Source: Blepharisma stoltei ATCC 30299
Taxonomy: Eukaryota > Protista > Ciliophora
Direction: 5' to 3'
DNA length: 64,000 bases
NCBI GenBank assembly: GCA_965603825.1
Contig: CBFDEM010000023.1
Span: 62,001-126,000, forward strand
In this document: positions 1 through 64,000 of the stretch, in pieces
How positions within the stretch are numbered: the first letter of the stretch is position 1
Layout: each line of letters begins with the position of its first letter
Notes under the pieces: model-generated
Databases searched by the model: none
The model's input: only the letters and a program-made list of their open reading frames with translations
What the model was told of the DNA's origin: nothing
Translations under genes and position numbers: made by a program

Positions 1-1527
1 GAGCTTCTTCCTTGAATTTAAGCTACCTCGGACCTGAAAATTCACAAATTGGCAAGACCTCGAATTTCAAGCTAATAATAGATAACAGGGCGACCCAAGC
101 CAGGATCGTCAGCATTGTAGGACAAGTTCTCTTTGAACTGTCCGTGCAGGTGCCTGGGGACAAAACTTATGTGTTCACTAGCCTAGTATCCAGATTCTCC
201 CCCAGGCTGGACGGAGGCAACCCTAATGAGCTGCTTTTTGACTCTGACTTGTCGAAAATCCCTTTTGGAATAAATCCGTCAAGTAACGAAAGCTCTTTAA
301 TCCAGGCCCAATACAAGGTTCAGGTCTTTGTACTGTATGATGTGGGCTGCCGCACCAAGCGATCTGAAATCACTTTAGGGATCCACGTCAATCCCAAGGT
401 GGCAGAAGAAAGAGAAATCAAGCTTCCAAGTGATTGGAACCCCAAGGAAAACTCGACCTCCAATTTAATTTTACAGTCCAGCAGCGGCGTCCCAATTTCC
501 TCCCCAAAATCCGCGACACTTCCGAAGAGTCCAAAAAAGATGGATTTTAACTCTATAAGAACATTTAATAATGATACAAAATAGACTGAGCCTAAATAGT
601 TCTAGTGAATTTATATTAAGTGCACAAAGCTTGGCTGAGAGCTATAGAGTCCAGCTCGCGCTTGTTAGGCAGAATTTAGACGAAATTGTGATAAATCAGG
701 TGGGATTGAGGGTAAAAAATAGATAGGAGCTGGCAAACAAGTCTGAAGATACGCAAAGAAACTTAGTAGAAGTCTTGGCAAATCAGCTGGAAGAAGCTAA
801 AAATGAGCTGGAAACTCTGAAAATAAAGCAAAATCATAGTGAAAATGAAGTAGAAAGGCTGAAAAATTTAGCTGCTCAGCTGGAAAATACAAATAGCACA
901 CTGTAATAATAAAATAGGGTGAGTGAAAATAGCAGCTTGAAAAACCACGTAACCTCAATTTCTTCACAAATTTCTACTCTACAGCAGCAAATTGTAACAA
1001 ATAACAGTGAATTTGAAGCAATGAAAGCAGAAATCTCAGCACAAGCTACCAAGATTAAGGAAACTGAAGCAGAAAACCTAAATTTAAAACAAAACCTTAG
1101 CCAAGCACTCCAAGAAAAAGAAAAACTGATGAGCTCTAACATAAACAACGTCTCTGAGTTATCCCTTGCCAGAGAAGCCATCAGCTCTATGACTTCTCAA
1201 ATCGCCCAATTCCAAAAAGAAATACTGGAACTCCACAAAACAAACGAAAAACACATCGAGCAAATCGCGTCTATGCAGACTGAAAAACTCACCCTAATCC
1301 AACAAAACAGTAAATAATATGCAGAAGCTGCAGATGAGCTAATAAAAGAAATCTCCCACCCCAAGACCACTGTATATCCCTCACAGTCAATTAGAAGCGA
1401 CCTATCCACCTGCGTAATCTGCTGTGCGCCAAGATTCGGGAGGATGAAAAACTGTGCTGTCTGCCAAGTCCCGGTCCACGCAAGATGCACAACTGATGTA
1501 AAATTTGTGTGTAATAAATGCAAATAA
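1..1527 (+). CDS. 5'-partial coiled-coil protein with C-terminal PHD-type (C4HC3) zinc finger; 3 tiny introns and one apparent +1 frame break at ~580-584
   Basis: Removing introns 712-726, 903-917 and 1310-1324 gives one frame from 571 to TAA 1525-1527, ending CVICC..CAVC...HARC...CNKCK. ORF 12-584 overlaps it in another frame, so the join is uncertain and this could be two genes. Confidence 0.6.
712..726 (+). other. 15-nt spliceosomal intron
   Basis: GTAAAAAATAGATAG; removes an in-frame TAG and keeps frame. Confidence 0.85.
903..917 (+). other. 15-nt spliceosomal intron
   Basis: GTAATAATAAAATAG; removes in-frame stops and joins to ORF 919-1317. Confidence 0.9.
1310..1324 (+). other. 15-nt spliceosomal intron
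   Basis: GTAAATAATATGCAG; removes the TAA and joins the PHD finger exon. Confidence 0.9.
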
Positions 1528-1536
1528 ATTTTAACG

Positions 1537-3021
1537 TTACTGATTGCTTTTTCGAGTCATTTCTTCGAGGTTTGGGGTTGTGGCTGCGAGCCTTTTTGCT
1601 CTCGATTTTAGTTTTTGTACAGAAATCGGATATCGGACGTCTTCGATTTCTGGGTCATGGTGGAGGTCTTTGAGTTCTAGGAGGTCTCGCAGGGAAGTGG
1701 CTTTAAATTCGTGAGATTTATCTTGGAGCAGGATTGAGGATCGGTTTAGCCTGGAGGAGTCTACTGCTCCGTCTTCTCTTCTGGATATGAAAATTTGGAG
1801 ATGGCCGAGGTATTCTTCTAGTTCTCCTAGTAGTATGAATATATTTTGCTCTGTAAGTGTAGTGGTTTCGTCAAGTCTGATTTCTTCGGCGATTTCTAGG
1901 TCAGCTAAACTAGTTTTGCAGCGCTCTAGGACTTGCTAAATATAAGTTACTTTGAAATAAGGTTGCAGACTTTCGAGTGAGAGCCTGAAGTTTTCAGTTT
2001 GTCGTATTTTTCCGTTTTTATCTTCGACGAGATCGTTGAGCTTTTTCTTAGAGCTTTCATAGAGTGAATTCAGCTTTTCTAGTCCGAATTCTAAGGAAAT
2101 TCCATATGATTTTATTGCTTCTATTGTCTCACTATGTACTTCTTCCAACCTATCAATTTCCGCATTCATATTATTGATATACGTACAAATTTCATACAGC
2201 TGCTGCTCCGATTTAATAAGTGCAATCACTATTTCATCAAAATCAGCGATCCCTGACGCGTTTCTAATTTCCTCAAATGCATCTTCAATATTCATAATAT
2301 GTTTTACATAGTTATCCAGTATTTTCCTCTTTTCCTGCAATTTTTCTTTCCATTTGCTTGTCAGTTCTTTCAGCAGCTTCGTAATTTCTATCGTATCCCC
2401 CGGACTATTCAAATTCCCAAGTATTCCTTTCTCAATCCTCTTATGGACTTTTTGTTCTCTTTCTTTTTCATCAAAAATATGAGTGCTAAGCTCGCTTAGT
2501 TTTTGGCTGTACATGCTCCTATTATTCAGGCTTTTACTTCTGAGCTTTTCAATATTATTGAGATTCCTGCTTGCTAAATTCACTTTAGTCGTGAGTTCTT
2601 CGTGCTTTTCTTGTGTGACGACGCTGACGTTTAGGATGCCTTCGTCTAGGCTCTGCAGAGTCCTTTTGTAGTGCCGTTTGTCGCGGCGAAAGACATTTAC
2701 TTCATGTCGAATCAATCGGTTTTGTGACCTCATGTCGTTAAGACTCGTGATTTCGAGGTCGAGCTTCTTTTCTAGCATCTGCAGCTTGTTTTTCAGCTGG
2801 ATTTCAGTTGGGCCAGATGTAAAATGGGTCTTATTTAAACAACTAGTTTTGCTTAGTTCATCCTGAAAATACTCTAACTGCTGGTCTAAGTAGACACTTT
2901 CGCGCTTTTCTTTTTCCAGCTTCTCTGTGATTTCTTCGATGTGCTTGTGTAAAATTTCAATTTCAGGCTCTCGGACCATCATTGAAGTTCGGGCTCCTGT
3001 CATAAAGCTTCGATTACTCAT
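1537..3021 (-). CDS. Outer dynein arm docking complex subunit-like coiled-coil protein (ODAD1/CCDC114-DC2-like)
   Basis: Long coiled coil with LEKKLD..N..LR..VN..R and AFEEIR..SGI.D.DEIV..I.SE..Y.N motifs. Intron 1936-1950 extends the ORF to TAA at 1537-1539, with an E.NI..LGELE motif in exon 2. Confidence 0.75.
1936..1950 (-). other. 15-nt spliceosomal intron
   Basis: GTAACTTATATTTAG on the minus strand; 133 open codons follow. Confidence 0.9.
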
Positions 3022-3057
3022 TTAATTATTAAGAAAATTATCAAATTCTCTCGATTT

Positions 3058-5277
3058 TTACCAGCCGAAACTAGGGGATTTTGGCTCATTTGGACTCTTT
3101 GGCTCTCTTCTATTCTTCGTAGCACCTTCACTCTGCCGTTGCTCCACAATGAGGTCAGATAATCTTGGCTCCGGAGTTTGGCTGCTTGGAAATTCAGGAG
3201 ATCTCGGTGTTTCTCTGGGCTTTGGAATTGAAACTTTAGCAGATGAAGGAGGTAGGCCGCTAAAGCTTGATTTTTTCTTATGCATAGTCGGCGATATATC
3301 CATAGTTGGTGTTTTAGATCTCGCTGGAGGAGGCGTGATCAGCCCAGATGGCCTCCTCGAGTGTTTTCCTTTAGAAGGGGGCTGTATATCATCTTGGCTT
3401 GTATTTAAATCAGAATTTTTCCTTGATACCGACCTCATTGTCATCCCAGATTTTAATTCTGTATAAAAATTACTGAAATCTCTTGTACCTCTCCCACCGA
3501 TACTTTCTCTTATAATAACCTTGCAAAAGCTTTCCTGGGTCAGCCCATCCAGACTTGCATCTGAATTCAGTCTTAACCCATCATCATAATGGCTTTGAAT
3601 TTCTTCTATTTCAATATCCTCATCTATTGACATCGCATAATTTTTAAAACCTTCAAAATCTAGATGTGTCACTCCCTGAGCATTAAACCAGGCCATTAAT
3701 AGTGCTGTATCTTTTATTTGAACTGTTTTATAGACTTCAATCAAAACCATCCAAAACTTGCTTTTCTTTACAGTGAAATTCAAAGACTTGCAATTTTCAT
3801 AATGGCTTTTTATATCGATTTTCTGTAAAAAAGTATCTCTTGATATCCTTCCTGTGTTCCTGGGGTCTAAAACATTAAAAAGAACTGTAGCTTCATCATC
3901 TGGCATTGCAAGCTCTAGGATTTTCCTTACCCCTTCAATCAGCTGGTCTCTTGATATCTCATTATTCTGTCTATCTACATCTAAAACTGAAAACACGTTT
4001 TCAGCAGTTTCTCCCATACGGATAATTTTATGGCAAATTCTAAATACCATAAACTGTTCTGGACTAAAACTTTCGGGCTTCAGCAAGCTTATAGCTTTTC
4101 CTCTGCTTCCTCGGTCAGTGTCAAACAAGTTATAAACCAAATTCATCACGTCAATTAGAAACGCTGAGCCTTCTTTGTCAGTTTGTCCTGTAACTGTTTC
4201 GCGTTTCCTTGTTTTCATGTCTTTTAACGCATTAGCTACAAGTTTATTGAACTCAATCCTGGCTTTTGTCAAAAATAAAGCCAGCTGATGAGGAATTGGG
4301 TCATGATGGATCACTTGTATGAGCCTTGAAAGCAGAGTTCCTCATGAATTTCTCCTATGATTTAAGTCTTCTAGTGTTGGTATTATTTGGCATAATGCTT
4401 TGTGAGCGATTTTTTTAAGCCCATACACACGAATTAAATGGTCCATCATGTAGTCTGGCATGGTCCTTGGTGTCCTTTTGGCATCTAAATCTGCACAGTC
4501 CGCCTCATATTTTTTATCAAGCATTTCTTCAAAAAACCTAAAAACGTTATGTATTGACATAGGTCTTTCCCCTCTGCCTCTATGGGCTTCATAATAAATC
4601 ATTAATGGGTTTTCACTAATTGCTGTTTTTTGTTCTTCTGATAAAATCCCAAGTGCAGCCCTAACGCCATCTTGGTTAACCTTACGGTCATCGTCATCAT
4701 ATATAGAAGCCACGTCAAATTCAATAGTTTTGAGCATCAAACTTCCTTCTGTTTCCAAAACTGCAGGCCCGTCTATCATCTCTTTTCACCTATCAAACAG
4801 CCTTGATAGATCTTGCAGGCAAAACTTTTTCATGTACTTTAAAGCACCTCAAAGTACTTTTCGCTTATGAGAATCTGCCAGAACGGTAAGTTCCTGCCGC
4901 ATTTGTTGGTTTTCTGAAGATAGCTCTTGGATTTTGAGGGAATAGTCTGTGTCAATTTTTTGGAGTTTTTCTTCATTTTCCTTTGTGAGAAAATTGATTG
5001 CAGATTTGTCTTGGCATCCGTCAATAAGCGTAGCCTTGAGTTTTTCGTTTCTTTGGGTGAGACTTATGTTGTCGCTTTTTAATAATTTTAATTCATTTGT
5101 GAGAAGATTTATAGAGGACTCTTTTTCTGATATAAGTTTTTCGTAGAGGGATTTTAATTGGCTTTGGGAGAGTTTTTGGTCTTCTGCAAGCTTCTTGAGC
5201 TGCCTATTTTCTTCGTTTAATTCAGTGACTGTAGCTTGTAGTTTGGAGTTTTCGCAAGCTTGGCAGGCATTTCCCAT
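3058..5277 (-). CDS. EF-hand-containing coiled-coil protein with putative N-myristoylation/palmitoylation (MGNAC)
   Basis: ORFs 4849-5277, 4342-4779 and 3058-4314 are one frame joined through TGA=Trp. EF-hands DVDRQNNEISRDQL and DPRNTGRISRDTF. Probable stopless intron 3459-3473. Confidence 0.8.
3459..3473 (-). other. Probable 15-nt in-frame intron
   Basis: GTAATTTTTATACAG matches the consensus (A at position 10) but has no stop, so it is not required by the frame. Confidence 0.6.
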
Positions 5278-5313
5278 ATTACGAAACAGTATTATTTGAA
5301 TATTTAAACATAT

Positions 5314-6723
5314 TTATAAATTTCCTTTATAGTCTATGGCTTGCTTTTCACATTTATAGAGCGGTCCTCAATACCCAAACTTATTGACAGGAATTTCTGG
5401 GCCTTTTGGAGAATCATCAAGAATAGGAAAATAAGCAGGCTCGATGTCATAGGAAACTTTTTTAGGCATATGGCTGTATTTTCCACATTTAAGCCGATGC
5501 ATGGCAATGGTTGGGACTAATTTTCTGCCTTTTCTTTTTGCTGAGGCATCAAATCCTAGTCTTTCTAATATCCTTGGTGAAGCGCAGTCAATAGGAGTCA
5601 TGCTATCATCATTGATAACTAGCAGATTTGAGCCTTTTTCTATCAGAAAATAGATCAAATCTGCATTGTCCCCAATAAAAGCGGCATGAAGCTCAGTGTT
5701 TTTATTTTCACACTTGACGTTTAGTTTAGCGCCTATTTGCCATAGATGGTAAACTAGTAATAAACAGCCATTTAAAGCAGCCAAATATAACGCTGTGTTA
5801 CCTTTTTCGTCTTTTTTGTTGATTATTTGTATGGACAGCTGGTGGCTTATGCTTTTGACTCCTTGGAAATCATTTTTTTTGGTGAGGTTTATAAAAGTCT
5901 GAAATTTGTCGTCAGAAAAGTTTTTAAATTTTATAGGGCTGGGAGATCTTATTGGGGCAGGCTTGGCTCGGGCCGATCTTTCTGATGGGGCAAAGCTTGA
6001 GTTCAGCCGTTTCATTGGAAGTTGAGGGTCGGTATGGGATTTTGAAAGGGAGCTGCCTGTAAAAAAGGTTCTTTCTGAATATGAATTTATTTGGCTTTGG
6101 TTTGGAGACTTTGCAGGAGTTATTTTTGACAAATTTAAGGTAAAACCTGAGCTGTTCTGAAGAGCTCTTGTGCTTTGTGGGCGAATTTGTTTTTCTGATC
6201 GTATGATATTGATTTGTGGCGATTTTATTTTTATATGTTTATCACTTCTACTTTTAAATGTAGATACCCTAGGCTTGCTATCTTTTTTAGTATTCTCTTT
6301 CTTCTCTTTTGGCTTCCTTGCTTTTTTATTAGTATTTTCTGCAATTTTGCTACTCGAATAATAATTTTTCGTTATGAAAAAGGTACTAGATTCATGAATT
6401 TGGTCTGCTCACTTCATAGGGTCTTGATATTGATCTTTTGTTTCCTGCACTTCTGTGCATGTTTCTTCATTTTCAGCCTGTGAAGTAGATATACTCAGTC
6501 TTACTGCTTTTTTCAGCCTCGAAAGCTTGGATTTTAAAATCGGTTGCGCAACTGATTTCTCACACAATTCTGATGAGCTTAGCTTCATTGAGCTTAAAGA
6601 TGCCAAAAGTTTTTGTGTGCACTGAGATATCAAATCTAAGTCAGGATCTGCAGAATAGCTATTAGCTTTATTCAAGTCTGAAATTTCAAACTCTCTTGCC
6701 AAATCTTTTCTCAAAATATCCAT
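5314..6723 (-). CDS. Ankyrin-repeat protein
   Basis: ORFs 6409-6723 and 5368-6132 share a frame and join through TGA; reads on to TAA 5314-5316. GNTALYLAA..G and NTELHAA ankyrin repeats. Confidence 0.8.
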
Positions 6724-6804
6724 TTTTCAATATTTTTCGGCCAAAATTTTTAATTTAATATTTATTAGTCATCAAATATATGATGCTAAAATTTTCATTT
6801 GGCT

Positions 6805-7653
6805 TTAATCCCTCATGACCTTCACATATTTCTTAAAGGCTTCTTCTATTTTTTTCACGTTCTTTCTGACTCGGCTCAGCTTTTGGATTCTCAATTTAAC
6901 TTTTTTTCCGTAGAAGGCCTCCATGATTCTGGTGTCCCATATTTTGGTGTCATTTCTGAAGCTTGGCTTAAGCTCTTCTTTGATAAAGTCGCAGTTAATC
7001 TCTTCTGAGTGTTCTTTATTTTCAGCTTCATTTAATGACAACTGAATTGCTCTTTTGACTTCTTCATCTTCGAAGTCGTCGTTGGCGTTGTAGCAAAAAT
7101 TTGAATTTTCTTCTCTTAGACAAATTTTGCTGAAGTTTCCAATCCCTAAGTTGCTGACGATCATATCTTCACAGTTTCGAAGAGAAGTGTTTTTTCCGAG
7201 AATCTCGATCTCTGTGCCAAATGTAGAAACTTGCAGCTTACTGCAGAGGAATTTTTTTAATTGGCCAAGTGAAATTTTATCTGAAACCCAAAATGAAGCT
7301 TTCGGTTCTTGAGTAATCGAGGAATTACCTTTAACAACCCAGACGTCAATTGATATGGGATTAATATCAGGCTTCCCCTCAATCAAAAAAACTTCGATTT
7401 CTGGGCCACCGCCGAACTGGCTGACTAAAGACCTTCACTCATTTTCGCTTACAATTACAAAGTCCTTGTTTTCTTCAATGCCTGAGCGGATTTTAAATTG
7501 TCTGATGTTATTTGTTGAATTTTTCACTAAGCTTTTATTATCAATTTGGTCAGGGCTGGTATTTAAATTTGAATAATGATCCCATCACTCTTTGCAAATC
7601 AAAAACTTGGTCAAGCCTGAATCATCTATATTTATGCTTGCGTTCCTATCCAT
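6805..7653 (-). CDS. DUSP-domain + ubiquitin-like + UIM protein with no USP catalytic domain
   Basis: With TGA=Trp the ORF extends to ATG 7653. FLICKEWW..Y/PDQIDN.SL/DFVIVS..EW..L...FGGGPEI is the DUSP signature; EDEEVKRAIQLSL is a UIM. Confidence 0.75.
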
Positions 7654-7661
7654 TTTATTAT

Positions 7662-9125
7662 CTAAAAAGCGTAAATTAGTCTTTTAAACAGATTTTTCCC
7701 TACTACTGGCAAAGCTTGGGCAAGGATATCTAAAACTATCTGCATTCCACGAGGATTGAGGTCAGTTACTTTATAGATTTGGCGATTTAGGGTAATTTTT
7801 GCATTTTGAATCACAAAAGAGGTTACATCAAGATTAGAAAAGTCCATTTCAGGATTTTTGGGGAGGGAATTAGTGGTAGGAGAAGAGCCTGAAAGTGATA
7901 AGAAGTTATGGGATTTATTGGAAATGGAGTCTTTTATTGGGACCCATAAGTAATTTTCAGGACAGAGAAGCTCGCTAGGGTGAAATTCCCCTTTATATCG
8001 CATTTTTTGGCAGGTATCGACGTAAAATCCCATATAGTAGTATTTGAAATTGCTTGATAAATGCTTTTGAATAAATTCTATTTCTTTTATAGCAGAGAAT
8101 ACACCTGGGGAGAGAAAAGTAATTTCAGGAGAGTAAAAGAAGTAGACCGCGGAAAGTCCTGATGGAAGAATATCAAGAACACTTACAGCTACTAAGCATC
8201 CGTCAATTTTATGAAGCATATGGAAGCTGCCTAAGCCGAAAGGGTATTCATTCGATGGTTGCTCTTTAACTAGCGAAGATTTGCATAGAAATCTTTCATA
8301 GCCTTTAGGATTAATTTCGTCAGGTTTATCTTTATGAACTGCAATTTGATATTCCCTATAAATTTCATAAGCTTCTTGAGAAAAATCGTCATTGACTAGT
8401 TCGTATTCATAAGTATGAGGATTTGTCTCTACATCTACACTCATTCGGGGATTTTCTGGGATTTTAATTTTCAAGATTCCTTCTTCGACTAAGTTAATAA
8501 ATCCTTTTTCTGCTGAAAATATTTTCCATTTCGAATTTTCTATTTCTTGCAAAAGATTGTTTTTCAAAATTTCATTAATTTCGTCCAAATTTCTTTCCTC
8601 CCCTTTTTGCTTAATTTTTGCATTTATTGCTAATGCAGAACTTATTGAGTAATTCCCAAATTTTGCTTCTCTATTTGGAGAATTTCTTTTAATTACACAC
8701 AATCCAACGGTGAACTGAACACCTAATGCATTAACAGTAGCCATGACTGCATTTTTTACTTTTTCGTAGAGTTCTTCAGGGACAATAAGCATTTCTTTAA
8801 TTGATTCACGCTTTTCTGCTTTATTGTTAGGTTTTTTGCTTAACCCTGATAAGTACCTTTGGAATTTTTTCGTAACTTTTCGCTGATTTTTATTGGGCTC
8901 ATAATTGCTTGCATCCATCCTTATCGTATTTAATTTGCAGCAAGATTTGCTTAAGTTTGGTTTATAATAGTAATTTCCACATCTTCTTCAGCCTTTAAGC
9001 ATAAGGTCTTCATAAACGTTGACTTTCATCTTTTCGCACACTAATCCGAAGCTAGCAGATTTTCCAGTTTTGCAGTATCCGCATTTATTGCCAGTTTGTT
9101 CGCCTATTAGGTTGACTAAGCTCAT
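7662..9125 (-). CDS. ATE1: Arginyl-tRNA--protein transferase 1 with inserted ArgRS N-terminal-like domain
   Basis: ATE_N motifs CGYC and GWRR.G.Y.YKP...SCC..TIR (W=TGA 8988-8990); ATE_C motifs YQIAVH, GSFH, AVSVLDILP.GLSAVY.FY.P and YYYMGFY...C.KM.YK. Confidence 0.93.
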
Positions 9126-9387
9126 CTAAATATGGAACTTTCTTTTTATAAATTCTGAATAATGAGAAAATGCATTGAAAATTTAGCGTCCAAACATAAG
9201 AATTAAAATTTATCGCTCTTTATCATATAAATTGAATTATTTTAATATAATGATTTTTATATATTTTATCTATATTTAAATAATTCCCAATTAAAAAACT
9301 TAATTTATAATTAATAAGCTCTAAAATCACTGTCATTAACTTATTATAAGAGAGCTAAAAAAATAAGATAGTTTTATTAAATAGGAA

Positions 9388-10671
9388 ATGGATGAGAATG
9401 GGTTAGAAAAATGCGTCTCATTCTTAAGAGATGCCCTGAATAAAAAGTCACCTGCACTTCGGAATGATGCTGTTCTATCTCAATTTATCGAAAAAATCTA
9501 TACTATGCTAGTTATAAGTGACATGGATTTGGTAGTAAAAATAAAACCAAATGGAAAACTTTGTATGTTTTGCAGCAAAATTATCAACGGAATTAACATT
9601 GGATCGGCTATAGGGCTCCAATGCAGCCCTTCTGAGCATTATTTCTGCAGTAAAAACTGCTTGAAAAAGCATGCACTATTATGCACAAAAAATACCTTAC
9701 TGGATTTAGAATATGTAAGATGCCCTTCATGTAGAGTCAGCATTAATATTGACCTAATTAGTGACGCTTTTGAGGGGCATATAGAAGATATCCAAAGAGA
9801 CGCCTGTGACCGAGCTTTAAAAGAGCTTTTAAATGAAGAAGAAAAAGAAAACCTGCAAGCCAAGTTTAACTGTGGAATTTGTTATGGGGAATTTAAAGTA
9901 GAAGAAAGCGTCACCCTTGAATGTGACCACAGGTTTTGTTTTCCCTGCATCAAAATGCATATGGAGCTACTCATAGAATCAGCCCAAGTAAGTGACGAAC
10001 ACCTAAGATGCCCGACCTGTGTCCAGCCACTGACTGCTTATGAAATTGAAGATATCGTAGGTCCTCAGCTTTACGAAAAATATGAAAAATTCCGATTAAG
10101 AGGCTTCAAGCTGTCAGCTGAAGAAGATGAAAATTCCATTTTGTTCCAATGCAGAGGGGTTGACTGTGAATATCTATGTATCATTGAAAAAGGAGTAGGA
10201 CAGTTTACATGCCCAAAATGCAATTATAAGTGCTGCCCTATGTGCAAAAAAGATATACACGATGGGATGACTTGTGAACAGTTTGAAAAATATTTGAAGG
10301 AAAATGATAAAGAAAGCAAAGCTTTTGAGCAGCTTTTAAGGAGAGAAGGGCTACTGAGGTGTCCAGTGTGTGGGGCGGTTGTGGAGAGAATTGATGGGTG
10401 CGAGTTTATGGTATGCTCGTCTAGTGAATGCCAAGGGATGACTTATTTTTGTTATAATTGTGGGAGGAAATTGGAAAGAGACCATGAGCCTCATAGATGC
10501 AAAGTAAGGGAGTTGCCAGAGAATCAGCGGAATATGTATAGAGCGAATGAGGATATGATTGCTGAGGTAGGGAGAAGAGGAATTAACCCACGCCAAAGAG
10601 AAAGAATAAACAGATTAGGGGTGCATGCAGATGGTGTTGAGAGATTGCTGGGACGGCCTGCTTGGCGATAA
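9388..10671 (+). CDS. RBR-type E3 ubiquitin ligase (extra N-terminal RING-like finger, RING1-IBR-RING2)
   Basis: CGIC..C.H.FC..C..CP.C RING1, IBR C..C..CP.C..C..C..H..C, RING2 CP.C...ERIDGC..M.C...FCY.C. Confidence 0.9.
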   Translation: MDENGLEKCVSFLRDALNKKSPALRNDAVLSQFIEKIYTMLVISDMDLVVKIKPNGKLCMFCSKIINGINIGSAIGLQCSPSEHYFCSKNCLKKHALLCTKNTLLDLEYVRCPSCRVSINIDLISDAFEGHIEDIQRDACDRALKELLNEEEKENLQAKFNCGICYGEFKVEESVTLECDHRFCFPCIKMHMELLIESAQVSDEHLRCPTCVQPLTAYEIEDIVGPQLYEKYEKFRLRGFKLSAEEDENSILFQCRGVDCEYLCIIEKGVGQFTCPKCNYKCCPMCKKDIHDGMTCEQFEKYLKENDKESKAFEQLLRREGLLRCPVCGAVVERIDGCEFMVCSSSECQGMTYFCYNCGRKLERDHEPHRCKVRELPENQRNMYRANEDMIAEVGRRGINPRQRERINRLGVHADGVERLLGRPAWR

Positions 10672-10704
10672 ATCGATAAATTAATTCAGTTAAAATTTTT
10701 AAAA

Positions 10705-11112
10705 ATGAATCGACCCTCTAATGAAAAAATTGAAAATCTGCGAACCAAGCTAAAAATCATCAATTCTAACATCGTAGAAGCAAGAAATACACAAAAGAAT
10801 TACTATTGTCAGCAGAATCCCAGATCTCAAACTCCTTTATCAGATTTGCGATCCCCAAGAAGCGAAATCTCAAAGCTTCAAAAAGAAAATCGAGAACTCG
10901 TTCAGAACTACCGCGAAAAAGAAGATGAAGTTATTAGGCTGACCAAAATGGTCGAAGAGCTTCAGCAGCAGCTAAAAGTCTCGAGAGCGCAATATCGTGC
11001 TGTTTCTGTAGAAAGAGCATGGAAACGTGATAGTAATAAAGAAAACGAAGTTGAAAGATGGGACCATTCATATGAAAGATTATACCAGCATAGAATAAAG
11101 AGGCTAATTTAA
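10705..11112 (+). CDS. Small coiled-coil hypothetical protein
   Basis: ATG after an AT-rich leader, TAA stop, heptad-like charged composition. Confidence 0.65.
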   Translation: MNRPSNEKIENLRTKLKIINSNIVEARNTQKNYYCQQNPRSQTPLSDLRSPRSEISKLQKENRELVQNYREKEDEVIRLTKMVEELQQQLKVSRAQYRAVSVERAWKRDSNKENEVERWDHSYERLYQHRIKRLI

Positions 11113-11373
11113 ATAAATTTGTTACAGATAATTTAGGCCAATATCAGAAATTTATGTTTTCTTCATAGTATACCTCGATTTTTTTTCCCTGCTTTTAAGC
11201 CTGTCTTTTGGCTTATTTTTCCTAAATTTATAATAAATTCGATTTAAGACAGTTTTTAGACGCCTGCCGAACCTTAAAACTTCCTATCGATCATAGCTTT
11301 TTCTGCGCTGCTCTGAGGCTTAAATATCGAAAATATTTGTTTTACTTAAAATCATTTTAAATCTAAACAAAAT

Positions 11374-14300
11374 ATGGAGTCTGATTTAACACCACGCGCA
11401 AAAGAAGAACACGAGCACAAAGCCTACTCTAAGCTTCTTGAATTTGAAATCAAAGAATGAGAACAAGAAAAACTTCGCGAAAAGCTTGGCAAGCCATTTG
11501 GCCGCTTACCTCCTTTTAAACTTGACATATTATCTCGGGAATCTCCGACATTTCTCCGTCCTGATTCTAATAGAGCTTTTTCTACAGATAAACTTCTCAT
11601 CCAAGAAGGCTCATCTACGGCACGTTATGGACATACTTATAAAGCTCCTAAAGGACTTCCTCCATTATCCCGAGATAAATCTGCAACAATAATTCCTAAT
11701 TTTCAGCTGACTTTTGACAAGTTTTACCCCGTTTTAGAAGCTGTAAAAACAATAGGTCCAGACAAAAAATTATCACTCCCTCCTTCGAAAAGAAACAGAT
11801 TAGGCGACGATAGCCCATTTTTCAGCCAAACTCCGAAAGAAATTGAAAAAATCCCAGAATCAGAGCAGTTTCAATTTGGAGTGCCAAGTGATAAAAATGT
11901 GTTAGAATTCAACCCATTTGTGAGGCCTTCAGGCAAAAATTATTTCTTTCCTTTAGAAATGTTTATTTGTGAAGACTTGAAATTTGAAGAAATGGATTAT
12001 CCACAAGATGGGTTTTCGAGATGGAGGACTAAAGAAGGCCAAACAGTCTGAAACGAATGCGTAGTGATTAGTTATAACCAGCTCGCACACAAGTTTGCAA
12101 TACAATGGAAAGATAAAGAAGGAATTAAAGAAGTGCCAAGGATGAATCTAATGTTTGCATGGGAAAATAAAGAAGAGTTTTTTAAGAAGCTCAAAGAAGC
12201 TGAAAACGCGAGGGTTGAGCATGAGGCTGGGGTGAGATATCTGGGGAGACTAGAAATAGAAACAAACTACGAAATCACCAATCAAAGAATTAAGCTGCCA
12301 CTTAAAAGAGAAAAAAAAATCCTCAAAAGAGTCGGAAAAGTTAGTAATCCAGTCGTATTAGATGACATTATGAACGAAATAAGAGAGCATTATGTCAGAG
12401 GAATTGTGCAGTATTCCTTTGACCTCGAACATTTTGCAAAAGAAATGAAAAGGTCAGAAAAACCTTGGCTCGATCACTTAAAACGGCAAGAAAACGTCCA
12501 TGATATGGTAATTTCTGAAACAAACTACAGCAGAGACCATATCTACGAAACTCAAGAAAAATTGCTAAAACTAAGCGAAATCTCACCTGAGGAACAAAAA
12601 ATTTTACTGAAAATAATTGGAGACATGAACACTATTAAATATATGAAATTTTACCATTATTTAATAGAAATTGACGCAAATGAGAGGATTCTCCCGATAA
12701 GTGACTTGGAGTACCAAATGAAAGAAGGGTACAAAGAAGTGAGAATAAAGATAGACGCAATAGCCAAAAGAGCACAAACAAAGCTGGAGCACTTTGATGA
12801 TATGCCAGAAAAAAATTATTTGCTTGCAGAAATGCTGCTGGAAAGCAATTTGCAGGTCGCGGTGTCTGACTCAATTGACCAGCTGATGGATTATTTTAAA
12901 AAATATTATACAACGGTGCCGCTTAATACTGCTGGGCTTGATATTCTTTCTTTACTGCCAGAGCGTGTTTATAGGATTCGAGTTGAAGCAAGAGACAAGC
13001 TTAACCTTTATACAGCCCCTGTCCTAAAATTTTTTGAGTATGATGATCCTATAATACATTCTATCAATCTTGCAAGATGCTGCATTAAAAAATTACAAGA
13101 AAGTTTATACTCAAATGACGGCGAATTTTTTTCGTCTGATATAAAGCCGCTAGTTTCAATAGAAATTTTATCAAAAAGTACATTACAAAAAATAAAAAAA
13201 GGCCAAGGGCTGAAGCTTTATAATATAGAATTTCAGCACAAAACTCGTGACGAAACTTTCCATCGCCGAAGCAAAAGAGTGAATACACAGTTGTCCTCAC
13301 AAAATATCAAAAGAGACTCCATGCACGACCCTGTCAGAAATTTGCTAGCAAGTGATGAAGAATGTAAAATAGACCCTGATTATATATTTGAGACCAAAGG
13401 CAAGCCCAGCTCTTTAATGAATAATGAGCTCTGCTGGCTAAAAGTTGATTGTAAATCATTTAATATGGTTTTCAGCCCAAGTCTAGAATTTATTGAAGAA
13501 GCTTTTAAAGACATCGTCAAAGTCCCGCTGCGAGCTATTTCTACAATTAGAAGAATTAAAAGAAATAGGGCCTGAAATGACCATATTTCAGTAAATAACG
13601 CAAATTCTGAATACTCCAGGTTTATGTCTATGGCAAGGGAAGCTTTGCATTACAATTTTTATGGCCCGGTTTCGCTGTTGGCAATATTAAGAAGCTATGA
13701 CTATTTGGTGAAAATGAAGGTAAATCAGCTGTTTAAGTTTATAGTGCAAGAACATATTGATGATTATGCAGGGCTGCGCAATGAAATGATTAGGCTGAAT
13801 GATGATATCGATTTCTTTGAAAATAAGCTACCTACTGTGATGAAATTTGGATTATTACAAGTAGATTTACGATTAATAAAAAGTGAACTTTTACATAACT
13901 CCCAAGAACTGCTAAAAAATCTAAAGCTGGAGCTAGAAGATGAACAAATTGGGATCTTAAATGAAGCCTACGAAAAGCTTGACGCCATTGTAGCGAAACT
14001 CCACTGCCAGCCTAAAACAGTTGAAGAGTTCGTAGAAATGCAAAAATATTTAGAAGACAATGGAGACCTCAAAGAATTCCAAAGAGTCGAAGAAGACTTA
14101 AACCAGGTTTCCTATATCATGCAAACCTTAGATTATTTTAAACATGCAGGAAACCCTGAATATTTAATGAAATGGTGGGAAACCAAATCATGAAATTGAA
14201 AGCTGCAGCTCGGCAGAGAAGAAGCTTTAAAGTCATTGGAAAAGCTTTTCCCTATGTTTCGAGAGCTTGTCAAACAAAGTGTTGTCGCGCTAAAAGAAAA

Positions 14301-17300
14301 GCTGAAAGTTACAAAAAATTCTATGGCTGAGTTCGCTGCCCTTTATGACATAAACCAAGGCGACGTGTATGCTGCAATGGCTAAAGAAATCATACTAGAA
14401 ATTGACGAATTCTCAAATGAAAGTGAGCTAATAAACAAACGAGAAGAAGTTTTAGGCTTTGCCAAGTCAGATTTTTCTGAAATCCAAAGGATGAAGGACG
14501 AGTTTAACAAGTACTACCAGCTTTGGAGCTATGTAAGGCTCTGAAACGAAAGGTGCAACTCATGGATGTACCATCCTTTTAAGTTCATTAAAGCTGGACA
14601 AGTAGAGGAAACCCTTCGAGACGGAATTTCTCTGCTAAATAAGCTAGAAACTGAGTTTACAGGGAACCAAATTTTATTAGGTGTTGTAATAGAAGTCCAG
14701 ACCAAGCTGAGTGCTTTTGAAAAATACTTGCCATTTGTCCTATGTTTAAGTGACAAAAGCATGCTCATGAGGCATTGAAAACAGATTTGGGACCTTTTAG
14801 GACCTCTAGACGTAGATATGCTTGACTCAGCAAGGCTGGAATCACAAACTCTGCAGCAGCTTTTGGAGAAAAAAATCACATCATATTTAGATAAAGTTAC
14901 AGAAATTTCAATGATCGCTAGACATGAGCACGAAATAGAGCAGGTGCTGTATACAATTGATAAGGATATTAGTGCCAGGTTGAATATTGAGCCTGTTGAA
15001 GACTACCCTGATATATTAATTGCCACAAAAGTGGTCGAAAATCTTTGTATCATTAAAGAGCATCATTTAACGCTGACTTTTCTATTGAAATCGTCTAGAT
15101 ATGTGGATTATTTTAAGTCACAGATTGTGGAGAATCAGCATATACTTTCCAAGCTAAAATATTTCCTTGAAGACCTTAACAATTTCCAAAACAAATGACT
15201 CGACCTATACCCACTATTTTCACTCCCAGAAATATCTGAAGCAATGAGACAGGAAACCAGTGAAATCAAAGAAATCAATACAATGTACCAAAAACGCTTG
15301 GAGTTTTTGCAAAGCAATTCTATTGGTTCTACAGCCTCTGAAGGGCAGTTTAAAAGTATCATTGAAGTTAATGAAAGACTTGACGCAATCAGAGAAAAGC
15401 TAAAAAGAGAGCTTAAGAGGAAGCAGGAAACCTGTGCAAGATTCAGCTTTATCGTCTTTGAAAACCTGCTTGCTATGCTAAAACAGATTATTCTTGAAAA
15501 GCCAGTAGACCTAAGCTTGCTTTTTTCTGGCCTGATTGCCGCACCTACGAATTCCCATTCTTTGTCAATAATTTCAAGGAAAAATTGCAATGTGGAGCTG
15601 ATAGACTCAGTAACTATTTCTATAGCTAGCAGAAAAGTCCCTATAGAAAAATGGGTCAGTGACTTAGAAAGGAGCTTGGTCAAGACTTTTCAAGCGGAAT
15701 TTAACAAAAATATAGCGGAAGCTTTTAATAATGAAAATTGGTGGATGAGTGTAAAAGACCCACAAATTCTGAAAACTGTGCAAATAGCCAAGTTTTCTTA
15801 TGAAATCAATGATATTTTATTTGTACAGAAACGCAGGCCACTGCTAAGCAATCTGAGAGAAAAATATTTAGCACTGCATAACAAAGTGGCTGAATTTGTA
15901 TGTCCTCTGCATAAAGAAAATTGAAAGGTTAACAACACAACGCTAGAAGGGATTTTTGCAATAGAAGAAAAAGCAAAAAAAAGGAAACTTTTTATACAGT
16001 TTTCGATAGACCTGCTTTCTTATATAAACGTAATTGATAACTTGCTGGGATCTTCTGACGATTTTCACTGGATTTCTTTTATAAAATACAGACTTTCCGG
16101 AGATTTCTCAAAGTTCCCTACAAATTTCCAAATTTCAGTCGAAATTCTTGATTTCGTGCAAGATTTTGGCTATGAGTACCACGATATGGAAAGATATATC
16201 CCTACGCCTCTATCAGACAGGACCATGCTAAACATAATCAACACAATCCACAACGGCTACAGCTCAATCCTTATGGGTGACAGCAACGCTGGCAAAACCA
16301 CTATGCTTAGGCAGCTTGCCATGATCTGTGGTAAACCTCTCTGTATTTTGCGCTGCACAGAGTCTTCTACTTATAAAGTTATCATGAATTTACTTATAGG
16401 ATGTGCCCAAGGAGGATATTGGGGAGTTCTAGAAGAAGTAAATTACCTTGATATTTCTTTAATCAGTACTATGCTTTTTCACTTACGAGACGTTCATGAA
16501 AAACTCCAAGGAAAATATAATAAAGTACTTATAGGGGAACGGCTAATAAAAATCAACCCAGGGTTCAGCTTATTCTGTACCACCTCTGCCAGGAACCCAA
16601 AAGCCCCAAAATCAATGTACAGCTCTTTTAGACCTCTAAAACTAATTGAGCCAAATTTTACGATTGTAGCGGAATACACCTTGGCGGCTTATGGGATTAA
16701 AAACGCAAAGGAATATGCCCAAAAAATAACCACGACTATGAAAATCCTAGAAACCAATTTTTATTCAGTTACCCGGCCTATTCTGTCTGACACCATTTTT
16801 GCGTTTTCTACAGGAGTTTCTGGGCTGCAAAGGCTTATGCAGAGGATAATGGATTTAGCTGACAAAGACCCGAGAAAAGATATGAATATTATTATAGCGG
16901 AATCTATATATAAAAGATACTCTAAAGAAATGAGGGATGGGCTGATTGACGTTTTAGTTGAAGTTTTGGAGTCAGTTTTTAAGGTAGATTTGGAGTATCA
17001 TAAAGAAAATAATGGGCTGGAAAAGCATAGAAATTTATTTATTGAGGCTATGCGAGACTTAAATATTGTGCCGTCAGAAAATTTGCTGATAAAGTGTCAG
17101 ACGTTGTGGAATTTAGTTATAAACGTAAAAAGAAGGAAATGGGTTATAGTGTCCGGGCCTCCTTGCACAGGAAAAACGTCAATTTTGACTGTGATTGCGT
17201 GGGCTTATGCTTTGAAGAAATCCAGAGGGTTTTGTATTCATAAGCTTAGTAGTGATTTTACTGCCAAAATGCTGGACCGACTTGTAGACTTTACTACAAA

Positions 17301-20300
17301 TCCAAGCATAGCTCCGAAACATTCAATGTATTGTACTTTTCATATTTCTAAGTATCCAATGAAAACTGGCTACACTTCTAATGATTGGATTGCAATTGAT
17401 TCCAAAGACATAGACTTTGAATTCGCTCTTTTAAATTCTATGACAAAGCCCATTTATTTTTCATCAGAAGGGAAAAAAATCCCGCTCAGCCTGGACTCAA
17501 AATTGATTATAGAAGTAGAAAAACTTGACAAGCTAACGCCTCACGATTTATCAGACTTTTCTGTTTTCTGCACCTCATCTATCGATTTAGACCCTAAAAT
17601 TCTATACCACAATATAGCTTCAAAAATAGAAAACTCTGATAAAGATTTTTTTGAAATCCAATACGAAAAAGTGTGGCTTCCTCTCTACAATTTTGTGAAT
17701 TCCTGCGAAAAACTGAATTTTAAGCTAGAATACCGCATCTGGATTATACAGTTTTTAAGGCTTTTCCAAGCATTAATGAAAGATCTTTCGAGTGATTTCG
17801 TCAAAAACCACTCAGGGACCTTTAATAATCCTATTCAGAAAAAATATTCAAACCAATTATCCTTTAAGCCTAATCCAAACCTGTCTTTTTCTATGGACTC
17901 CTCATTTGACAAATCAAAAAATGGCAAAAATATGAACTATAACCCTGAAGAAGTCGACAAAACTGGAGAAATGATGTCTAACTTATTGCAGTATATAGCT
18001 GGGCTGAAAAGTAACGAAAATAACCCGGTAGCTCCTGCACTTTTGTGGGAATCTTTATATATAAACGCTATAGTCTATACACTTGGGTCTTGTTTATGCG
18101 AAGACGATAAAGAAAAATTCAGCCAGGTCTTATACGGAATTTTGGAGAATTTTAACGACGCCTATGCAGGAGGGCTAAAATCAAGAATGCTAGAAGGTAA
18201 AGGACACTCTATTTTTGACTATTATTTTTCTACGACGACTAATCAATGGATGTCCTGAAGTGACGACACATTTTCTATCCAATCAGAGCTTGTCCCTAAA
18301 TCTAATTTTAACAACCCTTCTACCTCAACCCAATACCATAAGCAAAAAACAATAAAAAACGAAGAAATCATCAGAGAAGCAATAAAACCTAAAAAAGCCC
18401 AAGAAGCCTTAAGTCTGCTTAACAGCAACGAAATAATGATGATCTACACCAAAACTTCTCGAAAAACCTTATATTGGCTGAACTACTGTTTCCAGAGAAA
18501 AATCCATACTTTTTTATATGGTCACCATCAGACAGGCAAGACAAGCATAATACAGCATCTTTTGCATCGACAAATTGAGTCAGGGTATTGCGGAGTTTTG
18601 TCAATAGCCCTGACTGAAAAAACTATTGTGGGCTCTGTTCAGCATATGATATCAAATTCAATGGACCATATAAGGGACAATTTTTTAAGAGGCCCAGGAG
18701 GTGTAAAGCAGTTTATCGTGATTGACGATTTAAATTTGGACGTTGAAGGGAATATTTATGAAATGATGAGGTTTTGGAATGAGACTGGAGGGTGGTATGA
18801 TGAGCAGTTTTTGACGGTCAATGATTTAGTGCTGCTGCCTGTCCATGGGTTTGGGAAAATCAAGCGACCATTGTACCAGAGAGCTTTGAGGAATTTTGTG
18901 ATTGTTTATAAGGAGCCTTATTCTGACGCAGAAATTGGGTCGATTTTTAGAGAAACAATTTCTGTTGAAGCAGTATCGTCAAGCGAAAATAGCGAAGAAG
19001 GAGAAGATATGTACTCAGTCATGGATTTAACAGTAAATTCTTATATAAAGCTGTATGAGAAGCTAAAAGGGTATTTTGAGGAACTTGAAAAGTCTTGGCT
19101 TAATATTAATCTGCAGAAATTCATGGACTGCTTAAGATGCATAGGAAAATTCAGGATGGTCGAAAACCTTGAATTGACTGATTTTCTTAAAGTCTGGAGC
19201 TATATCAATAAGCTTTATTTTGTGGACCAATTCTGGTATATACCTGAAAATGAGGAAGAAGACAAAAAAGCTGGAATCATCAGCGAAATTTACGATATAA
19301 TCCAAGACCATTATTACGGTTTTCTCAACGAATTTGAGCAGGACGAAGATAATATTGAAGAAATTGAAAAATCCGCAATTTTGATTGACAAATCTATAAT
19401 CAGCAATGGGCCTAGCGAGTATGTCTCAATAAACCAAGAAATCGGTGCTTTAATTTTAAACAAATTTGACGAGGCAATAGAGAAATCCAAAACAACCCAT
19501 TCAGAAGAACTGAAACATCTCTGTAAATGCTATTTCACCCCTGAAAAACTGCTTGGAAAATACATTAATCTGTATATAAATATTTTGTTCGATATACAGC
19601 AGAGGAATCCTTGTGAAATTGTGACGACCGCTCATGAAGCTTATGTGGTCCGAGCTCTTGCGATTGCTGCAGGGAATACTCTGGGGATTCCTGTGTTTAA
19701 CATGAATAAAGGCCAGAACAGCCAGGAATTAGTGACTAATGATTTTGAAAATTTTGGGATTGGAGCTCATTTCCCGCTGCCAATTGAAGCTCGTTATAAC
19801 TTTAAAAAGATTATTGATAGAGCTTGCTTAAACAAGCATTCTTTGATCACATTTACAATTCTTGACAACAATTTGAATACGTCTTTTATTAAAGGGATGC
19901 TGGAAATTTTCAATGATATTGCAAGTGCAAGCGCACTTAAAGCAGGACAGTGCTTAAAATTCATCCAAGAAGCGATCCAAAAGATGAAAAAAGACTTCCC
20001 AAACCTGAAATTTTTGCTTGACGAGCAGCTTATTCAGTGGGTTTTTGAACAAATCAGGACTTACACCACAATAATTCTTATTGTAGAGACTGAGCAGTAT
20101 TTGTTTACTAGAGCTCCTAATGAACCTCAAGGCGTTCTAGAGAAACTTAAGTACTTTTACTTGCCTCTCTACAAATCCTCAAGACTCGTGTGCTATAATA
20201 CCTTGAAAGCTCCTTATTCTATATTAGAAGCTCTTGTTATTCAAGAAGACTTTTTAAACAAATGGGCTTCAGATCTAGATAATTCTATATTATCAGGTTT

Positions 20301-23300
20301 TCTGGCTCGCTACCAAGCACTTACCAGTGATAAAGAAGAAGCAGAGTATACAGTTGAGCTATTTACATACTATACCAATAAAATTCATCAGAAAAATTTA
20401 GATACAATCGAAAAGAAGCTGGAGTATCTCCACAAAGCTATCAAAAAAGCTGAGTTTTTAGACCATGAAGTTGAGCACTCCCATGAGAGAATCACCAAAA
20501 TTGAAGATGAGCTATCCTTACAAAGCGCCAGGCTTCAAGAGCTGGAAAAAACAAAGCATCAACTAAGCCTTGATTTGCAGTTCGTCGAGAGCGTAGGGTT
20601 TTTGGCTGATTTTTTTGTGGAGTATGAAACAAAAAAAGATGAGTTTTTGGAACAATATGAACAAGCTAAAGAAGACTTTGAAGGACTTGTAGAAAGTGTT
20701 GTCCCTGAAGATTATGAAGAACTGGAAACGCTTTCAGCGTTTCCTATGCCGTTAATGGTTTTGGGAATGGGATTAGCAATGCTGACTTCTAGCAAAATAA
20801 ATAGTTTTCTGCATGAGAAGCTGGAATCGGTAGCTAAGCCAATATTGATAGGATTTGGGAAAAATTATAGAGAAGCCCAAAAAAAGCTGAGGAGGATAAA
20901 GCTAGAGACGATTCCTGACTTGTCAGAAGTTTTAAACCACCCTGCAGTAAGAGATTTTGGAGGAAATAGGCTACAGAAATCTTTTAAAGCCATATATAGA
21001 ATTATTGATACATGCCAAAGATATAAGACTCTAAGTGAGCAGTATGATATTAAAGAAAATGAATGGGCCGAAGCTGAAAAATTATTGCCAATAGAAAAAG
21101 AGAATTTAAGAGCAAAAGAAAAAGCAAAAATCATTGAAAGCTTGAGCAAGCTAGAACCAGAAAGAGAAGCCTTGAAGAATCAAATTCAAAAGCTAAGCAA
21201 ACTGATAGAAACAATAAACAACCAAAAACCCAAAGCAGCCGTCCTCACCCGCGCTATGAAGGCTCATAGAATGAAATGGGTCCACGAAATCAACGAGTGC
21301 CAAGGGCAATCTGAGCAACTTTATGGAAACTCCATCATTCTAGCATTCATGCTTCTTAAAGGCCTCCACTACCGCCACCCTCAGCGTGATACTTTAATCG
21401 ACGAGCTTTGTCAATTTTTAATTTCAAAAGAAGTAAAATTCCATAAATCTCAAAAAGCCTTGATTCACCAGCTCACATTTGACCCATTTTTCTATGAAAA
21501 ATGCAACCTTATTTTGCCTGACTCTTTATTTTTCAAACAAAGTGCAGCTGCAATCAGTGCAGTTTTTGAGCTAGACCTTCCTTACCCCCTAATTTATGAC
21601 ACAAATGGGGTTGCTGCTAGATTTATCCAGGAACGAGAAGCCAAAAACCTCGAAACCCTTATGCTGGAAGCTGGTTTTGAGCAAAAACTCAGCAAAGCTA
21701 TGATTGAAGGCAAAGCCATTTTAGTTATAAACCCTTCCCCTTCCATTTACAAAGTTTTAACCCCAATCATCTCCTTACGATCCCAAGTCTCCTTTGAAAA
21801 CTTGCGTGGTAATAAATCCGAAACTGCCAAACAAATAAAAATTTCGACAAAATTATGCCCTTTTAACATGGATTTCCGACTATATATTTGTACCAGAGAA
21901 GTGCCACATACTTTTGTAAAATCAATGATGACGTTTATATCAATGGACTTAATGGAGCCAAGCAGCTGGAAATCTTATGAATACTCACGAATTGTAGAGC
22001 TTGTCGACAATAAAGACTACTTAGCGAAGCTAAAACAGTACGGAAATGAAATAAATACAAAGGAAACTAGTAAAAATGCTGAAGAAGAGCTATTAAGATA
22101 TATCGCTGATGATAATTTTACAGACATTTTGGCTGATGAGCAATCTTTAGAAGCGATATATAAAAAATGGAAAAAGGCTTATACGTTTGACACTGAAGGC
22201 TTTGATAAGAAAAACATGACAAAAAGTTTTGATGTGAGGTCGCCCACAGCTATATATGATAAGAGGGTCAGAACTTTTGAACCGCCGAGTGAAAATGATG
22301 CACCGATTATACTGATGGCAGAGCTGCAAGGGTTTTTAGACGAACTTTATGGAATTTTGAAGTCCATTGATATACTAAATGGAGAATTTGGCTGTTATTC
22401 TATATCTAGTCACATTTTTTCTGTGTTAATTGATATTAGTATAGCGGAGTTTCAAAAAGAAGGAGAATTGCCTGGGGTTGACCAGCTAGCTGCAAACTCT
22501 GGGTCTATTGTGTATAGAATTGTAGTTAGGATCTGCAATAGTTTACCCACAAATCTGAGGCATAGGTTTTTGATTTATATTATGCTGAATAAATACTATG
22601 AAACTCATAAACCGGACTCAAAAGAATTTCTGTCGATTTTGCAAGATATTAATATAAATATTGTACAGGAGCCTAAAAGCCATGATAATTATCACAGGCT
22701 CTCAGAAATGCTAGGAAAATACCCCAATTTATTGCCTCCTGACCTTACAATTGATTCTTCACAGATAAAGTTTTTCCTGTCAAATCCTTTATATCGTGAT
22801 TCACGCCTTCCACATACAGTTGTGATGCCTCATAAGCTGCTACTATATTCTGCATTTCGGCCTGAATTAATTTCTCAGCTGATCCCTGAGCTACTATCAG
22901 AAACTTATGGCTATAGATTCATTTATATTCCTCCACCTGTTTTCAAGCTTGTTACAAGCACAGACGAGTCCACGCCAAATGCTTACCCTATAATGATTTC
23001 TTATGAAGAAGAAAATCCAATTGAAATGCTTAAATATGAATGCGAAGAAATGTCAATTCCTTTTGAAGTCATTGAGCCACTTATGATAGGCCAAATAGGC
23101 AAAGACAAAAAAGACATCGCTATGAAAAGCAACGTCCGACCAATTATTCAAACCCTACACCAAAATTCTGAAATGAGGAAATGGATCATAATAGACAATA
23201 TACAAATTTTAAATAAAATCGAGGTAGAGCTGCTTTATACAGTGATAGACGAAGTCATGAAAAACCCTGGAATATCTCCAAGCTTCAGGCTATGGATTCT

Positions 23301-25140
23301 TCATGAGGGCTCTTTAGAGAACTCCCCACATCTCTGGCTTCTGTTTAAAAACTCGTTAAAGCTTCATTTCAGCGCTTTGAAATCGAGCCAGGAAAAACTG
23401 ATCCATTGGTATATGACAAGTGACCAAGATTATTATATACATTTCCGTGATAAGGTCATTAATAAGTACCATTTCCATATTTCGTCAAACCCGACGGCGA
23501 CACAAGCTTTATTTAGCAGAGCTTCTAAGTATAAAAAGTCATCAACCAAAATGCTGCCTTCGTCACTATTATTCTCTAAGCAAATAAAAAATGCACTAGC
23601 TATAATTTATCCAGAAATCCAGCAGGAGGGGTCTAAAGAAGCCAAAAATGAGCAAGAAATTCAATCCCCAGAGCTGGTTCATGAAAAATTCAAAGAAGCC
23701 TTAACCTTCAACTTTGGCGTAGTTTATTCCGCTTTGTCCCTTAGAGCTAAATTTATTAATAAATCCGAAATTTTGCCATCAAGAGACATGCATATAATAG
23801 TAGAAAAAGCCATTAGCATAAGCATCAAGCATATGCAGACCACAGATTTTAAAGACTTTGTCAGCTTTGTAAGCCTGAATTTCGGGACTTTTTGGAATTT
23901 AGATGACAATCCCTATAAGGTTTACGCTTTATTGAATTTTTTAAAGCACACAATTTCTACTGAGAAGAAAAATTTGGTGTTTTGACTGCCTAATAAAAGC
24001 TCGCTGAGTTATCCTCTTTACCATATGGAAAAAATAGGACATGAAGGGGCTATTGATGCACTCATTGATAGTACGCCTAGCCAGGATCATTTAATGTTTG
24101 CAGGGCTGCCACATGTGTGGTATACAGACCAAGAAGCAAATAATGCAAAAATGGTGCTACAGATTATAAAGCCATTTTTACATACCATCACAGCACCTGT
24201 TTTTGGGCTTGATGCAGCTGCAGTTCAGACTCAAAAAGCTGCAGAGGCTTATAAAGAAGCTATTAGGACGATAGAAGAGCTGATGGCTATGATTCCTGAA
24301 ATTCCTGAAATCCCTCTGGATAATTCTGGGGATTTTATATCTATAATTGAGGTCTATGAGAAAAAAGATTTCAATCATATAACTACGATCATAAAAGATA
24401 ATTTAGAAAAAATTTATTTTTACCTTAATTACAAGACAGCTAAAATTTCCAAGGCAAATTGGCAGATTCTGTCTGATATTATAAATCAAAAAATCCCTGA
24501 AGAATGGAGCAAAAAGGGACCTTATTGTTCAAGAACCCATGAGTCCTCAAAGGATTTCTTAAGCCATATATTTAACCGTGTAAAAGAACTGAATTTTAAA
24601 GTCCCAATTATTGATTTAAGATCTTGCTATAGTCCTTATAGGCTTCTGTGGCTGTATTTAAGGCATGAAGCTATGAAAAATAAATGGAATCTGTATGAAT
24701 GCTGCATTTCTGCATATATTTATGATGGAGCTCACGATGGTCTAGTTGTTTCAGGATTATCAATTCATAATGCGCTTCTGGAAGATGGACTTATAGTGAA
24801 TGCTGACAATAAAGAGCTGAGATTTACATTGCCTCCTTTGCTGCTTAAGGTGATGTGCTCTTATGAGTCAATGCCAAAAGGCCTTACTGTGTATCTTGCT
24901 TCAAACAGCTCAAATATCCCTAATACAACTGAAATTTCTAGAGAAACAAGAATTAATTCCTTAGCTGAAGCACTCAGCAAGTCAATTCCCTACTCCAAAA
25001 CTAAATCAAAGCCAACCCACCACCTCTGAAACCAGATCTTCTGCCCCCTTTTCCACGAGAAACTTGACTGCTGATTCATGTTTGACTCAATCCTTCCTCA
25101 ATCCCACTGGAGCAAGAGAGCGCTTTCGGTTGACATATAA
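11374..25140 (+). CDS. Divergent axonemal dynein heavy chain (4588 aa, no intron needed), inner-arm/DNAH1-like N-terminus
   Basis: Nine track ORFs lie in one frame separated only by TGA, several at conserved Trp (RHWKQI, QNKWL.L.P.F, WMSW). Three P-loops (GDSNAGKT, GPPCTGKT, GHHQTGKT), stalk coiled coil, PLIYD..G.A..FI, FRLYI, FRLWI, IPEEW, C-terminal SHWSKRALSV. Confidence 0.88.
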
Positions 25141-25152
25141 ATTATTAACTAA

Positions 25153-25975
25153 TTAAAAATATAGACTTGTTTTCTGGTAGAAATCAGTCAGCCACAGGAC
25201 TTTCTGGAACTCCTCTCTGCCAATGCTTCCCTTTTCTGCTATGTCCACTTCTCTAAAAATGTACTTCACAACTTCTTGTATATCCAGCTTCGACAGATTT
25301 TCACGCGTCATAGTCTTTATTGCCAGAGATAAATCTTGAGGACTTATAGCGCCGTCTCCATCAAAATCATAAAGCTTGAATAAAACTATATAAGAAATAC
25401 ACGTGATTTTGGTATCTATAGGAGTTCTAGGACAAAATACAGTCAAATATAAGCAAAACTGGTGAAAAGTAATGTAGCTTATAAAATCAACAGACTCGAA
25501 ATCCATTTTTACAGTGTTCAATTCTTTTTCGTTTTCTTGAGGCTCTTTTTTAGACTTTTCTTCTTCAGGGGCTACTTTAGAAGAAGCGGTAGGGGGTGGC
25601 TGCTTTGGCTGGACCTTGGTAAACAGCACATCTTCGTCAAGAGGTTTTTTTTCTTCTTCAGTGAGAGGAAGCCCTTTTATGTACTCTTCACTTTTTAGAG
25701 GTATAGCAATCCTTAGTCGGTGGCGGAAAGGGTTATACATGAGCTCCCGCATTGACAGAAACTGCTGATTTGTCAAAGCGTCGCGCTTCTGAGTGTCTAG
25801 CTCACTGAAACGTTTATAAAGTCCGATTAATTCTTTAGCGCTGTCTATTATTAGCGTTACAGTTTGTTTTCATTATTGTATCATAGATTTCTTCTGCTGT
25901 GATTGAGTTATTAGAAAGCAAAATTAGCTCCATGATGTAGTCTTCTTCAGTTTGGCTGCGAAATGCATTTCCCAT
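25153..25975 (-). CDS. Calcineurin B/CIB-like EF-hand protein with putative N-myristoylation (MGNAF)
   Basis: After splicing 25845-25860: TNYSAKELIGLYKRFSELD...F..M.EL..NPF..R; LFKLYDFDGDGAI; second intron 25386-25400. Confidence 0.85.
25386..25400 (-). other. 15-nt in-frame intron
   Basis: GTATTTCTTATATAG; removal restores KITFLFKLYD. Confidence 0.75.
25845..25860 (-). other. 16-nt spliceosomal intron
   Basis: GTAACGCTAATAATAG; removal joins the MGNAF exon in frame. Confidence 0.85.
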
Positions 25976-25999
25976 TTATTGAAAATTTGAATTATAAAA

Positions 26000-26536
26000 T
26001 TATAGTTGTTTATGTTTAATTAGTTTTTCAGGGCTTACTTTATAAACTGAAGCGAGAACATTTACAGATGATTTCCTGATTTGATGATGTTTGTTTAAGA
26101 TCAGCTTTTTTTTAAGATTTTCAAGCATTTTGTGAGCGGCGTCTGAGCTTTCTATGTCGATTCCTTTGGATTTTCAAAGTTTTCCGATTGGCTCGTATAA
26201 CTGAGTGGAGTTATATTTTGGGCTTAGTCTCTTAATTGGTTCTGGATTTGTCTCAAGCCAGCTGTTTCTTTCTATATTCGTTTTTCCTAAAATAGGCTTA
26301 GAAAGCGACTTTAAACTAACGTAGCTTGAGCTTCGTTGTTTTGAATTTTTAGATTTGATAGGACTCATTTCTCTCCTCAATTCAATTTTACTTGTGCTTT
26401 GCTTCCTAAGAGAGTCTTGAGAAAAATGACGATTAGGGTGAATTGTTTTGATAGGTGACGATTGCCTTATTGAAGAGGAAGGCATTATCTTCTTATAAGC
26501 TTCAAAAGCTTTTTCATTTAGGATTGGTAAATTCAT
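26000..26536 (-). CDS. Basic low-complexity hypothetical protein
   Basis: ORF 26174-26536 reads through TGA for 57 more sense codons to TAA 26000-26002. Confidence 0.65.
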
Positions 26537-27400
26537 TGTATATCATTATGCAAAATTTATACTAATAAGCTGGGAATTTTAACAAAATATTGTAAATATT
26601 AAATTATCTAACCATAAAGAAAAATTATAAAAATGAATATAGGAATCCTGTAAATTATTTTGTAATAAATATATTATCAAAGATTGAGGCATAATAAACT
26701 CACAAAATGTATAATCTGTATGTCCAATCTCGAAAAATTCAAAAAATTTAACTATAAAGAGTGTCCATTAAAATGAACATTACAAAGAGAATCAATTTAT
26801 TCTAAAATAAATAGCATCAATATATATGGCTCTGCTGAATTTGGAAAACCAAGAAGAAGTGAATTCAACAATGCTTTATGCAATAGAGAACTTATTAAAT
26901 AAAGCAGAATTATATTTAGTTAAATAAACTGACCCATATATATGGACAGTTTATCCTTTCCGAATATATTTATTCAAAATATAAATTTTCAATAGCGAAT
27001 TTCATCTTAGACCATGCAAAGACTTCGTTAACTTCCCCTCTCATAAGTGCAAATCTCAAAGTATTTTTTGTAAAATTCTATTAACTGTAATAAAATTTGA
27101 TTTAGATCACTAGTTCAAGTAAATAATTTCTCTTTGGTTTATGGGCTCTTTTGTATAAAATATTAGTAATATCTTCCTTCATAGTTAACCAAATTCAGCC
27201 ATCAGAATTACATGTAATAAATCATAAATTTCCCACCATCTTCATGCATAAGCTGGAAAAAATACTAAAAAACCATTTTTATAATTTAATCCTTTTTTCA
27301 GTATTTAATTACTGCTTTCGGTGTTCCAAATTCAAATTAATTTTAAAATCTTTGCGTTTCAATAAAATCCCTTCAAAAATTTTTCTAATAAAATAACCGA

Positions 27401-29434
27401 ATGGCAGGATATAGAAGCCAAAAATCGCAGTCTTGTACAAATGAAGCTTTCTCTTTTATGTCAACCTTATCTAGGTCTGAAAATTTAAACCTTGCAGTCC
27501 ATTGCATCCAAAAAGTTTCACAGGAGTTGGAAGAAACTGAGCAAGAAGCCTCTGCTTCTGTGACCAAAAAATTTCCCTTGGCTAGCCACAGATCAACACC
27601 AGAAGTCCAAATGGAAAGAGAGGATTCTGGACGTTACTGTGAAGAGAACTCTTACAAACAGAGCGAGAGTCCACCACCAAATCCCACTGATTCTTCAACA
27701 TTCCATAGTGAATCTATCGGGTATGCAGACGATTCAGTTGAGTACAAAACATTAACAATATCGCATTCAATTACCAAAATTGTTAGAAGGCGCTATAATC
27801 GCATTTTTAAGCTTTTAGCGTATCCTTTATTTGAGAAAAATCAGGTCCAGTTGCTAAGAATAAAGTCTCTCCAATCTCATGTCCATAAAAGTTTCAAACA
27901 AATCAAGCTAACTCCTGCAGAGAAAAAAAATATTTTGTTGGAGTCAGCCAAACGGCTCGTTTTAACAGTAAAAGTCAACTATGACCAAATTTCCTTATGA
28001 AGGTGGTACTTCCAAACTATAAAATCCAATGTCAATGTCCCAAAATATAATATTTTACCACATTCAAGGCTGAAATCAGGTATCGGGATTTTAGACCACG
28101 TTTTCCGGTGTGGAACAATCCGTTATCACGGAAATTTAAAACAAATTTTAGCAAGATGGAAAGAAAGTACTGATGGATTTTTTGAAAAAATTGAGCAAAT
28201 TCAGAAGAATCAAACTACAGTGAAGTGGCTAAAAAGGCTTAGCTTTGCTAGCGTGCATTTCTTCCATGCAAATGAGTATTTAAGCATGTCTGACGGGTTT
28301 TCCAGATGGAAACAATGTGTTCTTGAGGCAGAAATTGGCGAAACTCAAAAGAAGTATGAGGGATATGTGGGCTCAGCGCAGAACATAGCCCTTACTGAAT
28401 TAGCAAAGCTCTTTTCAGCCAAAAAAATAAATTACTTTAATGAGCTAAAAATGAGATCTTTTAGGCTGACAATTATGAGATGCAAAATTCAACACTTGCT
28501 CCATTTGCTTAAAAAAAGCTTAAGGAACTGGCTGATTAGGCTGCAAAAGCCTAAAGCTTCAGAAGCTCCAAATGGAAAATCTCATTTACTTAATTTAGCT
28601 CATATTGTAAAATACAATATAAAAACTGCCTTTTTCAGATGGAAAACTCTACCCCAAGACCAAACTCTTCAAAATTCAGAAAGACTGAGATTTAGAAAAA
28701 CCATCCTAAGAAACTTAAATTTTATTATAAACAGAGACTTAGCAAGAGCTTTTGAGACTTGGAAAAATCCTGACTACATTGAAGAAGTCGAAGAAGTAGA
28801 AACAGTCACCAAAAATATCGTCACAAGGGTCGACCAAATTGTGTCTGTCAGAATCTTCGTCCCAAAGCAAAAAATTTTCACATCATTGGAATATAGAGAA
28901 GAGCACCCTGCAGAGCCAGTCAAAAAATCCCATCGCATTATAAAAGCAGCCCTCAGAAATCTCGACCATATTCTTATGATCTGTGTCCTACAAGCCTGGA
29001 CTAAATGGAATCAACCAATTCCTCCTTCTCCAGCCAATAAGCATAGAGAAAAGAAATTTATTTCTTATCAAGTCTCTTCTAAGCCGATTTGCAGAATCGA
29101 AACTTCTGGCTTCATTGAAAAATCTTCCTTTATATGCTCAGGAGAAAGTTTTTATAACTCTACCCTTGATACCTCAAGCTTTATCAGAAATATTTCCCCA
29201 GAAGATATCCCTGACGGCTTCCCTGAAATAGTTTCTTATCTTTATGATACCAAAATTAAAAAATCGTCACTTACAAGGACTGCTCTGTTTGAGTGGCAAA
29301 ATAAGGCCCAAAATAAAAATCTCAAGAAGAAAAACCTTCAAGTTTTGGTTAAAAATATTAAAAGTTTCCTAGTGAAACATGAAAAAAGTGGGTTTGAGAA
29401 GTGGCAAAATGTGGCAAAGAGTACTGCTAATTAA
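27401..29434 (+). CDS. Helical protein with Sfi1-like (F/L..W) repeats, putative centrin binder
   Basis: ORFs 27401-28000 and 28220-29434 join via TGA 27998. Repeated LARWK, FSRWK, AFFRWK, AFETWK, AWTKWN, ALFEWQ, GFEKWQ. Confidence 0.65.
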
Positions 29435-29541
29435 TGAATTAGTTATCTTAATTAATAATTAATGAAGAATTGTAAATAATTGAGTGTTTATTAAGCTGGC
29501 AAGAAATTAATAAATAATGTTTATAGTAATTATACAGTAGT

Positions 29542-31551
29542 TTAAGCTTTATTGCATAAGCAATACATTTGGTCTTTTTTATTAAGTTTGTTTTCAATGA
29601 CACATTTGCTTTCATAAGCGTCAATTCTGTTGACGTTCATAATTTTCATATATTTCATGTCTTTAATTTTGATTGGAATTGACTTGAATATATCATTTCC
29701 TTCCGCATTAATCGCTATTTTTGATAATCTCACATCTGTCCTAAACACTGCATATTTGCTTTCATTAGTCGTAAACGTGATTTTAAAATACACATCATTA
29801 TTTTTATCCACAATCCCTCCTTTGACTATACTACCAAGACTTAAATATTTGCATCCACAAGCATCTGTTGGTCTATTGCATTTATTAATCATATTAATTT
29901 TCAGTAAAACTTCATTGGCAATCATTAAAATTAATGGATCATTTAAATGCTTCTCATCTATATTTTTAACTGGTAAACAAGAACACCATTCTAATGGAAT
30001 TCCGATATCTGCACAAGTTCGATTGGCTGATATACAGTCTTTAAATAAATTGTAAGATCTGTATCTTCTAGATGTATTTTTTGAATTATCAATAAAAATT
30101 GTTTGGTTTGGGTGCCCAAGACTGAGAAGAGTGTTATAAAAATCAAAATTGCTGATAAGCCGTTTTGTGTTGTGGGATAAGATTTGGAGGCTGTTTGGAA
30201 TTTTTTCAAGAAATGAATTAGAGGCTATAAGGAAAGTTAAAGGAATTCTATGCTCGTTAGCTCCAGCTGTTGTTTGGAACCACCCTCCTTCTCTTAGCCC
30301 ATGGTCTCCTTTGATAAAAAGCACTAAATCTTCATTTCTGCTTGTAATGTCGGTTAAAAAATCAGCTAAATCTAAATCAAGGGTGGAAATTACCGTGCCT
30401 GTAGACTCATGATTGGTATTAATATGCGCATAAGAAAACCTTGAAACATTTTTATAAGCCTCAGAAAACTGCAAAATTTGGTCCATTATTATTTTATGGG
30501 CATTTTTATTTCCAATGCATCTTTGAGATTTCAAGTCTTGATCGTACCCATAAAATCTTTTTGCAGCACAAAAAACACTGCCCATTATATGGTCAATTTT
30601 AGGTGCTCTGCCTAAAAATGCAGAAAAACTGTCAACGCAGCCATCAGATCCAAAAAATGAAACAAAGCCTTTCTCATGCAATTTTTTCCATATTGAATTC
30701 TCTGTATGATAATCTTCTCTATAAGGTCTGTATATAGCTTCGTATTTAATATCTCCAAATAAAGCAGGCATAATAAAAAAATGAGAATTTCTTCCCATAA
30801 CATTGTTAAGTTTAAAGTCAAAAAAAGAGTAATTTGATGACAAATTTTTTAAAAAATTCAGTGAAATAGGGAGTTTTCTGAAAAATTGTCTTCTGCTTAA
30901 TGAATCAACTACCAGCATTACAATATTTAAAGGCTTTTCTCCTTTAAAGTAGTTTTCAGCCCTTTTTAGTGCTAGGTCTTTTGGCCGTAATTTATAGACA
31001 AAGTGTTCAAAATTGTCTGATTTTGATTTATCACAAGTTCCGAAAGCGTATTCTTGGCTAGTTAGAGCTACAGGATTTTCATAGGGTAAAAGGGGCTTAA
31101 GAAAAGGCATGGAGCCTATTTCTTCAAAAGCTGGGCCTAAGACGTATCATCCTGAGCAATTCATATAGAGTTTATTTTCTGCAAAATCAATATTAATCAT
31201 ACCAGGCTCTGAATGATATAGGCTTTCGCACCTTGGATAGGTTTTTGAGGGAAATCATCTCTCTGCTTCAGAAAAAGTATAGCCAAAGCTATCAGGTTTG
31301 CAGGCAATATTTAAGGGGAAAATTGTGTCTTCATCATCATAATAGTTTAAATCTGATGAGATTTCTTCTTTCAATTTAGAGAAATTTGGGTATTTAATAA
31401 CATTTGCGAGTTTATTATTTCCTCAATTTGGAAGGTCTCAAATAGCAATTTCTTTAGAAACTGAACTTTGATTTATTGAAAAATAGAAAATTGCGAAAAG
31501 TAGTATTCACGCTATTAATGTAAGGGCAAACCAAATTCTGATTAATTTCAT
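29542..31551 (-). CDS. DUF229-like (alkaline phosphatase/sulfatase superfamily) membrane-anchored protein
   Basis: Extends via TGA=Trp to ATG 31551 with an N-terminal hydrophobic segment. NIVMLVVDSLSR..F.R.LP, LD.DL..FL, GDHGLR, EHRIP, N..RL.S.FD.Y.TL, RTC...GIP..WC.C. Confidence 0.82.
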
Positions 31552-32204
31552 TATATTTCTGAGGCGGCAATTAAAATGGTTATATTTGTGACCACAAATG
31601 CCAGGTTCATAGCATTTCTTCTCTAAAATATGTTTCAAGAAAGAACGAAATCTAGAGTAAAACGTCAAATTTGGATGAATAAAAAAGAGGAAAAATATAA
31701 TAAAAAATTAGCAAGAGTTCATCCCAGGAATTATTTTTGATAAGCATTATTCCTTCCTTATTTCCAGGAACCAAAAAATTTGATTCTGATATTAAATAAT
31801 TAAAAATGAATAGAAAAATAATAAGACAGTTGTATAAGGATCTGATTAATTATATTGGAATTTTCGCAATTTTATAGGATATCTTCCCATCAGATTTTAA
31901 AATTTATTTGACTTACTTAAAATTTGCTCATTCCAACAATTGCCATTTATATAATGACTAATTGCTAGTATTCTTACTTGCTTAGCATTTATATGGAAAA
32001 TAATTAAAATTAATAGATAAATAAGACATTAAACAATGCCAGAATTATATCAAAATTTAATAAATCTTTGAATTTAAAAATCTTGGGATCATAAATTGCA
32101 TATGAATAATAATTAGTCTTTTAAAACGGGTTATTAATATTCTTTCTCAGATTACACAAGATTTATTCGAGTTTTGGAATTTCTATTGTTAATTTATTAC
32201 AAAA

Positions 32205-33668
32205 ATGAACCCAGGTGATACATTTTCACTAACTCAAGTAAGACTTCGAGCAAATAGACTACTAAAATCCAACTTAAAAAGCTCCGAGTCTGAATCAAAA
32301 CTTTTCAAATTAGTATCCATACCAAAAGCCGATTTAACTTCATCAGTTAAAAATTTAGGCACACGAAGGACATCCCAACCTACTTTCCGAAGTATAAGCA
32401 CTGCTAATTCTCAACGACAGCGAAGCTCTGTAAGCACAGCCAGAGAAAAGCTCAGCACAATCAAATCTCAGGTCCAAATCAAGCTTGATGACTTATATTC
32501 TCAGCCAAGTCAGTTAATAGACGCTATTAAAAAACTCGAAAAGAGTGGAAATATAAAAGACCAATTCCGCAGTTTAGAAAAAATTTTGAACATAAAAAAG
32601 CAAAATTATAACACTTTGCGATATGAGAGAAGAAATAAAGACAGTTACCTACGATACCTCATACAAAAAGACCATCAAATCATAAAATTAGACGAAATTA
32701 AAGAAATAAATTTCGACGAAAAAATCAATGAATTGGAAAATAATATATATGAGATTAAAGAAAAAATATACCAAGAAAACCTTTATTCTGGGATTCTTTT
32801 ACATATGAATTCTACTAGACAGAGGTCTCTGTGCTCTCTTTCTAGACCAATTTCTGATTTAAGGAAAGAAATATCGCAAATTTCGATACAAATTAAAGAT
32901 TATTTGAGAGAAACAGCGAAGTCGAATCAGTCTTTTAAAGACACAGAAAAACAAATGGACGATCTGAATGAGAAAACGGAGAAAATTAAAGAGAAAAAGG
33001 AAGAAATGAAAAAAGAAGATCTCGCGAGGTTTGAAGAAAGGGTTATGGCTAATGAATTTATACAGAAACAGAAAGAACAAAGGCAAATTTTGAATAAAAT
33101 AAGTGAAAACGAAAAAGAGGTGGAAGAATTAGAAAATGCATTGGCAATGGTGGATGATATTGAAGAGATCAATAAAGAAATTCAGGCTTGCAAAACTTAT
33201 ATCAAGCGTCAAGAAGCAATTTTTAGTCAGCTAAAAAGAGAAACTAATGTAAGGTCGCTTGACTCAGTTGTATCAAATTTTAATTATTTAAAAGAAACAG
33301 AAAAAGTGCTAAGAAATACCCAGCTTCACTTAGAGCATGTAATCGGAAACGCAAGCAAAGAGGTAGAAAATCTTCAAGAAATTTACAACGGTATCAGCTT
33401 AATCAACTCTACAGACGAAGACGTCCCGGCTTCCAAAATTGAACAAATCGAGAACAGCCTTATGGAAAAAAACCAACATTTGCAATGATTGCAAGAAAAA
33501 GAGTACAAGCAAAAAAAAGAAATTGCGGAATTAAGCAGCATCGTAGCAAGATTAATGTTCCAAGTGCAAGATTCGACTGATTTTAAAGAGGTGGACTCAC
33601 ACAACATAGCCCAGGTTTTAGCTTCATTTGAAGAAAAGATTGTAAATCTTAAGTCAAAAAGTAAATAA
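32205..33668 (+). CDS. Coiled-coil protein, ODAD3/CCDC151-like (tentative)
   Basis: Reads through TGA 33486 to TAA 33666-33668; paralogous to 38845-40290; family call from general pattern only. Confidence 0.6.
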
Positions 33669-33723
33669 TTATAAATATTTTCAGTTAAATAGAGAATTTA
33701 ATATAAAATCATTATTTATGACA

Positions 33724-35679
33724 TTACCCAAATTTCTTAGCTGCTTCAGCTCGGCCTCTAAGCATCATTGATAAGGCTTTTATAGCATCCAATTTTGACA
33801 TATTTTCAATAGGTCTATCTTGAGAAATCGGCCGTAAATCGAAATTCTGTAGGGTTTTGTTTTGAATTGCGGGCATTTTGTATTCACTTTCTCTCATTTG
33901 AGATTTGGTTTCTCTGTTTCTTGATGGGCTGGTAGAGGCTGGCTTTTCAAAATTAACTGTTTTTACATAGTTTTCGTCCCTTATAACCCGCTTGGAAGCC
34001 CATTTTCTTTTAGGTTTTTCTTCTTCTCTTTCAATTTCCATCTGAATTACTCTTTTTTCTAAGTCTTCTTTGGCGTGCTGCATTTCGATAAGATTTCTAT
34101 TGGTTCTTCCGCCTTCTTTTAATAAATTTTCTAGATTTTCAATTTTCATAATAAGTTCTCTATTTTCGTATTGCAATTGCAATACTTCAGCTTCTTTGTT
34201 TTTCCTAGCGGAAGTCTGATCCCTTAAAGCTGCTTTGAGCTTTTTATTATGTTCCATTAGGTCACGTATCATTTTTACACTATCATAAAGTTTTTCTCCA
34301 ATTTCTTCAGTATTCTGTGCTGAGTTTTCATTAAATGCAACTTTTGGAAATTTTTCAGGAGAAGTCGATCTCTTATCTGGTCCAAAGTTTTCTAACGTAG
34401 ACCTCAAATCTTGGATTTTTTTAATCTGCGACTTTCGTAACGGCTGCTTTTCATATTCTTTCAGCTTCGAAATCTGCTGCGCTTTATCAAGCGTTATCAG
34501 CTCTGTCAAAATAACTATATGTTTATTAGCTTGTGACAACTCTTCTTTAGCTTTCTTCAGCTCTTTTTTCAGTTCTTTAATAACCTTGGTTTTTGGGTCC
34601 AAATTTTTAATCGGCTCATTTGCAATATTTCCAGCCTTTGTCGCATACAATAAAGTGCTGACATTTTCATCAAAATAATCATCAATTGGTGCAATGCATG
34701 CAATCATCACACAATAGCTATTTCCTCCAATGCTTTGCTTTAACAAGCTCGTAAGCTTTGAATCTCTATAAGGCACGAAGCTTGGCTCACCTATTCTCGC
34801 AGTCGACAAAGCACTTATAACCTGCCTCAGCGTAAAAAGCGCTTTATTTATTTCTATACTTTCTTTTAGCGCCATCCCTTCATTACCAGTCAATGAAGTT
34901 TTTTCGCTTCCTGCAAGGTCAACAAGCTGCATTCTGCTTGTGGTGATTTTCCCCACCTTATTATTAACGGCTTCTACTATTAAGCTTAAAATGGAATGAG
35001 ACCTGGAGGACGCTGCATTTACGTTGTGGGAAGCCATGATTTTGTTTTTTAAGCCTTGGTGATAATAAGTTAAGACTTCTTGCGCAGTGTGACAAGGGTG
35101 CATAAAAACGTTTTCCACGTAAAATTCTTCATGCTTGTTTCACCTCAGCTTAAGCCCTGCTTTGGTGTGGGCTGGGTTTAATAAATCATAAATATTTTCT
35201 TTGTAGAGCTGAATATATGTACAGTACACAGTAAAATCTGTGGATTTTTTATTTTGGAGCTCGTTGAAAAGGGCTTTTATAGATCTTGGGGCAAGTCCAA
35301 TATTTTCGTTGTCTTTTATGATTGGCCGAAGGCGGCTGTCGTATTCGTATCCTTCCATTGTGAACGTTTTGCCTGACCCTGTTTGCCCATATGCAAAAAT
35401 TGTTGCGTTGAAGCCTTCGACGACTTTTTTGACTAAAGTTTCAATTTTTAGCTCATTAAAGACTTCTTCTTGGCTTGCAGTTTCTTCTAGGGTTGTATCA
35501 AATTTATATCTTTTATTAATATTTTGCTGGATATTTGAAACACTATGTAGAATTTACATAATTGATTGAGAAGATGAGTCTGCTTCTATATATGAATTTG
35601 TATGGCCTTTTAGTGCTTCATCTGGCAGCAAAGGTCGGATTCGAATAGCGACTCCAATGCTTGTCTTTGAGTAATCCAT
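33724..35679 (-). CDS. Kinesin motor protein, kinesin-16/KIF12-like
   Basis: VAIRIRP, FAYGQTGSGKTFTM, LRW...FYVEN (W=TGA 35140), SSRSH, LVDLAGSE, VPYRDSKLT; intron 35543-35557. Confidence 0.92.
35543..35557 (-). other. 15-nt spliceosomal intron
   Basis: GTAAATTCTACATAG; removes in-frame stops in the kinesin motor domain. Confidence 0.9.
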
Positions 35680-35969
35680 TTATTTAAACTTATATGAAAT
35701 ACTTATTCAAATATAACCTCTCAGGTCTAAATCTACTTATCAATTAGCAATTTCGATAATTAATTATTGATATTTAGGAAATGTATATTACTAAATCTTT
35801 TTCCATATAATCAAAATAATTAAGGTATTGTGCAATTATGTTGAAATTTGCAATTTTTATATTAAAAATTACTGAAACAATTAATTTATCTAATTTCATT
35901 TAGCGAAACAAAAATTAACATTTTCTTAATGATCTTTTCATAATTTCAGCAATTTGTAGTTCTCCATAA

Positions 35970-36443
35970 ATGGAAAAGGCGCAGCTTTATCAAGAGGTTC
36001 TCAATGAGCTTTCAGAATTCTTTAGTCACTATCAAAACCTTAGTGATATAGCTATCATGACCACAATCTCCAGTGTTATTCATATGAAATTCCCTCAGCT
36101 TGTTTTTGTTGGATTTTATATTACTCGTGAAGCCAATGCTGTGAAGTACCTCGAAGTCGGCCCATACCAAGGCAAAGTTCTAGCTTGTGCCAAAATTGAT
36201 ATAGGAAATGGTGTCTGTGGGACTTCTGCCCAAAGAAAACAAACTATTGTTGTCGAAGACGTAAATAGATTCGAGACTTATATTGCTTGTGATTGTGCTT
36301 CTAAAAGTGAAATTGTTGTCCCAGTTCTCCATAATGATGAGGTCACATCTGTTTTAGATATAGACAGCGATGTGCTGGGGTATTTTACAGAAGTTGATAA
36401 AGAGTGGCTGGAAAGGATAATCAGTTCTTTTCTAACTAATTAA
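35970..36443 (+). CDS. GAF-domain free methionine-R-sulfoxide reductase (fRMsr/MsrC family)
   Basis: VGFY, GPYQG..AC..I..G.GVCG, IACD..S.SEIVVP, VLDIDS, F...D...LE; all three Cys present. Confidence 0.88.
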   Translation: MEKAQLYQEVLNELSEFFSHYQNLSDIAIMTTISSVIHMKFPQLVFVGFYITREANAVKYLEVGPYQGKVLACAKIDIGNGVCGTSAQRKQTIVVEDVNRFETYIACDCASKSEIVVPVLHNDEVTSVLDIDSDVLGYFTEVDKEWLERIISSFLTN

Positions 36444-36539
36444 AATCACAATATCTCTTGATTTTATGAAAAAATATCTCAAATGAGATTTTCGATAAAA
36501 TTATTTATACTTGGTAATTTATAATTTTAATATATTCAG

Positions 36540-37075
36540 CAACCAATATTAGGGTACTGAGTGATTTGTGGCTATGCTGAGCCTCTCCGAATGCTTCTTA
36601 TCACTAGGGATTTGCATTTAAATACAAACAATACAGCTTTGGCCATTTTTCCAACTTTAAAAAATCAGACTGTCTCAATGCTAAAGAAGCATTAGGAATA
36701 TATTTATTGAAAAAAAATAAATCTCAATCATCACTGGCATCTTTAGAGATTTTAGAGGACAAATCTCAAGGGCAGCATATAGCCCAGATGCCCTTACCCT
36801 GCTTGCTTAAACTTTTGAAAACCCTCAAGACCCACCATGATACGATTTGCCACATATCTTGAAGGAAAAATATTTTTTAATAGGAGAGCATTTTGCATTC
36901 GTTGACTTTTATTTCTACGAAACCCTTGATAAGCTGGATAACATACATCCAAGCTCCTCTGTAGGGATCTCACCTTTATTTGCTGTTTATAAAAACATAT
37001 AAAAAGCTTAGAGCATATGTAAGAATTTATTTCAAAACCTAATATGCCACATTTTTAAGGCCCTCAAGCTTGCAG
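36540..37075 (+). pseudogene. Glutathione S-transferase (mu/sigma-like) pseudogene
   Basis: PILGYW.I.G.AEPLRMLL, YKQY.FG....F.KSD.LN.KEALG and FLIGEH..FVDFYFYE.LD, broken by frameshifts and TAG/TAA; not in the ORF track. Confidence 0.7.
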
Positions 37076-37113
37076 GAGAGGCTAATAATTAAAAATAAAT
37101 AATTAAAATTACA

Positions 37114-37635
37114 CTATCCCATCAAATTTTTCAATTTTCTATATAGGTATTTTCCATAGTTATCTTGAGAGAAATTTATCTCTAAATCAATCATGGCGTT
37201 TACATGGCCAATTATCTTGTGAAAACCGATTTTTGAGAATTTTGGCAGCGGGTTGTGGAGAAATTCGATATTATTGTTGTCTTTTTGGCGGATTTTTTCT
37301 ATCATTTCTTTGGTGCCGAATTGAATAAAGGCTCAGTTTTCGTGGATTTCGATAAGCATGCTATAGCAAAATGAAGTATCGGGATGGAGACCAATTACAG
37401 CGACGCAGGACCGATTTTTGGAGTCTGAATCTTTGGTGAGGGAGTAGCAAAGAATTTCAGTCGGAATGCAGTCAGGAATAATTTCAATTAAATCGTCAAG
37501 GGAGCAGCAGTTGTCAGTGTACCGAAGGTAGTCAATGAAGATTAAATTACCAATTTTTGTAGGACTCGAGTCAATAGGAAAATTTTGCGAGATTTTTGAT
37601 CCGCATGTTTCTCGTCGAGTACATACTGTCCCCAT
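37114..37635 (-). CDS. Hypothetical protein with putative N-acylation motif (MGTVC)
   Basis: ORFs 37333-37635 and 37114-37305 join via TGA=Trp; TAG stop. Confidence 0.65.
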
Positions 37636-38292
37636 GCAAATAAATTTTTGGTGTAAAACGAATCTATTAAAATTTTTGAAATAATGACAGAAGACGATTA
37701 GAAAATTTAAACAAATTAGTAGATAATCAGGATATAGCTTTTAGGATACGATTATGATTGATGACAAAATTTATGAAAATAATAAAAAACTGACATTAAA
37801 ATGGAATAATAAAACTTTGCTATATGCATGCCCATTCTTATATTTATTTAAATTTTTTATGCCCTCTGCATTAAATAGCGATCTATAGAATCTTGCAAAA
37901 TAATATATTTTTATTGTCCAGAATCTGAAGCCTATGCTTGCATAGTCTATTTTTTATAAGTGCGCTTTTACGAATTAAATAAAAATATCTTTTTCCTTCG
38001 TATTTTTCGGTATTTATAAAATCAAAAAATTTCCTTGCTTCTTTTAAGTTATATATTTATTAAAATGATTGCAAATATCAGCCTTCTTTGTACAATAGTT
38101 AGGACCTTAAGACTGTGGCGAACTGAGAAAAATTCCAAGTTAATAAAAAAATATGAATATTTTAACTCAATTTTTGTTTTATTATGATTGACTATAGAGA
38201 AAGCAAAGGAAAGGCCCTAAATCTCATTACCATAAAGAGTAAAAGATTCTACAGGGAATTCTTTTATGGCTGATAATAACATTCTTTAATCC

Positions 38293-38730
38293 TTACGAAT
38301 TCATCAAGTGATAAAAATCATGAAAATTTATCATCCCATCCCCATCTTCATCAACCGCTTTAAAAACCTCTTTAACCTCTTCCAAACTCACATTTTCTCC
38401 AACCGACTTCATCATTTCATATAAATCTTCTTCCGAAATCATCGTTTTTTGCTTACAAAACATTCGAAAAATAGCCCGAATTTCGTCACTTGTGAAATCT
38501 TGTCTGTCAAACCTATGGGAGGGATGATATTCCATTCTTTCAATTTCCTCTGACAAATCACGAAAAGAAAGCCTTCGTAGATTTAATCCTCGGTATACTA
38601 GAGGACGAGGAAGGGATGGCTGGATGTCATTGAACATTTGTGATTGCGAAAAAAGTAAGGCTAAGGTTTTTGACTTCGAGCCTCTTCGGGTAAATTGGGG
38701 ATTAGGTTTTGAAGCTTCTTTATGGCTCAT
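38293..38730 (-). CDS. Calmodulin/centrin-like EF-hand pair protein
   Basis: EIRAIFRMF...ISEEDLYEMMKSVGE..S.EEV.EVF..VDEDGDGMINF.DF. Confidence 0.85.
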   Translation of the reverse strand: MSHKEASKPNPQFTRRGSKSKTLALLFSQSQMFNDIQPSLPRPLVYRGLNLRRLSFRDLSEEIERMEYHPSHRFDRQDFTSDEIRAIFRMFCKQKTMISEEDLYEMMKSVGENVSLEEVKEVFKAVDEDGDGMINFHDFYHLMNS

Positions 38731-38844
38731 GGTGAATATTTAGAATAATAATTCTCCCTATTAAATCCAGCTTGAATAAAAAATTTTTTAAAATAATTCT
38801 GGCTTTATGTGGCCGTTATATTAAAAATGAATTTAAGCTAGAAT

Positions 38845-40290
38845 TTATTCAGTCAAACGATTAATTTTGTCACAAATATACTCAATTGCGTCTTTTATAC
38901 TTCTGATTTCTCTGATATCGCTATTGTCTCCTATTTTTTGAATGATTCTGTTCAAGCCTAGCAATCCGGTCGAAAAATCAGCCTTGATTTTTTCTGAGTC
39001 TTCTGAGTGTGTTTGCAGATCATGCTCTCGTTTAGCAAGGCTTACTTCTAAGTCATAAAGAGTGTGATAATCATATTCATCTTTTTGATGCTTTTGCAAG
39101 TTTAAATTATCATATTCTTTATTAAGCCTTTCTATTTCGTTCTGCTGCCGTCGGAGGGTAGCTTCTAAGTCAGTTCTTAATGATTCTAAGCTTTCTTTGG
39201 TTACTCTGAGCTTTTGAAGCTGAGAAAAAAGATTGGAAACTGAAGTTGAGTTCGTAATCCGAAGAGCTTCAGAAATTTTGCCTTCTTTTGCAGCTAGGAC
39301 TTGGCTGGCTTCTAAAAATTCTATTCTCAGCTTGTCTCCTTTTCTTACTTCATTGTCAATTTTCACTAAATTATTAATGTCTTGGTCTTTTATTTCAGCT
39401 TCTTTTTGCCGATATCAAAGCTGCTGCTCTTGCTTATAAAATGCGATGGCTTTGCTCCTTTCTTCGTATTTTTTTAATTCTTGATTTAGCAGCTCTCTCA
39501 TTCTTGTGCGCTGAGAGTTGATATTTTCTTGGATTTTTCCGAGTTTTCCTCTTGTTGCTAATGCAGATGTCAAATGATATTCACTTCCTCTGTCCAAATT
39601 TCTATTTTGTGCCAGAGTGTGCACAATTTGAGACTTCAAAAGCCGAGTTGGGTCTTTGATCGCACACAAATTCAAATACCTGACATTTGCCATATGGTTC
39701 AAAGAATCGGTAAAAATCGATTCTAAGTCTATTTTATTTTGCAATTTTTCATATTTTTCTTGCAATTGTTCTATATACTGCACTCTGTCTGTATTATCTT
39801 TTTCAATGTGTGTTAAATCGTCATATTTCTGATGTAATGAATTCAGTTCAGCATTTAATAAGCTTTGTTCATGCTTTAAGGAGTTATATTCTTTTTTTTT
39901 CTTCAGCACATGATCATATAAATCTTTAATCACTTCTTTTACATACTTAGATTTTTCCAACTTTCTTACGGTATCAGCCAGATCTCCTGCTTTAAGAGTA
40001 AATAACTCTTCGATTTCTCTATATAAATGTTACTGATTCGCTCTCTGCTGGATATTTCTAAGTAAATCATGTGTCACTGAAGATCGGCTTTGAGCTTTCC
40101 TTGATGATGGGACTGAAGTGTAGTTTGCCCTCGGTGTCGCTTTTGTGGAAGGGGTCATTGAAGGCTTGATAAAAAGAGGGACTGACTTGATATTTGGGAG
40201 CTGGACTTGCTTAGGGTTCCTCATAGCTGAGCGCGAGTTGAGTTTGTCATCTATAGAGGTTAATGCGAAAGTATCTTCTGGTCTTTTCAT
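38845..40290 (-). CDS. Coiled-coil protein, ODAD3/CCDC151-like (tentative), paralog of 32205-33668
   Basis: Three ORFs joined by intron 40019-40033 and TGA 39415. Shares P.DTF.LT, L.D.(V/I).KLEKS and L.HM...R...L....P with the paralog. Confidence 0.65.
40019..40033 (-). other. 15-nt spliceosomal intron
   Basis: GTAACATTTATATAG; removes an in-frame TAA. Confidence 0.88.
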
Positions 40291-41249
40291 AGTTATAACT
40301 TCAAATTATAATAAAAAAAGAAGGGGAAAAGTTTTGAAGATATTATGCAAAATTCTGAAGACATGAAAAGTATTCATAGGAAATGGGTTATTATAAATGC
40401 AAGTAAATGAATGTAAACAATTTATAATAAAATTTTTGAAATATATATTTAGGATTGTTTTAGATAGTTTATAGGATTAATAAAAGGAGTTTCCAGATTT
40501 TTAAAATTTTAAAAAAACTAACTGAAAATTTGCATACACTCACAGGATTAATTTCTAATTGCAGAAATTTTATAAACTTATACCTTGCAAGAAAAAATCC
40601 AGGCTTTTATATAGAAATTATGGGACTAATAGATATGAATAAGCCTGCTATTACATGTGAAATAAATATTTACTATTCTGAAATTTCATATACTGAAGCC
40701 ATCTGCCCATTATAATCTTTCCATTTTCTCGCAAAATTCTTTGTTCCCTTAACTAATTTATATTAATATGATGGCTGCTAAATATGTCCTTAGCAATGAT
40801 CTCGCAAATTTTTTTTTGTGATCTAAGTTCTTTAATTCTATCCCTTGAATTCATTTGAGCAGTTTTATGTGCTGGAATGAGCTGTGATAACTCCAAGACC
40901 AAAGTATTAGTTATCCAGGTGGTTTTGGAATGGTTTCTTTTTTTCTTGGTGACTCCACTCCTCCTAGATATCCAAGAGAAGGTATAGGGATTACCGGTGG
41001 CTTCATAGAATCCAATTGTGAAACGATGAAGGAGTCTTTCTGGCCTGTCTAGACTCTGGAAAAGCAGCAAGCCCTTTCCCAGAGAATACCACTTTTCCCA
41101 ATTGGGTTTCCCTCCTTAAAGCATATGGCTTTTTTCGGAAGCGTGCGGATACCCAAACCTTTAAATTCAATAATTTAAGCTTAAACTTAACTAATTTTTC
41201 ACATTAATGCCTATATTAGCTTTACTAAGTCACACTGATTATAATAAAT

Positions 41250-44200
41250 ATGAACAGAAAATATCATCAAAAGCGCTCAAAGAAAAATCTCCCTGAAGCA
41301 CCTCCGCCTTCATCTGACACTGCCAATGAGTATATGGACATCCTTGACATCTTCCATTGGGGATATACAACTAAGCGGGAAGTAAAATCAGTCGAGACCA
41401 GTGTCCCATTTAACTTTGATTATGTCCTGTATGACCTATCCACGAAATCCAAAGGAGCTGAAGAAGACATAGAGTTTGCTTTGAATCTAAAGCTAAGAAA
41501 CAATATTAGAAGAGGAAACACCATCATTGTCTTATATAAGCTTGCTAAAGGCCAAGCCAAAGATAGGCTTAGATCAGTAAATTGGGATGGGCAAAGATAT
41601 GAGATTAAGGAGCTTTATTGAGCGAGAAGAGGGATGTATAAATTTTTCGATATGTCCTTTGAGTTTTTAAATCAAGCTGACACAAAAGATTTAGAAATCG
41701 CAGGGAGTTTTGTTGGAAACTTCAGCTTAAATTACAGCAAAGCAGAAGCTCATAAAGAAGAGCTGAGAAAAGTAATTTTTGAAGGTGTAGAAAAAGCTAT
41801 AAGGAATGGAGAAACTGTAGACGTCTATAAAACTGTCAAAGCTAATGGAGAAAATGCACAAATTTCATATTTCCAGCCATTGGATTCATGGATAATTGCA
41901 AGCAAAAATGTGAGTTTAATAGCAAGAAATAGAAAAGATTTAGAAAAATATTCAGCTAACAGGTTTAATTTCGCAGGTTTAATAGCAAATGAGTGGTTTA
42001 ATATCATTGAAAGTATGAGACCTGATGTAGTAAATACTTTTAAACAAGAATTATCAGGGCATACTATTGTAGGGGAGTATACAGGAAATCAGGATTATCA
42101 ACATCTTATTAGATACAGCAAAATCTCTTTGGTGTTTTTTGCATTAGTTGACAATAATTCTGTAGTCACCTGTAAACCACCATTAAAAGCTTTACAATTT
42201 TTCAGAAAATTTAATCTTGAACACGTAAAAATGCAGAAATTCGGAAATTTACATAGTGTTTTGGATTTATATGAGAAGCTAAAAGGGCTGTTTTGTGAGG
42301 TTTCTTCAGAAACTTTAGAGGTAGGTGAAGAAGGAGCTGTTCTATATTTTGTAAAAAATAAAGCACAAGATAACCCTATACTAGCTGTTGCAGAAAATTT
42401 TCTATTAAAAAATACAGGAAATTTCCCTAGTGAGCATGAGTTTAACGAGGCTTTGGAAAACCAAGAAACTTTGTCATTAACCAAATTAAAAACGCTTGAG
42501 TATCGAATTTTTAGAAAAATCAGAGAAAAAACAAAATATATTGAAAACAATGCAAGTGATGTTTACAAAAAATTTGTGAAAGAAGTAAACGAGCTTGCCG
42601 CAGGACAAAGTTTGCCAAAGCCTATAGAGTATTATTTTGAAGTAGCAAGAAAAGCTTTTGAAGAAATTGAAAGAAATCCAAATTTATATAAAAATCGAGG
42701 AAAATATATTGATTTTTTGGATAAAGTTTTGGAGACTGTAAAACTGCCTGGATCCTATAAAAGGCCTAATACAAATTATAAATCAGTAGTATTATTGACT
42801 CCTCCTTGCTATTATTCAATGACACAAATAAAAGACATCTCTAATGCTCTTGGATGCTCAGAAATAAAATATGAGTACAAAGCAGCAAACCCATTGGAGT
42901 TTCCTTTATATATCTTTAACAATGTTCCTCGAAATCCTAAATTCAGTGAGCATGATCTTGTTATTTTTGCTGGGTATGCTACTTCTTCTATCCCAGAAAC
43001 CTTAAATAAGCTTCAAGAAATGAAAAATTCGACTGAAGAAATTCCATTGAATGCTCAAAGTTACATTAAAAACCAAAATCCAGAAGGAGCTATAAAAAAT
43101 TTATACAATGCAATTTTTGATCTTAGAAACTTTATAAAGAAATTTTCACATGATTTTGGCTTGATTTCTTATGAAAGGTTAATTGAAGAAGCGCTTAAGC
43201 TGCTTTTTCCACCTCCAAAGCCAAAAGTGTTTTACCCAGAAGGGACCTACGTTATTGTCCCTCTAGGTATTCCTGCACTTGGAAAAACAGAGCTGGTACC
43301 GGTTTTCCAAGAAATTGCGGAGAGAAATGGATTTATGTTTGTTTCTATAAGTTCTGATAAAATACGAGGAGAATTATATAATAAATATATAGAAGAGAAT
43401 GGAAAAACTGATGAGCAGGTTCTCTATGATAAAACGACTAAGCAGACTATTAAATTGTTTCAGGATGAAATTATTTCAGCTTTAAGCCAAGACTCTTCAA
43501 GAAAAATTATATATTTAGACAAAAATCATCCTCCAAATGCTATCAAGGGATCATTCGAAACAATTAAAAAAGGGGATAAAAATGCCAAAATTATTGTCAT
43601 GGTTCCAGACTGTGGAAAATACTACTTAGGCAAAAATTTCTTCCCAATGAGTTTGCAAGTCCTACTAACATGCTTGCTGAGGATTAAAAATAGAGACACT
43701 CATGAGACACTAGCTGGAACCTTAGAAAAAAGGGTTGGCGTTGTTATGATGATGTACATGCTTTATAAAAATTACCTTCTTGATGAAGGAAGTTCATTAT
43801 TAAGAGAAGTCAAATTTTTAAAGATACCATTTGTGGATGAAAAAATAAAGGTCAATGAAAATTTTGAGAATTTAATGATGTATGTGCTACAGAACTACAC
43901 AATAGGTAAGACTCCTTCTGAAGAATATATCAGAAGTATTATTGAAGAAATTGAAAAAAATGATGTTCCATTACCTCATATTAGCCTTGGAGATGTATTA
44001 GAAAGAGGACTAGAAAACCTAATCGGCCAAAAATTAGAAGAAGAGCAAATAAAAATAGCAGAAGAATCTAAAGATTTCCAACCATCAAAAATAGTCCAAG
44101 AAGAAGCTAAGCATCCTCTAAAAATCCATGAAGGAACTAAAGAAATCAAGCCAGCCCAAAAGCTTCATGAAGAAACTAAAGAAATTCCCCAAAAAATCCC

Positions 44201-44822
44201 AGAAGATGTCAAAATTGTTGAAGAAACAAAAACTGAGCACGAAAAAATCCCAGTTTACCTCGGTTTAGATTTGGAAGAATATTTCGGGACATCCTTAATT
44301 CCTCTTATCACATCTGCTCTAGACGCGTTTGCTTCAAGCTTCCCCGAAGAGCAAGCTATCCAAAGCGATTTAAAAGAGTTAGTCACCAGTGGTGTAAGAG
44401 TTTATTCCCCTGCTGGCAGAGTTTCAGATAAATGAAAATTCACAAATTCCCTCCATTTAACGTCATTTTTCATAGGAGGAAATAAAGAAAAGTTAAAATC
44501 AAGTTTTTATAGAGAATTCAGAGAAAATGCTGAATGCGTTTTGAGGCTTACTCATATCGTCTATGTTCCACAAAGGCTAATTTGTGCCTCTGCTGTGTCT
44601 ACTGATGGGTATTTTAGGATTGAAAATAAAATGCCGCACGTTACTTTACTACTAGGAAAATGGCCTGCAAAATTAAGTAATGAAGTGCTCATGTCTGCGA
44701 ACTTGCAGGATAATGTAAGTAGAAGCCATGGAAATTTAATGAAAGAAAGTGTGGATATATACGCATTAAAGCTGTATCCACAATGGTTTTTGAAAGGAGT
44801 AACAAAAAAATACCACAATTAA
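41250..44822 (+). CDS. Trl1-type trifunctional RNA repair/tRNA ligase (ATP-dependent ligase + polynucleotide kinase + 2H cyclic phosphodiesterase), 1190 aa
   Basis: Three ORFs in one frame joined by TGA. RGMYKFFD, motif I KANGEN (41838), EEGAV and K.K in the ligase; P-loop GIPALGKT (43266) and LDKNH in the kinase; HLT (44454) and PHVT (44637) 2H motifs. Confidence 0.85.
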
Positions 44823-45577
44823 TAAAAAATTAATTAGAAAATAAATTGACTTGTCTTTTGGCATTTTTTTGGCTCTTTTTCTAAATTTAAAAATTTAGTA
44901 AGGTGATACTGAGCATGGTATTCCAAAATCTCCAAAGCGAATTTTTTGCTGTCTTAAAGAGGATACGTTAAATATCATTATATAAATGGAGTTAAATAAA
45001 GTAATCTTAAGTGCTAAAATTATTGCTGCATGAATTTTATAAGTATATTGAAAAATATAGGCTTACACGAGTTTGTTTGTTTTTTAAATAATTTATTTGC
45101 TTCTTGATTTCTGTCTAAACTTTTAAAAAAGCTGATTTAAAAATAAGCTAGCAACTTTTATTAGCGAAATCATTTATTGAGATTTTAAACGGAGTGTCTT
45201 TAAATGGTAAAGAACATAAAAGGTTTTGGTCCGAAAAATGTATTTTATTAGAATTTCAGCGGCATTATAAGTGCTCAGTGACTGAAACTTAAAAGAGCAT
45301 ATAAATGCAGGACCATTTAGCACAAGGACACCAATTTTAATTACTTAACGTCAATTATATATGATTAAATTTAAAATCAAATTACAAACTCCCTGCTTCT
45401 GAAGGAAATGGATCTTTTTCGCAATATAAACTATCCTGATCATTTAAAGATTTATCTAAGTTTTCGGTATTAGTACCTATTCTGGTTTGATTTGGCACGA
45501 GGTTATAGCCTTGATATTGAATTTTTGAATTTTCTATATTGCTAGAGCCTATATTTGACCCATAATTTTCCTCAATT
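44122..45577 (+). repeat. Direct repeat copy A (Trl1 3' end + spacer + tail of Pmp/TM gene)
   Basis: Aligns by eye with 55901-57307 along its length, with substitutions and several indels. Confidence 0.9.
45186..45299. other. 114-bp TA-bounded segment absent from two paralogous copies (IES-like)
   Basis: gagattt-TA-aacgg...gagca-TA-taaat here versus gagattt-TA-taaat at ~57031 and ~58102. Confidence 0.65.
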
Positions 45578-48165
45578 ACTAAGTTTCATTGGACGTCCAA
45601 ATCCTGAAAGCATACATTAAGCACAGAAATATTTTTGTTAACGTAGTCATAGAACATAGGTGTTCCAAAGACTTTTGCTTCCTCATCAAATATAAATAAA
45701 TTTGCTTCCTCATATTCACTCCATGAAACTAAGGGAGCTTCAAATATTTTATTTAAAAATTTGATCCGCGATATTTCGTTGTAAAATGAAGGTTGAGAGT
45801 TTTGGATTGATGGGAGCAAGAGAGGCCCTTTTAAGCCATTAAACATAATACTTTTATTCGCAGCATAATCGCGCGAATTCCACCCAGCAAGCAATCTATG
45901 CAAGTGCTCGCCATCGTATTCGAAATTTGATTCTTCTTCATAATATTCACTGCATTCAAAATTATAAAGTTCACAATTTTTAAGCCTGATATTCTTTGAA
46001 GTAAACGATTGATAAGCATTAAATCTGAAAAATAATTGGTTGTAGGCAGTCAAATGTAAAATATCTGCAATACCTTTATAAATTCAATTGTTGGATTGGT
46101 TTTCTTTCAAATGGTCTTTTATTTTCAAGAGTTCTGTTCTCGCTTCATTTAAGTTGTTGATGGGCTTTTTGGTCAAATTTTGAACTTTAACGCTTATATC
46201 ATTTTCAAATAAGGTATTTAGCTGATTTTTAATAGAATTGCAGTCATCACCCCATAAATAATTCAAGACTTCAATTTCTGTGAGGATGCAGATCGGAGGC
46301 ATATTTGAATCAGGGATATTACTTAGCAAATATCTTGCCCGGGATAAAGAAATAGTTAACTCTTTTATTAATGAATCCTTTAATAAGTCTATTTTTTCAA
46401 GTTCGCTACTCAATTTGGCTTCAATTTTTGCTTTTAAATTGCTTAGAGCGTCATTTTTCCTTAACTCAATATAGGATGTGATATAGTTAAGTGTTGTATA
46501 GGTTCAGCACTTTAATCACTCTGGAATTTCATGCATCAGAGATTTATCAAGATTAAATTGCTCTATGTATTGAATTTCATCAGAGGTAATTTTGGCTGAA
46601 CTTGAAAATAAGAGAGCACATATTTTTCCAGCAAGGGGTAGACAAATATCTGTTTTTGAAGGGTTAATGAGATAGTATCCAGAACAATTAGTTTTTGAGC
46701 ATAAGCAAATACTGTTTTTATACTCTTCAATCTGATCTGTGCATGAGGAATAGTTCCATGTTAATTCTTCCAATGACTTTATTCTTCTTATTGTATAGAG
46801 ACCGATTGTATACCTGCCATTTGCAATCACTGTTCTTGCTTCGCAATTTGGGTAGCAAGAGTGATTAATTTTGCAAGTTCAATTTCCTCTTGGTATAGGA
46901 TCCACAAAAAAAACAGAATAGCCTTTTATATCATTTTTGTTTCTTTCCAGCTCAACTGTATAAAAATTGGATGATTCATTGGTAGAGTTTGCAGGTTGGA
47001 TTTTATTTTTACTATTTTGGATTGCAAGGTCTTTTTCATAAAATTCTCCTGCCGAATATATTTGGCCTGCGTATTCCCCCAAAAAGGCATTTTTCGGGAT
47101 TCCTTGAGAGGTGTTGCAAAAGATTCCATAACCTTTTTGATGGATGGTGAATTCCTTTAAAATAATATCATGTCCATATATTTCACCTAAGGCTTCAATC
47201 GAGTTATATAAAGCTTTAGAAAAATATTTATCATTCAGATTAAAAATTTCTTCAGTCATTATGCCTTGTAAAATGTGTTTAAAGCTGTCATTTATTTGAT
47301 TTGCTGCCCAATTTATTGCAATTGGCATAGAAACATTAAGAAATCTTTTCGCATCTATAGATTTTCCAATTATTTGTAAAATTATCTGGGCTGTTCTTTT
47401 ATCAAATCCAAAAGCTGGCATTTCTATCACATCCACATCTTTAATGTATTTTCGTCTGTTTTTAGATATTGAGCGATTTAGGCAAGTTTCTTCTTTGCAT
47501 AAGCATCTGCTAGTACATTCCATTTTATTGCTGAAACATGCATTTTTTTCAATAGATTCAAGAGAATCGCAAAATGCTCCATTACATCCTTCTTTATCTT
47601 CAATTATGCAAATTTCTTCTGCTGAAAAACCAGGATTTGAGGGTTTTAAATGCTCTATTTCTTCGATAATCTTGGAATGAAGATTTTGAAATGACCTTTG
47701 AGGAATTGATGGATACTTTTGAGATGAACTCATAATATTTATTCAGAAATCCTTTAAAGATTCGGCAATTTCTGTTTTAAAAATGCTCAAGTAAGAAAAT
47801 ATTGCTTCTTTCCACAATTCACAATTCAATTGCAATTCTTGTGTTTCAAAAAGTGAAATTTTGGAGTCAATTGCTTCATTAATTGCAGTCTTTAATTGAT
47901 CTATTGAATAAAATTGATCATAATGTTCTATTGCAGAAGAAATCGATTCTAAAGCAGATTGAAGAGTTTCTGGATCATTAAATAGCGATTCTGAAATTTC
48001 ATGATATGGGATTCCCTGAATTATATTTTTAATTGTTTCTGTTGGAGAAATCTTTTTTTTTGCTTGAATAAAAGCTTGGGCTTCATTCATTGCTCTAATA
48101 TTCCTTTCTTTTTTGAAATCTTTCTGTGCAGCAACTTTGTGATGCTTTTGAGATGGCTGGCTCAT
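45382..48165 (-). CDS. ATXR3/SDG2-like SET-domain histone lysine methyltransferase (927 aa) with a C-terminal tail borrowed from the Pmp/TM gene
   Basis: Five ORFs in one frame joined by TGA. KGYGIFCN, GEY.G.IY, FY.V.LER.K.D..GY...VD, INHSCYPNCEA, EELTWNY...EEY...ICLC...C.G.YL, G.L.LP.I, VFGTPM; first TAA at 45382-45384. Confidence 0.85.
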
Positions 48166-48279
48166 ATTATTAGGGGGGTTATGAAATTAATAAATTATTA
48201 GTCATTAAGATAATGCTAAATCCTAATTTAATTTTTAATAGCTTAGCAAGTTTTAATAAAATTAATTTCTAAAATAAAT

Positions 48280-49081
48280 TTATTTAAAGGCTCTTAATCG
48301 GAACCACTCCTTCGGAATAAAAAGTGTTCCATTTCCTTTGAAATCCTTGATCGTGAATTGCTTGAGACCTTTAAGCTTCAAAATAACTGGCTTCATCATT
48401 CAAGAATTATAAAAATAAATCAAAGGCCCTTCTACAATGGCAAATGATGAGTGGATGACGCTGAGATTTTGCAAATGGACAAGAAGATAAACTTTTTCAC
48501 CTCTTTCTGCAAAAACCCCAATTTGGTATTTTGCTATTTTCTCGCAGATAATGCTTTGGGATTTGAAAAGCATCGCAATAGAATAGCCGCCATTCTTTCA
48601 TCTTCCTTCTAGAGGTTCCTTTATTTTTCCATTTATTTCTATAACTGCTGCAATAATTGCACAAATTTCGCATGTAGAGACGAGTTAAGTTTATATCTGG
48701 GTTGTTTCCTTGAATGTAAAAGTCATCCATCTCGCCGGTTATTATGCATGCTTCTATATCTTCTTCATCGATGGATTCTATTGGCCATGAAAAGGCAAGA
48801 GTTTCTTTCTCAACGCTCCCGTGTTCAGGCCCACGATAGCAATTTAGGATTACGATTTGAAAGCCATCGAGAAACTCTTTGGTGTTTTCTGTAACCTTTC
48901 ACCACTTTGTGCGTGCAGTACGAGCTATTTTCTCTTGGAAAAGTTTGTTTAATGGGATTTCTACTTGAAATGGTTCATGATTATTCTTTAGGTTGAAAAT
49001 ATCGACTGTTTGAATGAAGTTGGCTTTTTGTAAGGGTCTTCTTGTTTTACTATGAGTGTTAGACTTGAGATTTTTTACCAT
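48280..49081 (-). pseudogene. Hypothetical gene with a single frameshift near 48690 (pseudogene or sequence error)
   Basis: ATG 49081 frame is open through TGA. A second frame open from ~48683 to TAA 48280-48282 gives a longer C-terminal half; no GT-AG intron at the switch. Confidence 0.5.
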
Positions 49082-49122
49082 TTATAATATAATAAATTCA
49101 AATCCCCCTTTAATTTAAACAT

Positions 49123-51450
49123 ATGCCATTAAATCTTGAGATTTCTCGTTCAAACTTCACTAAAAATCCTGCTGTTTCTTTAGAACTTAATGCTGCTGAG
49201 AGAGGAGTTATAGATGGAACAGGTGGTGCAGTCAATTTTAATTGCAAATATTTTGGCACCTGCTCTTTTAATGTCTCTTTCTGCTCTTTTTATTGAAATA
49301 GAGCTACATATAATGGAGGTGCGGTCAATTGAAAATATGCAAAATATATATTCAATGAAAATAAATTTGTAAGCAATTTTGCGGAATACGGGGATGATAT
49401 GAGCTCTTTTCCTGCTGCTATGGAATATGTAAATCAAAATAGCACCGTTGGAGATCATTCTGGAGCCAGAATGCTTACTACAAGTTTGACTTTAAACAAT
49501 GTTGCCTCAGGCCAAGAAAACAAATTTCCGATAGCTTTTGCCTTAGTAGATCACTTAAACCAAATTATCAAGACTGATAATATAAGCCAAGCTCAGCTGC
49601 AAGTTGTAAGCCCTTCTTCAGCTCTTATTTCTGGCTTAACAATAGTTTATGCTGTACAGGGAGTATTCAATTTCTCTGGCTACACAATCACCGCAAAGCC
49701 GGGGTCTTCAGCTCAAATAAGAGTTTACACTTCAGCAATCCAGGAAACAAGTGACAGCATTGAAGACCGCTCGAGCTTCTACATTGATGTCAAGCTTAGG
49801 CTCTGCGAGCTTGGAGAAGCCACTGTCAATGGGACTTGCTATGGTTGCAAGAAGCCTTACTACAGCTTGAATCCGAAAAACACTGCATGCTTGCCATGCC
49901 CTTCATCAGCCATTTGTTACGACAATTATACAATAGTTCCAAAGAAAGGATATTGAAGAAATAGCATGATGACAAGCATATTCTGAAAGTGCCCGTACTC
50001 AAAAGCTTGCCTGGGCTCTCCAGATATTCACAATTTATCTTATACAGGAGTTTGCAAGGAGGGCTATAAAGGGAATATGTGCCAGTCTTGTAAACATAAT
50101 TACTCAAGACTATATAAGAATGAATGCATAAAATGCCCTGGGATTGTTAGCAATGTCTTTAGACTACTTGGTTTTCTTGTTTTTATTATTGCCATTCTAG
50201 TTATAATGATAAAAACTGCAAGAAATTCTGTGTACAGATCAGAAGCTTTTACTTCAGTCTATATTAGGATATTCTGAAATTTCTTGCAGGTGCTGGTAAT
50301 AATAACGACTTTCAATTTAAACTGGCCCAATGAAGTAATTGAGCTTTTTCATATAAATGATATTCTTGATTATACTGGGCAGCTATTATACTCTTTAGAA
50401 TGTTTTTTGCAGCTCTCGGTATCTCGAGATGATGTGTACTTTAAAAGGATTGTCATCTCCTCTGCAATGCCCTTTTGTCTCGGAATTTTCTGCTTTGCTG
50501 GCTGATTTCTTTGAAAGATCAAGACTAAGAGATTTCGTTATATAATGGACGATTTTATATCGACTGCTGTAGTCATGCTATTCTTAATCCATCCGAGCTT
50601 GATGTATGACCTGTTTAGTATTTATAGCTGTAAAGAAATCAATCAAGGAGAATTTTGGCTTAACGCGGAACTCGATATAAGATGCTGAACTCCAGAGCAT
50701 TCTTTCTATGCTTTTATCATAGCAATGCCAGCAATAATAATATGAGGAATTGCAGTGCCTGCCTTATGCCTTACTAATTTAGCTAGAAGCGAAGATAGGC
50801 TTGACGAAGTGTGAATAAAGTTGCGCTATGGATTTCTTTTCAATGGATATAAATCAAAGTATTATTACTGAGAGTTTGTAATTGCGTATTCAAAAATGAT
50901 TTTAATAGCTTTTTCCGTTTTTTTATCAAATGTGTCAATAGCTGTCCAAGCTATTGCTGTTGTCATCCTATTATACGTATTTCTACATACCCAGCGCAGA
51001 AACAAACCATTTATTTTGCAAATTTTTAATAGAATGGAATTTGTATCAAAATGTATCTCACTACTTACTGCATTTTCAGGTCTTTTCTTTTTAACAGGAG
51101 CTTTAAATTACCCTGGGAAATTTTTCCTTCTTGTAGTTGTGCTGCTATCAAATATAGTATTTGCTCTCTGATGCCTTTATAAGTCTACTCTTGAAGCTTT
51201 TAAAATTATAAAAATTCTAATTCTGGCTCTCAAACGAGGCAGAGTAGAGATAGGAATTGATGAAAATTATGAGTCAAATGTAGACTCCTGCAATGTAGAA
51301 AATTCAAAATATCAAGATCAAAGCTATAATCTCGTGCCAAATCAAACCAGAATAGGTACTAATACTGAAAACTTAGAGAAATCTTTAAATGATCAGGATA
51401 GTTTATGTTGCGAAAAAGATCCATTTCCTTCAGAAGCAGGTAGTATGTAA
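49123..51450 (+). CDS. 5'-truncated inverted duplicate of the Pmp-repeat/Cys-rich/multi-TM gene; open 775-aa frame with a new ATG
   Basis: Near-identical to the reverse complement of ~58183-60501; only TGA (Trp) interruptions; ATG 49123 lies just outside the homology. Confidence 0.75.
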
Positions 51451-51530
51451 TTTGATTTTGAATTTAATCATATATAATTTACGTAGAGTAATTAAAATTT
51501 GTGTCTTTGTGCTAAATGATTTTTCATTTA
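49130..51530 (+). repeat. Left arm of ~2.4-kb inverted repeat (right arm ~58102-60501)
   Basis: Mirror ORFs in the track (49399/60234, 50077/59556, 50284/59349, 50896/58737) and matching 3' spacer. Confidence 0.92.
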
Positions 51531-51765
51531 TATGCTCTTTTAAGTTTCAGTCACCATATCTTACACTTCTATTAAGATACATCTGCCTTCTTCCTGCATC
51601 CCATGCATTTACCTCTAAGTTCCCTTTTTATAAGGAGCCCCTAAACTTTACTTGATAACTTTTCGGCTTCAATGGCTCATGTCGGTATCGCTCTTTCTTG
51701 TCTGACTTAGCTGTGCTCTAGCTAAAAGTTTGTCCTCTATGATGGGTAAGATGAGAACCATCTAA

Positions 51766-53777
51766 CCCCTTAGGTCCAGTAGTTAACTGCACACCTCTGG
51801 CTCTTTGATTCTCCAGTTTAGCCAAAACAGGATTCATCTTAGAATCTAAATTTTTATATATAATTATTATAATGACGGCTTATTATAACCTATTTTATTC
51901 TAAATCTGCATTTTTTGGAGTAGTTCAGCACGGTCTCGGTCTAATATGTCTTTAATAAAATTGATATCTTTTTCAGTGAGTATATTGAATGAAAAGCTCT
52001 CACAGCTGATCATTGAAGAAGCAAAAGAAGATGAGAAAGAACCAAAAGCTCCTGAAATAATAAGTTCAAAGAAAATCAAAGAAATAGATATGATTGAATT
52101 AGAAGCATACATTGGGGTGATAATTACGATGGGAATTAATAGGAAACCAAATTATCATATGCATTGGAATACTCATGGGTTATGAGAGAGTAGTCTTATA
52201 TCAAAGGCCTTAGGACTCAAAAGATTTATAAATATTGGAAGCAATTTTCATCTTTCTGATCCTTTCTACTCATCAAACTCACAAGATAAACTAGAAAAAT
52301 TGAATCCACTAATGAGTCAAATCGAAGCAAAATCTCAACAATATTATCATCTAGGGCAAAGCATAGCAATTGACGAATCTATGATTGCTTTCAAAGGAAG
52401 AAATTCCATGAAGCAGTATCTTCCAATGAAACCAACTAAATGAGGATTCAAAAATTTTGTCTTAGCAGATTCAAGCAACGGTTATGTTTATAGATTCATT
52501 ATTTACCCAGGAAAAACGAATCTTCTGAATTCTCTCCTGATAACGTTTGCTTGAGGCTTTTGCAAGGACTAGAAAATCAAAATTTTCATCTTTATATTGA
52601 TATTTAATATAATTCAATACCATTGCTATTGAAATTGAAAGAATTTGGAATTGAATGCACTGGCACAATAAAACAAAATCGAAAATATCTTCCGAAGGAC
52701 TTCAAAAAGATTATTGCAGGAATAAATCAAAGTGAGTATCTGTTTATAAGAGCAGATCAGATACTTTTATCTTGTTGGCATGACAAAAAGATGGTTGTTT
52801 GTGCAACTAATGCAGGAACATCAGCTGCAATCACAAAGAAAAGAGGCAAAAGTGAAATCATTACAATTCCAGAAATTATTGAACGCTATAATAAACATTT
52901 CCCGCACATAATGGTGCTTTTGCGCCAAAAGTTTGGAAGTGCTTATCCTGTCAATTCTGAAAAAAGTTGCAGTATGAGTGGAGATTTTGCGTCAGCAGTA
53001 GTCTCTTCGGTGCTGAATCCATGGAATGCAGGAGTTAAAGCGAAGATGGAAGCATGGTGCAATGGGTGATGGCATGGAGACAGCACATGATGATCCAAAA
53101 TGTTAAAAATTGAAGCAAACTGAAGAAAATAAAGTTTTAGTGAACCTTAAAGATACCAAAATTGTCAATTGAGTTGGTGCTAGAGTTGTAGTTGGATCTA
53201 ATGCTGCAGTTATGCTAGTGTTTTTTCCTGGAATCGTTGATGTTGTTGTCGGTACATATGATGCTGCAAAAGACTTATTGATTTTAATTATGAGAAATAA
53301 GAAGTAAAGGCACCTCGGGTGCGATAAAGCATAATTTATTTATTTATTGAACGCTATAGGAAATTTATGAGAGGTATTGATATGTTCGACCAAAATATGA
53401 CTTATTATTTATACCCTCATAGAACAATCAAATGATGGAAAAACTGTATTTTTTATTTTCTTGAGATAGCACTGAATAATTCATATATTCTATATAAAAG
53501 CCACATGATTTCATTGAATCAAAAATTTTTATCATATGATAAATACCGCATTCAAATTGCAGTTTCTTTGTGCGAAAAAAGCAAAGCTAGAAGAGAAAAT
53601 AAAACTGTAATAAATCAAGCAATTTCAGGAATGCATTGGATAATAAAAATTGAAAATACAAAAGAATGCATCTTCTACTATTATCAAAAAGGAAAGAAAT
53701 CAAGGACTCCTTATATTTGTTCAGAATGTAAGATGCACCTTCATCCAAATTGCTTTTATAGTTATTGCAATACATAA
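51766..53777 (+). mobile_element. Decayed piggyBac-family transposon / transposase pseudogene
   Basis: IAIDESMIAFKGR...KQYLPMKPTKWGFK..VLADS.NGY; second D in HLYIDI*YNS; third D in FMRGIDMFDQ; KWW; C-terminal RT.Y.C.EC..LHP.CF. Frameshift ~52513, stop ~52604; candidate left end CTAA|CCCCTTAGG; right TIR not found. Confidence 0.88.
52891..53343 (+). mobile_element. 453-bp 5'-truncated non-LTR retroelement/SINE-like insertion nested in the piggyBac
   Basis: 15-bp target-site duplication TTATTGAACGCTATA (52876-52890 and 53344-53358), (ATTT)n tail, GCACC-TCG-GGTGC hairpin 53310-53322; removal restores IERYRKFMRGID. Confidence 0.8.
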
Positions 53778-53780
53778 TAG

Positions 53781-53900
53781 TTTAATATTCATCATATAAC
53801 AAGTTCTCCTTATAATCCTCGTGCACAAGTGACAGTAGAAAACATAAAAAATGCAGTAATATTATATTTAATTCTAAATTTAGCATTATCAGATCAGTCT
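53781..53900 (+). pseudogene. Retroviral-type (rve) integrase-like fragment
   Basis: FNIHHITSSPYNPRAQVTVENIK resembles the H..S.PY.P..NG.VER motif; short and degenerate. Confidence 0.4.
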
Positions 53901-54664
53901 ACTTAATTTTAATATAATTTATTCTAGAAATTGTAGTTCTTTACTGTATTTGCATAGAAACTTATATAGAAGTTTTTCAGCTGATATAAAAATTCAGGTG
54001 TGTGAGATATTAATAATGCTTTGCTTTCTATATTGAGGCATTATAATAACGAGAGAAAGCATACTATAAGAGGCTTCGATTCATTTTTCATAATTATTTT
54101 GTTTGGAAATTATTTTAAGTATATTTGAAATTGCACTATAACTTGCTTTATACCAAGCTCTGTATTTTTTTCTAGATCTGGTAAGCTATATAAGAATGTT
54201 TTGATAAACGTATACTATGATATCTATGCAGAAGTTTTATCATATAGGTGGTAGGCTAGCAATACATAGCAAACTTGCAAAAAAAGGAAAATGACTTAAA
54301 TTGACTAAGCCTCGTTTTCAGATTCGTCAAAGGAGATGGCTATATGCAGCAACAATAACTGCTGTTAAACGTGGCTATTTAGAAATTTTATAAATATTTC
54401 TGTTAATTATTGCCTTCTCAATTAGTTAAAGCTCTTTAAATTATGAAGTTATAGCTATTATAAATAAAATAATATTTTAGAATGGCACCAAATTAAGATC
54501 AAAAGACTTAGGACTTTTTTATTTTTAAATATATACTTTTCTTGAAAAGATTTATCATTTTTAGCTCCTTTTTTATATATTAATTATTGCTTTATTGACT
54601 TTTCAGATGTAATTTCTATTCATGACTATATATATTTCCTTTGTCCTACAGGGGGGGGGGGTGT

Positions 54665-55900
54665 ATATATAAGGATACTCTTAGCTTTATTTGCAAAATC
54701 CGGTATGCCATAAATTCTGCAAGTGTTTAAAAAGTGTTTATTTTGTCTACCATTATATCTCCTCCCTTTTTTATTATCTGATTTGTTATATTATCTAGTC
54801 CAGGAGCTTTCCTATTAGGCAAAGGTTTAATAATATTCTTAAAATTTTGAGTTTCAAAATTCATCTTCTAGACATCCTTTTGTGAAATAAAAGATATCAT
54901 ACTCTTAAATAATCTTCAAATTCTTTTGTTCAAATTTGAATCTCAAATGCATTCATTGATAAGACCAATCTATTTTTATTTAATAATCTATTTATTTTGC
55001 TTCAAGCTCCATAGGGATCATTTATGTAATGTTTTGATCTATGCTCACATATTATTTGATATCTATTTAGAATTTTTAACTGATCAATGCATATTTTCTT
55101 TACTTTGTATTTCAATAAATTCTTTATTTTTCTGAGAATGGCAAACTTTGATTCATTCTTTGAGTTTGTTAATTCTTTTTCTTAGGGTTTTCACTTCTGG
55201 AGTTTTAAAATGTTTCGGTTGTAAATTAGTCTTTTATGATAATTGATTCTTCATAATATCGCTATAGATCTGAGAAGGGTTATTTGTTATGAAAATACCT
55301 TTTTCTTTAAATTTAAGGAAGAGTCTGTTTTTAAAGGCTTTAAGTGCATCTCCTTCTAGCTTGCATCATGAAATAACTGTTTTTTGAGTTCCTAGTGATA
55401 TAATTATTAAAATACGTGATAGAAGTAAAATATGGTTGTATTTAATTGAGAGACTTCTTTATAAAAAATTTTCTGATGTTGAGTTTGAGAGAATTTAATT
55501 AATAATTGTGTGTGTATTATGACCTCTAAAAGTAGATATGTGCATATAATTGAGAATAAATGAGAATCTTTAATAAATTTATAAAATATTTCTCCTGTTA
55601 GATCATCGATCTAAGAAAAATATCCTTTTAGATGTGCATTAAAATCACCCAATAGTTCTATTTGATGTCTATCCTTTGATTCTTTTGAATAATTTCTTGA
55701 ACTATTGATAAATTTAATCGATTTCTTACTACTGGGGCATAAGCTACTATTATTAAGTAATCTTCAATTAATGTTGCTAATATTCTATGATTATTAGTTT
55801 CAATAGATATTATTAGATTTGCAAATGCATCATGTATTAATAATCCAGTTCCACTTGATCCTCAGTTGCCAGCAATCGGCCCATTATTTCCAATTCAGAT
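54665..55900 (-). mobile_element. Decayed LINE ORF2 fragment (APE endonuclease + start of reverse transcriptase)
   Basis: Minus-strand SGTGLLI, IIVAYAP (55733-55744), LLGDFNAH (55632-55649), TF.G...TII, then LPNRKAPGLDNI...K (54793-54810) and GIP....A.SILIY; many stops and frameshifts; not in the ORF track. Confidence 0.82.
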
Positions 55901-56650
55901 AAATCCTTGAAGAAACTAAAGAAATCAAGCCAGCCCAAAAACTTCATGAAAAAATTAAAGAAATTCCCCTAAAAATTTAAGAAAAATTGATCAAAAAAAT
56001 CCCAGTTTACGTCGGCTTAGATTTGGAAGAATATTTCGGGACATCCTTAATTCCTCTTATCACATCCGCTCTAGGCGCTTTTGCTTCAAGCTTGTCCAAA
56101 GAGCAGGCAATCCAAAATGATTTAAAAGAGTTAGTCACCTGTGGTGTAAGAGTTTATTCCCCTGCCTGCAAAGTTTCAGATAAATGAAAATTCACAAATT
56201 CCCTTCATTTAACGTCAATTTTCATAGGAGGAAATTAAGAAAAATTAAAATCAAGTTTTAATATGCATTTTTTATCAATATATTATTAAAATTATTTTTA
56301 TAGAAATAATTATTATTATATTACTAGCAGGCAATTTGGTATAGAGAATTCCGAGAAAATGCTGAATGCGTTTGAGGCTTACTAATATCGTCTATGTCCC
56401 ACAAAAGCTAATTTGTGCATCTGCTGTGTCCACTGATGGGTATTTTAGGATTGAAAATAAAATGCCGCATGTTACTTGACTAGTAGGAAAATGGCCTGCA
56501 AATTAAATAATGAAGTGTTCATGTTTGCGAACTTGCAGGATAATGTAAGCAGAAGCCATAAAAATTTAATGAAAGAAAGTGTGGACATATACACAATAAA
56601 GCTGTATCCACAATGGTTTTCTAAAGGAGTAAAACAATAATACAATTAAT
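55901..56650 (+). pseudogene. 3' fragment pseudogene of the Trl1-type ligase (CPDase part)
   Basis: IPVYVGLDLEEYFGTSLIPLITSAL nearly identical to the intact gene; TAA stops, frameshifts and an ~80-bp insertion. Confidence 0.9.
56262..56341. other. ~80-bp very AT-rich TA-bounded insertion (IES-like)
   Basis: Absent from the intact gene at ~44509. Left end TATGC, right end reads TATAC on the other strand; an alternative alignment gives 56259-56339 (81 bp). Confidence 0.7.
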
Positions 56651-56739
56651 AAAAAATTAGTTAGAAAATAAATTGACTTATCTTCTGGCAATTTTTTTGC
56701 TATTTCTCTAAATTTAAAAATTTAGTATTGTGAGTTTCC

Positions 56740-58862
56740 TTAATAAGCGTTTTATAATTACCAATACTGAGCATGGTATGACAAAATCTCCAAAGCGAAT
56801 ATTTTTGCTGTCTTAAAGAAGATACATTAAATATTATTTTAAATATGGAGTTAAATAAAGTAATCTCAAGTGTTAAAATTATTGTGCATGGTTTTATAAG
56901 TAAATTAAAAAATATAGGCTTATACGAGTTTGTTTGTTTTAAATAATTTATTTGCTTCTTGATTTCTGTTTAAACTTTTAAAAAAGCTGAAGCTAGAAAC
57001 TTTAATTAGCGAAAGCATTTATTGAGATTTTATAAATATAGGACCATTTAGCACAAGAATACCAATTTTAATTACTTTACGTCAATTATATATGATTAAA
57101 TTCAAAATCAATTACATACTGCCTGCTTCTGAAGGAAATGGATCTTTTTCGCAGCATAAGCTATCCTGATCATTTAAAGATTTCTCTAAGTTTTCAGTAT
57201 TAGTACCTATTCTGGTTTGATTTGGCACGAGATTATAGCTTTGATCTTGAATTTTTGAATTCTCTACGTTGCAGAAGTCTATATTTGACTCATAATTTTC
57301 GTCAATTCCGATCTCTACTCTGCCTCGTTTGAGAGCCAGAATTAAAATTTTTATAATTTTAAAAGCTTCAAGAGTACACTTATAAAGGCATCAAAGAGCA
57401 ATGCTATATTTGATAGCAACACAATTACAAGTAGGAAAAATTTGCCAGCGTAATTTAAAGCTCCTGTTAAAAAGAAAAGACCTGAAAATGCAGTAAGTAG
57501 TGAGATACATTTTGATACAAATTCCATTCTATTAAAAATTTGCAAAACAAATGGTTTGTTTCTGCGCTGGGGATGCAGAAACACATATAATAGGATGACG
57601 ACAGCAATAGCTTGGACAGCTATTGACACATTTGATAAAAAAACGGAAAAAGCTATTAAAATCATTTTTGAATACACAATTACAAACTCTCAGTAATAAT
57701 ACTTCGATTTATAGCCATTGAAAAGAAATCCATAGCGCAACTTTATTCACACTTCGTCAAGCCTATCTCAATTTCTAACTAAATTAGTAATAGAACGTTT
57801 TTTCTTCTTGATAAGCTTTTTATAATTACCAATACTGAGCATGGTATGACAAAATCTCCAAAGCGAATACCTTTGCTGTTTTAAAGAGGATACGTTAAAT
57901 ATTATTTTATAATATGGAGTTAAATAAAGTAATCTTAAGTATTAAAATTATTGTGCATGGTTTTATAAGTAAATTAAAAAATATAGGCTTATACGAGTTT
58001 GTTTGTTTTTGAAAAAATTTATTTGCTTCTTGATTTCTGTTTAAACTTTTAAAAAAACTGAAGCTAGAAACTTTAATTAGCGAAAGCATTTATTGAGATT
58101 TTATAAATATAGGACCATTTAGCACAAGAATACCAATTTTAATTACTCTACGTCAATTATATATGATTAAATTCAAAATCAATTACATACTGCCTGCTTC
58201 TGAAGGAAATGGATCTTTTTCGCAGCATAAGCTATCCTGATCATTTAAAGATTTTTCTAAATTTTCAGTATTAGTACCTATTCTGGTTTGATTTGGCACA
58301 AGATTATAGCTTTGATCTTGAATTTTTGAATTTTCTGCATTGCAGTGGTCTATATTTGACTCATAATTTTCGTCAATTCCGATCTCTACTCTGCCTCGTT
58401 TTAGAGCCAGAATTAAAATTTTTACAATTTTAAAAGCTTCAAGAGTACATTTATAAAGGCATCAGAGAGCAAATGCTATATTTGATAGCAGCACAATTAC
58501 AAGTAGGAAAAATTTGCCAGCGTAGTTTAAAGCTCCTGTTAAAAAGAAAAGACCTGAAAATGCAGTAAGTAGTGAGATACATTTTGATACAAATTCCATT
58601 CTATTAAAAATTTGCAAAATAAATGGTTTGTTTCTGCGCTGGGTATGTAGAAATACGTATAATAGGATGACAACAGCAATAGCTTGGACAGCTATTGACA
58701 CATTTGATAAAAAAACGGAAAAAGCTATTAAAATCATTTTTGAATACGCAATTACAAACTCTCAGTAATAATACTTTGATTTATAGCCATTGAAAAGAAA
58801 TCCATAGCGCAACTTTATTCACACTTCGTCAAGCCTATCTCAATTTCTAACTAAATTAGTAA
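56740..58862. repeat. Tandem duplication, period ~1071 bp (spacer + 3' end of Pmp/TM gene)
   Basis: Stop codons at 57112 and 58183; unit 1 breaks at ~57790, matching 58862. Confidence 0.88.
57112..57790 (-). pseudogene. 3' fragment of Pmp/TM gene with frameshift
   Basis: Same MILIAFSVFLSNVS... peptide; 1-bp deletion near 57400; no 5' part. Confidence 0.85.
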
Positions 58863-61800
58863 GGCATAAGGCAGGCACTGCGATTCCTCATATTATTATT
58901 GCTGGCATTGCTATGATAAAAGCATAGAAAGAATGCTCCGGAGTTCAGCATCTTATATTGAGGTCCGCGTTAAGCCAAAATTCTCCTGGATCGATTTCTT
59001 TGCAGCTATAAATGCTAAACAGGTCATGCATCAAGCTCGGATGGATTAAGAATAGCATCACTACAGCAGTCGATATAAAATCATCCATTATATAATGGAA
59101 TCTCTTAGTCTTGATTTTTCAAAGAAATCAGCCAGTAAAACAGAAAATCCCGAGACAAAAGGGCATTGCAGAAGAGATAACGATTCTTTTAAAGTACACA
59201 TCATCTCGAGATACCGAGAGCTGCAAAAAACATTCTAAAGAGTATAATAGCTGCCCAGTATAATCAAGAATATCATTTATATGAAAAAGCTCAATTACTT
59301 CATTGGGCCAGTTTAAATTGAAAGTCGTTATTATTACCAGCACCTGCAAGAAATTTCAGAATATCCTAATATAAACTGAAGTAAAAGCTTCTGATCTGTA
59401 CACAGAATTTCTTGCAGTTTTGATCATTATAACTAGAATGGCAATAATAAAAACAAGAAAGCCAAGCAGTCTAAAGATATTGCTAACAATCCCAGGGCAT
59501 TTTATGCATTCATTCTTATATAGTCTTGAGTAATTATGTTTACAAGACTGGCACATATTCCCTTTATAGCCCTCCTTGCAAACTCCTGTATAAGATAAAT
59601 TGTGGATATCTGGAGAGCCTAGGCAAGCTTTTGAGTACGGGCACTTTCAGAATTTGCTCGTCATCATGCTATTTCTTCAATATCCTTTCTTTGGAACAAT
59701 CGTGTAATTGTCGTAGCAAATGGCTGATGAAGGGCATGATAAGCATGCAGTGTTTTTCGGATTCAAACTGTAGTAAGGCTTCTTACAACCATAGCAAGTC
59801 CCATTGACAGTGGCTTCTCCAAGCTCGCAGAGCCTAAGCTTGACGTCAATGTAAAAGCTCGATGAGTCTTCAATGCTGTCACTTGTTTCCTGGATTGCTG
59901 AAGTGTAAACTCTTATTTGAGCTGAAGACCCCGGCTCTGCGGTGATTGTGTAGCCAGAGAAATTGAATACTCCCTGTACAGCATAAACTATTGTTAAGCC
60001 AGAAATAAGAGCTGAAGAAGGGCTTACAACTTGTAGCTGAGCTTGGCTTATATTATCAGTTTTGATAACTTGATTTAAGTGATCTACTAAAGCAAAAGCT
60101 ATTGGGAATTTACTTTCTTGGCCTGAGGCAACATTGTTTAAAGTCAAACTGGTAGTAAGCTTTCTGTTACCAGAGTGCTCTCCAACGGTGCTGTTTTGAT
60201 TTACATACTCCATAGCAACAGGAGAAGAGCTCATATCATCCCCGTATTCCGCAAAATTGCTTATAAATTTATTTTCATTGAATAGATATTTTGCATATTT
60301 TCAATTAACTGCACCTCCATTATATGTAGCTTTATTTCAATAAAAAGAGCAGAAAGAGACATTAAAAGAGCAGGTGCAAAAATTTTGGCAATTAAAATTG
60401 ACTGCGCCACCAGTTCCATCTGTAACTCCTCTCTCAGCAGTATTAAGTTCTAAAGAAACAGCAGAATTTTTAGAGAAGTTAGACTGATAAATCTCAAGAT
60501 TTATGCTATCTGCATATACTGCTCCTCCAATACTCGATGTATTATTTTTAAATGTGCTTAGCGATATCAAATGCTTGTTATTAATAGGGAAATCAGTATC
60601 AGTGGCAAAATAAATGGCTCCTCCTTCTTCAGAGGTGTTATTTTCAAATAAGGATGATTGAATAGCAACATCTTTACACCTTAAACAATAAATGGACCCT
60701 CCATTTTGCCCACGTCCTTCAGAAAATACAGAATTTGAAACTTGCAAAGAATTTAATTCGCGGCCACGTATTGCAGTTGTAGTATAATCCTGAAATGTTG
60801 TGTTATATATAAAAAGATCGCAATTAATTGCATCAATAGCTGAGCAAGGGCTTGCAGATATTGAGCAATTGCCAAGTCTAAGCAAACTCCCTGCATCCAA
60901 GCTTATGATGCCTCCATTGTTTGAACTCAGATTCAGAAATACTGTATTAGCAATATTGGCTGTGCTTCCAGTAGCAGAAATGGCTATACCAGAGGAGTCA
61001 GATTTTCCATTTAAGATAAAGGAATCCTGAATTATTGCTTGGCTATAAGTGTTTATGCTTATAAATTGCCCTTGGTTGCCAAGATGATCTGAAAAAGTTG
61101 TATTGGTGATTGTAGCTACCGAATTGGTAATATAAAGTTCTGCACTACCTTTATCTAGTGTATTGTTGAAAATTATAGTAGACTCAATTGCTATTTTTGA
61201 AGACAACAAAGCTATAATTCCACCATCTAATGAATAGTTTTCTTCAATTTTACTCTTTCTGATAACTGAAGATGATTCTACTAAACTGACCAAGTAAAAA
61301 ACAGCCCCTGGACCTGGGCAAGAATTTTGCTTAAAAATTGAATCCTGTATAGCAAAATAAGAATTAGAAGCCGCATATATAACTCCCCCTAGCAGACCAG
61401 CATTATTTTTAATAAAGGAGCATGATGTGCAAATAAATTCTGAATTTGAACTCATCGAGACGACTCCACCATTCTTTAGCGTTGCACAGTTGGATATAAA
61501 GATACCTTCAGATTGGACTTTCGCACGGTTTCTAAGATCAAAAACAGCGCCAGAAGATTCAGAGAAACTGCTATTAATTGTTGAGCCAACATCACTAAGT
61601 GAGTCATAGTCAAGAGAAAACGTGACCCCTGCATTGCTGATGAATTCGCAATAAAACGTATCCAGGAGTGAAAAAGTGTTGGAGTCTTGCATCAAAATTA
61701 TTGCAGTTCCTTCGTTTTGCCTAAAGCTGCAAGACTTTAGAATGACTTTGGACACAGAGCTTATGCTGCTTTCTCCTATTGTGATTTCAAGTGCCGCACC

Positions 61801-64000
61801 TATGTTTCCTGAGTTCTTTACAAACTCACATTTATTAAATAGCAGAGTTCCATATATATAAAAAATTGAAATTATGCCTGAAGTCTGAGCCACGTTTTCT
61901 CGGAAAATGCAGCCTTCTATAAGGGAGTCACCTGATAAGGCTAGAGTGCTATCAATGTAAATTGCTGCCCCATATTCAGCTTTGTTGAAGCTAAACTCCG
62001 AGTCATACATGTAAAGTGACATCTCCTTTTTTAAAGATAATTTTCATTGAATGTATATTGCCCCTCCTTCTCATAAGCCAACATTTTTCGTAAACTTGCT
62101 GTTAGAGATTGAAAGTGAATGGGATCCTGTTTGCAAACTCGCTAAGGCATAATAGATAGCTCCTCCTGAAAGTAAAGGTGAAATATTTGAATCGAAGTCA
62201 GTAGACTCAATTGACAATACCTGGCCTAAAAAATATAGCGCACCCCCTAAGTCAGCACTATTTTCAGTAAAGTTACAACTAATTAATGATAGCTGATAGC
62301 AATTGCTGTCAACATAGATCACTCCTGGGCTACTGGGAAGATTGTTAACATTTCTTGCAAACTCTGATCCAAAAATCAATATAGAGGCTACTTTTGTGAA
62401 AAATAAACAAGTCCCATTGGTACTTTGGCCAGAATTGTCATTAAAATGAGAGGAATTTATGAATGGATTTGTTGTATTTGAAATAATAATAGAAGGAGAA
62501 GAGTTTTCTCAATGATTATTTTCGATATGCATTTCCGACATTGTAAAGTTGAGAGAATCAGAAATCGAGGATAGAAATTTGCAGTCTAAACTTGCTGGGT
62601 TTGATACTCGAAGTTTGAGGTAGAGATTTGGATCTGAAATATAGAAATCCAGAAGAATTGAATTAATGTTTTTACCTGACATTATTCCATTTGATTGCAT
62701 TAGAGAATTGCTCATTTTTATATTTCCCATTCTTTTAATGCTTAGTAAACCACTTTTTCCACAGTTATTATCATTAAACTGCACATCATTGATTTCTAGC
62801 CACTTGGCTAAATACTTCACTTGAATAATAACCCCTGACGGCACTGTATAGTTTAAATATTTGTCGTTCAAATGCTCTTCATCTATATATCCAGCCTGGA
62901 TATCTATTAATGCACCATTCTCCACTCCATTAGAATAAAGGGTGCAGTTATCAATTAGAACGTTTTGGTTTTGATTTACAAACTTAGCCAGTAAGATTCC
63001 AACACTTTTACCATAATTTGACTCGAAACGAGAGTGCTTTATAAGTAATTGGTTTGCTTTAGATTGCTTAACTTCTAATTTATTGTCTACTTGAACAGAA
63101 CCAGTAGAAAAAGTTAACGGGAGGTTTATTAAACCAAGTTCACAGTAATTATAAATAAAGGTGCAGGAATCTATCTCAACAGCACCTGAAAATTTTCCAG
63201 CGATCAATGAAGCCGTGCTAAGTTCGCTTTCTATTTCAAGAGTGAATTCTTTTCGATGGACTATATTGTTTCTGAATTCAACATTTTTGATTGAAACAGA
63301 ACCTCCGCTAACTATATATAAAAACCCTCGTAAATCTTTGGGGTCCAGAAGTTCATAACCATTGTTGATCCTCGAAACAGTTCCTTCACTATAATAAAAG
63401 TTTCCGCCAGGAGCTTCTAAACCAAATAATTCAATATTAATACCGCCCACAATTACAGCTGATTGCTCTTTACTTGAAAGAATAATATTATCAAAAGTAA
63501 CATTTTTCAATGTGATATTAGAATTATCATAGTAGTTTATAATGCTCCAAAGGCTGGTTCTAAAATTGACAAAGCTAACATTTGTTAAAAAAGCATTCGC
63601 ATTTTCTATAGGAAGAAAGCTTGAATCAAAATTCTGATCCTTGCAGACATTCTCAGGCATGAATTCGCTAACTACTTCTTCTCTGTCATTTAAACTACCG
63701 ATTCCTGCTTTATACATGATAAAGGGGCAGTAATCACAATATGCGCCTGAACAACCTTCTAATCAGTAGCTTCCTTTGAAAATAATATTTGAAAGCTCAA
63801 AGATTTGGTTATATGAGCGTATAAAGTGAAGACCGCCTCAATCATAATACAAATCTTGAATAATGACTTGTTTGCCTGTTCAACTTTCGATTTTCAAGTA
63901 TTTTGGATTGAAGGAGCTGAAAGAAGACTGACAATAATGGTTATCTTCATAATATCCTGAACCATCTATAGAATAGGGTCCATCATCTAAAAGGTAAACA
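58183..64000 (-). CDS. 5'-partial large surface protein: Pmp-like (GGAI/FxxN) beta-helix repeats + Cys-rich linker + ~7 TM helices (>1900 aa)
   Basis: All minus-strand ORFs from 58462 to 63717 share a frame, join by TGA and stay open to the window edge. FTENSADLGGALY, FENNTSEEGGAIY, C..C...C.C, GYWR, YGFLF.GY...YYWE. Confidence 0.88.

What the first reader, a model, noticed from the sequence alone, without database searches (positions are those of the whole stretch)
8487..8771. ATE1 arginyltransferase carries an inserted arginyl-tRNA synthetase N-terminal (tRNA-Arg recognition)-like domain
Seen: between ATE_N and ATE_C lies ...AKFGNYSISSALAINAKIKQKGEERNLDEINEILKNNL...SAEKGFINL. Established: the ArgRS N-terminal domain (Arg_tRNA_synt_N/Add-1) has the pattern KFGDY..N.AM.I...LK....NP.EIA..I...L...AGPGFIN and binds the tRNA-Arg D-loop identity region. 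Motif order and spacing match across ~95 aa. Inference: this ATE1 has a synthetase-derived module for selecting or capturing Arg-tRNA-Arg, a design I do not know to be described. From memory, unverified, plant ATEs have a variable insertion in the same place that may be homologous.
Basis: partly seen in the sequence, partly recalled or inferred. Interest (0 to 1): 0.85.

Follow-up and report, generated by a model that had tools for sequence, protein, structure and literature searches.

The report
Synthetase domain inside arginyltransferase ATE1
ATE1, the enzyme that tags proteins with arginine for destruction, carries in this ciliate, and also in land plants, amoebae and other protists, a folded tRNA-recognition domain taken from arginyl-tRNA synthetase; it probably helps the enzyme pick the right tRNA, and it sits in a region the literature treats as disordered.

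Summary
Window 9125-7662 (-) is an intact, intronless Blepharisma ATE1 (UGA=Trp). Residues 115-214 form an ArgRS N-terminal (Add1) domain: the model has pLDDT 95, its top seven structural matches are all ArgRS (Z 10.3), and profile-profile E is 9e-12. The single sequence stays just under Pfam's cut-off. The domain is not a Blepharisma oddity: 60 of 239 ATE1s carry it at the same site (ciliates, Heterolobosea, Amoebozoa, Rhodelphis, land plants). The sampled animals, fungi and one stramenopile-like clade lack it; animals have their known tRNA-binding loop there instead (0/60 vs 149, mutually exclusive). The Asn that reads tRNA-Arg A20 in ArgRS is the best-conserved column (24/26), and the window protein keeps 4 of 5 E. 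coli pocket residues. Most likely it binds the D-loop of Arg-tRNA-Arg; this is inferred, not shown. Against a strict A20 filter: two of four Blepharisma isoacceptors have U20. No description was found in ten open-access literature searches, which call the insert an IDR, but automatic Pfam calls already show the architecture in Acrasis and Rhodelphis. The scan noted the same on another piece of this genome (s1-646692, probably the paralog).

The parts
7662..9125 (-). ATE1 gene, 487 aa + TAG, intronless; TGA at 8990-8988 read as Trp46
   Evidence: whole-model VIA Z 29 to human ATE1 8tzv
8877..9083 (-). ATE_N: metal-binding Cys15, Cys18, Cys62, Cys63, and alphaC helix with Lys79/Lys83 (aligned to the human acceptor-stem-binding K88/K92)
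   Evidence: PMC11283454
8784..8876 (-). end of alphaC, then basic, poorly conserved linker 1 with a predicted helix
8484..8783 (-). ArgRS Add1 (Arg_tRNA_synt_N)-type domain, residues 115-214
8649..8660 (-). F-G-N-Y motif (ArgRS FGDY); Phe156 = E. coli F36 of the A20 pocket
8493..8513 (-). last beta-hairpin, A-x-x-G-F-I-N: Ala205, Phe209, Asn211 = E. coli A78, F82, N84 (A20 stacking and H-bond residues); Asn211 is the best-conserved column of the domain across ATE1s
8418..8483 (-). flexible linker 2 (lowest pLDDT of the model; 9% mean identity among homologues)
7962..8375 (-). ATE_C / GNAT catalytic domain; His264, Asp318, Lys374, Tyr377 invariant among homologues

Best explanation
This is an ordinary, catalytically intact ATE1 whose loop between ATE_N and ATE_C holds a folded Add1 domain of arginyl-tRNA synthetase (shown: homology and predicted fold). 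It most likely entered ATE1 once, early in eukaryote evolution, and was lost or replaced in animals, fungi and a stramenopile-like clade (inferred from distribution and trees). Mechanism (inferred): the alphaC helix and GNAT fold hold the acceptor arm and Arg-CCA end, as in yeast and human ATE1. The Add1 domain, tethered on two flexible linkers, clamps the D-loop corner of the same tRNA; its beta-hairpin aromatic (Phe209) and Asn211 read nucleotide 20 as in ArgRS. This raises affinity for, and selectivity toward, Arg-tRNA-Arg (A20 species best). It is the folded counterpart of the animal alphaC-loop, which contacts the D- and T-arms from the same insertion site.
For: Fold and homology. An HMM built only from 69 ArgRS Add1 domains ranks 49 ATE1 inserts above the first reversed decoy, none of them animal or fungal. 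Four inserts pass Pfam's PF03485 cut-off clearly (P0131 49 bits, Rhodelphis 51, P0162 39, Acrasis 37). The A20-reading Asn is the most conserved of 96 columns (24/26 at <40% identity, 38/40 at <60%), with F/Y/H two residues before it in 25/26; E. coli pocket residues F36, Q40, A78, F82, N84 are from PMC8975779 and the window keeps four. Same insertion site as the human loop that contacts the D/T arms and whose deletion lowers RNA affinity 2-4 fold (PMC11283454); the two modules are mutually exclusive, 0/60 vs 149. Between the two Blepharisma paralogs the domain is 57% identical (GNAT 66%, linkers 18-19%). The tree with the 25 ATE1 domains held as one clade scores 7.5 lnL higher than the free tree (p-AU 0.63). 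Among the tRNAs sampled from this genome only tRNA-Arg(UCU) and (CCU) have A20.
Against: Blepharisma tRNA-Arg(ACG) and (UCG) have U20, and only one intact ArgRS was found to charge them, so Add1 with Asn evidently tolerates U20 here. F36 (9/26), Q40 (0/26; S/T) and A78 (5/26) are poorly kept across ATE1s. The Asn count is biased upward because the set was gathered with an Add1-seeded profile; five divergent ciliate inserts left outside the set, including Paramecium, lack the Asn. Yeast ATE1 works without the domain and an acceptor-arm mini-RNA suffices for arginylation (PMC10115844), so it cannot be essential for chemistry.
Confidence: 0.58

Rival explanations
1. The domain binds the tRNA elbow by shape and only adds affinity; it does not discriminate A20.
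For: U20 in two of four Blepharisma isoacceptors; weak conservation of three of five pocket residues; His replaces Phe/Tyr in plants and many heterotrichs; an unchecked scan note reports an Add1-like domain on TrmO, a non-Arg tRNA enzyme, in this genome.
Against: The Asn that makes the base-specific contact is the best-conserved residue, above all core positions. The TrmO claim could not be checked, and the ATE1-domain profile did not hit that locus.
Confidence: 0.25
2. The domain is a protein-interaction module, e.g. docking ATE1 on ArgRS or a synthetase complex to channel freshly charged tRNA, or mediating dimerisation or autoinhibition.
For: Human ATE1 is regulated by dimerisation (PMC11283454); in ArgRS, Add1 packs on other domains (established knowledge); net charge of the domain is neutral (14 K+R vs 13 D+E).
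Against: The conserved residues are those of the RNA-contacting hairpin; the insertion site is the one used for tRNA contact in animals.
Confidence: 0.1
3. A vestigial or purely structural insert, kept folded but without a ligand.
For: Lost at least three times; about 19% mean column identity across eukaryotes; degenerate in Paramecium-like ciliates.
Against: Retention across ciliates, Heterolobosea, Amoebozoa and Archaeplastida with a near-invariant Asn; in plants the Asn and G-H-x-N are invariant in 12/12.
Confidence: 0.07

Closest known systems
Eukaryotic ATE1 (PF04376 + PF04377; human 8tzv/8uau, yeast 7tif/8fzr/7wg1)
   Same: Same split-GNAT core (Z 29 to human), metal-binding cysteines, alphaC lysines and invariant catalytic-site residues.
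   Different: The loop that is short in yeast and a disordered region with the alphaC-loop helix in animals is here a folded 100-residue Add1 domain. No solved ATE1 found in the PDB searches has it.
ArgRS N-terminal Add1 domain (PF03485; 4q2t, 5jld, 2zuf, 5b63)
   Same: Same alpha/beta fold (Z 10.3, rmsd 3.0 over 97 residues), FGDY-like and GFIN motifs, Phe/Asn pair of the A20 pocket.
   Different: Internal, not N-terminal; no Rossmann or anticodon-binding domain attached; GDYQ Gln replaced by Ser/Thr; it would engage already charged tRNA. Described as unique to ArgRS among synthetases (PMC3956977).
Animal ATE1 IDR / alphaC-loop (PMC11283454, PMC11370617)
   Same: Same insertion site; contacts D- and T-arms of tRNA-Arg, the role proposed here.
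   Different: Not homologous (HHalign prob 0.07-0.18); disordered until bound. PMC11370617 extends the IDR label to plant and slime-mould ATE1, where the present data indicate an Add1 domain with flexible flanks.

Membership tests
ATE1 arginyltransferase | ATE_N and ATE_C above Pfam cut-off | tested here: met
   42.2 and 137.7 bits vs cut-offs 27 and 25 on the piece after the TGA
ATE1 arginyltransferase | Metal ligands (CxxC, CC) and invariant His/Asp/Lys/Tyr of the GNAT site | tested here: met
   C15, C18, C62, C63, H264, D318, K374, Y377
ATE1 arginyltransferase | Transfers Arg from Arg-tRNA to N-terminal Asp/Glu | not testable with these tools
   needs an assay
Arg_tRNA_synt_N / Add1 domain | PF03485 gathering score 21.5 bits | tested here: not met
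   Window domain 18.9 bits; orthologous inserts do pass: 49.3, 50.8, 38.5, 36.7, 22.1 bits. So it is an Add1 homologue, not a formal Pfam member by score.
Arg_tRNA_synt_N / Add1 domain | Add1 fold | tested here: met
   AF2 pLDDT 95; VIA top 7 all ArgRS, Z up to 10.3; Atlas TM 0.74
Arg_tRNA_synt_N / Add1 domain | Tyr/Phe-x-Asn/Gln motif of the nucleotide-20 pocket | tested here: met
   Phe209-Ile-Asn211
Arg_tRNA_synt_N / Add1 domain | Full E. coli A20 pocket (F36, Q40, A78, F82, N84) | tested here: inconclusive
   4 of 5 in the window protein (Q40 is Ser); across ATE1s only the F82 and N84 positions are kept
Arg_tRNA_synt_N / Add1 domain | Binds the tRNA-Arg D-loop | not testable with these tools
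   no co-folding or binding assay available
Arginyl-tRNA synthetase (whole enzyme) | Class I catalytic domain (PF00750) and DALR_1 | tested here: not met
   absent from this protein; the genome's ArgRS is on G000:C40

The most novel reading that the evidence does not exclude
The ATE1 of the last eukaryotic common ancestor carried a synthetase-derived identity reader. Plant and most protist ATE1s still select their donor tRNA by A20, so arginylation (including plant oxygen sensing) depends on a tRNA identity element, and in Blepharisma only the A20 isoacceptors (UCU, CCU) feed arginylation while the U20 ones stay in translation. Animals replaced the domain with a disordered loop, and fungi lost it along with A20.
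Probability: 0.3. Interest if true: 0.85.

Novelty: new variant of a known kind. Interest (0 to 1): 0.72.

Why it matters
How ATE1 picks Arg-tRNA-Arg from the tRNA pool is posed as an open question in the structural literature (PMC10115844), and the structures found are all from yeast or human, which lack this domain. If the domain works as in ArgRS, the form of the enzyme found in plants and most sampled protist groups uses a different and directly testable solution: one Asn and one tRNA base. It would revise the view that the plant and amoebal insert is an IDR, give a handle on plant ATE1/2 (hypoxia sensing through ERF-VII factors), and be a clear case of a synthetase identity domain reused outside aminoacylation.

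Tried and rejected
(1) Chance motif match or assembly artefact: rejected (decoys, structure, unbroken contigs). (2) Blepharisma- or heterotrich-specific capture: rejected. (3) Archaeal/Asgard donor, suggested by the N-G-Y-I-N look: not supported; mean score of group profiles on 26 ATE1 domains was Asgard 10.8, other archaea 11.9, E. coli-type bacteria 10.6, other bacteria 15.7, eukaryotic cytosolic 15.7 bits. The donor is unresolved (92-column tree mostly open). No ATE_C above cut-off in 151 Asgard genomes searched. (4) Animal loop as a decayed Add1: no similarity. (5) Loss of the domain tracking loss of A20: fits fungi, fails for animals, and is unproven for stramenopiles, where only diatoms clearly lost A20 (PMC8975779) and only one of my nine sequences is named (Ochromonas). 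A lead only. (6) Dead ends: region-limited homologue search, Atlas feature search, prokaryote scan with the insert, plant profile alone vs PDB (no ArgRS hit), one lost script.

Full report
Locus. The window belongs to a 41.5-Mb, 64-contig genome that encodes, letter for letter, a protein named Blepharisma stoltei ATE1 on another contig (P0002 in L004), so it is almost certainly the B. stoltei macronuclear genome, where UGA is Trp. The gene runs 9125-7662 on the minus strand: 487 codons with one TGA inside the G-W-R-R motif that homologues read as Trp. Contigs from probable RNA runs cover 7653-9131 in one piece without gaps, and contigs of a second organism, about 90% alike, cover it too. The genome has two ATE1 genes, both with the insert. 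The piece after the TGA scores ATE_N and ATE_C above cut-off, and its model matches human ATE1 at Z 29. Metal ligands, the alphaC lysines that bind the acceptor stem in human ATE1 and the invariant GNAT residues are present.

Is the insert an Add1 domain? On its own the 95-aa stretch gives human ArgRS as best PDB hit (E=0.006) and PF03485 as only Pfam hit (E=0.0023, under the cut-off): suggestive but not sufficient. With 17 close homologues, 11 of 18 members hit PF03485 at a lenient E<=1 (best 2.9e-5), the profile hits human ArgRS at E=2e-6, and HHalign against 62 ArgRS Add1 domains gives E=8.9e-12. AlphaFold2 folds it with pLDDT 95.3. The seven best VIA matches among 48,161 chains are all ArgRS (Z 10.3, 9.8, 9.5, 8.9, 8.6, 8.5, 6.2); Foldseek and the Atlas agree. 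In the whole-protein model residues 61-178 again align to ArgRS 1-108 (Z 11.3). Homology is established.

How widespread? An HMM made only from ArgRS sequences ranks 49 ATE1 inserts ahead of the first reversed decoy, and none is animal or fungal. Iteration converges on 60 of 239 ATE1s with a sharp score gap to the rest (members score high partly by construction). Named carriers are Blepharisma, Naegleria fowleri, Acrasis kona, Cavostelium, Protostelium, Polysphondylium, Rhodelphis limneticus, a Nonionella library sequence and ten land plants; other ciliates are assigned by the tree only. Four carriers pass Pfam's cut-off clearly, and the databases' automatic annotation already lists ATE_N + Arg_tRNA_synt_N + ATE_C for them. 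The plant version is more diverged: HHalign E=1.6e-5 to Add1 and 7e-6 to the heterotrich insert; it was not folded here. A tree of the ATE1 core without the insert recovers ciliates, heteroloboseans, amoebozoan groups, plants, animals, several fungal groups and a clade around Ochromonas; the domain is missing in the last three and degenerate in Paramecium-like ciliates. The sample is uneven (mostly animals), the tree is unrooted and the deep forks are open, so early gain with losses is the simplest reading, not a demonstrated one. Holding all 25 ATE1 domains together as one clade is not rejected and scores better than the free tree. The donor ArgRS is unresolved; an archaeal donor is not favoured.

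What does it do? [quoted passage not shown] The window protein has F156, S160, A205, F209, N211. Across 26 ATE1 domains under 40% identity the Asn is the best-conserved of 96 columns (24 N, 1 Q, 1 G) and the stacking position is F, H or Y in 25; the other three positions vary. Selection has therefore kept the base-reading hairpin rather than the whole pocket, with the caveat that the set was seeded by an Add1 profile and that five divergent ciliate inserts without the Asn fell outside it. [quoted passage not shown] In my set the animal loop motif (a rough pattern match) and Add1 never co-occur (149 vs 60) and are unrelated. The likely mechanism is two-point binding: the acceptor arm and Arg-CCA at alphaC/GNAT, the elbow at a tethered Add1. 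The first contact follows from yeast and human structures; the second is inference.

A complication. Among the tRNA genes retrieved from this genome, Arg(UCU, 4 copies) and Arg(CCU, 2) have A20, while Arg(ACG, 2) and Arg(UCG, 1) have U20; all other sampled tRNAs have U or C there (the search scored only the best candidates). Only one intact ArgRS was found. So either Add1 in this lineage tolerates U20, favouring the general-affinity rival, or ATE1 draws on a subset of isoacceptors, which is the most novel reading.

What is known. Ten full-text searches of the open-access library found no paper linking ATE1 to an ArgRS domain (four of these were about A20). A plant review describes only a variable inter-domain sequence (PMC5452128), the Dictyostelium paper does not mention it, and PMC11370617 treats the insert of plants and slime mould as an IDR. 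Subscription journals, InterPro text and AlphaFold DB/TED were not searchable, so prior mention cannot be excluded.

Verdict. New variant of a known kind; interest 0.72.

Noticed in passing
L002 (G000:C4:176995-180249), minus strand, exons about L002:1779-1135 and 1131-298: A degenerate ArgRS paralog: Add1 (PF03485 24.6 bits) and DALR-like end are kept, 25% identical to the true ArgRS, but the HIGH motif reads E-L-F-H, the G-F-I-N motif is lost and the catalytic domain is shortened. A 15-nt GT..AG intron separates the two frames. Likely a pseudo-enzyme; exons compared separately.
   Followed up: partly
L143:1494-1566, L144, L012:1501-1572: tRNA-Arg(ACG) and tRNA-Arg(UCG) have U20 although the only intact ArgRS found is cytosolic-type with the Asn; an exception to the published rule that this type needs A20 (PMC8318970).
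   Followed up: partly
L004 (G000:C27:262774-264244): Second ATE1 paralog (P0002), 53% identical, insert intact; its Cys-15-region reads C-I-Y-C and R-R-C-G reads R-R-W-G.
   Followed up: partly
window 9388-10671 (+) and 7653-6805 (-): ATE1 is flanked by two ubiquitin-system genes: a divergent RING-IBR-RING ligase, and, with its ATG nine bases after the ATE1 stop, a DUSP + ubiquitin-like + UIM protein. Probably chance in a dense genome.
   Followed up: partly
G000:C52:314611-314967: TrmO gene; a scan note (s1-638869) reports an Add1-like domain fused to it. Not hit by PF03485 or the ATE1-domain profile; the DNA could not be cut out.
   Followed up: no
P0020 (Cavostelium ATE1): Has an extra N-terminal CUE ubiquitin-binding domain.
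   Followed up: no
P0092, P0143, P0145, P0151, P0021, P0053: Paramecium-like ciliate ATE1s keep a long insert but have lost the conserved Asn; worth comparing with their tRNA-Arg position 20.
   Followed up: no
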